Shown piece by piece: positions 1 to 64,000 of a stretch of 64,000 nucleotides of DNA. A program made the position numbers and the translations under genes. The notes below the pieces were generated by a model that saw nothing but the letters and a program-made list of their open reading frames with translations, did no database searches and was not told where the DNA came from. Origin of the DNA: Octopus vulgaris (Eukaryota); NCBI GenBank assembly GCA_951406725.2, contig OX597816.1, positions 166,966,001 through 167,030,000 on the forward strand. Reading direction: 5' to 3'. Position 1 is the first letter of the stretch. Each line of letters begins with the position of its first letter.

Positions 1-299
1 ACCTGTTTCCAAGTATGGTAATATTTCCCCTTGCCTCAACACATATTAAGCAAATATTGGAAATGAAAGACACTACTTGTATGACACTGACACTCAGTTA
101 GAACTATTATGCGATGTCAAGACAAGAGTGGACAAACAACACACACAAACACACACACACACGCACACACACACATGTTTACATGTATGTATGTCTCTTC
201 TATTTTCTAATTATTATAAATTTTCCACTGAGGAGGGAGCTGGTTTCCAACAAAGATACAAGTCTCCATCTTTGGGATGTAGTTAACACAGACAAATTC

Positions 300-655
300 A
301 CATTTGGAACTTGAGAAAAGTCTTGCATATTTTTACTGTTCCCCTCACAGATTACACTTGTAATGTACAAACCAACCGGTTAATTTCTCTTTCTTAAAAT
401 CCCAGTTTATCCAAATTCTCCTTTAAGCACTTACTAACAAAACCTAGTGCTCCAATTATTATTGATATGAATATGAGTTCATAGTCTGGATATAGAAGCT
501 GGAGGTTTTGAAGCAGCTGTCCATAGATATCCTCTTTTTCTTTGATTTTCAAAGAGATATTTATATCTGCAGGGCAGCTGACCCCTATGATAGTACATAC
601 CTTTGCCCCTCTATCCCAAATAACAATATCCAACCTGTTATGTTTACATTTGACA
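300..655 (-). pseudogene. Fragment of non-LTR retrotransposon restriction-like endonuclease (RLE) domain (R2/R4/NeSL-type), C-terminus
   Basis: Translation (KHNR)LDIVIWDRGAKVCTIIGVSCPADINISLKIKEKEDIYGQL...IIIGALG...GTVKICKTFLKF matches the RPD-x-(E/D)VSCP-x-K-x2-EK-x3-Y...IIGALG pattern. It contains a stop and degenerate catalytic residues. Confidence 0.75.
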
Positions 656-705
656 GAGGTTTTGATATATGTATGTATGTAGATGATGGGTTTCTTTCAA
701 TTTCT

Positions 706-1270
706 TATTTCTTTATTGCCCACAAGGGGCTAAACATAGAGGGGACAAACAAAGGGATTAAGTCAATTACATCGACCCCAGTGCGTAACTGGTATTTTAT
801 TTATTGACCTTGAAAGGATGAAAGGCAAAGTCGACCTCGGCAGAATTTGAACTCAGAACGTAACGGCAGACGAAATGCCTATTTCTTTACTCCCCACAAG
901 GGGCTAAACACAGAGGGGACAAACAAGGACAGACAAACGGATTAAATCGATTACATCGATCCCAGTGCATAACTGGTACTTATTTAATCAACCCCAAAAG
1001 GATGAAAAGCCAAGTCGACCTCAGTGGAATTTGAACTCAGAATGTAACGGCAGACGAAATACCTATTTCTTTACTAAACACAGAGAGGACAAACAAACGG
1101 ATTAAGTCGATTTTATTGACCCCAGTGTGTAACTGATACTTATTTTATTGACCCTGAAAGGATGAAAGGCAAAGTCGATCTCGGCGCAATTTAAACTCAG
1201 AACATAGCAGCAGAAGAAATACCGCTAAGCATTTCGCCCGGCACGCTAACAATTCTGCCAGCTTGCCGCC
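706..1270 (-). mobile_element. tRNA-derived SINE family A, tandem trimer, inserted in a family-B SINE
   Basis: Minus-strand head GGCGGCAAGCTGGCAGAA (A box) and GAGTT(C/T)AAATT (B box), core GCCTTTCATCCTTTCGGGGTCGATAAA..GTACCAG, three ~185-bp units. TTTCAATTTCT is repeated at 695-705 and 1280-1290. Confidence 0.85.
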
Positions 1271-1439
1271 TTATATTTTTTTCAATTTCTGTCTACTGGA
1301 TCCACTCACAAGACTTTGGTAGGACTAGAGCTATGGTAGTCCAAGGTGCCAGGTAATGGGATTGAACCCAAAACCATGAAGTTGGAAAGCAAACTTCTTA
1401 AACTAAACAGCTGCTCCTGCGCATATACCTATGTATCTA

Positions 1440-1517
<78 letters not shown>

Positions 1518-2027
1518 TGTGTCTGTGTGTGTGTACTCAATACTTTCCACATCTGAAAATCAACATAACATACTAGTTGAAAATGGTAATTATACACCTA
1601 AAAACTCTCTGCTTCTAAATACATAACACCCAAGCTTAAAATGGTACTTAGACATCTAAAGATGTATTTGTGTTAAGGATTAGTTCTCTACAAAAGAACA
1701 CAGATAAATGGCTTCCTACTGTTTCCACAGATGTAATGTTGACATATAAAAGTGGTGAACCAAGATATTTCACTTTTAAATGTTTTACGGTGAAGCCAGA
1801 AAGTATATTTGCCTAGGTTCAATCAGTGTAAAACTTGTTCCTTAAATAAAAGTATAAGCTAAAGTCTCCGAATGATATAAGTAAACATACACACAAACCC
1901 ACAAACACATACACACTAACAACACACACACACACAGGTGCAGGCAAGGCTGTGTGGTAAGAGGTTTGCTTCCTAACCACATCGTCTCAGGTTCAGACTC
2001 ATCTCACTGTGTGGCATCTCATACTAT

Positions 2028-2385
2028 CATCATCATCATCATCATCGTTGTTTAACGTCCGCTTCCCGTTTTCCATGCTGCCATGGGTTGGACGGTTTGA
2101 CTGAGGACTGGCAAGCCAGGAGGCTGCATCAGGCTCCAATCTGATCTAGCAAGATTTCTACAGCTGGATTGCCCTTCCTAATGCCAACCACTCTGAGAGT
2201 GTAGTGGGTGCTTTTTACATGCAACTAGAATGGGAGCTAGTCAGGCAGCACTGGTATTGGCCACACTCAAATGGTGCTTTTTACATGCCACTGGCACGGG
2301 AGCCAGGCACGGGCATCGACTCACGTTTGGATGGTGCTTTTTACATACCACCGGCACGGGAACCAGTCAGGTGGCACTGGCATCG
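2028..2385 (-). mobile_element. Family D interspersed repeat with (GAT)n tail (SINE/LINE 3' end)
   Basis: ...CCAACCCATGCCAGCATGGAAAGCGGACGTTAAACGATGATGAT tail and internal GTGCCGGTGGCACGTAAAAAGCACC repeats. Other copies lie near 3200-3546(+), 7840-8040(-), 11130-11400(+), 12865-13208(+), 17190-17473(+), 17810-18135(-) and 18745-18918(+). Confidence 0.75.
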
Positions 2386-2402
2386 GAATATGTATGTATA
2401 TA

Positions 2403-2752
2403 GGTGCAGGAGTGGCTATGTGGTAAGAAACTTGCTTCCCAACCACAGGGTTTTGGGTTTAGTCCCACTGCATGTCTTCTACTATAGCCTTGGGCTGACC
2501 AACGCCTTGTGAGTAGATTTGGTAGATGGAAACTGAAAGAAGCCTGTCATATATATGTGTGTGTGTGTGCATGTATGTATTTGTGTATGTGTTTATCACC
2601 CCACCATAACTTAGCGGTTTGGCAAAAGAGACCAATAGAATAAGCACTAGGCTTACAAAGAATAAGTCCTGGGGTCAATTTGTTCAACTAAAGGCAGTGT
2701 TCCAGCATGGCCACAGTCCAATGACTGAAACAAGTAAAAGAAAAAAGAAAGA
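2403..2752 (+). mobile_element. tRNA-derived SINE family B (CORE-like)
   Basis: Head GGTGCAGGAGTGGCTATGTGGTAAG...GGTT(C/T)AGTCCC, internal CA/TA microsatellite, tail GACTGAAACAAGTAAAAGA. Confidence 0.8.
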
Positions 2753-3199
2753 ATGTGGTTTCAGGTTCAGTCCCACAGCGTGGTACCTTGGGCAAGTGCT
2801 TTTTACTATAGTCCTACGCCAACAAAAGCCTTGTGAGTATTTGGTACACTAAAAGAAGCTTGATGTTTATAACACATGTGTATGTATGTGGGCGTCTGTA
2901 TGTACCCTTGTTTTGACACCGTGTGATAATTGTAAACGAGCATCACCAACATACAAGCGAGGTTGTTCTTGTCTTCCATGGAGATTTATTTATTACTTGT
3001 TCGGAAAGAGGTGGGGGTTGGTGACAGGAAGAGCATCCAGCCATAGAAAAGCAGCCTGGACAATTTCTGTCCAGCATGTACAAGAAAGGAAAAAAAATGG
3101 ACATTAAGTAATGGGGATATGTGTATGCCTGTGTGTGTCTATACACATCTGTTGAGGCAAGTGAAATCGAAATCGAAATCGCTCAAAAATCAATAGAAA

Positions 3200-3546
3200 T
3201 TGTAGTTGTGATACCAGTGCCGGTAGCACGTAAAAGAACCATCCGAATGTGACTGTTGCCAGCGCCGCCCCGACTAGCTTCTGTGCCGGTGGCACGTAAA
3301 AAGCACCAACCAATCGTGGCCGTTGCCAGCCTCGCCTGGCACCTGTGCTGGTGGTATGTAAAAACCACCCACTACACTCACGGAGTGATTGGCATTAGGA
3401 AGGGCATCCAGCTGTAGAAACACTGCCAGACCATTTTGGGCCTGGTGCAGCCTCCTGGCTTCCCAGACCCCAGTCGAACCGTTGAACCGTCCAACCCATG
3501 CTAGCATGGAAAGCGGACGTTAAACAATGATGATGATGATGATGAT
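3200..3546 (+). mobile_element. Family D repeat with internal ~50-bp tandem units and (GAT)n tail
   Basis: Three GTGC(C/T)GGT(G/A)G(C/T)A(C/T)GTAAAA units followed by the conserved tail. Confidence 0.75.
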
Positions 3547-4152
3547 ACACATACATATTTCCACCTGTAGATATATTGGTACACATTCATAAATACTCTC
3601 ACCTGTATAAACTGAACACACACAATACAGGTTTATATACACACACATATTACACCTGAACTCTGTAACTTGTTTACTCACAGTTCTATCTGTCTACATG
3701 AATAAAAGCACCAGACTACACGCCTCACATCATCACTACGATCACCACCACCACCACCACCACCACCACCACCACCATCACAACTACACTACCTCTTCTC
3801 ACCCTTATCTCTCAATCAGATAGATTAACAAGAGGGGAAAGTGGCTGGAAAGAAAGGGGAGTGAAGGTCTTCTATAAAACTACTATTCCTCCTCCTCTTC
3901 TTCCTCCCCTCCTCTTCTTCCTCCTCTCCTCCTCTTCCCCTCCTCCCATTGACCTCTGTTACTACACAAACACCCAGCTGTTTTAATAATGCCACTGGTT
4001 GACACTTGTCAGCAACACCTTCTTCCTAAACCTGTGTATAATTAATTAAAGCACACAGGCTGAAAAGTTTGGTCAGGTGGCAGGTGGCTGGTTGTTCTAA
4101 AGGTGAAGAAAATGGGTTCGATTCCATTTGGCAGCATACAAAATATTTTTTT

Positions 4153-4544
4153 TCTTTTCTTTGTTTCAGTCATTTGACTGTGGCCATGCTGGAGCACCGC
4201 CTTTAGTCGAGCAAATCAACCCCAGAATTTATTCTTTGTAAGCCTAGTACTTATTCTATTAGTCTCTCTTGCTGAAGCGCTAAATGACGGGGACGTAAAC
4301 ACACCAGCATCAGTTGTGAAGCTATGTTGGGTGGACAAACACAGACACACAAACATATGCATATATATATATATATATATACGACGGGCTTCTTTCAGTT
4401 TCCGTCTACCAAATCCACTCACAAGGCTTTGGTTGGCCCGAGGCTATAGTAGAAGATATATGCCGAAGGTGTCACGCAGTGGGACTGAACCCGGAACCAT
4501 GTGGTTGGTAAGCAAGCTACTTACCACAGAGCCACTCCTGCACC
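4153..4544 (-). mobile_element. SINE family B, near full length
   Basis: Reverse complement of the family-B consensus, including A/B boxes and a CORE-like ACCTT(C/G)GGCA motif. Confidence 0.85.
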
Positions 4545-5036
4545 TATAGAAGGCTTGGACGACCTTGGTGGAGTTTGAACTCAGAATGTAGAAACAGACG
4601 AAATGCTATGAACCTTTCTTCCTGTGTGTTAACAACTCTGCCATCTCGTAGTGTTATTGGGGGTTTTTTTGGGGGTTTTTTCAGCATGTTTTATCATCAC
4701 CGCAACCATTATTGATGATGACAATAAGGACAGCGATGACAATGATACAGATAACAATGACAATGATAAGGACGATGATGATGATGACGATGATGACAAC
4801 TACATCACTTTTCTCAGCATCACCATAAACCACATCCACTGCTATCTCAAAACAGGACAACAACCACAGCCCAGCTTAATGCATGCCAAGTCATTTTTCA
4901 GGGACAGTCTTAACATTTCACCACCTTCTTTAACTGCTCACCCACCCCCAAATGACCCTTGGGTACCCTTAATAGAGTCCACCCTGTTGCAAACATTTGG
5001 GTCAGGTGTCTAGATTTGCAACAACTTCCCCACTTA

Positions 5037-5532
5037 CCATAAACACTCGAGTATAATCCGCATTTTTTTCCCCAAAATTTAACGGTCAAAATCCCTAATG
5101 TGTACTATATACGAGGTTAAAAATGAAAAATATTTTCTAAGCAATATCCGAGTGTCTATTTGCTGTCCGGCAATTTTTATTCAGACACATTTTGTGATAT
5201 TGGGCGCAAAAATACCTTAAGCTAAGCCTGAAATCAATGAAGTCATAAAAGAATCATCCATAACTTGCTGTAAGCAACATTTATTAAACGTTATTACTGT
5301 TATTTCTTTATTTTCTGCAAACAAAATGCACAAAAATGCTACATGTTTGCATTATGTTGTATGTACAATAATAATAAAGGACATTACCATATACATTTTT
5401 ACAAACCAAGGACATAATATAGACCTCCTTGACTCAAGTTAGAGAAGGGGTGCGTATTATACACAAGGTTTAGGTTTTTCAGAGGTACAGCCCCCTAAAA
5501 ATCCCTTGAGTATTATACTCGAGGATTTATGA
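5037..5532. mobile_element. Tc1/mariner/pogo-type MITE
   Basis: TIRs CCATAAACACTCGAGTATAA / TTATACTCGAGGATTTATGA flanked by TA, with no ORF. Confidence 0.65.
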
Positions 5533-5650
5533 TACTCTCCAGATCAAATTATAAGAAAGTAAATATTTTATCTATCATTTTTTTTTGGTTCAGTCATAGG
5601 ATTGCAGCTATGCTGGGGTACCACCTTAAAGAGTGTAGTTGAATAAATTG

Positions 5651-5966
5651 CTGTTGCTGTTGTTGTTTGTTCCTTCTCGAGCCACACCTGGCTCATAAGG
5701 GCCGGTTTCCTGGTTTCCTTGGCATATAGGTTCTCCACCTGGATGGGACGCCAGTCCATCGCAAGTGAGCTGCTAGATGCAGGAGGAAAGAGTGAGAGAA
5801 AGTTGTGGCGAAAGATTCAACAGAAGTTCATCATTACCTTCTGCCGGAGCCACGTGGAGCTTAGGTGTTTCACTCAAAAACATACACATTGCCCAGTCAG
5901 AGGTTCGAACCTGCGATCCCTCGACTGCAAGTCCGCTGCTTTAACCACTAGGCCATGTGCCACTAC
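5651..5966 (-). mobile_element. tRNA-derived SINE family C nested in a family-B SINE
   Basis: 15-bp TSD TAGTTGAATAAATTG (5636-5650, 5967-5981), head TGGCCTAGTGGTTAAAGCAGCGGAC...GGTTCGAACC and (CAA)n tail. Confidence 0.85.
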
Positions 5967-6097
5967 TAGTTGAATAAATTGATTCCAGTATCTATTTTTT
6001 TACGTCTGGTACCTATTCTATCAGTCTCTTTTGCTGAACTGCTAAGTTATAAGGATATAAAGAAACCAAGACCGGTTGTCAAGCGGTGTGGGAGGGG

Positions 6098-6316
6098 CAG
6101 AATCGTTAGCATGCCAGGCGAAATGCTTAGTAGTATTTCATCTGCCACTACGTTCTGAGTTCAAATTCCGCCAAGGTCAACTTTGCCTTTCATCCTTTCG
6201 GGGTCGGTAAATGAAGTACCAGTTACGCACTGGGGTTGATATAATCGACTTAATCCGTGTATCTGTCATTGTTTGTCCTCTCTGTGTTTAGCCCCATGTG
6301 GGTAGTAAAGAAATAG
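6098..6316 (+). mobile_element. SINE family A monomer
   Basis: Family A consensus with GTGTGGGAG repeated on both sides. Confidence 0.8.
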
Positions 6317-6953
6317 GTGTGGGAGAGGCAATCACAAACTCAAGGGAACTCACACACGTGATGAGCTTCCTTACAGTTTCCATCAACCAGATTCACTTAC
6401 AAGGCACTGGTTAGCCTAGAGTTACACCAGAAGATGCTTGTTCAAGGTGGCTTACAATAGGACTGAAACTAAAACCATGGTTTTGCAAAGCAAGCTCCTT
6501 ACTTGATGCCCATAAAAAATATTTAAAAAAAAGGGGGCTGCTAATTTATTGAGACCTTGACAAATATTTTGAAGATTAACTCAGAAAACCATTGAAGACA
6601 GCTAAACAAGGAGTAAGGATAATCTCCTTAGGAATGTCACTAATCTTACCCCCACCCCTCGCTCCTTCTCCTCCGTCCACATTCCACACATTATACAATA
6701 TCATTCCTGAGAAGAAAGTCTCCCAGTGGCACCTGTATGATGGATATACACACACATGTACTGACATGTATACATAAAGATATAGCCATAAATATGCACA
6801 TACACACACGTGCACGTATATATATGTACATGTGTATGTGTATGCATGTATGTAAGTTTACATATACATATATATATATATCTTTTTCACATACATAAAC
6901 ACATCATAAACACATCACACATACAACATGTCTGAGTGTGTGTGCGTGTCTAC

Positions 6954-6990
<37 letters not shown>

Positions 6991-7083
6991 CAAGCACAGA
7001 CATGCACATGCACATGCACACACACACACACACACACAGATATATGTGTGTATATGTATGTATGTGTGAGTGAGTGAGAGAAA

Positions 7084-7116
<33 letters not shown>

Positions 7117-7259
7117 CATGTGTGTATGTGAGTGGGTGTGTGTATGTATGTATGTGTGTTTATGTGTATGCTTGTGCATGTGAGTGTGTGTGTCTGTGTG
7201 TGAGTGTGTGTGTATATATATGCGTGTGTGTATGTGTGTGTGTGTATATATATGCATGT

Positions 7260-7297
<38 letters not shown>

Positions 7298-8157
7298 ATG
7301 CATGCGTGTATTTGAGATTTATTTGAGATTTTTTTTTTCAGAATTGAAAAGCTGGTGACTAACAAAGTGAGAAGGAAGGTCTTTTGTTTAAAGTGAAGAC
7401 AGCTCTTGGGGGTTTGTGGATACCTGATCTGGTTTGTGTGTGCATTTATGTATACGAATGTGAAACATGTATGTGTGTATAAACTTGCATTCATGTAATG
7501 AACTGGCATGACTCCTTAGTATAAAAGTATGTGTGTGAGTTATTACACATTATCTGTAGGTGAATAAACCATTGTGCAAGTGCAAGTGTGAGCAAAATTT
7601 AATCCGAGTAAACTCGAATAAAGAATCCCTGGAATGTTTTAATAATTGTCTTGGTATCACTAATTAATTATTTCGAGAATGCAAATCAGTTTGCTTCGTT
7701 TGGTGGACAAGGTTATGCAGTAAAAATATTTTTTTAAATTCTACTTTCCATCGAGAAACCCTTTCTAGTTAATGCTCTTGTAGTTAATTTATTAAAAATT
7801 TTAAGATCATATACATGCATGAGTGTGTATATAAATATAATCATCATCATCATCATTATCATCATCGTCATCGTTTAACGTCCGCTTTTCATGCTGGCAT
7901 GAGTTGGACAGTTTGACTGGGGACTGGCAAGCCAGAAGGCTGCACCGGGCTCCAATCTGATCTGGCAAGGCTTCTACAGCTGGATTGCCCTTCCTAACAT
8001 CAACCACTCCAAAAGTGTAGTGGGTGCTTTTTACATGCTACTATATATATCACGTGATCACGTGACCGACCAGACCATCAGATGTTGTTACACATCGCTG
8101 GTCACAATGCATTCGCATTGTTTTAGCCTTCGAATGATGCCACCCCGCTGGCTAATC

Positions 8158-8340
8158 GAGCAGGCCAATAGAAGAAAGAGTGAGAGAAAGAGTGGTGAAA
8201 GAGTACAGCAGGAATCACCACCCCCTGCTGGAGCGTCGTGGAGCTCTTTTAGGTGTTTTCGCTCAATAAACACTCACAACGCCAGGTCTGGGATCGAAAC
8301 CGCGAGTCCGCTGCCCTAACCACTAGGCCATTGCGCCTCC
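8158..8340 (-). mobile_element. SINE family C
   Basis: GGAGGCGCAATGGCCTAGTGGTTAGGGCAGCGGACTCGCGG head. Other copies lie at 24375-24658(-), 50182-50376(+) and 51815-52004(-). Confidence 0.8.
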
Positions 8341-8406
8341 ACACTACATATATAGTAACTATTATTAATATAAATGTGTGTATGTGTGTGTATGTGTGTG
8401 TGTGTG

Positions 8407-8447
<41 letters not shown>

Positions 8448-8454
<7 letters not shown>

Positions 8455-9102
8455 GAGAATGGAGAAACATATTTAAATCAATAAAACATCAACTATCCGA
8501 TGATACTCAATCCATACTTTAATACACCATTACATAGGAGTAAAGGCAATATATAAAATGAAATGAAATGAGATATACAGTAATAGTAAAAGTAAAAAGA
8601 TAAAGAGATATAAGTAAAAAATTACAAATACAATATGCAAATAAATCAAAACTGACAGCTGTTTCGGCAGTGAGGACAGTCATACCTCATTTAACCTATA
8701 AGCCATAAAGGCAGGTATAAATGAGGCATTAACAAAGATGCCCCACGGCCTCTTCAGAGAATTAAATTAAATTTGTTATAATAGTGAAAAATATTATATA
8801 ATCATATACATATAAATATAAAAATATAAAAAAGTAAAATATAAAAACTTATACATCATAATGCTACACTTGTATAATATAATACACATTTGTACAAAAA
8901 GGAAGGTAGCCAGAACAAAATAAAACAAAATATATAACAGTGTATATATAATATTAATAAGTACCGATATCATACATATTTAGCTAATAGTTTTTTTTAT
9001 ATAAAAAAAGGGCTAACACATATGGAGATGAAAAATAATAATAATTAAATCCGTGGTACAGTTCATAAAATTCTAAAGCTATAAAAGTTAATAAAAATTA
9101 CT

Positions 9103-9136
<34 letters not shown>

Positions 9137-9295
9137 GTAATAATAATAAAAAATAATAAAATAGATACAGTTAAGTTATCACCAAGTCCATCCTTCCAAG
9201 ATCGAAATAACTATGTTATAGTTATTTCGATCTTGGAAGGATGGACTTGGTGATAACTTAACTGTATCTATTTTATTATTTTTTATTATTATTAC

Positions 9296-9329
<34 letters not shown>

Positions 9330-10162
9330 AGTAATTTTTATTAACTTTTATAGCTTTAGAATTTTATGAACTGTACCACGGATTTAATTATTATTATTTT
9401 TCATCTCCATATGTGTTAGCCCTTTTTTTATATAAAAAAACTATTAGCTAAATATGTATGATATCGGTACTTATTAATATTATATATACACTGTTATATA
9501 TTTTGTTTTATTTTGTTCTGTTTACCTTCCTTTTTGTACAAATGTGTATTATATTATACAAGTGTAGCATTATGATGTATAAGTTTTTATATTTTACTTT
9601 TTTATATTTTTATATTTATATGTATATGATTATATAATATTTTTCACTATTATAACAAATTTAATTTAATTCTCTGAAGAGGCCGTGGGGCATCTTTGTT
9701 AATGCCTCATTTATACCTGCCTTTATGGCTTATAGGTTAAATGAGGTATGACTGTCCTCACTGCCGAAACAGCTGTCAGTTTTGATTTATTTGCATATTG
9801 TATTTGTAATTTTTTACTTATATCTCTTTATCTTTTTACTTTTACTATTACTGTATATCTCATTTCATTTCATTTTATATATTGCCTTTACTCCTATGTA
9901 ATGGTGTATTAAAGTATGGATTGAGTATCATCGGATAGTTGATGTTTTATTGATTTAAATATGTTTCTCCATTCTCTAATTTTGTAGTATTAATTTACGG
10001 TAATATTATTACCCTTACCCATTTAATACAATAGATGAACTGATTGCTTGGCAATTTCTAACATCTATGTATCAATTTTGTTGGGTACCTATCTAGCAGT
10101 ATATTGGATATATATTATCCCATGGTGGGTTGAATTTTCAACCCCTATCTCATTTTATAACC
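8448..10162 (+). mobile_element. Fold-back PLE-type 3' fragment: ~767-bp near-perfect inverted repeat (8448-9214 / 9218-9983) plus unique 3' extension, inserted in (TA)n
   Basis: The arms are reverse complements around a 3-nt loop (GTT, 9215-9217). The element contains an HHR motif and has (TA)n on both flanks. Confidence 0.8.
9668..9783 (+). ncRNA. Hammerhead ribozyme (type I) with extended stem II; mirror copy on - strand at ~8650-8765
   Basis: CTGAAGA (9674-9680), ggc.gtgggg...cctcac.gcc stem II with nested hairpin, GAAA (9766), palindromic CAGCTG, then TC. Stem I is weak. Confidence 0.7.
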
Positions 10163-10208
10163 TATATATATATATATATATATGCATGTATGTATGTATG
10201 TATATATT

Positions 10209-10241
<33 letters not shown>

Positions 10242-10320
10242 TATTTATATATTAATTAGGGAATAAAAATTCCAGCGTTACAGTCATTCAAATAAATTGA
10301 ATTATTCTCGATAAGGAAAT

Positions 10321-10549
10321 ATAGAAGTCCCCATGCAATTAATCTAATCCTAATATACATCACACCATATCATAGAATTTTATTTTAATACTTACTATTT
10401 CAGTTCCAAATTCTTCTTCTACACGTGTTTCATGAGGGAAACACATGTAGAAGAGAAATTTGAAACTGAAATAGTAAATATTAAAATAAAATTCTATGAT
10501 ATGGTGTGATGTATATTAGGGTTTGATGAATTGCATGGGGACTTCTATC
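10321..10549. repeat. ~110-bp inverted repeat starting at an HHR 3' half (GAAACACGTGTA)
   Basis: ATAGAAGTCCCCATGCAATT... / ...AATTGCATGGGGACTTCTAT, with centre TACACGTGTTTC-ATGAGG-GAAACACATGTA. Confidence 0.75.
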
Positions 10550-11573
10550 TCTAAATGACATATATACACTTTCTTAATTGAAACTCTTTACTCCAGTTTC
10601 AATGAAAAGAAACCCATATCATCGACAATATCCCTTGAGCACACTTCTCTCATTCATCCAACATAAATCAACATACCTACATACACACACACATGTATGT
10701 GTGTGTGTATAGACATGCAAACACACACATACACACACACACAAAATGTGTATATTTTTGTTGGTAAAAACCTGCACAAGGGTGAAAAAAAAAATTGAGT
10801 AATAAATCAGTGTTGAACAAAAGAATCTTGTAATTAATCCAATACAAGCACACCCTTGTTATTGGATCCATTGGCAAAGCAGAAAACCATTACTCAATTT
10901 ATGAGAAACATGAAACCAATGATGATATTCTAAATTTAAATTCATGAAATAAGATAAACAAAAAAAAAAGTTAAATTATTTTGTCTCAATGATAAAAATA
11001 AAATCTTGTCCATCACTTGCAATTGAGAATGACATTGTATACTGTGATATGCTTTTGTTAAGTGTGTTTGAGGCATGTAATAATAATGGTTTCAAATTTC
11101 GGCACAAGGCCAGCAATTTTGGGGCAGCAGTGCTGCCTGACTGGCACCCATGCTGGTGGCACATAAAAAGCACCATTGATGCCAGTACTGCCTGATTGGC
11201 CCTCGTGCCCGTGGCATGTAATAAGCACCCACTACAATCTCGGAGTGGTTAGTGTTAAGAAAGGCATGCAGCTGTAGAAACTCTGCCAGATTAGATTGGA
11301 GCCTGGTGCAGTCTTCTGGTTTGCCGGCCCTCAGTCAAACCGTCCAACCCATGCCAGCATGGAAAGCGGATGTTAAACGACAATGATGATGATGATGATG
11401 AGTTAAGTTGATTACATCGACCTCAGTGCTCAACTGATACTTGTTTTATCAACCCCAAAAGGATGAAAGGCAAAGCCAGCCACAGCAGTATTTGAACTTA
11501 GAATGTAAGGATGGACGAAATGCCACTAAGCATAGCACCCAGCATGCTTACAATTCTACCAGCTTACCATCTT

Positions 11574-11883
11574 AAGACCTATTGACCTGGGGCTTAGCAA
11601 CGAAAACAACTATTATTATCATTAATGAGAGCACCTCTACTAGGTTGCTCAGCTTGCTAGAAACAGCAGCAAATGTCCTTCAAATTACACTCATTGTAAA
11701 AACCGAATGGCCATGCTATCTAAGATACACCTACATAGGGGGTGGTCAGGGGTAGAAAGATATGATAAATAGTTCTATTCAGAATTAACATGGAACTTAA
11801 CAACTACAACACCCAGGGTATTTACCCACCACCAAAACCACTCCCTGTAAACATCTTACAACAACTGACAATATAACACATCC
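11574..11883 (+). repeat. ~310-bp segment duplicated at ~13301-13635
   Basis: Shared CTCTACTAGGTTGCTCAGC...GATACACCTACATAGGGGGTGGTCAGGGGTAGAA...CAACACCCAGGGTATTTACCCA. Confidence 0.75.
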
Positions 11884-11929
11884 ATAATGAGCAGATACAC
11901 ATCTTGGCCCTCTCACCCTTCATCTAATG

Positions 11930-12355
11930 TAGTGGTTCACAACCACGGTCTACATCACCCTTAGGGGTCCATATAAGATTTTCTTGTTAAAATTTATGTG
12001 CAATAATTCAGTTATACTCCTACAATATAGAAAATATTTTAACAGACTTTTTATTAAAATTAATAATAGTCAAGACTATTGAAAAGGTTACAAGACGCAA
12101 TGAAAATTTTAGGAAAATAAAAATAAGAAATAAGTGGAAATTTTACCGGCACAAAAAGAAAATGACTCTCCCCAGACACAACAGAATATGCTTCAACACA
12201 TGAACTCATGTAAAGAATCTTGTAAACCAAATCCCAAAACGAAATAATAATATCTAATTATGAAAATATGATAGGATTTTTTTAAATGTCAAATGGCCAT
12301 TTGAATAAAATAGCAATCAAAGGCTCCATAGTTTAAATGTAATTGAGAATCACTG
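11930..12355. mobile_element. hAT (Charlie-like) MITE carrying a nested HHR-like PLE fragment (~12065-12245)
   Basis: TIRs TAGTGGTTCACAA / TTGAGAATCACTG and 8-bp TSD ATCTAATG / ATCTAGTG. Confidence 0.65.
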
Positions 12356-13163
12356 ATCTAGTGGAACACTGAGGATGTGACAACAGGAGGGAAAGAGGGA
12401 CGGCTGTACCAGTACTCTGTTGGTATCCATTCTCATCAGAATGGACTGAAACAGCATGAAATAATGTGTCCTGCTCAAAGACACAACATACCACCCAACT
12501 CAGGAATTAAACCTACAACCTTCTGATCTGCTGAAAGTAAATACTAACAAACTACTGGTGCAATCTCCACCTCTCTCTTATTCTTGCTATCACATCCTTG
12601 ACGTTCTGCCAGATGACATGTGGGAGTGTCAAAATAATTTTTGTCAATTCGTGACTCTAGAGTTGCAGGCGTTGCTGTGCGGTTAAAGGGTTTGCTTCAA
12701 AACCACATGGTTTCAGATTGGGAAAGTATCTTCTACTATAACTCTGGGTCAATCAAAACCTTCTGAATGGATTTGGTAGACAAAAGCTGAAAGAAGCCCA
12801 TCATATCTATCTATCTGTCTTTCTGTCTCTCTCTTGATACATAAGAAAATATATATGAGAAGAGCCATCAAGCTGAGCAAAATTACAGTCGTGACAGATA
12901 CTGGTGTCACGCAAATTAGTACCCATGCTGGTGGCACATAAATGTACCCTGGTGTCACTTAAATGTACCCCGGTGTCACACAAATAGCATCCATGCTGGT
13001 GGCATGTAAAAGCACCTATTACACTTTCAGAGTGGTTGGCATTAGGAAGGGCATCCAGTCGTAGAAAACCATGTCAAATCTGATTGGAGACTGGTGCAAC
13101 CGCTCAGCTTACCAGCTCTGGTCAAACTGTCCAACCCATGCCAGCATGGACAACAGATGTTAA

Positions 13164-13207
<44 letters not shown>

Positions 13208-13788
13208 ATAGATACACACACACATGTATGTATGTGTATGTGTGTGCGTGTATAATGAGTTACTGATGGAACCATGAATTAAAATTGTACACTACTTTTG
13301 AAGACTATTAACCTGGAGCCAAGCAAGACAAACAACTACTACTATCATTAAGGAGAGGGCCTCTACTAGGTTGCTCAGCCTGCTAGAAACAGCAGCAAAT
13401 GTCCTTCAAATTATACTCATTGTGAAAACCAAATGGCTATGCTATATAAGATACACCTACATAGGGGGTGGTCAGGGGTAGAACGATATGATAAATAGGT
13501 CTGTTCAGAGTTGACAAAGAACTAAACAACTACAACACCCAGGGTATTTACCCAACACCACCAACACCACCAACACTGCCGCCAACACCACCACTCCCTG
13601 TAAACACCTTATAACTGCTGACAATAGAACACATCGGTAAAATACCTTGACTGAATCCCTCAAGTATGTCCTACTACTCCCAAGAATGTCATCTAAGGCA
13701 TGCAGGATGAGTTCCGCACTCAATCTGCATGACTGAAAAACACCTTCCACCTCTCTCTCTTCCCCTATCTATTTGTCTGTCTGTCTAT

Positions 13789-13824
<36 letters not shown>

Positions 13825-14292
13825 TTACCTATCTATCTATCTCCTGCCCTCTCTCTCTCTCTCTCTCTTGCCCTCTCCGACAGGTGTAGCCCATATCAAA
13901 TGCAGCTGAGGCTCCAATTTTAATACTTTCCGCTGCGCAACAGGTCACGCGAGTCATTCGACACACATCACATGTTTTTGTGTGTATAGGAGTGTGCGCA
14001 TGAGTGTGTATGTATGTGTGTGTGTATTCAAAACACACACATATTCATCAGCTATGGTTTTACATTAAGTCAGGCAATTTCCAGTCTATTTAAAGATGTA
14101 GCAGAAAACCCAAACTATGTAGGTAAGAACACATTTTCATACACAGCCATAGATATGAGTGTGTGTGTGTGTGTGTGTAAATGAATAAACATATCTAAGT
14201 GAGAAAACTGGAGTCAACAAGAAGGGGTACAACAGAGAGAGATGTTCTCAAACCCGAGGATTTTAAACTTACGAAGGGAATATTTACATATA

Positions 14293-14671
14293 GGTGCAGG
14301 AGTGGCTGTGTGGTAAGTAGCTTGCTTACCAACCACATGGTTCTGGGTTCAGTCCCACTGTGTGGCACCTTGGGCAAGTGTCTTCTACTGTAGCCTCGGG
14401 CAGACCAAAGCCTTGTGAGTGGATTTGGTAGACAGAAACTGAAAGGAGCCCTTCGTATATATATGTATATGTGTGTGTGTGTGTGTGTCCCCCCAACATC
14501 GCTTGACAACTGATGCTGGTGTGTTTACATTCCCATAACTTAGCGGTTCGGCAAAAGAGACCGATAAAATAAGTACTAGGCATACAAAGAATAAGTCTTG
14601 CGATCGATTTGCTCAGCTATAGGCGCTGCTCCAGCATGGCCACAGTCAAATGACTGAAACAAGTAAAAGAG
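14293..14671 (+). mobile_element. SINE family B, full length
   Basis: tRNA-like head, GGCACCTTGGGCAAGTG core and tail. Confidence 0.85.
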
Positions 14672-14999
14672 TATATCGCCTGAAGAATCACAACTAGATC
14701 TCATAATACAAGGAAACGGTTACATAATCAAGTACCTGCACTCCTGAAGAACTACGTTGTGTGGAAACAATTGTAATGATTAAAAAATAAATGTCCAACC
14801 TTACTCCTTGTTGACTTCAATTTTTTCAATTATCTATACACACACAACAAATGCCCAAATGTAAGCCTGGAAGTATGTATAATACTACTACTGGATAGCA
14901 CAGGGTAAATCCAAAGGTGAATGAGCTTTACACTGTATTCTACTATGTTCTTAACAGAATATACCATAAATGAATAGATAGATAATATATATATATATA

Positions 15000-15392
15000 G
15001 GCGCAGGAGTGGCTGTGTGGTAAGTAGCTTGCTTACCAACCACATGGTTCCGGGTTCAGTCCCACTGCGTTGCACCTTGGGCAAGTGTCTTCTACTATAG
15101 CCGCGGGCCGACCAAAGCCTTGTGAGTGGATTTGGCAGACGGAGTGTGAAAGAAGCCTGTCGTATATATGTATATATATATATGTGTGTGTCTGTGTTTG
15201 TCCCCTTAGCATTGCTTGACAACCGATGCTGGTGTATTTACATCACCATCACTTAGCGGTTCGGCAAAAGAGACAGATAGAATAAGTACTGGGCTTACAA
15301 AGAATAAGTCCCAGGGTCGATTTGCTCGACTAAAGGTGGTGCTCCAGCATGGTCGCAGTCAAATGACTGAAACAAGTAAAAGAGTAAAAGAG
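15000..15392 (+). mobile_element. SINE family B, full length
   Basis: Same head and core as the previous copy, with tail GTAAAAGAGTAAAAGAG. Confidence 0.85.
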
Positions 15393-15564
15393 TATATATA
15401 TAGGATAGTGGTACAACAAGGCACCAATATTTACTGGAAATAGCAGACGATAATATAGACCGCTATAGTAAAGCTTCACTGTATATATATATATATATTG
15501 GCAAAGACGTTTGCAGGAGGTGAAGATAAAAAATTTCATCCTACCTGTAGGAAGAACATTAAAT

Positions 15565-15640
15565 AATCTAGGACCTAGGTTTCGAACTTTCCAAATTACG
15601 TTTGTTAATGTAAATTTGATCAGTTTTCTTCAGCTAGATT
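15565..15640 (-). ncRNA. Hammerhead ribozyme (type I)
   Basis: Minus strand reads AATCTAG-CTGAAGA-aaact...agttc-GAAA-CCTAGG-TC-CTAGATT: perfect 7-bp stem I, palindromic stem III and GUC triplet. Confidence 0.8.
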
Positions 15641-15662
15641 CACGTAGACAAAATTTCAAATG

Positions 15663-16089
15663 TTGCTAATGTTTCTGCCAGCTCGCTGCAATTAAAATAT
15701 TCTTTTCTACTCTAGGCACAAGGCTCGAAATATTGGGGGAGGGATCCAGTTGATTAGATCGACACCAATACGTAACTGGTACTTAATTTATCGACCCTGA
15801 AAGGATGAAAGACAAAGTCAACCTCAGTGGAATTTGAACTCAGAATGTAAAGACAGATGAAATACCACTAAGCATTTAACCCTGCATGCTAACGTTTCTG
15901 CCAGCTCGCTGCCTATAAAATATTCTTTTCTACTCTAGGCGCAAGGCCCAAAATTTTTGGGGAGGGGACCAGTCAATTAAATCGACCCTAGTATGCAACT
16001 GGTACTTAATTTATCGACCCCGAAATGATGAAAGACAAAGTCAACCTCTGTGGAATTTGAACTCAGAACGTTTCTGCCAGCTCGCCACC
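15663..16089 (-). mobile_element. SINE family A tandem array (variant tail ...CCTAGAGTAGAAAAGAAT)
   Basis: Two units plus a head fragment. Confidence 0.75.
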
Positions 16090-18977
16090 TTTTTCCAGGT
16101 TTGATATTACAACATTAACACCTTCTACTCTACCTCATGTCAGTGACTGCTTACATGATCAGAATTTGAAGGTAACACCCAACTTTAACTGGAGCTAGTA
16201 ATAAAATAAACTAGCATAATTTTACTGTATATATTGAAATACTTTAAGTTGGTGTGTTCTATATTTTTTCTCTTTATGCTGTTTTTTTCTCTTCTTTAGA
16301 CAGGAAGAGAAGCTAAGAACATTGCCTTTTTCCATTGTTGCACATTAAATGTCATTTTGTCAATATATTAAGCATAAAATAATTTAAATATTTCAATTTT
16401 CTATGCATGAAGTTATTACCAATTTGAACTCTGTTCTCTGTCAACGCCCACGTGCGTGTCTATACTATGCATGTATGTTTTGATATTATTTAAAATTCGT
16501 CTGTTTCCACTTCCTGCTTTTTGTACAGCACATGTACAGAATTTAAGATGGATCTTGTTAGGGCCTGAAGCCAAGTCACATAATTTGACTAGTTTTTACA
16601 TATTCAAATGTAAGACAATGGTAAAAAAAAAAATGTATTTTTTAAAGGAAAGAATTTGTTTTTTTAAATTTAAATTATAATGCCAGGTGGTGCTATTAAG
16701 TTAGACATGACCTGGGCCAATACTGGCCAAAACCTTTCTAAGTTATAATGCAAACTTAAAACTGTTTCTTTTCCATCCAAACTTCCTTCTGTGCCGATGT
16801 GTACTGGGGGTATTTTTATGATAAGATGATTATATAGACTCAACTGGCATTATTATCATAAAGGTAACAAGCTGGCAGAATCGTTAGCACACCTGGCAAA
16901 ATGCTTAGCAGCATTTTGCTCATCTTTACATTCAGAGTTCAAATTCCACCAAAGTCAACTTTGCCTTTCATCCTCTTGAGTTTGATAAAATGAGTACCAG
17001 TTGAGCACTGGTGGGGTCAATGTAATTGATATACCCCACTCCCTCCAAGTTACTGGCCTTGTATCAAAATTTGAAACTGTTATTGTTATTATTATTAAAT
17101 ATCTTAATCAGGACACTAAGGGCAGTGGACTGCTGAAGTCATAAGAGAATTGGTAAAATACCACTTAAAAGCACCCAATCCACATGGAAAATTGGTTGGT
17201 GTTTGGGAGGGCATCCAGCTATAAAAATCTTGCCAAAACTGACCTTGGTTGTGCATGTGCCACATAAAAAGCACTACTCACCTCACCTGTGCTTGTGCTG
17301 CATAAAAAGCCCTGAGTCCACTCTCCTTAGTGGTTGTTGTTAGAAAGGGCACCCAGCTGTAAAAATCCAGCCAAAACAGTCACAGAAGTCTGGTGTAGGC
17401 TTTGGCCTGGCCAGCTCTTGTGGTACCATCCCACCCATGCCAGCATGGAAGGCGGATTTTAAACGATGATGATATTTGATGAATTTTGACACATACAGAC
17501 AATACACGTTCACAGAGTATTGATCAGCCCAGGAGCTTCTTAGGGAACCACATAGTGGAAGTAAATTCAAAACCACAAACCCATATATACGTGTCTGCGT
17601 GTGTGTTTCATACATATATATGGTAAAGTTGTCAAATATATACACAAACAATAACCTCTGGTACAAAAACAGAAGGGTCTACATAGCAACAATATGGTTG
17701 ACTCGCCAAACGTCTACGAGAATTCTAAAGGATGGTAGTTTATGGTTTATAAAATATACCATAAAATGATAATTGTCATCTACAGAATCACAGCTTACCC
17801 CACTGGTTCATCATCATCATTATCATCATAACTTAACGTCCATTGGCCATGCTGGCATGGGTTGGATGGTTTGACCACGGCTGGTAAGCTGGAAGGCTGC
17901 ACAAGATTCCAGTCTGATTTAGCATGGGTTTCTATAGCTGGATGCCCTTCCTAATGGCAACCACTCTGAGAGTGTAATGGGTGGTTTTATGTGCCACCGG
18001 CATGGGTGTCATTTGTGTGGCACTAGTATCTGCCATGACTGCAATTTTACTTGGCTTGATGGGTCTTTTTCCCAAGCATGATATAATGTCAAAGATCTCA
18101 GTCATTGCCTCCCTGAGGCCCAACACTCGAGAGAAACTCATAAATTAATACTTACTCTCCATATGTGGAATCCCCAAATGACTGCAAAATTTCTAAAGCG
18201 TGTTGTTTTATGTCTATGAAATATGTCATACAATAATGATTTATTCAGTTTCATTGATCTTAGTCATCACTTATGCAAATGATGGTTTATTTGTAAATTA
18301 GGTGGATGTAGCATGTAGTGTATGCATGGTCCTATTTGTTTTGTACTGAAAATAATTGTTTTAACATCCCCTTTTTCATGCTTGTATGGGTCAGATGGAA
18401 TTTGTTGAGGCAGATTCTCTACAGCCAAATACCTTTCCTGTTGCTAACGTTCACCTGCTTCCAAGTAAGGTAATATTCCCCCATAGTCAGACATGTTTTT
18501 CATGAAAGAATAGAAACAAAGACACTATGAGCACTATGGTGATAGTCATTTATGACTATCATGTGAGGTAAAGGTCAGGAGATATAGTAACACACACTCA
18601 CACATACATATATATCACTTGACCATATGATTGACCAAACTATCAGGCATTGTTATACATCACTGGTTACAATGCACTTTGCATCATTTTAACTTCTATA
18701 TTATGCCAACCTGTTGGCTACGGACTGTGGGGTCATATGTCTTTCTGCTGAGTGGTTGGTGCTAGGAAGGGCATCCAGCTGTAAAAATCCTGCCAAAATA
18801 ATTACAGAAGTCTGGTTCAGGCTTCTGTTTGGCCAGCTCCTGCCAAACATGCCAGCATGGTAGGCGGACATTGAAAGATGATAGTGATGATGATAATGGT
18901 GATGATGATGATGATGATATATATATAAAACATTGCCAAAACTGACCTTGCCTGTGCTTGGGCCATGTAAAAAGCTC

Positions 18978-19051
<74 letters not shown>

Positions 19052-19678
19052 TACATACATACATACGTACATACGTACATACATACATACATACACACAT
19101 ACACACATACATACAAACAAACAAACAAAACAGACAGACACACACACACGACGGGCTTGTTTCAGTTCCCGTCCATCAAATACTCTCACAAAAGCTTTGG
19201 TCACCCCGGGACAGTATTGGAAGACATTTGCCCAAGGTGCCACGCAGTGAAACTGGACCCGGTTGGGAAGCAACTTCCTACGACATAGTCACGCCTACGG
19301 TTATATCTCTGCCTACCTAGCTAGCTATGTGTTTATATAAAGCACTCACGCGAGCACACACACACACACACACACACATAAAAGTTCATACATACATACG
19401 TAAGTACATACCATTAATAACCAGCAATTACAAAGGATATAACTTTCTATTTATATTTTCCTTTCTCAAAACCCTTATCTGACTCAATCTATGTAAGTTT
19501 GTTGGCAAGAGAAACAGTGCCTGAACTTTGTATATATGAATGTGTTTATTGTCTGTATAATGGGTGTGTATATGTTTTAGTGTACATGTGTACGGAAGTA
19601 TACAGGATCCGTTCCACACAAATACACGCAAACAGAAAAATACATTCACACGTACCCGTATATATATATATATATATA

Positions 19679-19722
<44 letters not shown>

Positions 19723-20402
19723 AATATACATACATTTATACATATGCTAATGTTATAGATTTTCCAGGCTGGCTTATTATAAAAGAAATTCTCTTCTAAG
19801 TAGAAAACAATAAGGGAAAATGTACGAGAGAATTGATATAAAATAAATAAGTATTTATGGATGACAGAAAAATTGCTTAGTTGAATGAATAAATTATACA
19901 CGTTGTTGTATATATGGTTGGATAAAACAGACCGGGTATAAAAAGAAAACATATGTGTAAGACACTGTTGAATAGTTTCCTGCTCTCTGATAAGATCTCA
20001 AAGAACAGGCTAATTTATTGTGTATTTAATTTATTTATATTTTTATCTTTACAAATGCTTTAACGAAAGTCTGATAAAGTTTTATTAACGCGTTTTTGGC
20101 GGCCATTTTGTCCTTCGAGAAGCCATTTTATGTCTTGACAGACAAGTAACAAAAAGGTGTTTAAAATACGTAAATAAGTTACAAAAGTTGCAACAGTTGA
20201 ACTGAGCCATTGAAGCAAATTAAATTCCTTTCTTCGTTAGAGTCATCCTGTCTGTTAGATGGTACTTTTTTTTCTTTTTACATATATAATGCTTGTCTTA
20301 TTCTTAAACTGACTTAAGTACACTAAACAATGATAGCCGGTTGGGTATTCACTAAAAGCTGGATATTCGCCGATTTATGTATCTTTATGGATATATTTTA
20401 TT

Positions 20403-20454
<52 letters not shown>

Positions 20455-20837
20455 AGGTATTCGTAAATGTATCTAATTTTCTGTTGGTAAATAGCGTGAA
20501 AGCATGAGCGTATATACGTGTATGAGTGTATGTAGGATGCATACACATTACATTAAGTGTATACGTGTGTGTAGGTATTCGTGGATTTATCAATATTTCT
20601 ATATGTAAATATACAACTTGTATGTATGAATATGTATATGTGGAGGATATATAAAGATAACATTGTGTAATATTAGCGGGTAAAGAGAATAAGGAGAGTA
20701 GAAAAAACAAGGAGGAGGAGAAGAAGAGGAAAAATACGAAGAAATGAAAAAGATGAAAAAAGAAAAAAATAATAATAATACGTTGAAGTGTGGAAAACGC
20801 CTTAACTTTTAGCCTCACTTTATAATATATACATATA

Positions 20838-21109
20838 CTAGACTCACTACCCAGCGTTGCTCGGTAACGTATTCACGGAATTGTTTGCCATTTTGTAGAA
20901 TGGGAATTCACGGTACTTATGCATGTATATATATTTAGCCTAATTTCTAGACTTATTTAATCGGAACTATCCAAACAATAGTAATCAATTTACATGAGTA
21001 GAAGCCGTTTTTTAAAACAATTTTTATCCTAAAAATCACCTGTTACTTTTGTTTTAAAGTGAAAGAGAGGAGAACGTGAAAGATGTATGAACGTGTATAT
21101 GAAATGGAC

Positions 21110-21156
<47 letters not shown>

Positions 21157-21760
21157 CCACTTATACATAAGAACACACACACCACACACACTCTCACACG
21201 TCCATGCACACGTACACAAAAAAGATGTACGACAACGCACCCCTTCACTCTCTCTTTTCTCTCTCTATCTTCCTCCCTCTCCTCCTCTCTTTCACACACG
21301 TCTATTTCATATACACGTACATACATCTTTCATTTTCTCCTCTCTTTCACTTTAAAAATAAAAGTAAATGAAAAATTTTTTTGCAAAAATTAACGAACTC
21401 CGGATGATGAAATCACATTAAGTTAAAAATATTTCTAAATGATTAAAATGTTTTTCTTAAAGAGCGCGAAGACTATGTGTGTGTGTATATGTCACAGATA
21501 GCGGACGTGTGTTTGTGTTGATTGACAAGCCATGACATTCATGTGTGTATTCTGTTTGTGTGTTGACGTCATGGAAGCCATGTATTTTTCGTCAATAAAT
21601 AAAAAAAATTGTGTTTAATCGTTTAAATAGAGGTCCTTGTACTACACTGCCGAAGGTAAGTATGAAAATAAATATGCAAAAAGAATTAAGATAAAATATA
21701 CCATTTCTGAGATATTTCAGTTACACACAAACATCCCTAGAGTTTTAGAATTATCAAGAT
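20838..21760 (-). mobile_element. Helitron-like non-autonomous element (far boundary uncertain) containing an internal inverted repeat 21043-21367
   Basis: Minus-strand 3' end CCGAGCAACGCTGGG hairpin...CTAG|T. The internal IR arms are TAAAGTGAAAGAGAGGAGAA / TTCTCCTCTCTTTCACTTTA. Confidence 0.45.
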
Positions 21761-22548
21761 GTTTATTCGTGTGTGCACAAGAAATGTAGTAAAAAGCGAA
21801 GGAAGATATCTTGAAAAATAGACTTGTCAGAACGTGGGAGAAATAATAGAAAATATTTTTAAATGTTTAAAATTTTTTTTTAAAAAACACATTCAGCATA
21901 ATTGTATTGGTTAAATTTCGTAATGTCGAAAACTAGAATATATAAAAAAGAAAAAGTTGTCCCCTAAGGGTTCATAGTCCTGGAAACTATTTGACGGTCA
22001 TATTAGTGCTGGTGACATGGCGACAAGAAAAAATCACCCAATACAAGCTATGAAGCAGTTAGTGTTAAGAAGGGCATCAAGCTTTGGAAACTACGCCAAA
22101 GTAGATATTGGAGCATGATGCAATTCGTGGACTCTTCAATTCCTGTCAGACCGTCCAGTCAATGTCAGCACGGAACATGAACGTTAAATGATGATGAAAA
22201 AAAAAAAAGAAGAGGGTGGAAAAAAATACGATTATCCAGTTTGAGGAGATTGTAAACAATCAATAAATGGTCAACAGGAAAATGCAAAGAACTTTAGCCA
22301 TTAGATGTTGCAAAAATTGTTGTAATAAATCAGTGTTATGCAAATTGAGATATGATTTGAGTGACTTCTCTCATGTTATGTCTGTATTTTGCTGGTTTCT
22401 TATTTATTTCGTCTTTTTCCATCGTCCTAAATCACATTTGTTTACTTTCGTGTGTCCACTCCGTATTGTTTTGCTTGCTCTCGGCCCCATATTCTCCGCA
22501 ATTTTTGCGGACACCACCAATATGGGAAGTTCTCAGTTTTATCATTAG

Positions 22549-22942
22549 CTAGCAGTATCGCCCGGCGTTGATCGGGTGTGTTTTGACCCTTTAGAATTGG
22601 AATTTTTGAAAAGTAAAAAATTTGCATTATGTAGCTTGTTATTCTCTTTAAGTGAACATTTTTCTGGTTGAAATGCACCGAAAAATGGCGACACAGCAGT
22701 AAAAAAAATCGTTAAAAAATAGGGATTTTCATAGAAAAAAAGCACCTTTTTGATGTAAATAATTTTTGGTGTTAAAATGGTCCGATTTGAATTTTTTCTT
22801 CTACGGAAGGAAGAGCAAGCCTTCTTCTATCATACTCTCAATTTTGATCAACTTGCGCCGCAGGGTCTCGGAAGAGATAGTGTTAGTTGAAGGATATCAA
22901 ACCTGCCATACACAGACGACTTCAGTTTTATAAATATAGAGA
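22549..22942 (-). mobile_element. Non-autonomous Helitron
   Basis: Minus strand begins A|TCTCTATATTTATAAAA and ends CCCGATCAACGCCGGG hairpin + GATACTG-CTAG. Confidence 0.65.
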
Positions 22943-23245
22943 TAGTGTGAAACTGAGTATTACCAATTAGTTGACAACTGATGAAGAATTAGGGACCTTC
23001 CGTGTCTGTCTCCCGTTTCTTATATATTTTAACAACTTATAAATTGATGCGTTTTATGGGACTTCTTTTCATAAATTCACCACACATCATATACAAGTAT
23101 TACTTTCATATCTTCGCAACTTTACGCCTGTAAACTCCCAGCAAAATATGAAGAATCAACATTAGAAATCCTTTTTGGAAACCTCTAAATTAAAGGACGA
23201 ATCTACATTCAACCTTTTTAGACCTATACATATATATATATATAT

Positions 23246-23310
<65 letters not shown>

Positions 23311-23454
23311 TAGATATAGCCGGTTGATGGGGTTACCCGGGGTAACCTCATGAACCGGCCATATCTATCTTTATCTGTATACTCTACTGTTGTATAACTT
23401 AGAGTGTGCTTCTTTTTCGGATTTATGATTTACTGACGATAGAAGGAAACGGAA

Positions 23455-23908
23455 TATGGATTTGGTATTAGTCTTTATTCAGTACAGCGATTGTTTCGAC
23501 CCCTCCTGCGACTGTTCTTTATGAGCGAGATGGTGTGCATCCAAATGTGTTGCATCGATCAGCGCTGTCTGGGTCACATCAAGTACATGCATGCATAAAG
23601 TGGTGTCCCGCTAAATATATTGAGTTCTTGCAGTCATGTTGATGTTTTGTTTGCTCGCTGTACCAGCGAATGGGTCACGATTATTTTATTATGACTATTT
23701 AATATAAGGACAACTGTAGCTAGCCCCCATTCGCTGATACAGCGGGAAAACAACATGACTGCGAGACTTCAAAATATTTAGCGGGACACCACGATGTGAC
23801 CCCAGGCTTCACCACAATTGGATGCACAATATCCCACTTATAAAGGACAGTCGCAGGAGGGTTTGAAACGATCGTCTTAGTGATTAAAGACTAATATCCA
23901 ATCCATCT
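23455..23908. repeat. Imperfect ~450-bp fold-back with degenerate HHR in both arms
   Basis: Minus strand: GTAC-TTGATGT-GACCC...GGGTC-GAAA-CAATCG-CT-GTAC (23482-23586). Plus strand: GAAACGATCGTC near 23865. Inner IR is GTGGTGTCCCGCTAAATA / TATTTAGCGGGACACCAC. Confidence 0.65.
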
Positions 23909-25203
23909 TCTGCTTCCTGCATCGATTATTATCTCAACTAACACTGCAGAATTCCAGAAGTAGATCCAGCGGGAATATACCCCAAACGTGGATGACATCA
24001 GGTAGTCTGAACTATGAACGTGCTTTACACAACACACTAATTGACACTAATACTGATTAGTCCAAAAAATTACACACACACACAAACACACATGATGGCT
24101 GTCCACTTATGACCAAGGTAGACCATCACAGACCATTGACCTTATTGATGACCATGTTTTTATTTATTTATTTATGCGCCCCGAAAGAAAGAATATCATT
24201 GGTTAAAATTCGAATTTTTAAACAACGTTAAACTTAGAAATTACAATTCCGTTTCCATTTTGGTTTACAATTATGTTTTCTTTTGACACATTCTACCAGT
24301 ATACGAAGTTTCAAATTGTTTAGTTAACTAGGAAAATCTGGCTTTCAAAAAGAAAAGATCCGCCCTTTTTGAAGCCTAACCAGCCTCACGGGCCCGATTT
24401 CCCGGTTTCTGTGGCGTATGTGTTCCCCCAGCTGGACGGGACGCCAGTCCATCGCAGCGTTACTCAAGAACCAGGAAGAGAGAGTAAGAGAAAGTTGGGC
24501 CGAAAGAGTACAACAGGGGTCGCCACCACCCCCTGCCGGAGCCTCGTGGAACTTTTAGGTGTTTTCGCGCAATAAACACACACAACGCCCGGCCTGGGAA
24601 TCGAAACCGCGATCCTCCGACCGCGAGACCGCTGCCCTAACCACTGGGCCATTGCGCCTGCACACGGCCATGTTTTAATGATACTTAAATGCTTGTGGAA
24701 TGTGACATGATGGTCAGAGCCGAAACCACTTTTGATCATAGACATACCAGATCAGAGTGAACCTGGGGCTAAAAACAACAAGATCCCTTTTTTTACTGCA
24801 ACACCTGGCCTTTATGTATTCCTCACGCAAAAGAGGGGTGGGTAGGTAGGTGTCGTGTTCCTCCCTTCCATCTCTACTCCCATCCCACCGAGAGATTTCT
24901 ATCTGAAATAAAACATCGTAACATTAACCCAATGAAAACTGGGTTAATACCTTCGTAAAATGTTTGTGGGGAAAACAACTGAAATCAGACGTGTTTTGGT
25001 TTACAACAACAACAACGACAAAGACAGCAACAACAACAACAGCAAAAACAAGTGTCAACAACGGTAGAAAGGCTATAAATAGGTGTGCGTGTCTGTTTAT
25101 GGTTATATTTGTGTGTGTGTATGTGTGTGTGTAAGTGTGAATGTGTGTAAACGTGAAAGTGTGAAGATTGTATGTGTTGGTATGTGTGAAGATTGTATGT
25201 GTT

Positions 25204-25248
<45 letters not shown>

Positions 25249-25557
25249 ATGTGTGTACGAAACGTTTTGAAAATATACGTGAGCGAGAGAGGGAAGGAGA
25301 GAGAGACAGTGGTTGTATTATGTGTATGTGACGAGGCTGGCCCTTTCGAATTACAAGTACAACTTGACATCTGAGTGGACTGGAGCAATGTGAAAAAAAG
25401 TGTGAAGCTCAAGACCCCAGCGCTGCCAATTATCGAACTCATGGCTTTACGATCGTGAACCGAATATTCTAACCACTAAAGCACTCACCGAATACCCTTC
25501 CCTAAGCCATGTGTCTTCCACCATAAGCCTCTGTTATTCGTGAGTGGAATGAAGGTC

Positions 25558-25984
25558 GGATCTTATCGGTTTGAACGGCAGTTTTTAACATAATTTCTAG
25601 GTAACTAAAAAATGTTAAACTTCGTATACTGGTAGAATGTGTTTATAAAACATCTTTTTCTCTTGGCTTTATTGAGAAAATTCTATAGTTTGTAAGATAT
25701 TTGTTGTTGTTTATTCTTCAATTTCTGCAATTTCAACCAACCAGTGATGTCTATTGAGTTAAAAATCATTCTGTGCCGTATGACTATACCCCTCATTTAA
25801 GAAACAGATTGGGTTTATTTACATTTGTGAAGAAAAAAGATACCCTTCTCCCCACCCCTAACCCTAACTAAATTTAACCCTAAAACAGATTGAAATGCAA
25901 TAGAGCGATACTAGGGTCATAATTATGGGTGATAATTTCATATGACACCGCTAGAAAAAACTGCCGTTCAAACCGAAAAGATCC
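25558..25984. mobile_element. MITE with GG-terminal TIRs and 8-bp TSD (Merlin-like)
   Basis: GGATCTTATCGGTTTGAACGGCAGTTTTT / AAAAACTGCCGTTCAAACCGAAAAGATCC, with TGAAGGTC at 25550-25557 and 25985-25992. Confidence 0.8.
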
Positions 25985-26343
25985 TGAAGGTCTCTTCACA
26001 GTGAAGACCTGACCTGAACGTTTGCCACAGAGCATAAAGATCCGGAATAAATACAGGAAAGTACCTGACCCCAACAAGACAAAAGACAAAGCTGATTTGA
26101 ACTCATCGCTGTATGGTAAGAATTTTTTCTACCCAACCACATGGTTCCTGGTTCAGTCCCACTACGCGAAACCTTACGCAAGTATCATCTACTATAGCGT
26201 CTTACACAGCAAGGCCTTGTGCGTGGATTTAATAGACGGAAACTGAAAGAAGCCTGTCGTGTGTGTGTGTCTATCCTCCTCCATCACTTGACAACTGGTG
26301 TTGGTTTGTCAACGTCCTTGTAACTTAGAAGTTTGGCAAGTCT

Positions 26344-26566
26344 TGGCAGAAACGTTAGCACACTGGACGAAATGCTTAGCGGTATTTCGTATGCCGTTAC
26401 GTTTTGAGTTCAAATTCCGCCGAGGCCGACTTTGCCTTTCATCATTTCGGGGTCGATAAATAAAGTACCAGTTACGCACTGGGGTCGATATAATCGACTT
26501 AATCCCTTTGTCTGTCCTTGTTTGTCCCATCTATGTTTAGCCCCTTGTGGGCAATAAAGAAATAAG
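26344..26566 (+). mobile_element. SINE family A inserted in a family-B SINE (~26110-26665)
   Basis: Family A consensus interrupts the family-B 3' half. Confidence 0.75.
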
Positions 26567-26661
26567 ATTAAAGTGCTAAACTTAATAAAAACTACTGGAT
26601 CAATTTGCTCGAGTAAACCCTTTAAGGCGATACCCCAGCATAGCCGCAGTCTAATGACTGA

Positions 26662-26710
<49 letters not shown>

Positions 26711-26791
26711 TCCCGGGTTGATTCGGGGTTAACCACAGTAAGTAAGGTACTCAATACATAGCAGAGTAAAATTAATTTATTATATAGAAGG

Positions 26792-26842
26792 AGCTTCTAC
26801 AGGACTAGTACTGTTTCATTCAAGAGAAATCTTCAGGAAGCT
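26792..26842 (-). ncRNA. Hammerhead ribozyme at PLE 3' end (left arm)
   Basis: Reverse complement of 34303-34353. Confidence 0.75.
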
Positions 26843-27214
26843 ATTTAACAAGAATTGTATTAGCATTTATACATTTAGAGGAGTGGTGGTGGGGGACTTT
26901 TTGGGGGTAGGCATAGCGCAAAATATCATACTTGGGGGAGTGGTCAAGGTAATAAAAAAAAATAAAAAAATAAAAAATAAAAAAATAAAATAAAAGAATA
27001 AAAATAAAAAATATAAAAAATATAAAAAATATAAAAAATATAAAAAATATATATAAAAAAATATATAAAAAAATATATATATATAAAATATATATATAAA
27101 ATATATATATAAAAAAAGGGGGAAAGAGTTATAGGTAAATAAGGAGATTCTCACTTATACCTATACACACATGTATACGTATCTACACACACATACGCAC
27201 ATACACATATATCT

Positions 27215-27273
<59 letters not shown>

Positions 27274-27732
27274 CCTACACATACACACATACATACATAC
27301 AAATATACATATACATATATATATATACAATCCAATACAGGCCCATTCCCTAATTTTAATTTTATTATCTTCATTTATTACTTTTGTTATCTTTGATCGC
27401 TAAGGCTAAGAATCCTGGCAATAGCTGCTTGTCCGTTTGTCTGTCTACTAGAAGGCAAGTACTCATTCCCGCACGCACACTCATTAGCACGTACATTCAC
27501 CCATTCGTACACTCATACACATACACGTACGCACGCGTTATATTCATACATACAAACATCTACATACGTTCACGTATATACACATACGTACTCGTACCTA
27601 CAGATTCGTGTCTACACTTTAGGAGGCTAGTCTATACATATACACCAATAAATATACATATATATATATATATATATATACCCGCACATACATACACACA
27701 CACACATATATACTCCTACATACAGATACATA

Positions 27733-27772
<40 letters not shown>

Positions 27773-27982
27773 TACGTATATATATACATACATACACATA
27801 CATACACATACACACATACACACATACACACACATACATACACATATATATACATACCCAAACATATATACACACGCATATATATACATACACACATACA
27901 CACATACATACGTATACATACATACATACATCTATACATCCATACTTACATGCATTTATACGCATACACACACCCATCTATA

Positions 27983-28019
<37 letters not shown>

Positions 28020-28296
28020 TCACACATACATATACAAATCTACGCACACACATACATACATACACGTATACGCATACACGCACATACACATATACATGCG
28101 TACCCATACACGTGCACACACGCACGCGCATCCATATAAATACACACACACACATATATATATACACGTGTGCAAGCATACATACATACTCATACGCGCA
28201 CACATACTTACAAATACATATATGCACACACTTACACACATATATATACATACACATATACATGCATACATACATATATGCATACATACACACACA

Positions 28297-28360
<64 letters not shown>

Positions 28361-28703
28361 CACATATACATACATAGACACATATACACATACATACACA
28401 TACACATACGTACACACACATATACACATATATATATATACATATATATATATATACACATATACGCATACATATATACACATATACATACATATACATA
28501 CACACACACATATACATATATACATATACACTGATACACATACCCATACATACACATGCATATACTTATATTACTACATACTCACATTTATAGACATATA
28601 TACATATACACACATACATACATACATGTACATACACATACGCATGCATATATACATATATATACATACATATATATACACATATACATATATATATATA
28701 TAT

Positions 28704-28734
<31 letters not shown>

Positions 28735-28994
28735 TACATATACACATATACATGTATACATACGCAAAAATGATACGCATATATACACATACACACACAC
28801 AGACAGATGCATATACATACATATATATATATATAAACTACATATCTATATAAATACATACATAATACACATATACACACACATATATATACATTCATGC
28901 ATATACATATACAAGTATACAAACACAAACATACACACACACGCGCACACATACATATACACACACACATATACAAATACATACATACACACAT

Positions 28995-29029
<35 letters not shown>

Positions 29030-29716
29030 CATACATACATGTACACATATACATATGTATATATATATCAACAAGGGGGGTAAAGTTAATTAGTTATTAA
29101 TCAATTTCATCAAGTGTTCAGTATGTAAAGGGACCATTATTATTTTGAGTAAACAATGTTAGAGGGAAAAAAATTCTCTAAGTAGTGGAAGAGGCTAAAA
29201 AACTTTATTGGCTGCTATTTCTAGAAAGTTTAGTATGTGGCAAAGTAATTTATTTTATTTTCCTAAGCCCTAATTATATAATATTTTATACATACATACA
29301 CATACATAAGCACATACATTTACACATACATATGCATATACATATATACACATATACATACAAACACATATACACATATACACACACACACACATACAAG
29401 CACATACATATATATATACATATATATACACATATATATACACATATATATATATATATATATACATGCAAACATATATACATATATATTTTTTTACATG
29501 CATACATACACACACACACACATAATACATGCGTATATTCCTACTGTACCCATGCATTTCTATACATATATACATACATACATACGATACACATATACAA
29601 GCGTGCACATATAATATGCGTGCACATATAATATGTGAAAGGTCTTAGGAGAAAAGGTAATCGGGGGTGCTAGGGGAACAGTGGGGTTGGGGGGGGGTTG
29701 TAGGGGGGGGTTGTCA

Positions 29717-30510
29717 TCAATCAGGTTGCCGGGTAGGTCTATAGTTCTTGTAGTTCGCATACTTCTTATGCATACAGTTTGGGGAGTGTTCTGAAAATTT
29801 GTTAAGGAGAGGGCCTTTGGCGAACAAGATCTCTAGGCTCTCTGATATGCATAGGTCACAGCAGGTATGTCCTCCTGTGTACGAGCGCGCCTTCTGTAGT
29901 AGTTTCCACTTGGTCTTGAAGGGGATTGAGTTCCTTTTAAGGTACCAGATGTGGGCGGCGAGGGTAGTTTGGTTGGATTTATCCTGTCGCCGGAGCGAGT
30001 GTGTATGTGCATACCAGCGGGTCTTAAAGCTGTTTGACGTCATTCCAATGTAGGATTTACTTTTATCGTCAAGGCCTGATCTTACCTCGCATTTATATAC
30101 TAGGTCCCTCTGTAGGCAGTTGTTGTTGAGGGGGCAGGTGGTTTTATCATGGCAGTTGCAATTGCTATCGGACGTTGGATGGGCCCCGGAGAAAGTAGAT
30201 ATGTTAAGTTTTTTCACATTGTTGTTGGCTAAGTTCCTGGCTAGGTTGGGCGTGGTAGAGTAGGAGAGTCTAATAGTGTTCTTATTTAGGATAGTGTAGT
30301 ACTTATGTTGGGTGGGGAAGTGTTTCTGTAGGAGAGTGAAAAGATCTTAGCTACAGGTGTAGCGACCTCACGGTTGAAGGGGGGTTATACCAGCTAATGT
30401 GTCTTCGTCTATTTTTCCTGGGTTGGCGTGGGGCTATACTAGTGTAGGTAATCTTATCTTTAAAACCACTGCGGGCCAGGGCCTCGTTGTAATAGGGGGC
30501 TGCGGCTTAA
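29717..30510 (-). pseudogene. PLE polyprotein C-terminus (linker + GIY-YIG endonuclease), left-arm copy
   Basis: Mirror of the + copy, with one amino-acid difference (HSLRR vs HSFRR). Confidence 0.85.
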
Positions 30511-30527
30511 TTACCCGTACCACAAAT

Positions 30528-31455
30528 TACCCGTACCACAAACCAAATGAATCCCTTAGATATATAGATATCAATTCCAACCACCCCAGAAATATATTAG
30601 ATAACCTAGTAAAAAGTGTCTCAATTAGAATCTCTAGCCTGTCCGCCACGGAAGATATCTTTAAGGCCGCAGCCCCCTATTACAACGAGGCCCTGGCCCG
30701 CAGTGGTTTTAAAGATAAGATTACCTACACTAGTATAGCCCCACGCCAACCCAGGAAAAATAGACGAAGACACATTAGCTGGTATAACCCCCCTTCAACC
30801 GTGAGGTCGCTACACCTGTAGCTAAGATCTTTTCACTCTCCTACAGAAACACTTCCCCACCCAACATAAGTACTACACTATCCTAAATAAGAACACTATT
30901 AGACTCTCCTACTCTACCACGCCCAACCTAGCCAGGAACTTAGCCAACAACAATGTGAAAAAACTTAACATATCTACTTTCTCCGGGGCCCATCCAACGT
31001 CCGATAGCAATTGCAACTGCCATGATAAAACCACCTGCCCCCTCAACAACAACTGCCTACAGAGGGACCTAGTATATAAATGCGAGGTAAGATCAGGCCT
31101 TGACGATAAAAGTAAATCCTACATTGGAATGACGTCAAACAGCTTTAAGACCCGCTGGTATGCACATACACACTCGTTCCGGCGACAGGATAAATCCAAC
31201 CAAACTACCCTCGCCGCCCACATCTGGTACCTTAAAAGGAACTCAATCCCCTTCAAGACCAAGTGGAAACTACTACAGAAGGCGCGCTCGTACACAGGAG
31301 GACATACCTGCTGTGACCTATGCATATCAGAGAGCCTAGAGATCTTGTTCGCCAAAGGCCCTCTCCTTAACAAATTTTCAGAACACTCCCCAAACTGTAT
31401 GCATAAGAAGTATGCGAACTACAAGAACTATAGACCTACCCGGCAACCTGATTGA
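30528..31455 (+). pseudogene. PLE polyprotein C-terminus: RT thumb, linker, CxC-x4-CP-x4-C motif, GIY-YIG endonuclease with CxxC...H; two -1 frameshifts in homopolymers
   Basis: YPYHKPNESLRYIDINSNHP...RISSLS...YNEALARSGF...RRRHISWYNPP / FNREVATPVAKI / FTLLQKHFP...NKNTIRLSYSTTPN...CNCHDKTTCPLNNNCL...LVYKCEV...YIGMTSNSFKTRWYAH...CDLCISE...LLNKFSE..CMHK. Confidence 0.9.
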
Positions 31456-32131
31456 TGACAACCCCCCTACAACCCCCCAACCCCACTGTTCCCCTAGCAC
31501 CCCCGATTACCTTTTCTCCTAAGACCTTTCACATATTATATGTGCACGCATATTATATGTGCACGCTTGTATATGTGTATCGTATGTATGTATGTATATA
31601 TGTATAGAAATGCATGGGTACAGTAGGAATATACGCATGTATTATGTGTGTGTGTGTGTATGTATGCATGTAAAAAATATATATGTATATATGTTTGCAT
31701 GTATATATATATATATATATATGTGTATATATAGGTGTATATATATGTATATATATATGTATGTGCTTGTATGTGTGTGTGTGTGTATATGTGTATATGT
31801 GTTTGTATGTATATGTGTATATATGTATATGCATATGTATGTGTAAATGTATGTGCTTATGTATGTGTATGTATGTATAAAATATTATATAATTAGGGCT
31901 TAGGAAAATAAAATAAATTACTTTGCCACATACTAAACTTTCTAGAAATAGCAGCCAATAAAGTTTTTAGCCTCTTCCACTACTTAGAGAATTTTTTTCC
32001 CTCTAACATTGTTTACTCAAAATAATAATGGTCCCTTTACATACTGAACACTTGATGAAATTGATTAATAACTAATTAACTTTACCCCCCCTTGTTGATA
32101 TATATATACATATGTATATGTGTACATGTAT

Positions 32132-32169
<38 letters not shown>

Positions 32170-32429
32170 ATGTGTGTATGTATGTATTTGTATATGTGTG
32201 TGTGTATATGTATGTGTGCGCGTGTGTGTGTATGTTTGTGTTTGTATACTTGTATATGTATATGCATGAATGTATATATATGTGTGTGTATATGTGTATT
32301 ATGTATGTATTTATATAGATATGTAGTTTATATATATATATATGTATGTATATGCATCTGTCTGTGTGTGTGTATGTGTATATATGCGTATCATTTTTGC
32401 GTATGTATACATGTATATGTGTATATGTA

Positions 32430-32460
<31 letters not shown>

Positions 32461-32797
32461 ATATATATATATATGTATATGTGTATATATATGTATGTAT
32501 ATATATGTATATATGCATGCGTATGTGTATGTACATGTATGTATGTATGTGTGTATATGTATATATGTCTATAAATGTGAGTATGTAGTAATATAAGTAT
32601 ATGCATGTGTATGTATGGGTATGTGTATCAGTGTATATGTATATATGTATATGTGTGTGTGTATGTATATGTATGTATATGTGTATATATGTATGCGTAT
32701 ATGTGTATATATATATATATGTATATATATATATGTGTATATGTGTGTGTACGTATGTGTATGTGTATGTATGTGTATATGTGTCTATGTATGTATA

Positions 32798-32865
<68 letters not shown>

Positions 32866-33389
32866 TGCGTGTGTGTATGTATGCATATATGTATGTATGC
32901 ATGTATATGTGTATGTATATATATGTGTGTAAGTGTGTGCATATATGTATTTGTAAGTATGTGTGCGCGTATGAGTATGTATGTATGCTTGCACACGTGT
33001 ATATATATATGTGTGTGTGTGTATTTATATGGATGCGCGTGCGTGTGTGCACGTGTATGGGTACGCATGTATATGTGTATGTGCGTGTATGCGTATACGT
33101 GTATGTATGTATGTGTGTGCGTAGATTTGTATATGTATGTGTGAGTGTGTATATATATATATATATATATATACATATATATAGATGGGTGTGTGTATGC
33201 GTATAAATGCATGTAAGTATGGATGTATAGATGTATGTATGTATGTATACGTATGTATGTGTGTATGTGTGTATGTATATATATGCGTGTGTATATATGT
33301 TTGGGTATGTATATATATGTGTATGTATGTGTGTGTATGTGTGTATGTGTGTATGTGTATGTATGTGTATGTATGTATATATATATGTA

Positions 33390-33431
<42 letters not shown>

Positions 33432-33888
33432 TATGTATCTGTATGTAGGAGTATATATGTGTGTGTGTGTATGTATGTGCGGGTATATATATATATATAT
33501 ATATGTATATTTATTGGTGTATATGTATAGACTAGCCTCCTAAAGTGTAGACACGAATCTGTAGGTACGAGTACGTATGTGTATATACGTGAACGTATGT
33601 AGATGTTTGTATGTATGAATATAACGCGTGCGTACGTGTATGTGTATGAGTGTACGAATGGGTGAATGTACGTGCTAATGAGTGTGCGTGCGGGAATGAG
33701 TACTTGCCTTCTAGTAGACAGACAAACGGACAAGCAGCTATTGCCAGGATTCTTAGCCTTAGCGATCAAAGATAACAAAAGTAATAAATGAAGATAATAA
33801 AATTAAAATTAGGGAATGGGCCTGTATTGGATTGTATATATATATATGTATATGTATATTTGTATGTATGTATGTGTGTATGTGTAGG

Positions 33889-33941
<53 letters not shown>

Positions 33942-34302
33942 AGATATATGTGTATGTGCGTATGTGTGTGTAGATACGTATACATGTGTGTATAGGTATA
34001 AGTGAGAATCTCCTTATTTACCTATAACTCTTTCCCCCCTTTTTTTATATATATATTTTATATATATATTTTATATATATATATTTTTTTATATATTTTT
34101 TATATATATTTTTTATATTTTTTATATTTTTTATATTTTTTATTTTTATTCTTTTATTTTATTTTTTTATTTTTTATTTTTTTATTTTTTTATTACCTTG
34201 ACCACTCCCCCAAGTATGATATTTTGCGCTATGCCTACCCCCAAAAAGTCCCCCACCACCACTCCTCTAAATGTATAAATGCTAATACAATTCTTGTTAA
34301 AT

Positions 34303-34353
34303 AGCTTCCTGAAGATTTCTCTTGAATGAAACAGTACTAGTCCTGTAGAAGCT
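34303..34353 (+). ncRNA. Hammerhead ribozyme at PLE 3' end (right arm)
   Basis: AGCTTC-CTGAAGA-tTTCtcttGAAt-GAAA-CAGtactagtcCTG-TA-GAAGCT: 6-bp stem I, GUA triplet and short stem II. Confidence 0.78.
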
Positions 34354-34364
34354 CCTTCTATATA

Positions 34365-34414
<50 letters not shown>

Positions 34415-34422
<8 letters not shown>

Positions 34423-34596
34423 TAAAAGCAGCAGAGTTTCACGTTCCCGTTCGTCGGACAGTTTTGTTAACGTGAAATTCCGAGTAACAGCTTTTGTTAA
34501 ATTTCTGATGCTTTTAAATAAAGCATATTACTCTACCTCTGGTATTTGAGTACTCTTTTTTCCACCTTGTTTCACATTTATGTGTTTACTCCGGTA
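34415..34596. mobile_element. Short fold-back HHR-like element (CCGACGA core family) between (TA)n; sibling at 59761-59962
   Basis: Shares ACCGGAGTAAACACATAAATGTGAAACAAGGTGGAAAAAAGAGTACTC with 59762 in reverse orientation. Minus strand has CTGT-CCGACGA-ACGGGAACGT-GAAA. Confidence 0.7.
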
Positions 34597-34949
34597 TATA
34601 TATATGAAAGAGAATGGGTGACTGAAAATTAAAATTTAATCAGTATTAATGCATTCTAAAGTGTTCACGTGTTTGGTGAAATGGCAGACATCAATTACGT
34701 GACCATAAAACCCATTTAATATGAATAACTGCCGCTGGTCACATTCATTGGCATTATGAAGAGAGACTGGGGCTGTTATATACAGAAGTATGCAAATAAG
34801 AACAGTAAGGTTAATACAGGAGACCAGAGTTGAAAGAGAAGGAAAAGAGAGTATGAGAGAGAAGAGCGACAGGATGTGAGGCGCTCTTTCGTTTTATTTT
34901 TCGACTTTTCTTACACCTTCCATTTAAAGGTGTCTTACTATTTTTATAT

Positions 34950-35366
34950 TTTACTTCTGTCAGTCATTAAACTGTGGCCATGCAAGGGCACCACCTTGAA
35001 CATTTTTTGTCGAACGAATGGACCCCATACATATTTTTTTTAAAGCCTGGTACTTACTTTATCGGTCTACTTTGTCAAATTGCTAAGTTACGGGTACGTA
35101 AACACCACAACACCGGTTGTCAAGGGGTGGTGGGGACAGATAGACACAAGACACACGGTTCTTTTCACTTTGAAGTTTAAAAGTGTTTAGTTACAAAGAA
35201 ATTATTTTTTAAATCTGCCGGTCAAAGTGAAAAGACCCAGACACATACACACATAGGACGGGCTTCTTTTTGTTTTCGTCTACCAAATCCACTCACAAGA
35301 CTTTGGTTGGCCTGAAGCTATAGTAGAAGACATTTGCTCAAGGTGCCGTGTAGTGGGACTGAAGCC
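34950..35366 (-). mobile_element. SINE family B containing an 82-bp GG-terminal mini-MITE (35157-35238)
   Basis: TIR GGTTCTTTTCACTTTGA / TCAAAGTGAAAAGACCC, TSD AGACACAC / AGACACAT. Confidence 0.65.
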
Positions 35367-35564
35367 GGTAAAAAAATTCATTAGAAAATATCTATTTTCC
35401 AGAAAGTTAGGAAGGAGCAGTCAAGGTGGGTGATTTATCCGAAAACCCAATGACAAAAACTTTTAACGTCAAATTCCGATCAAATTGTAATTTACTGTCT
35501 GTCTGTGTTGTGTGTGTGTGTGTGTGTGAATATGTATTGTGTGTGTAAATATATATATATATAT

Positions 35565-35595
<31 letters not shown>

Positions 35596-35954
35596 AAAGA
35601 AATATAGATGGACAAAGAAAGGTAGAAAAGAGAGCAATTTAAAAAAAAATATCAAAGGAAAAGAGAAAGAAATGAGATATTGTTGTAATCTGTTGATAAT
35701 AAACAGAAGTGGAGGGAGGTTCAACAGAGATTCTTCAGGTCACACAGAGGTGAACACCTTGAAAACAAGAGAGAGTTGGGTACAGTGTCTCCCACCCTCA
35801 GCTCAGGTATCAACCAAACTATTTCTCTATTCACCTTGATTCATCCAACCCGGACATAAAATCAGCCTCCTCAAATGATAAGTTATCGCTACAGCAGCCA
35901 GATTTGTGTGTAATCTATCATCTGGCTGTCTGTCTATCTCTTTATCTATCTATG

Positions 35955-36019
<65 letters not shown>

Positions 36020-36021
36020 GC

Positions 36022-36060
<39 letters not shown>

Positions 36061-36310
36061 TACCAATTATATACGTTTTTAATTTATATTTTTTGCAATT
36101 TACTTAATTATTGATATTTTATTATTTTAATTTTAATATGTAATTTTCTAGATGGTGTAATTTAATTGTTCATTTTGAATTGATAAAAGGTGGGGTTTTT
36201 TCTAATTTTTATATATATATTATATTGTGTGAAATTTGATTTAGTATTTCTAAATTGAATTTTTTTTCCCCTGTAAGTTTGGATTAATATTCCCTCAAAT
36301 AATAATAATC

Positions 36311-36423
<113 letters not shown>

Positions 36424-36860
36424 GTTTATCTATTTGTCTGTCTTCCTGTCTCTCTATCGCCCGGTCCATCCATCCGTCCGTCCGTCCGTCCATTCATTTA
36501 ATCACTGCTACGTTTTCTCTAATATACGTCTGTATATTTGTGGGTCAGATGGTGTAGTTGTATGATTAAGAAGTTCGCTTCACAACATGATTCTGGATTT
36601 GATCCCACTCCGTTGCAACTCCGTCAAATATCTTCTGCTGTAGCTTTAGGTTTGACCAAAACAATGCGTGCTGAATTCGGTTGATAGAAATAGTACGGAA
36701 ACCCAGGCATAGGTATGACTATGAGGTTGAGAAGTTTGCTTTGCTAGCAAGTGGTTTCAGGTTCAGTCCCCCAGTACTGCACCTAGGGCAACTATAACGG
36801 TCTTCTATAACGGTTCTGGATCAAGTAGGGCCTTGCGAATGAAACAGTGTGGAAGACTGG

Positions 36861-36908
<48 letters not shown>

Positions 36909-37059
36909 GGTTATGAGAGGTAATGTGTCAGTGAGACCCAAAGGTGTCAGGTAATGCTGAATAAGTCCTATGGATAGACCATAGTTAAGTTCCAAATTCG
37001 GTGATTATGCGAATAAGGGGTCCAACTTAGGTCATATATCAGCGTGTGTATATAAAAAG

Positions 37060-37532
37060 TTTTTTTCGTAATGAGATAAAAAAAAAACCCCCAAGGCTGT
37101 GTAGATTTTAGAACATTTATAAATGGAAGGTCTTACAGCTGTTTCTATGATATTTATTATATCCATTCATCGGAGACGGTGTGAGAAGACGGTTAAGCAA
37201 TAGTTAATTTAGATAAGATACGAAAGAGAGAGTGAGGTGGAGATATGAAAATAGATGTGAGATATGCAGGGATATTTTATTTGTAAATCTATTATTTAGG
37301 TAGAATGGGATACATATAAGATTCCAATACCTTATGAGTAAAATCCAATAGTATTTAAAATTGGTCATTTCAAGTTTTTTTCGTAAAGTGTTATTGAATC
37401 AAGGGTTTTATTTAAATAAAACACTTGATTCAATATATAATAAATATCCTAGAAACAGCTGTAAGACCTTCTATTTATAAATGTTCCAAAATCTACACAG
37501 CCTTGGTTTTTTTTATCTCATTACGAAAAAAA
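37060..37532. repeat. ~100-bp inverted repeats (37060-37162 / 37434-37532) with HHR variant at 37130-37177 (-)
   Basis: Minus strand reads GTCT-CCGATGA-atggatat..atatcata-GAAA-CAGCTG-TA-AGAC. Confidence 0.72.
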
Positions 37533-38744
37533 AAATTTAATCAGCTCCTCATTACGACACCATGAAAACTTTGAAATTATATTTCTGATCATATAAACCA
37601 CTTCGAATGTTACTTTAGCAAATCTAAAGTGATTATGTTTGTATCGTAAACTATTTACCATTTCTGTGGTAAATAGTGCCCTAAACACGTGCTGATTTTG
37701 CTTAGTGGTTAATCCAGCGCTGGTTAGAATGTTTTTGAACATAAAACTGTTATATCAGGGTGTTAAATAACATTAAGAACATGAAAATATGGCTTTTAAT
37801 GGTGCCTTGATGTTCCCTCAAGAATTTTTAACGAAACCCATCAAATTCATAAACAGAATAAACTGAAAATAAATAAATAGCTGTGAACTATATATATCTT
37901 CGTGATATATTATAAATATATGCTGAACCCTGAACTCAGACTAGCAATGTCAAATAAAAGCTTCAAACTTCTGAGAATGACATTGATTCGTTCTAAAACT
38001 GAAGTTAAGAAACGTTATTTGTGTTTACATGTAAGTTATGTATGGATATTGTGAGTGTATGAGAGAGAGAGAGAGAGAGAGAGAGAAGAAAAATTGGATA
38101 TACAGAGGTGAAAACAGAAGGAAGACAAAACAATAGTTAACATGTTTTGTCTTCCTTACTTCCGTTTCCTGTCTTTTATTTCGAATTTCCATTGTAATAA
38201 CTTTTTAAATAATTTTAACAACTCTATAACACAACATTCAACCTACGCTACTGTAATGTGTGTGTGTGTGTGTGTGTGGTATGCGCGCACACACATACAC
38301 AGACTTTCCAAAAAGTAACTCAAAGCAACACAATCTAACAAGAAAAACGAAAATAAATACAAATGGACGTGCACAAATCTGAGTTCTTCGTGTTACTAAA
38401 ATAGTTACCAAAATTAGCGAATAAATCGAAATATAAACTAATTTTTTTTATTTTTCACAAAACATTAAAATTTAATTACGGAGATGTACTTGCATAGCAA
38501 GTGACCTGATCTGAGATCGTGTGCTGGAACGAAAACAATTGCAGCGTGGAAGGTGTTTATAAGAAACACACAAAGACCTTTAGATTCACTTCAGCATTTA
38601 AATTTAATTTGTCAAAATATTTTCGTCGCTTTCAGACCGCGACCTGTTTCACTGATAAAACTTGAATTAAAATTTTTTTAAATAATAAAAGGGTTAACGT
38701 GTAGTTTAAGTAGTGAGATCCCATAATTTCATGCAAACAATCTA

Positions 38745-38986
38745 TGTAACCTTGTCAATGGATGTTGACTGTCCGTTATTGGAGCTGCGTTCTTTAACGG
38801 ACAGAGACAACATCCATTGACAATGTTGTAAAAGCAACAAAAATTTTGGAAGAAAAAATATAAATAATGAGTGGAAATCGAACCGGTAAGGCATTAAGAC
38901 AACATGATTCTCCCCAGACACAACATAATTTGCTTCAACACACGAATTCACATAAAGAATCTTGCAAACCAGATACAAAAACGAAA
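38745..38986 (+). mobile_element. PLE-type 3' fragment with 5' hairpin and degenerate U3-A8 HHR (38813-38850)
   Basis: TCCA-TTGACAA-t-GTTGt aaaa gCAAC-(A)AAA-ATTT-TGGA. The downstream sequence is homologous to 12065-12245 and 59085-59279. Confidence 0.6.
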
Positions 38987-39277
38987 TCTATGTGACATAA
39001 TGTATAAAACGTACATCTATCATATAGGATGAAAACAATCACATTTATAATAGAAATATTAAAATTACTAAGTCTCTATAAAAGAGATTACGGCAGCGTT
39101 ACTGGAAATTAATTGTTATCGCCATATTAATATGGCATTCATATAGATATAAGAATAATCGCTGCCGCTGGTCAGCTCCATGAGGCCACCGCCTTAAGAT
39201 AGCTATTGATACACGATCTGTATCCAATATAACCTTCGAACAAGGGAGGTCAGCCGCTTCACACTGCCAGTCCGACA

Positions 39278-39319
39278 GCTACAGACGCATTTCGGGGTAT
39301 TGCCCCTTGTCAATGTAGC
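39278..39319 (-). ncRNA. Minimal hammerhead variant (U3-A8) at the tip of a 137-nt hairpin (39231-39367)
   Basis: GCTACA-TTGACAA-GGGG caata CCCC-GAAA-TGCG-TC-TGTAGC, with outer stem AACCTTCGAACA / TGTTCGAAGGTT. Confidence 0.7.
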
Positions 39320-40142
39320 GCAGTCAGACCCCGCAGGTGTCGCCCCTGACGTCTCTGTTCGAAGGTTTCTATTTACCTAGTTGAGTGTAGCACGCTGGAA
39401 TGACGTATCTCAGCCGCTATTTTCACAATATCTAAGATATCACTAAGAAGATACTATACAAGTAGGTATCTGCGGATGCGGCGTAATGAGAGAGTTCTGT
39501 TCATAAAATTAAGGGATTGCAGCAGTTCTCTTTATGAAATTATAGGATGTAACTGCCGTTATTTCCGGCCAATTAATTTTCATCTTTTTTTAAAAGCATA
39601 AACGGCATATTTAACCCCAACAAAACTGTTCAGTAAGCGCGTTAAAGCGCCTAACAGCTATAAAACTATTTGATGTAGTTAGAATGTTATTATATAACGT
39701 TATTGTATCATCCGATCGTTTCTCTTTTTGATATACGACAATCAAAAAATAATATTCGTTATCTATCGGAAGAAATATAACATGGCTGAACATATTACAC
39801 GACTTTATGATTTTCAGTAGTTAAATAATCCGAAAATATTTTAGCAAATATTTTGATTTATGACAACAAAAAAGCTATCAATTCTGAAAATTTGTTCAAC
39901 GTTTTTGAAACAGTTTATTTATTTTCTCTAACAGGTGGTGGTCACGGCTATTATTACTCTGATTCTGATGTTTGTTAAGTTTATAGATTTTAACAATATT
40001 AGTTCACAGTAACTATGTGTATTTTGATAAAACTAGTATGCAAAAATCTTTATAGATTTCTGAAAGAATGAAATTGTTGATTAAATCGTCCTTTATATTT
40101 ATTTCCAGTCGACCCAACACAGTCTTAAACAATTATCTGTTA

Positions 40143-40507
40143 TCTTTTATTCGTTTCTGTCATTGGACTGCGGTCATGTTGGGGCACCACCTTGAATTTT
40201 TAATCGAATGAATCGACCCCAGTACTTTTTTTAAAGCGTGGTACTTAATATATCGGTATCTTTTGTCGAACCGCTAAGTCACGGGGTATGTAAACCCACC
40301 AAGATCGGTTGTCAAGGGTGGTGGGAAACAAACACACACATATATAGGACGAGCTTCTTTCAGTTTCCATTTACCAAATCCATTCAAGGCTTTGGTCGAT
40401 CCGAGAATGTAGCAGGAGACATTTCCTCGAGGAGTAACGCAGTGGGATTGAGCCTGGAACCATGCGATTCGGAAACGAGCTCCTTACCACAGAACCACGC
40501 CTGTACC
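40143..40507 (-). mobile_element. SINE family B (diverged)
   Basis: Reverse family-B consensus. Confidence 0.7.
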
Positions 40508-41985
40508 TATTATACATATATTCACAACCAGGTGGAAACTATAAGAATATTCTGGAAAAGATGTGAATGTCAGGTACGATGGAACCATTGACAGATGAGA
40601 AAGCAAGAAAATAAAGACAATACAATAATCAAAACTCTAAGCCTACAAGAAACATTTCGCCCACAACACCTTTGTCGTTCCTATCCTGACACCTACATTT
40701 CTCTACTTGAAGACATAAATGTAAGAACGTTGCAATATGAATGTAAGAAGTTGGAAACTACTTCGTATAGCTGAAAATTTCAATATCAATGTGTACATAG
40801 ATTATATTCCCCACACAAGGAGGGTAGTCGTAAGTCTGTATTAACTTTATATGAAATCCAGATTTTGACAGTGAATTAACATTTCCAGCAGAAATAAAAA
40901 GAGGTCAGCAACTTTCACGTTCAAGCTTTTGAACACAAAAACATAAACATCATTAGTATAGCTAATAAGCTGGAGAATAAAGATGAAATAAAAGCTAACA
41001 CAGATCTCTCTCCAAGGAACGTTAAAAATTTAATTAACACTACAAAAAAAAAACCCGACCCGCTCATTACGAAGGGTACTTAAAACAAAAACAGACCACA
41101 GAAGGAGTAGCCAACACAAAATGTATAACACTCAACACGAACAAGTTTATAACATCTCACCTCTGTCCAGAAGTAAGGAATCTTAACGGAGAGTCGAGAA
41201 GATTCTTTAGTTTTGCTGAGGTTGTGACAAACTCACTAGTGATGGTGCTATAATAAAATGCATTCAATACTTTCTGTAAAATGGCCAGTGTCACCTAGTA
41301 AGGTAATATTTACTCATGGCTGGGTATGTTTCCATGGAAAATTAGAAACGATTGATACTGCTTGTTTGACGGTGATATTCGTTTACAACTACCACAATGT
41401 CAAAATAGGGAGGCACATACAAACACATGACAGGTTTCTTTCAGTTTCTGCCTACCAAATTTACTTTTGGTCACCCCAGGGCTATTGTAGAGAGCACTTG
41501 TCCAAGGTGCCATGCAGTGGGACTGAACCCGAACTACATGGGAAGCAATCTTCTTAACTAAACAGCCATGCCTTCAACGGACTTTTCCACGCGTACCTGA
41601 CACGGACAGACCGATAGACACACATATTTAATGACATATTTAATGAAGTTCAAATATTCAAGATTTCAATTTACTACAGTTTCATCTATTGAATATTCAG
41701 TAATGAGCAATTATTGAAGAAACATTGGTTCCAAATTTTGGGAAGGGTTAAGTTGACCCTGGCGGTGTTTGAACTCAAAACGTAAAGTCGGAAGAAATGC
41801 TGCTAAGCATTTTGTCCAACGCGGTAACGATTCTGCAAACTCGCAACCTTAGTTATTGAAGGAATATTGCATATTACAATAAGAGATGGTTTGAGGAAGA
41901 CGGGGGAGATATATGTAGAGGGGGGATAAAGTTGCAAGGGGTGAAGATGTCAACAGTGAAGCATACAGACCAAGACATACAAGTA

Positions 41986-42213
41986 CAGTAATCTCTCGAC
42001 TATCGCGGGTGTTACTTTCCAAAACCACCCACCGCGATATGTGAAAATTCGCAAAACAGAGACAGTACTGTACTGTATATTTTTTTATCATTATTTTTAT
42101 AATTTGTATTATATTTATTTTATCATAAATGCAAAACAACACCAAGGAGGAATCGACGTAAGCTTAAATAATAAACTGCGATGGGTGAACCGCGATATGG
42201 CGAAGGATTGCTG
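41986..42213. mobile_element. pogo/Tigger-like MITE
   Basis: TA|CAGTAATCTCTCGACTATCGCGG ... CCGCGATATGGCGAAGGATTGCTG|TA. Confidence 0.75.
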
Positions 42214-42418
42214 TAGCATGGTTCGAAATTGTACAAGAAACAAAAAAGCAAAAAAAAAAGAGACAGGTGAGGAAACAACTAACAAGGTGTATTAGTTTAA
42301 TGTCTAGAAATAACGGAAAAAAGTCTTTGATGTTTCGATCGAGCCGACGCTCTTCTGCAAAAACAAACGAGGAGAGAAAACCAAAAGGAGAAAAAAATAA
42401 CGTGTCTGGATTAATTGA

Positions 42419-42579
<161 letters not shown>

Positions 42580-42746
42580 GTATATATATGTACGTATGCA
42601 TGTTTATATGTATGCATATATATGTGCATATATATATATGTATGTATATATATGCACATATATATATATTTATATATATATATTTGTATGTATATATATG
42701 CACATATATATATATTTATATATATATTTATATATATATAAATATA

Positions 42747-42980
42747 TATTTCTTTACTGCCCACAAGGGGCTAAACATAGAAGGGACGAACAAGGACAGA
42801 CAAAGGGATTAAGTCGATTACATCGACCCCAGTGCGTAACTGGTACTTAATTTATCGACCCCGAAAGGATGAAAGGCAAAGTCGACCTCGGCGGATTTTG
42901 AACCCAGAACACTTAACGGCAGACGAAATACGGCTAAGCATTTCGCCCGGCGTGCTAACGTTTCTGCCAGCTCGCCGCCC
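42747..42980 (-). mobile_element. SINE family A monomer in TA-rich tract
   Basis: Full head-to-tail consensus. Confidence 0.85.
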
Positions 42981-43051
42981 TATATATAAATATATATATA
43001 TAAATATATATATATAAATATATATATATGTGCATATATATATATATATAT

Positions 43052-43309
43052 GAAAAAACAAGTCAAGATAGAAAATGCTAAGATAATTTTATAAAGAACA
43101 TTTCAGAGACAGAGAAAGGCAGAAACAAGGAAAATGCTACTTATATTTGAACACTATACAAATATTCCTTTAAAAAAACTTTTCTTTTAATTTTTCTAAA
43201 TTTAATTATTTAATCGTTACAGTTGAAAAGATCTCAAAATGACCGAAACCGGTACTGAAATGTTCTTTATAAAATTATTTTAGCATTTTCTATCTTGACT
43301 TATTTTTTC
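43052..43309 (+). mobile_element. Fold-back element (arms ~43052-43115 / 43255-43309) with U3-A8 HHR variant at 43220-43257
   Basis: CAG-TTGAAAA-GATC tcaaaat GACC-GAAA-CCGG-TA-CTG, with TA-microsatellite flanks. Confidence 0.7.
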
Positions 43310-43345
43310 ATATATATCAACTCGTGTGTTCCTTTTCACCCTTAT

Positions 43346-43388
<43 letters not shown>

Positions 43389-44176
43389 CTACATATCTGA
43401 GAAATTCTGATGTGGGTGTGTTTCTGGTATTGTTAGGTAACTCCTATATCGTTTTATCGATTTTGATGAAACTTGACACGTGAGTAGAACTCATGTCTGG
43501 AAACCTCATGGCATACTCAGATTGTTGAAAAAAATCGATAATAGGGCTCCTGGAAGAGATCCTTATATACATATAATATGTTTTATTTTAAAAACCAAGG
43601 GAAATGACCCATTCGCCCCTTGAAGGGATCCTTATACATAACCAAGGGAAATAACAATTCATTTTCCTAAATCATTTGCTAAAAATGAAATTGAGTATAC
43701 TTATTTCTTAGTATTTAAACTGTTAGAGTTATTTTCGCAATTTATCCAGTACAACCCTTAAACAAGTAAATCGTATTTTCCTAAACAATAGATCCACTTA
43801 TTTTGGTTAGTGACTTAATCACGAATATATCAACACTAGCGCCACTGGGGGTAATATTCTCTGGGAACGCACAAAAGCCTTTTTCAGATTTATTTACTTT
43901 GAATTGTTATTATCTCATATCTGGTTAACCTGTTATTACGTAACATGCTTCACGATTTTAGTATACATACCTTAATAGTATTTCCTCCTATGTTCTATAT
44001 ACTCTGAGAACGCATTAAAACCCTTTTCGAGGCTACTTTACTTGAATTCTTACAATTGGGTAACTAATTTCATGTAACTAACTTCACAATTTGGGCATTC
44101 ATAACTTATTGGGAATTCCTAAAAACAAGATCCTGGGTAAGATAGTTCGGTATTCTCTGTAAATGCATAAAAACCG

Positions 44177-44241
<65 letters not shown>

Positions 44242-44264
44242 CATATATATATATACATATATAT

Positions 44265-44630
44265 TCTTTTATTCTTTTACTTGTTCAGTCATTTGACAGC
44301 GGCCATGCTGGAACACCGCCTTTTACAGTCGAAGAAAGCGACTCCAAAACTTATTCTTTGTAAGCCTAGTACTTATTCTATCGGTCTCTAATGCAGAACC
44401 ACTAATTTACAAGTACATAAACACACCAACGTCGGCTGTCAAGCGATGGTGGAGGGACAAACAGACACAAAAACACACACATAAATATACACACGCACAC
44501 ACATACGACGGGCTTCTTTCAGTTTCCGTCTACTAAATCCACTCACAAGGCTTTGGTCGGCCCGAGGCTATAGTGGAAGATAATTCTCCAAAGTGCCAGG
44601 CAGTAGGACTGAACCCAGGACCATATGGTT
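44265..44630 (-). mobile_element. SINE family B
   Basis: Reverse family-B consensus. Confidence 0.8.
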
Positions 44631-45466
44631 CACACATACACACACACGTATGGTTCAAAATTATACAAAAAACAATTAAATACAAAAGACAGAGCCAGGT
44701 GAAGGAACAATAAAAAAAAAGTTGTATTAGTTTGACGCTTAAGAAAATTGGAAGAATCTTAGACGTTTCGAACCTACGCTCTTCTACAGAAAGGTGAGAG
44801 AAAAGAAAACAGATGGGGAGAATTTAAAAAGAAAAACGTGCTTGGATTAATAGTTGCGCATGTTGAATACAAGTAGTAGTGCAGTAGTGGTGGTGGTGGT
44901 GGTGGTGGCGACGGCGATGGTCGTAATAGTGATGTTGTTGTAGATAGTGGTGATGGTGATAGAGACGGTGACCATGATATTAGTAGAGTTGGTGGTGGTG
45001 GTGGTAGCGGTGGCGATGATGGTGGTGATAATAAAGGTAACGGTCATAGGAGTGATATCAATGGTGGTGGTGGTGGTGGCAGTCATAATAATGGTTGCAG
45101 ATCCGCTTGTGGTGCTGGTGGCGGCGGTGATGTTATTCTCCTCCACCCCACCACTGGATTACCTACTGCTACTGGTATTTCTTATAAAGTTATAAACAGT
45201 ACATAAATCAGGGTGGCCACTAAACTGCCTTCTGACATTAAAACTGAATAATGGCCGTTTTCTTCTTATAACATAACATTTACTGTTTTTAGTAGAGGTC
45301 GGCATGGGTGGAGACGGGGTAAATATGGTTGCACGATCCGTGTTTATTTTGTTGCTGTTGTTGACTTCTAAGTCTTCTTCCTGTCTCCTCCTACTTCCCC
45401 TCCTTTATCTCCTCCTCTTCCTTCCCATTGTTCTCCTCCTCCGCCTACTCCTCATTGTCGTCATCG

Positions 45467-45516
<50 letters not shown>

Positions 45517-46197
45517 TTCTCAAGTATTTTGGTCCCCAGACAATGATGTTAAGTGGTATATTCTTAACTGTCAGCATGGTGTAGTTGATAAGGTGGTTCG
45601 CTAGTTGGTTGGGCGGGTGGACACTGACGAGGGTAAGGGAAGCTCCGTTTCGTCCTCACCCCCATCTTCTTTCCCCCCACCCAACTCCCGCCGTAGCCGC
45701 CACCATCACCCCCTCCACAGAAGAATTGATCGTATATTCTAGGTGTCAGCATGATGTAGTTGACAAGGTGTTAGCCGAGTCAATGTGAACCGAAGTGGGT
45801 GGTAGCATTATCTCGCTCTAGGTGGCAATGGAATTACTTGTGATGCAGGGGTAGCTGCGTGGTTAAGAGGCTTCTTTTCTGAACGAGATGGTTCTGGGTT
45901 CAGTCTCACAGCGTGGCACCTTGGGCAAGAGTGTTTTATTCTCAACCATTTTTTTTTTACCCATGGTCAACTTTTACTCTTTTACTTGTTTGCCATTTGA
46001 CTGCAGCCATGCTGGAGCACCGCCTTTAGTCGAACGTTTCGACCCCAGGACTTACTCTTTATAAGCCTAGTACTTATTCTATCGGTCTTTTTTGCCGAAC
46101 CACTAAGTTACGGGTACATAAACACACTGACATCGCTTGCCAAACGATGGTGGGGGCCTGACAAACACAGACACACAAACATATACATACACACACA

Positions 46198-46234
<37 letters not shown>

Positions 46235-46298
46235 AATATAAAGAAACATTGATCATAGAACAAACATGAAATTCGAGTCAGCGACTTTATATATAACA

Positions 46299-46730
46299 CT
46301 GCTAAGTATTTCGCCCGGCGTACTAACCTTTCTTTTCTATTCTAGACATAAGGCCCGAAATTGGGGGCGGGGGGGCAGTCGATTAGATCGACTCCAGTAC
46401 GCAACTAGTACTTAATTTATCGACACCGAAAGGATGAAAAGCAAAGTCGACCTCGGCGGAACTTGAACTCAGAAAGTAAAGACAGACGAAATACCTATTT
46501 CTTTACTATCCACAAAGGGCTAAACACAGAGAGGACAAACAAACAAGAACAGACAAACGGATTAAGTCGATTACATCGATCCCAGTGCGTAACTGGTCCT
46601 TAATTTATTGATCCCGAACGGATGAAAGGCAAAGTCGACCTCGGCGGAATTTGAACTCAGAACGTAGCGGCAGACGAAATACGGCTACGCATTTGGCCCG
46701 GCGTGCTAACGTTTCTGCCAGCTCGCCGCC
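46299..46730 (-). mobile_element. SINE family A dimer (two tail variants) plus head fragment
   Basis: Junction GAAATACCTATTTC at ~46488-46501. Confidence 0.8.
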
Positions 46731-46789
46731 TTCATAACATCTTTATTATTGTCGCACTACTTTCTGCGCATGCGTGCTTATAGTTGGTA

Positions 46790-47238
46790 CTATTGTGGTC
46801 ACATGATCAAGTTTGAGTCTGTTGCACCATTTTTCTTTCTGACTTTACAGTGTAAGCATGCCCGCTCCACTAGCAATGTGCGACAAAGAAGAACAAAGAG
46901 TAGCGACCTGTGAGATGGTAGTGGTGAGCCGGTTCACCCTGCCTTCTCTTGAACTTGCTGAATCTTCTCGTCAGTGGTGGATGTTAACGGGAGTCCTGCT
47001 CCCTCTTCGCGCGTCACGCTTCACCGACCACTTTTAAACTTCTCGATACACTCATACACACTTCTGTCTGCCCTCGATGAATTTCAGCACATGACACACC
47101 TTTCGACAAGAGAAATCGGATCACTGCTCTTTGTTCTTCTTTGTTGCACGTTGTTAGTGGAGCGGCAATGCTTACACTGTAAAGCCAGAAAGAAAAATGG
47201 AGCGATCAGGCTTAAACTTGATCACGTGGCCACAATAG
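46790..47238 (-). mobile_element. Mariner-derived non-autonomous element with ~120-bp TIRs
   Basis: TA|CTATTGTGGTCACATGATCAAGTTT ... AAACTTGATCACGTGGCCACAATAG|TA. An internal minus-strand remnant SVYECIEKFKSGR*SVTREEGAGLPLTSTTDEKIQQV matches the mariner HTH/GRP region. Confidence 0.8.
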
Positions 47239-47494
47239 TATTATTATTATTATTATTGAACAAGATGTTCGAATGCAAGATGATCACACATCGAAAATTA
47301 TTTTGTATGGCCAACAAGCAGAGGGATACCGCGATAAAGGAAGACCCATCCTTAGGTATAAGGGTAAGTTGAAACAATCACTAAGATCCCTACAGCTTAA
47401 TTTAACATCATGGGCAAGTGTCTTCTGTTATAGCCTCGGGCTATAGCAGAGTGTGAGTGTGGATTTGATAGACGGAAACTGAAATAAACCCGTC

Positions 47495-47567
<73 letters not shown>

Positions 47568-47570
<3 letters not shown>

Positions 47571-47904
47571 TCCTTTGGACATTTACCCTCCGGTTGCACC
47601 TCTCCTACCTATGGATTACTGTGGACTTTACTCTTGATGAAAAATCCTTTCAATACACCACGACGTCAAAACCTTTGAACTTTACGTAAAACTTTATTTT
47701 TATACTTTCTAAACTTTCCTGTATTTTCTGGTCTTTCCTTTTATCGCTCCATGTTTCTCACCGTGTTTTTTCTGTGTCCCTTTCTGTAGAAGAGCGTAGG
47801 CTCGAAACGTAAAAGACTTTTTCTATTCCTGAGCGTTATACTAATACATCTGGGGTTTTTTTGTACACCACCTGTCTTCGTCTTTTGTTTTTTTCGTAAA
47901 CTCT

Positions 47905-47908
<4 letters not shown>
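47568..47908 (+). mobile_element. PLE-type 3' end with HHR-like motif (47780-47815) inserted in the TA tract of a family-B SINE
   Basis: CTTT-CTGTAGA-A-GAGC gtag GCTC-GAAA-CG-TA-AAAG. Siblings lie on the - strand at 42325-42363 and 44758-44793. Confidence 0.6.
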
Positions 47909-47941
<33 letters not shown>

Positions 47942-48489
47942 TAAAATAGAACATATGCATATATATAAACATATATGTACGTACCTACCTCTACATGTAC
48001 ATATACACGCATATATGTGTACAGGACACCAAAAAGACGTCGAACACATAGAGAGACGAAAAACATAGACACAAACCAAGGAACAAGACAAGCAAAAAAA
48101 AAAAAAGAGATACAGGACAATAAGCACAACGAAAAATCCCCTTCTTCAGTCGCTAAGGTTTCATCTACTAAACGTTTATATATATATAAACACACACACA
48201 CATACATACATATATGTATATGTGTTTATGTCCCCGTAACTTAACGGTTCGGCAAAAGAGACCAAAAGAGTAATATCCAGCAATAAACAGAAATATTTTT
48301 CTGATCCCAGGCAAAATCAAATTCATTCAGTGTCCCCATTGTGACTCCTTAGCAAATTCCATTCACGATCCATCACAAATAGATGCAGCTTTTTTTTTAA
48401 AATTTTAACCCTTTATTGTTTTAAATCCTCTCCTTCAAACATTCATATGAGGAAATCGACGGGTGTGACCATCAGTATAATTATTATTG

Positions 48490-48815
48490 ATGTGTGACCG
48501 TGGAAAAAATGGTTAGAGCGAATAGCTCTACTCTAAGTTTGCACCTGTAGAAGAGAGGGTTCGTATCTTTGGTGGTCAAGGTAATCCTGGATCTGTGGGG
48601 TTTTTTGATTGGTCTGTATTGGAGTTTCTCCAGTATTAGGGGAGCTGCATCATTCATATTATCACATACTTTTGTATACTGTGCATTCATTTATCACATT
48701 TCATTGCCTTTGCCATTTCTTTCTCCCCATTCTTTATGTAATTCCCTACACAAATTGTCTGTTCGTATGATGTCCCCCTTATCTATGCCCCTGTGGCTAA
48801 TAGGAGAAATTATTA
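48490..48815 (+). mobile_element. Probable L1/Tx1-type LINE 3' end (last ORF2 codons + 3' UTR)
   Basis: ..VTVEKMVRANSSTLSLHL* is followed by a UTR ending CCCCTGTGGCTAATAGGAGAAAT(TAT)n. The family assignment is from memory only. Confidence 0.35.
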
Positions 48816-50898
48816 TTGTAATTATTGGATGAGATTGCAGCACACGCCATTAAAGTGGCGCTGGGGTACAAATATACGAAGCCCAAAATACTCATCATGA
48901 CTACCCGTCTGATAAGGGTACACCAGGCATGTGCATCATAGCCATATGTGCGCGACGCAGTGACCTCATATCAAGATAAACAGCGCGTAACCTTGCAGGG
49001 GAGGGGGACCCAGTTGGAATTTTCGTCAGGTTGAGTAACCCGAGAGTCTGTCGTATTTTGACATCATGTAACTGTTGTAAATGAGCATCACCGTCATACA
49101 AGTAATATCGTTCATTTCTAGTCTTTCATGAAAAACATATCTGGCCATTGGAAAATATCACCTCTCTTGGAAACGGGTGAGGGTTGGTGACAGAAAGCGC
49201 ATCCGGTCTTAGAAACTCTGCAGCAATAGATTTTGTCCGGCCCACGCAAGCATGGCAAATTGAACATATAAATGATGATGATGAGGAGGATTATGTACTT
49301 TATTTTTAAGACTTACTAGCAGATATTGAAAATGTACTTTGCAGAATTCCCATTCAAGCTGGATTTCTCCTTCGTTAACAAATTCACATCAAACAAACTC
49401 GAAATAATCAACAGTAATTAAGAGGCTGATTACGATCAGAATCTTGATGGTTGCTCTCAAAGCAAGCACTTCTTTTCTGAAAAATTCTTCACTGACATTT
49501 CTGCTTTTGAAAGCCAACCTAATGAGATTCCTCTCCAAATTATCCCTGAATCCCCGAGAGCCAATTTATTCGGTATAGTTGCAGAGTCGAAGAATTGCAC
49601 ATGTATTTTATTCCAGTGACAATATTTTTTTATATTTTCATAAACTCATCGTTTCTAAGCATGTTTTGCGTCGCATTCCTATTCCACATATTTAGGAAAC
49701 ATCTAAACATCTGTTTCTCTCTCTCCCCTGTCTCTCTCTCTATATCTCTCTCTCCCCTGTCTCTCTCTCTATATCTCTCTCCCCTGTCTCTTTCTCTCTC
49801 TCTCTCTCTCTCGCATATTGCTAAATACTAAATACTTTCTCGGTTCAGTCCCCAGATACATATTTCTTATATCTGCTGGATTCTGTTTTTTCATGTGTTC
49901 CTCTTCATTCATATAGTTTGCATTATTTCTATTGTACACACACACGCACACACACATACACGTACGCACGCATACTTTTAAATATATTATTTCATATTTT
50001 CTTGATGTTGTGCTCTGCTACTTCAGTGATTCTGTTGACGTATTGCTTAACTAACTTTCCAGCCTTTTGTGTAATTCTAAATTGGCAGCTTACAAAACTA
50101 CACGTACGCCATCGTCGTCATCGTCTTCATCATCATCATCACCATCACCACCACCACCATCATTGTCAGCACCATCATTAGCGGAAGCGCAATGGCCCAG
50201 TGGTTAGGGCAGCGGACACGCGGTCGGAGGATCGCGGTTTCGATTCCCAGACCGGGCGTTGTGTGTGTTTATTGAGCGAAAATACCTAAAAGCTCCACGA
50301 GGCTCCGACAGGGTGTGGTGGCGACCCCTGTTGTACTCTTTCACTCCAACTTTCTCTCACTCTTTCTTCTTGTTTCTTGTCCCCGACTTCCTACGCAACC
50401 GCTGAGCCTGGATGCGCATTCATCCATCCATCGATGCTCTCGGTGTCGGGGGTTGACCCGCTTTCTCTTCTGCGGGTCTTACGAATAGCAAAGGACAACG
50501 TTTCGGACTTCTCCCACAACAGACAGCTCAACAAACAAACAAAGCACCATCATCACCACTATCATCATCATTGCCATCATTGTCATTGTGGTCGTCATCA
50601 TCATGATGATATATCATCGTTGTCGTAGCGTATACGTTTCCTATGGCTGGATGACCTTCCCAGTGCCAACCCTCCTCACCCAGCTAATAATCCCCGATTT
50701 CATCGAACAAGGAATAACTCGGACATGCTTTTGTGGCAGACTGCAAACAAATGAAACCACCCGTTAAAAAAATTTTTTTTTTTTTTGTCTCAGTGTAGAG
50801 GCTTTTGTCTACAATTACAACACACTTATCAGACGGGTAGTCATGATGGGTATATTGGGCTTCATATATTTGTATCCCGGCGTGTGTTGTTCTCTCTC

Positions 50899-50988
<90 letters not shown>

Positions 50989-50989
50989 A

Positions 50990-51002
50990 CAGATAGATAG
51001 AT

Positions 51003-51054
<52 letters not shown>

Positions 51055-51059
51055 GGATG

Positions 51060-51122
<63 letters not shown>

Positions 51123-51147
51123 GGATGGATAGATGGATGGATGAATG

Positions 51148-51194
<47 letters not shown>

Positions 51195-51220
51195 CAGACA
51201 GACAGACAGACAGACAGACA
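50990..51220. repeat. (GATA/GATG/GACA)n tetranucleotide array following (CT)n(CA)n
   Basis: Directly visible in the sequence. Confidence 0.95.
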
Positions 51221-51221
51221 A

Positions 51222-51622
51222 ACGGGTGAAATGCTCAGCGTATTTCGTCTGCCGCTGCGTTCTGAGTTCAAATTCCGCCGAGGTCGACTTTGCCTTTCAT
51301 CCTTTCGGGGTCGATTAAATAAGTACCAGTTATGCACTGGGGTTGATGTAATCGACTTAATCCCTTTGTCTGTCTTTGTTTGTCCCCTCTATGTCTAACC
51401 CCTTGTGGGCAATAAAGAAATGAGAAACGTTAGCACGCCGGGCGAAATGCTTTGCGGCTTTCGTCTGTCTTTATGTTCTGAGTTCAAATTCCGCCAAGGT
51501 CGACTTTACCTTTCATCGTTTTGGGGTCGATAAATTAAGTGCCAATTGCGTACTGGGGCCGATCTAATCGACTATCCCCCTCCCCCAAAATTTCGGGCTT
51601 TGTGCCTAGAGTAGAAAAGAAT
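51222..51622 (+). mobile_element. SINE family A dimer
   Basis: Two units, the second starting at AGAAACGTTAGC. Confidence 0.8.
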
Positions 51623-52406
51623 ATTCGTAACACTCCGTCGGATACCACGACTAGGGTTCCAGTTGATACGATCAACGGAACAGCCTGCTCGTGAAATTAA
51701 TGTGCAAGTGGCCGAGCACTCCACAGACACACGTAATCTTAACGTAGTTCTCTGGGAGATTCAGCGTGACACAGAGTGACAAGGCTGGCCCTTTGAAATA
51801 CAGATACTACAGAAACAGGAAGAAAGAGTGAGAGAAAGTTGGGGTGAAAGAGTACAGCAAGGTTCGCTACCACCTCCTGCCGGAGCCTCGTGGAGATTTA
51901 GGTGTTTTCGCTCAATAAACACGCACAACGCCCGGTCTGGGAGTCGAAACCGCGATCCTATGACTGCGTGTCCGCTGCTCTTATCACTGGGCCATTGCGC
52001 CTCCGCAGAAAGGAATATGCTTTCTCCTTGTACCCACCAATCAATCAGCTTTCCCTTTTTATTAATTTATCGTTTCGTTGTTGAGTCTCTAAACTGCAAA
52101 CATCTCCCCTCCCTCCCTCTCCCCCTCTCCCTTTAATTTTTTCTGTCACAACTTGTATAAGCACTTGAGAACTTAACATAAAGTTGGCCAAAGACAAAAC
52201 TGAAACAAACGATATATGCGGAGGAGCAGAGGAGAGGTTGTTGCTAAGAAACTGTTGGTTGCTTTGCTTGAATAGCTTTCATAGTACATTGGTGAATTTA
52301 TCGTAAAGGGGTAGCTTGACAAGGCTTTGTGATTAAAAAGCTCGCTTTGCAATCAACAGGTTTTGGTTTCAGTCTCACTGCGAGGTACCTTAGGCAAGTG
52401 TCTTCT

Positions 52407-52634
52407 TATTTCTTTACTACCCACAAGGGGCTACACACAGAGAGGACAAACAAGGACAGACAAACGGATTAAGTCGATTATATCGACCCCAGTGCGTAAC
52501 TGGTACTTCTTTAATCTACCCCGAAAGGATGAAAGGTAAAGTCGACCCTGGCGGAATTTGAACTCAGAACGTAACGGCTGATGAAATACGGCTACGCATT
52601 TCGCCCGGCGTGCTAACGTTTCTGCCAACTCGTC
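52407..52634 (-). mobile_element. SINE family A inserted into the CORE-like region of a family-B SINE
   Basis: 13-bp TSD GCAAGTGTCTTCT at 52394-52406 and 52635-52647. Confidence 0.88.
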
Positions 52635-54216
52635 GCAAGTGTCTTCTGCTGTAGCCCGAGTACCAACCAATGCTTTATGAGTGAATTTGTAGATGGAAAC
52701 TGTACAGAATCCCGGAGTATACATGTGTGTGTGTGTGTGTGTGTCCTCCACATTGCTTGCTAACTTGTGGTAGTTTGTTTACGCCCCTTTTATTTAGCGA
52801 TCCAGTAAAAAGAGGATAGAATAGGCAACAGATTTCAAAAAACTAGTACTAGGGTCAATTTGTTTGACTAAACCCTTCAAGCAGTGCCCCAGCATGGCCG
52901 CGGTCCTGTTCAAAAACTGGAATAAATGAAAGGTAAAAGATATCTATATACATATACTTTTCTACTCTAGGCACAAGTCCCAAAATTTATTTTGGGGGTG
53001 GGGGGCTAGTCGATTAGATCGGCTCCAGTAGCAATTGGTACTTAATTTATCGACACCGAAAGGATGAAAGGCAAAATCGACCTCGGCGGGATATCTATAT
53101 ACATATACACACAACGACAGGCTTCTGATAGTTTCTGTCTACAAATTTACTTTGGTCAGTCTGGGATGGTTATAGAATACACTTGCCTAAGGTGCCATGC
53201 AGTAGGACTGAACCCCAAATCACGTGGTTGTGAAGTGAACCGCTCAACCACACAGCCAAAGCCATAAGTGTACCAAATTTTAATTGTAAATCCAGGAATT
53301 ATCTCCCCTGCCTTCCTGGTCCAGAATTAATCATTAACGTAATGATGTTTCCTCCTCACTACTGGGGCATTTTTAATTAATCAAAATTCCTTGGTTCTCT
53401 AAATTTCATATGTTAGCACCCAATTTGCCACTCGTCTTTATTTTTGACGTAGAATCTTAGACTTTAGGACTTCACAAAACCCATGTGGTTACCATTTCAA
53501 AGACAGTATGGAATGTATGCAAGGAGGATTGGTTGCTCGCAGAAAATATATCAAAGCCAAGAACACTCCTTCCTATTGCTTGGCAGCTTATTTTGCTGAC
53601 ACATCAAACTCAGATCTCACCCTCAACTTTCTCTTCATTCTAATTCTTGAAGCAATTAAGGAAGAATTATAAATTGGCTGCCTACGTAAAGAATTCTATG
53701 TGCAAACAATTCAATTCTCAAGACAGATACAATACAAGGAATATAAAATATCATTGAAAAGTTTCCTATGCCAATTAGCAACTCTAAAATAATCCACACA
53801 AATAATAAGAAAGTAAAACAGCCGAACAGCTCCAAAGGAATAGCCATGGTCAATATGAAGAATATGTTGGCAATAGGGGTGAATCCCCTAACCTTAAGGG
53901 TCACAGTATAATTGTGCAAGAGTTTACTTTTCGTTTTGCCTCTGTTTTTCCATGCTAGCATGGGTTAGATGGCTATATTATTGAAGCATTGCTTTACAGC
54001 TGGATGCCCTTGCTGTCATTAACCCTTGTTGGAAACATTAAAGGATCTCTTATTTTACATGTTTTTTTAATGGAATTTGTTGAAAGTTCATAAGAATTAC
54101 AGTATCATTTATAGCTTGCAGCTTTTGCATAGCACAAATGTAAACGAATACACAAACATACACATTTCTACGTGTGTTTCTGTGACCCTGTGAACCAATC
54201 ACTTCAATAACACCAT

Positions 54217-54449
54217 CCTATTTCTTTACTACCCACAAGGGGCTAAACACAGAAGGGACAGACAAGGACAGACAAACGGATTAAGTCGATTATATCGACT
54301 CCAGTGCGTAACTGGTACTTATTTAATCGACCCCGAAAGGATGAAAGGCAAAGTCGACCTCGGCGGAATTTGAACTCAGAACGTAGCGACAGACGAAATA
54401 CTGCTGAGAATTTCGCCCGGTGTGCTAACGTTTCTGCCAGCTCGCCGCC
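54217..54449 (-). mobile_element. SINE family A monomer
   Basis: 14-bp TSD TTCAATAACACCAT at 54203-54216 and 54450-54463. Confidence 0.9.
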
Positions 54450-54647
54450 TTCAATAACACCATACTGCTCGCATTTTTATACACAAGAGAGACATAGGCT
54501 ACAACAAAAAAGGAAGAGCAGTGACAAGCTCTGGTAGCCAGAGGGTCATGGGAATATCCGTAGAGGAGTATATCCAAAACAAGATAATTCAAAAAAATTG
54601 CGTGAAATGAACAATGTGATTGCAGAATACAAAAACACAAACTCTAC

Positions 54648-54949
54648 TGGTACAGTTCTATATTTAAGAAGTGAGGAATTATGTGCATTATTTACATTAT
54701 TTACATTTAACGGATATTTGTCCTCATCTTATCTGTTGTTAGCACAACGTTTCGGCTGACATACCCTTCAGCCTCCTTAAGGTGTCTTGGGGAAATTTCG
54801 AACCTGGATTCTCATTCCTAAGTTATTTTTCGATGTTATTATAATTATTATTATTATTATTATTATTATTATTGTTCAGGTCACTGCTTGGAATCGAACT
54901 CGGAATCTTAGGGTTAGTAACCCGCGCTCTTAACCACTGCGCCACGGGC
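54648..54949 (-). mobile_element. tRNA-headed element carrying a degenerate hammerhead (54743-54784)
   Basis: Head GCCCGTGGCGCAGTGGTTAAGAGCGCGGGTTACTAACCC...GAGTTCGATTCC, then (AAT)n, then CAC-CTTAAGG-A-GGCTGA...TCAGCC-GAAA-CG-TT-GTG. Confidence 0.6.
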
Positions 54950-55339
54950 ATATGGTGCAGTGTGGTTAAAATACGTTTAGTGGCATTTCCTCTGTCTCTT
55001 TATGTTTTAAGTTCAAATCTAGCAGAGGTCAGCTTTGCCTTTTGTTCCTTTGGGGTTGTTAAAATAAAGGATCAGTCATTGACTGCGGTCAATTGTATTT
55101 ATCTTTTATCTTTTACATGTTTTAGTCATGAGACTGTGGCCATACTATAGCACTGCTTTGGAGAAATTTTAATTGAATGTACTGTCCACAGGACTTATAT
55201 TTTAAAAGCCTGGTACTTATTCTATTGGTCTCTGTTGACGAATCGCTAGGTTATGGGAACGTAAACACACCAACACCGATTGTCAAGCGGTGGTAGGGGG
55301 ACAAACACAGATACAAAGACACATACGTTGACATATATA

Positions 55340-56180
55340 CGAGGGAATCCCAAAAGTAAGGTCCCCAAAAATATTTAGAAATCATAGAAACGTTTATTGT
55401 CAATGATGTTTACACCATTTTAAAGTTTGAAAATTTATCTATTTTACTACATAATCGCCATTTCGGTCGGTGCACTTTTGTAGGCGCGGGGTCAGTTTTT
55501 GAATGCCCATGTCATACCAGCTCACCGCCATGTCATTGGGGAGGCGTTGAACCTCATATTTTACCTCGTCGTCGTTGCTGAAGCGCGTTCCGGCCAAATG
55601 TTCCTTCAACTTAGAGAACAGGTGGTAGTCACTGGGTGCCAAGTCCGTACTATAAGGTGGGTTGCTGTTTATGGTCTTCTGTAAGCATTCATGGGACCCA
55701 GCATGCGCAGACCTTCCGGCAACCCCAGGAACCAAAATGCGGAGATCATCCAGAGTGATCCGCCGATTTTCATGCAGGATTTGCTCAACCTTCACAACAC
55801 TCTCATCGGAAATTGATGGTTGCCCGGTTCTTTCTTCGTCATGAAGACAGGCTGCAAACTGCTTACACCAATTGCAGAGTTTTTGACATCCATGCATGAC
55901 TCGCCACACACTTCCGTTAATTGGTGATGAATTTCAATCGGTTTAATGCCTTTTGCGTTCAAAAACCGATTAACTGCGCGAACTTCACACTTGGCGGTAG
56001 CGACAATCAGGAAGTCCATCAGATACGACTGCCAAGCCAAGACTGAGCGCTGCAGTGAGTCGCGCGCAGCGGCAGGGTTAGGGTTTGCACAATAAACACA
56101 ACAGTGCTGCCATTACCTGCACGCACAGTTTCCCTTGCCTCCTCAGCGCTTTGGAGACCTTACTTTTGGGATTACCCTCG
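55340..56180 (-). mobile_element. Mariner DNA transposon, internally deleted transposase pseudogene
   Basis: TA|CGAGGGAATCCCAAAAGTAAGGTCCCCAAA ... TTTGGAGACCTTACTTTTGGGATTACCCTCG|TA. Motifs EVRAVNRFLNAKG..IHHQLTEV, DEERTGQP, PPYSTDLAPSDYHLF and NGDYV are present, and the DDE core is missing. Confidence 0.92.
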
Positions 56181-56225
<45 letters not shown>

Positions 56226-56264
56226 TACATAATCGCCATTCCTATTATCGTTCATTTTTCTATG

Positions 56265-56297
56265 TTTCTGACGAAGAGCTCCGCTCGAAACGTTAAA
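56265..56297 (+). ncRNA. Minimal hammerhead ribozyme in PLE-type 3' end (~56222-56400) between TA tracts
   Basis: TTT-CTGACGA-A-GAGC tcc GCTC-GAAA-CG-TT-AAA, with palindromic ACGT stem III. Confidence 0.65.
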
Positions 56298-57003
56298 TCC
56301 ACCTTCTTTCTTTCCTTTCCTGAAAGTCCAATAACACTATACTTGTTCCACGTCCTCGTGTTGTTGCGTCTTCTCTTTGTTTTTTAATGTTTGGATTAAC
56401 TATATATATGAATATATGGTACAGGACGTCACCAATGGTGCAAATAACATGAAATACGTAAACATCGAGACAAAAATGGAAAACAGAACAAGTAAATCCA
56501 AGAATGGACCCTTTATCAGTTGTCGGCTGTCTATCTACTCCTCATTTCGAACGGGCTTCTTTCTTTCAGTTTCCATCTACCAAATCCACTCACAAGGATT
56601 TGGTCGGCCCGAGGCAAAAGTAGAAGACACTTGCCCAAGGTGCTACACAGTGAGATTGAACCCAGAACCATGTGGTACAGAAACAATCTTCTTACCACAC
56701 AGCCTGAATAACATTCTTCCTTCCACATTTAAAGCCTTTTGCCAAATTTTGAAATCATTATGACTAGAATATTCTAGAAATATGAAATACATATCAAACA
56801 TTATTTCATTTCCTCGTTAATTATTTTAAAACTTTTAAAACTATTTTTTATCTTTCCTCTATTTTTTTAAAAATTTTTATTTCTGCATTTTGTCTTGTGT
56901 TTTAAAAAAAAATTTCTGATCTTTCTCAATTATTCTTGGATTCTCGTCTTATTTCGTTCTTTCTTTTTAATGATCTGCCTTCTCTGTCAATCTCTCATTC
57001 CAC

Positions 57004-57096
<93 letters not shown>

Positions 57097-57312
57097 CGTG
57101 TGTGTGTATTGCGCTCCTCGTTCTCTGTTTAGCTATGTCTGAAGGAATGTTTGCTTTTAGCATCCATAACTTGATCCCAATAATCTGATTTCTGGTAATA
57201 AGCTTTAACTCCCCGAGGAGAAATAAATATTGTTAAATAAACATTGAATATAAATACATACATACATACATACATATATATATATATACACAAACATGTA
57301 TGTATATATATG

Positions 57313-57367
<55 letters not shown>

Positions 57368-57521
57368 TTAATATATATAATATTAATATATACAGATATA
57401 TACAATCATACATATATATATGCATATGTATGTATATATATATATATATATATATAAATATTATATATATATAGATATATACAATCATACATACATGTAT
57501 ATAAGCTTGTGTATGTATTTC

Positions 57522-57574
<53 letters not shown>

Positions 57575-57799
57575 CATCATCATCATCATTTAACGTCCGC
57601 CTTCCATGCTGGCATGAGTATATATATTACATACACACTCACAGCTCACAGACACACATACATATATATACATACATACATACATACATACATACGCCAA
57701 CTTCCATAAATATTACACATGCACATACTAAATGGTCTAAATTCATAGGGAACAATTTAACAATGAAATACCTACACATACACACATTCACACAGGCAC

Positions 57800-57928
<129 letters not shown>

Positions 57929-58047
57929 CATACATACATATATATATACATACATATATATATATATATATACACATACATACATATATGCATACATATA
58001 TATATATACACACACAAATATATGTATATATATCTACAAATATATGT

Positions 58048-58108
<61 letters not shown>

Positions 58109-58602
58109 TGCACATATGGAGCTATGCCCGACCAGTCTGTACAAGTTGTTGGCCATATTTATTAGCAACCGTATAACAGTTTTCATGCACAAATAATTAC
58201 TTATGCATATCATATAGCCGACACCTAAACACATACACATACACACACACACACGGATATAATACACATGTATGTGCATAGAAAAAATTATAAGTATTTA
58301 CATATGCACATTAACATGACAATGTGTATATATATATATGTATGATATAAAATATTTTTATAAATAATGAGATAGAATCTAGTCTACAGTCCCAGATTAA
58401 TGCGCATATTGTATACATTTATACTACGGCACTGCGGTTGGAAAGCAAACTTCTTATCACGTAGCCATGCCTGCGCCAGATATGAGGACAATGTTCCAAA
58501 TATTTTATTAATGTCGTTATTAACAGCTTATTTCTTATTTTTACGAGAAGCCAAAGCGGTAGTTTGAAGGAGTGGAGACTCAATATTATGCCTACCTGTC
58601 GT

Positions 58603-58912
58603 GGCACTCTGTCGATGAGGATTCCAGTTGATACGATCAATGGAACAGCCTGCTCGTGAAATTAACGTGTAAGTGGCTGAGCACTCCACAGACACGTGTA
58701 CCTTTAACGTAGTGCTCGGGGGGAGATTAAGCGTGACACAGAATGTGACAAGGTTAGCGCTTTGAAATACAAGTACTACTCGTTTTTGTCAGCTGAGTGG
58801 ATCAACGTCATATAAAAAGTCTCTTGCTCATGGACATTACGCGCCGCCGAGAATCGATCTCATGACCTTTCAATCGTGAGCCGATTACCCCTAACCACTA
58901 TGCCCCGTGCCT
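58603..58912 (-). mobile_element. tRNA-derived SINE family E; related pieces at 51630-51810 and 25325-25480
   Basis: Minus-strand head GGCACGGGGCATAGTGGTTAGGG...GATCGATTCTC and shared CCAGTTGATACGATCAA(C/T)GGAACAGCCTGCTCGTGAAATTAA. Confidence 0.65.
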
Positions 58913-59084
58913 TATGACACACGCACGCACGCATATCTCTGTTGTTCCTTACACTGCATAGAGAAGTGGGAGGGGCAGTATAAAAGTGGGAAGCAGAGTT
59001 AACACAAGAGATTAACGCGAAAGAGAGAAATGCCGAAATTGAGAAGTGGTAGGGGGAGGGTAAAGATGATAAAAGTTACGTAGT

Positions 59085-59414
59085 TTCGTTTTTGGATTTG
59101 GTTTGCAAGATTCTTTATGTGAGTTCGTGTGTTGAAGCATATTCTGTTGTGTCTGGGGAGAGTCATTTTCTTTTTGTGCCTTATAATATAACACACTCAC
59201 CCGTAAAATTTCCACTTATTTCTTATTTTTATTTTCCTAAAATTTTCGTTGCGTCTTGCAACCTTTTCAATAGTCTTGAGTCAAGACTATTGAAAAGGTT
59301 GCAAGACGCAACGAAAATTTTGGGAAAATAAAAATAAGAAATAAGTGGAAATTTTACCGGTATGTGTGTTAAATTATAAGGCACAAAAAGAAAATGTCTC
59401 TCCCCAGACAACAG
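59085..59414. mobile_element. Fold-back PLE-type fragment, palindrome centred at 59280, with U3-A8 HHR-like motif in each arm
   Basis: CTA-TTGAAAA-G-GTTGC aagac GCAAC-GAAA-AT-TT-T(A/G)G, with arms ~59144-59279 / 59281-59414. Confidence 0.72.
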
Positions 59415-59550
59415 TTACATAGTTTATAGACACTAAATACATCACAAAGGCTTACTGATACACTCATATACACGCAAGCTTCTGTTCATGACGCCTCCAC
59501 CTATGTATGTATGTATGTATGTATGTATGTGTGTGTGTATGTGTGTATGT

Positions 59551-59582
<32 letters not shown>

Positions 59583-59587
59583 CTGTG

Positions 59588-59622
<35 letters not shown>

Positions 59623-59704
59623 ATGTATGTATGTATGTATGTATGTATGTATGTGTGCATTTAGGTATGTATGTACGTACGTATGTATGCATGTATGGTA
59701 TACG

Positions 59705-59760
<56 letters not shown>

Positions 59761-59764
<4 letters not shown>

Positions 59765-59962
59765 GGAGTAAACACATAAATGTGAAACAAGGTGGAAAAA
59801 AGAGTACTCGAATACCAGTGGTAGAGTAATATGCTTTATTTAAAGCAGCAGAAAATTCAACAAAGCCTGTTACTCTGAGTTTCGCAAAAACTGTCCGACG
59901 AACGGGAACGTGAAACTCAGAGTAACAGGTTTTGTTGAATTTTCTGCTGCTTTAAATAAAGT
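59761..59962. mobile_element. Short fold-back element with HHR variant (59887-59932, +) between (TA)n
   Basis: CTGT-CCGACGA-ACG ggaa CGT-GAAA-CTCaGAG-TA-ACAG, with IR 59834-59883 / 59912-59961. Confidence 0.72.
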
Positions 59963-59999
59963 ATATATATATATATAAATGTATATGCCCCATTTAGGG

Positions 60000-60715
60000 G
60001 AACTGTTACAACTTAGGGAATTGGATATAACTTTGACAGGTTTCGGCCAGTATAGGCCCAGGCCGTGTCTAACTCAATAGCACCACCTGGTGAAGTCTTT
60101 TAGTCATATATGGGGCACCATGGCCCACTCTAGCAAAGAGTTGTTATTGTTGGTGACATATCCGGGTGTAGGAGGTTGGTCCAAGATTTTTTGAAGAAAT
60201 TTGTCCAGTAAACATTTGAATTTTATGGGATCCGTTTCCGTTTTGACGTATTTTAGTATGGTGTTAAAGAGAGCTGGACCGGATGAGGTAAAGTAATTGT
60301 GACGTAATGTTGTTATGTGTCCTGAGTTCGATTTTTGTAGTGGGTGGATAGTACGTGGGCCAAGTCTTGGATGGATGTTAAAATTGATGCCAACATCATT
60401 TGTGCAATATTGATGGAATATTTTCCACATCACACAAATGATGTAGCGCTCCCGGCGGCGCTGGAGAAAGTAGAGATTGAGTTTTTTTAGTCGACCTCAA
60501 TAATCAATGCCTCTCATGCCGTCTATCTTTCTTGTCATTGACCTCTGGAGTGCTTCTACTTTCATAATGAGTTGCTTCGTACGGGGAGACCACAGTGGGC
60601 AACTGTACTCAAGGTGGGATCGGGAAAAAGTAGAGTAGAGAAGGACGATGATGTAGGCATCTCTAGATCGGAAAGTTCTCAGAATCCAGGAGCACATCTT
60701 GCGAGCCAAGTCAAC
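60000..60715 (-). pseudogene. CR1-group LINE ORF2 C-terminal fragment and 3' UTR
   Basis: ARKMCSWILRTFRSRD...LLYSTFSRSHLEYSCPLWSP...VEALQRSMTRKIDGM..*.RLKKLNLYFLQRRRERY...GPALFN, with one in-frame stop. Confidence 0.85.
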
Positions 60716-60723
60716 CTTGCTGT

Positions 60724-60775
<52 letters not shown>

Positions 60776-61887
60776 GCGTTTATTGTGTGTATGTGTGTGT
60801 GTGTGTGTGTGTACTCTATTTGTAGGTTAACAAGGCAACCAACGGTTTCATGTACAGAAATCTTCACAATTGTTCAAACATACCACTAACAACCCACAAA
60901 TAATGAGTATTTATCCACCAATGTGGTTTTGAGCACTCATTCTTACTGCCTGATATTAGCGTATACATACATACATACATCTTGAAGAACCCAATGCTTG
61001 GAGAGAAACAGACATACATTTGTCTTACTCAGCAAATTTTATTTCAATTATTTACACACATACACATACATATATAATACAATACAGTAATTATATATAT
61101 GTGTGTTGTTTAGAAAAAAAGGGGCAGTGTGCATAACGCTTGGATACGAGCCCAAAGAGACATCAATTCTATATCATTGCTAACCTATTAAAGAGATCTT
61201 ACCACTGCCGCCTCAGATATTTGATACACTGTCTTTCAGGATTTCATACCATAATTCTCTTGCATAGAAATTAAAAGATATGCCATCATTTGTCCATACA
61301 AGTGGTAAATGGCGGGGAGAATGTATCGTATTTCTCCAGTCGAGATTTGATTTCAATCTACTCTGAAATTATCAGCTATGCCGCGTAAACTCTCATTCCA
61401 GTACTGGGTGTAGGCTGAGGAGAATTATTATTGTTGTTGCTGCTGTTGTTTTCTCTAGCCCTGGGACAAATCGCATTGAGCGAGCCTATGTTCAAAAATA
61501 TTTCAACCATCACATTTCTGTTGTTTTATTTAAGCTATCTAGGACTATATAATACCCGATGTATTCTTTATTTACTATGTCACAGTGTGACCTGAAATTT
61601 AACTGCTATTTCAAGCATGTCGATTAACCACATAGAGGCTCTCACATTGGCTCTCTCTATATATATTGTGATAGTGCATACATGAGATATCATGCGATAA
61701 ATTGGAATATTCGTAGACATAGGCATGGCTCTGTGGTTAAAAAGTTCGTTTCCCAACCACATAGCTTCAAGTTCAGTTTCACTGCATAGCACCTAGGCAA
61801 TTCTGCTAGGGGATTCGTCAATTACTTTTATACACCCAGGGGGACGAATTGAAAAGTTGACCTCGGCTGGAAGCGAAACTTTTTCTT

Positions 61888-62973
61888 CCCAGTTATGAAC
61901 TAATTTGCATACAGCCAATCAGAGCTCAACTATGAAACTAATTCATGAGCGCATAACTAGTGATGGGCGATAAGATAAGGTCACTTGGGTAAGGAATGGC
62001 CATCCTTCTTTTCTCTTTTTGATCTTGTTCTTATTCAACCATGGCTGCCTCTGCATAATTATTTGTGTTGTTGTTTACTTTGTAAAACTGTAAGGGGAGA
62101 GGGCTGTTAGCACATCATCCTCTACCCACATTTCTCACATCCACATCTTTACCATATGGGGCCCTAACAAAATCCGATAATAGGTATGGAAGGAAATCTA
62201 TCTAATTACTTATCTCTTTATTGCCCACAAGGGGTTAAACATAGAGGGGACACACAAGGACAGACAAACGGATTAAGTCGATTACATCGACCCCAGTGCG
62301 TAACTGGTACTTATTTAATTGACCCCGAAAGGATGAAAGGCAAAGTCGACTTCGGCGGAATTTGAACTCAGAACGTAACGGCAGATGAAATACCTATTTC
62401 CCTTATTACCCACAAGGGGCTAAACACAGAGGGGACAAACAAGGACAGACATAGGTATTAAGTCGATTACATCGACCCCAGTGCGTAACTGGTACTTAAT
62501 TTATCGACCCCGAAAGGATGGAAGGCAAAGTCGACCTCGGCGGAATTTGAACTCAGAACGTAGCGGTAGACGAAATACCTATTTCTTTATTACCCACAAG
62601 GGGCTAAACACAGAGAGGACAAACAAGGACAGACAAACGGATTATGTCGATTACATCGACCCCAGTGCGTAACTGGTACTTAATTTATCGACCCCGAAAG
62701 GATGAAAGGCAAGGTCGACCTCGGCGGAATTTGAACTCAGAACGTAGCGGCAGACGAAATACCGCTAAGCATTTCGCCCGGCGTGCTAACGTTTCTGACA
62801 GCTCGCCGCAAATCTATCTAATTACTTGTCTCCTAAAATCAGGCACAACTTGGCGGTCGGTCGACTTACAACACCGTTCTTCGTCTTGAGTTTACTTGGT
62901 AGAATGTGCTTGTTAACTCGACAAGGTCAATGTGAGCTCTGATTGGCTGTATGCAAATGAGTTCATTGCTGGG
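61888..62973. mobile_element. MITE-like element with ~40-bp inverted ends, interrupted by the SINE trimer
   Basis: CCCAGTTATGAACTAATTTGCATACAGCCAATCAGAGCTCA / TGAGCTCTGATTGGCTGTATGCAAATGAGTTCATTGCTGGG. Confidence 0.55.
62212..62809 (-). mobile_element. SINE family A trimer inserted as one unit
   Basis: 18-bp TSD AAATCTATCTAATTACTT (62194-62211, 62810-62827) and two GAAATACCTATTTC junctions. Confidence 0.92.
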
Positions 62974-63465
62974 GCCCCGGAAATCTAGTGCGAAAAAACA
63001 AATTTCGCCAGCAGGACGTTAAATGACGGAACTTGAGCATAATAATGAGATAAATATAGGTTTTAGTATTAAAGTGTTAGTTTTGTCACCTTTTGACAAA
63101 GATTTCTTTCGGTTAAATTTCCAGGGCAAATTAAATATGCCTAACAATGAGGAGCAAATTAACAAAGATTTAATATTCAAACGTAATCCGGAGGGCAGAC
63201 AATGAAGCTATCGTATTTCTAAAGCATACTATAAGTATTGGAATAGCAGACTTGCAGTCGCTATAATTAGAGTAATCAAATTAATGAAATTTACTCGTTA
63301 ATTTACTGAGAATTGATGTCAGTAAACCGATACAAGTTTTCGAGAATAAAAATCCGGGTTGTTTTCACTTTTTCAAAGATGAAGAATATGAACAACTTTA
63401 TCGCTTTAGTCGCAATCAAAAACTAAAGTGAGACTATGGGGTGACAGCACTAAATAGTGTATGAC

Positions 63466-63615
63466 TGTGTAGTAAGTAGCTTGCTTAACAATCACATGGT
63501 TCCGGGTTCATTCCCACTGCGTGGCACCTTGGGCAAGTGTCTTCTACTAAAGCCTCGGGCCGACCAAAGCCTTGAGTGGATTTGGTAGACGGAAACTGAA
63601 AGAAGCCCCCCGTCG

Positions 63616-63664
<49 letters not shown>

Positions 63665-63865
63665 TTTGCGTCTCCCCCCCCCCACGTCGCTTGACAACCG
63701 ATGGTGGTGTGTTTACGTCCCCGTAACTTAGCGTTTCGGCAAAAGAGACCGATAGAATAAGTACTAGGCTTACAAAGAATGTCCTGGGGTCGATTTGCTC
63801 GACTAAAGGCGGTGCTCCAGCATGGCCGCAGTCAAATGACTGAAACAAGTAAAAGAATAAAAGAG
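63466..63865 (+). mobile_element. SINE family B, full length
   Basis: Head, CORE-like motif, (GT)n and tail. Confidence 0.85.
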
Positions 63866-64000
63866 TAATACAAATTTCTTACTAGTTCAAATATACTTGA
63901 GGTATATTGGAACCTGTGAAAAAGTCATTCACTGTAATCATGAAGAAAATTTCTCTATGACGAAATACAATTTTACACACAAATGCAAAACAACACCAAA

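Follow-up and report, generated by a model that had tools for sequence, protein, structure and literature searches.

A palindromic Penelope-like insertion in Octopus vulgaris with kilobases of microsatellite between its endonuclease ORF and its hammerhead motif

The stretch of Octopus vulgaris DNA analyzed here (the window, 64,000 nt of contig OX597816.1) contains a palindromic Penelope-like insertion in which kilobases of simple repeat, here called the cargo, separate the end of the ORF from a hammerhead motif. The locus raises the question of whether the cargo is retrotransposed with the element and, if so, whether it belongs to the whole family or to this one copy.

Structure of the palindrome and its two 3′ ends

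The insertion and its flanks have the following features.

26665..26706, no strand: left (TA)n target tract, period 2, 20.5 copies
26707..26774, minus strand: one-sided left-arm tail, 68 nt, long 3′ end class, with hairpin RCTC..GAGYAC from 26767
26792..26842, minus strand: left type I minimal hammerhead, identical to the right one, core at 26836
26843..29716, minus strand: microsatellite-rich 3′ region, left copy
29717..30510, minus strand: 3′ part of the ORF, left copy, 5′-truncated (end of the reverse transcriptase [RT] thumb, linker, GIY-YIG endonuclease)
30511..30660, plus strand: single-copy centre, a further 150 bp that code for RT thumb
30534..31455, plus strand: 5′-truncated Hydra ORF (RT thumb, CxCx5C linker, GIY-YIG endonuclease with CxxC and CxH)
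31456..34302, plus strand: 3′ region, right copy (C-rich start, co-oriented TG/TA/TATG blocks, islands, T-rich block, C-rich end)
34303..34353, plus strand: right type I minimal hammerhead, laid out as in Hydra hammerheads
34354..34370, plus strand: short 3′ end class; the right arm ends just before the tail hairpin
34371..34415, no strand: right (TA)n target tract
34416..34594, no strand: second Hydra-type family, present as an inverted insertion of stump size that adjoins in the same TA tract

The arms (26775-30510 against 34370-30661, inverted) were 98.8% identical over 3,743 columns, and a global alignment of them gave 4 substitutions and 17 indels. Fifteen of the indels altered a homopolymer or a repeat-unit count, and the remaining two were dinucleotides within repeats, consistent with a preliminary description that had the arms mirrored nearly base for base and differing mainly in repeat-unit counts. 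The terminal 176 bp of the two arms were 100% identical, and one 5′-truncated arm already measured 3.86 kb. The palindrome was asymmetric, with a single-copy 150-bp centre (30511-30660) and a 68-nt extension confined to the left arm (26707-26774), and both of its ends sat in (TA)n, as (TA)20 and about (TA)22. A 16-bp unit present in 2.1 copies lay at the centre (30509-30542), with a TTAA/AATT overlap at the inversion junction. Thus, the insertion displayed the Penelope-like trait of a 5′-truncated inverted copy at the 5′ end plus a one-sided tail, the latter being 68 nt long, whereas 30 to 40 bp is the figure generally given for Penelope-like elements. The adjoining second-family stump likewise had a one-sided tail.

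The two arms ended at different distances from the hammerhead. Counted from the hammerhead GAAAC, (TA)n was reached after 36 nt on the right arm and after 107 nt on the left, the latter point lying 62 nt beyond the tail hairpin. Among 78 related loci, seven of eight hairpin-less ends before a TA tract stopped at 40 to 78 nt and one at 143 nt, and six hairpin-bearing ends stopped 51 to 63 nt beyond the hairpin. The hairpin itself followed 50 of 71 hammerhead cores in those loci, compared with 0.14% in shuffled sequences, and it occurred three times in the window, each time within a Hydra-type tail. We conclude that the arms end at two 3′ positions known from Hydra relatives, which places the mosaic inside the inserted unit and makes a fold-back assembly chimera unlikely.

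Such a chimera, in which the mirror image of one 3.9-kb copy arose within a long read, would produce nearly identical arms with indels confined to homopolymers and dinucleotide runs, sites that are also prone to long-read error. We consider it very unlikely, as the two sides of the mirror stop at distinct 3′ ends specific to the element and have different flanking DNA, the 150-bp centre is asymmetric, and four substitutions separate the arms. Moreover, the same layout was seen in two stump-sized insertions in the window, inverted matches were found within 8 of the 78 related contigs, and a 5′-truncated inverted copy has been noted for Penelope-13_HM (PMC8557442). Even if the mirror were artificial, a single arm would still carry the cargo between ORF and hammerhead.

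The right hammerhead has a 6-bp stem I, a short stem II, and a 4-bp stem III with a palindromic loop, and its cut is predicted to fall after GUA. The minimum-energy fold of the 3′ motif was the hammerhead (z only −0.15). A search of Rfam returned nothing at the gathering score and no hammerhead match by E value either; the E-value matches, to miRNA and pestivirus models, were rejected as fits to repeat composition. No match to the motif was found in collections of metagenomes, prokaryote genomes, and viruses, as would be expected were the host missing from them.

Assignment to the Hydra clade

The ORF ends with a stop at 31455 and contains two frameshifts, near 30790 and 30830, that were the same in both arms; its decay was limited to frameshifts, and the endonuclease had no in-frame stop. 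Relatives of 700 to 760 aa aligned through their C-terminal part, indicating that the endonuclease is C-terminal and follows the RT. A structure model (pLDDT 82.8) matched the fold of I-TevI best (Z 9.2, rmsd 2.5, 88 aligned), followed by T4 EndoII and UvrC. Foldseek gave no GIY-YIG match at an E value of ≤0.001, and Pfam left GIY-YIG unmatched and returned no informative match for the window proteins or their relatives. Residues C63, C65, and C71 of the CxCx5C linker were invariant in 20 of 20 aligned sequences, and the motif was present in 71 of the 78 related loci. Also invariant in the alignment were C163, C166, E169, N182, C191, and H193 (CxxC, E, N, and CxH). Other marks of the clade (RWK and DKT motifs, a divergent RT4(B), and no IFD) concern regions missing from the 5′-truncated copy; among the related loci, RW[KR] was present in 55/78 and DKT in 64/78.

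Judged by its motifs, the element is a Hydra-clade Penelope-like retrotransposon, the core RT of which is missing from this copy. The basis is the GIY-YIG fold, the CxCx5C linker, the type I hammerhead, and the TA target, and the listed Hydra families (PMC8557442), including Hydra-1_Obim and Penelope-13_HM, likewise combine a C-terminal GIY-YIG, a CxCx5C linker, CxxC and CxH with a type I hammerhead near the 3′ end and a (TA)n target. Nematis and Neptune were rejected because the linker is CxCx5C rather than Cx2-5CxxC and CCHH is lacking, the window protein having no cysteine pair inside its VY-YIG core. Naiad and Chlamys were rejected because the endonuclease is C-terminal rather than N-terminal and a canonical hammerhead is present. 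Identity with Hydra-1_Obim was rejected as well, since the hammerhead differs, the motifs are absent from the supplement, and the thumb is only about 55% alike by eye. Unlike the listed Hydra families, which measure 1.1 to 3.0 kb (complete ones, 2.1 to 2.7 kb), the window element has a 3′ region that alone measures 2.85 kb, and the usual shortness of Hydra elements (<3 kb), a descriptive rather than a diagnostic trait, was absent. Word-indexed protein searches were nearly empty (0/204 and 1/18 candidates), indicating that no close protein relative is on record, and scans of viral contigs found no related locus.

The cargo between stop codon and hammerhead

Within the right copy of the 3′ region, three islands were distinguished.

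31879..32097, plus strand: unique island, mirror of 29070-29290
33530..33834, plus strand: heavily decayed microsatellite, then unique sequence; mirror of about 27330-27640
33986..34040, plus strand: small island with a predicted hairpin

From ORF stop to hammerhead core, the cargo spans 2,853 nt, of which 70.5% is TA/TG/TATG mosaic by a 21-nt mask. The corresponding figure for the 56 kb beyond the palindrome is 10.5%, and none of 507 overlapping outside windows of equal length exceeds 41.6%. This bears out the preliminary report of some 2.8 kb of TA/CA/TACA mosaic and refines it, in that about 30% of the cargo is not mosaic and consists of C-rich sequence at both ends, the three islands, and a T-rich block. 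Interspersed repeat made up 0% of the cargo and 31% of the DNA outside, where none of the 507 overlapping windows was repeat free. All seven right-arm tracts of at least 60 nt had TG on the sense strand. Pure TA runs of at least 16 nt numbered 8 per right arm, or 2.8 per kb compared with 0.5 per kb outside. The island at 31879-32097 had no match elsewhere in the window and no above-chance match in the 78 Hydra loci, and the hairpin at 33986-34040 (z −3.3; 3 of 200 shuffles as good) was the best of six stretches folded. Islands as relics of nested Hydra insertions were rejected for lack of a hammerhead, tail motif, or meaningful match to the 78 loci, and no Hydra tail motif was found nested anywhere in the cargo.

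Microsatellites expand by slippage, and the arms of a palindrome can convert each other. One way to obtain the present structure is thus for a short palindrome to have gained its mosaic in place while gene conversion kept the arms alike, and 10.5% of the local DNA is such mosaic. Against such growth after insertion, the cargo contains layers of very different decay, along with unique islands, that are identical in both arms, the frameshifted ORF retains an endonuclease free of in-frame stops, and pure-run lengths differ between the arms, indicating that conversion is not keeping pace. We regard this explanation as the least credible, and the mosaic was very likely copied in the insertion event in the window. 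To that extent, the proposal that the mosaic is part of the retrotransposed unit stands: in both arms it is bounded by the ORF on one side and by an authentic Hydra-type 3′ end on the other.

In 54 of the 78 related loci (49 distinct), the distance from stop to hammerhead was 44 to 515 nt (median, 146 nt), making the spacing in the window element about 20 times that usual in relatives, which come from short-read contigs with about 30 to 40% protein identity and are biased against long repeat-rich ends. Of the remainder, 21 loci gave no hammerhead and 3 gave no endonuclease end, and the value for locus L004 (322 nt) reflects a false core inside a second ORF and leaves the range unaffected. A microsatellite at locus L010 was rejected as cargo, being flanking host DNA. 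Hydra 3′ regions contained a TG-type run in 8 of 49 cases and a CA-type run in 2, compared with 4.1 and 3.3 after shuffling, and a TG/TA seed bias in them was set aside as too weak for use.

Whether the cargo is family-wide was addressed by the share of the arm's sampled words held in public sequencing runs. Among 24 listed runs, which were ranked for holding the stretch, 17 runs from 7 studies held 51 to 73% of the words, the shares being nonpositional and the RNA labels guesses. Eleven of the 17 were small (57 to 305 million letters, 4 studies) and held 51 to 63%. By contrast, the ORF, the first 112 nt, and the hammerhead end make up only 31% of the words, and chance repeat-word matches raise the ceiling for a cargo-less family to 34 to 43% or 37 to 46% under two models trained on 56 kb, the latter on 4.4 kb of tracts; the smallest share (0.51) exceeds the largest null value (0.46) by only about two standard errors. 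In three small runs of the same organism, only 1 to 3% of the arm words were present. Runs X18 to X20 (share, 0.06) are no evidence of presence; their share is near the 6.8% of words that are near-perfect repeat. The shares could reflect transcription of the window locus alone. Nonetheless, small-run shares above the cargo-less ceiling favor a family-wide cargo over a one-off capture, and we put at roughly 0.6 the probability that the cargo is a permanent component of the 3′ region in this family and would travel with each new copy.

Alternatively, a single source locus may have acquired, downstream of its ORF and ahead of its 3′ end, 2.85 kb of host DNA rich in repeats, by a template jump or by read-through to a downstream stump, with only the window insertion or a few copies descending from it. 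Penelope-like elements mobilize host DNA enclosed by their repeats, and an exact structural precedent exists in Pen1_Av of Adineta vaga (Arkhipova et al. 2013, PMC3846280), in which a long spacer also separates the ORF from the 3′ terminal repeat. The Pen1_Av spacers are 0.9 to 1.5 kb of unique DNA, different from copy to copy, with mostly direct repeats, whereas that of the window element is 2.85 kb, 70% microsatellite, inverted, and probably shared. Hammerhead stumps are common locally, the islands have no other copy in the window, and the two frameshifts common to both arms suggest a defective, nonautonomous template, which fits a one-off source locus equally well. Capture accounts less readily for a cargo far from typical local DNA, for the lack of any remnant of a hammerhead or tail close to the stop codon, and for the small-dataset word shares (4 studies), and we consider it doubtful.

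Mechanism and dispersal

The insertion is a head-to-head pair of 5′-truncated Hydra-clade copies in a TA tract, with cargo on both arms. The element's endonuclease would nick the TA tract, and reverse transcription may have two start sites at the RNA 3′ end, separated by 68 nt, by analogy with an anole element (PMC11167929). Synthesis would run through the whole mosaic and 0.8 to 0.95 kb of ORF, after which the two truncated products would be joined by a 4-nt overlap; fold-back self-priming of the mirror arm is an equally open route. Repeated slippage within the 3′ region of the family may have built up the cargo itself, which would have divided an ancestral C-rich stretch of about 220 nt. A full-length copy is predicted to measure about 5.2 kb, about twice any complete listed Hydra family, and each palindromic insertion to deliver about 4 kb of microsatellite, along with some 16 target-size TA runs.

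With spacing about 20-fold that of relatives and the cargo inside the unit, the element likely copies simple-repeat DNA to new sites. That it thereby carries its own preferred target, as had been proposed, is consistent with its density of TA runs and with the preference for (TA)n of 26 of 27 listed Hydra families (PMC8557442), and the feed-forward idea is plausible. The further claim of a major route to a microsatellite-rich genome found no support in the window, where no other tract could be tied to the family: its islands and 3′ end had no other match there despite 46 other mosaic tracts. A recently active, self-seeding family, whose 2.85-kb cassette with its own TA targets arrives twice with every palindromic insertion and makes a measurable share of the TA/TG mosaic of the host genome, is unlikely; if real, much sequence masked as simple repeat would be retrotransposed cargo.

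The general idea has precedents in shrimp and snakes, both of which have microsatellites carried by transposons. In penaeid shrimp, recent Penelope copies more than 98% alike carry internal microsatellites, which elongate later (Yuan et al. 2021, PMC7878876); the part of that report drawn on here gives no multikilobase mosaic, clade, repeat position, or target preference. In snakes, CR1-L3 and Rex LINEs seed microsatellites from the 3′ end (Pasquesi et al. 2018, PMC6050309). The snake case involves one short tail motif and was demonstrated genome-wide, whereas the window element has an internal layered mosaic upstream of the ribozyme that includes the clade's own target.

If the cargo is family-wide, kilobases of "simple repeat" masked by annotation pipelines belong to a mobile unit, the family's size and genome share would be underestimated, its short-read consensus would break at the mosaic, and microsatellite markers inside the cargo would be multilocus. 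The proportion of microsatellite in a repeat-rich animal genome that spreads by retrotransposition, as opposed to arising in place, would then be open to a countable test, using an element that brings its own preferred target. Moreover, near-perfect arms of 3.7 kb constrain how mirror copies are built in Penelope-like elements, by twin priming or by fold-back, and the arms, if transcribed, would form long double-stranded RNA.

The palindromic insertion and its clade

Self-comparison of the window returned a single long match in inverted orientation, 26775-30510 against 34370-30661 (98.8% over 3,743 columns), and global alignment of the left (-) and right (+) arms counted 4 substitutions (about 0.1%) and 17 indels, 15 of which altered the number of units in a homopolymer or dinucleotide run. 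The arms are inverted at a TTAA/AATT overlap, and the palindrome ends on both sides in pure TA tracts beyond which the sequence differs. The coordinates at which a preliminary description had placed a palindromic insertion (26705-34370) are correct. Self-comparison also returned other short inverted-repeat pairs (21043-21367, 37060-37532, and 43044-43317), possibly the ends of miniature transposons.

Features of the window
26707-26774: 68 extra nt, left arm only
30511-30660: single-copy centre, 150 bp, with a 16-bp unit at its start (2.1 copies)
34303-34353 (+) and mirror: type I hammerhead motif, core and stems
34416-34594: stump-sized inverted insertion of a second Hydra-type family, in a TA tract, one-sided tail
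59763-59961: stump-sized inverted insertion of the second Hydra-type family, in a TA tract, one-sided tail
55439-56112 (-): mariner-like fragments, HTH_32 below cut-off

The open reading frame (ORF) closes with the same 209-residue frame in each arm. This frame had 5,780 relatives at E<=0.001, the full-length ones about 700 to 760 residues long, and the top fold matches of its predicted model (pLDDT 82.8) among 48,161 chains were I-TevI (Z 9.2, rmsd 2.5, 88 aligned), T4 EndoII, and UvrC; Pfam and Foldseek searches with the element protein gave no significant match. The residues invariant in aligned relatives form the CxCx5C, CxxC, and CxH motifs, by which the Hydra clade is defined (PMC8557442; all papers are cited here from excerpts), and the layout of the element's hammerhead is that of the Hydra hammerheads in the supplement of that paper. 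We conclude that the element belongs to the Hydra-clade Penelope-like elements. Hydra-1_Obim was rejected as its family on comparison with the same supplement, including its hammerheads. Upstream of the endonuclease part, the RT thumb was 35 to 54% identical to four relatives, and its reading frame was interrupted by two frameshifts common to both arms. The frameshifts lie in short C and T runs at 30788-30833 and the mirror position, and stem either from trans mobilisation of a defective template or from a consensus error common to the arms.

Two classes of 3' end

The comparators were 78 related contigs, drawn from the top 80 of 413 confirmed matches. A hairpin motif, RCTC-N5-20-GAGYAC, was found 40 to 95 nt downstream of 50 of the 71 hammerhead cores in these contigs (0.14% in shuffles) and occurred in the window at 26767, 34530, and 59827. 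Among related loci whose ends reach TA without the hairpin, seven of eight did so 40 to 78 nt after the core and one at 143 nt; six ends that run past the hairpin reached TA 51 to 63 nt beyond it. The right arm of the element has an end of the pre-hairpin class, 36 nt after the core, and the left arm has one of the long class, 62 nt past the hairpin. The hairpin, as the boundary between short and long classes, is a candidate signal for two reverse-transcription start sites, and no description of it was met in literature passages on such elements. The two second-family stumps share the layout of the palindromic element; their hammerhead core reads CCGACGA where CTGANGA is usual. Inverted matches were present within 8 of the 78 related contigs.

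In an anole element, the tail matches a pair of start sites for reverse transcription, and each strand of the target is cut and extended (PMC11167929); self-priming is the alternative origin proposed for such palindromes (PMC3846280). Either reverse transcription from two start sites or self-priming could have given rise to both arms here, and by either route the arms would come from one event with the microsatellite mosaic present in the template. That both arms stop at Hydra-type 3' ends, one of each class, supports the earlier proposal that the mosaic is part of the inserted unit. The palindrome might instead be an assembly artefact in which a fold-back chimera mirrored a single copy, which we consider very unlikely because a random chimera would not end at two different element-specific 3' ends.

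The microsatellite cargo

The distance from ORF stop (31455) to hammerhead, a stretch we call the cargo, is 2,853 nt in the element and 44 to 515 nt (median, 146) at 54 of the 78 related loci (49 distinct), the others having no core (21, mostly at contig ends) or no endonuclease end (3); the comparator contigs are distant and short-read, which would leave too few long, repeat-rich ends among them. The 27 Hydra families in the list of Craig et al. measure 1.1 to 3.0 kb (PMC8557442). The cargo was 70.5% mosaic without interspersed repeat, compared with 10.5% mosaic and 31% interspersed repeat outside the palindrome, where the richest of 507 overlapping windows reached 41.6% mosaic and none was repeat-free. 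Pure TA runs of at least 16 nt numbered 8 in the cargo (2.8 per kb versus 0.5 per kb outside), and all seven long tracts in the right arm had TG on the sense strand. C-rich sequence lies at both cargo ends, as if the cargo had split an ancestral short 3' region. A hairpin-forming island lies within it at 33986-34040. We conclude that the insertion is genuine, inverted, Hydra-type, and young-looking and that its 3' region is exceptionally long and microsatellite-laden. Transposon-borne microsatellites are already known, from shrimp Penelope copies (PMC7878876) and snake LINEs (PMC6050309), and the multi-kilobase microsatellite 3' region is a variant trait of a Hydra insertion. In the open literature searched, no report of a Hydra family with such a region was met; subscription papers, Repbase, Dfam, or the octopus library may have one.

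We put the probability that the cargo is family-wide at roughly 60%. Short words (388, from 30545-34360) were looked for in 24 listed public runs, ranked for holding the stretch, and 17 of them (7 studies, one organism) held 51 to 73%. Eleven of these 17, from 4 studies, were small (57 to 305 million letters; presumed RNA) and held 51 to 63%, and the deep runs held only 56 to 73%, too little to show exact identity; shares were low in three small runs of the same organism (1 to 3%), three of other labels (6%), and one with none. The ORF, the first 112 nt, and the hammerhead end account for 31% of words, and Markov nulls in which those are fully held and repeat words match by chance gave 34 to 43% and 37 to 46%. 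Because the shares exceed these nulls, words specific to the cargo occur in datasets that sample only a small part of a large genome, which fits a multi-copy cargo but also transcription of this one locus. The element's hammerhead motif had no match in three collections (metagenome, prokaryote-genome, and viral). Recently active Penelope insertions in O. vulgaris total 1,795,539 bp in 329 insertions (PMC13282606, Table 1); their mean by division, about 5.5 kb with clades pooled, is close to the predicted full length of the element, 5.2 kb, a weak hint. The strongest rival is copy-specific capture, which appears rather unlikely. It has a precedent in Pen1_Av, where captured spacers of 0.9 to 1.5 kb, unrelated between copies, precede the 3' repeat (PMC3846280), compared with 2,853 nt here.

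The preliminary description further proposed that the element disperses the microsatellites it targets. The cargo does match the clade's target, as it contains TA runs and (TA)n is the preferred target of 26 of 27 Hydra families (PMC8557442), but none of the further 46 mosaic tracts within the window was tied to the element's 3' end or to the non-mosaic islands of its cargo, and no Hydra tail was found nested in the cargo. The second-family stump at 34416-34594 has just the outer TA tract in common with the element. A genome-scale role of the cargo in microsatellite spread is improbable.

Other elements

In one related contig (L010, 3155-4147), the Hydra ORF continues 330 codons beyond the endonuclease, against at most 36 at any other locus; this copy has an in-frame stop. 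The extension holds a domain bearing H, D, Q, and C motifs that an Atlas feature search placed in Peptidase_C48 (Ulp1/SENP-like) clusters (0.94 to 0.97) and that had no Pfam match. L010 may represent the fusion of a Penelope-like element with a SUMO-type protease. Within the window, the fragments at 55439-56112 (-) resemble a mariner-type transposase, and those at 60104-60826 (-) and 394-696 (-), two pieces without a match when scanned with Pfam, look like the 3' ends of LINE ORFs. About 31% of the window consists of a small number of short interspersed repeat families, which we take to resemble octopus SINEs.
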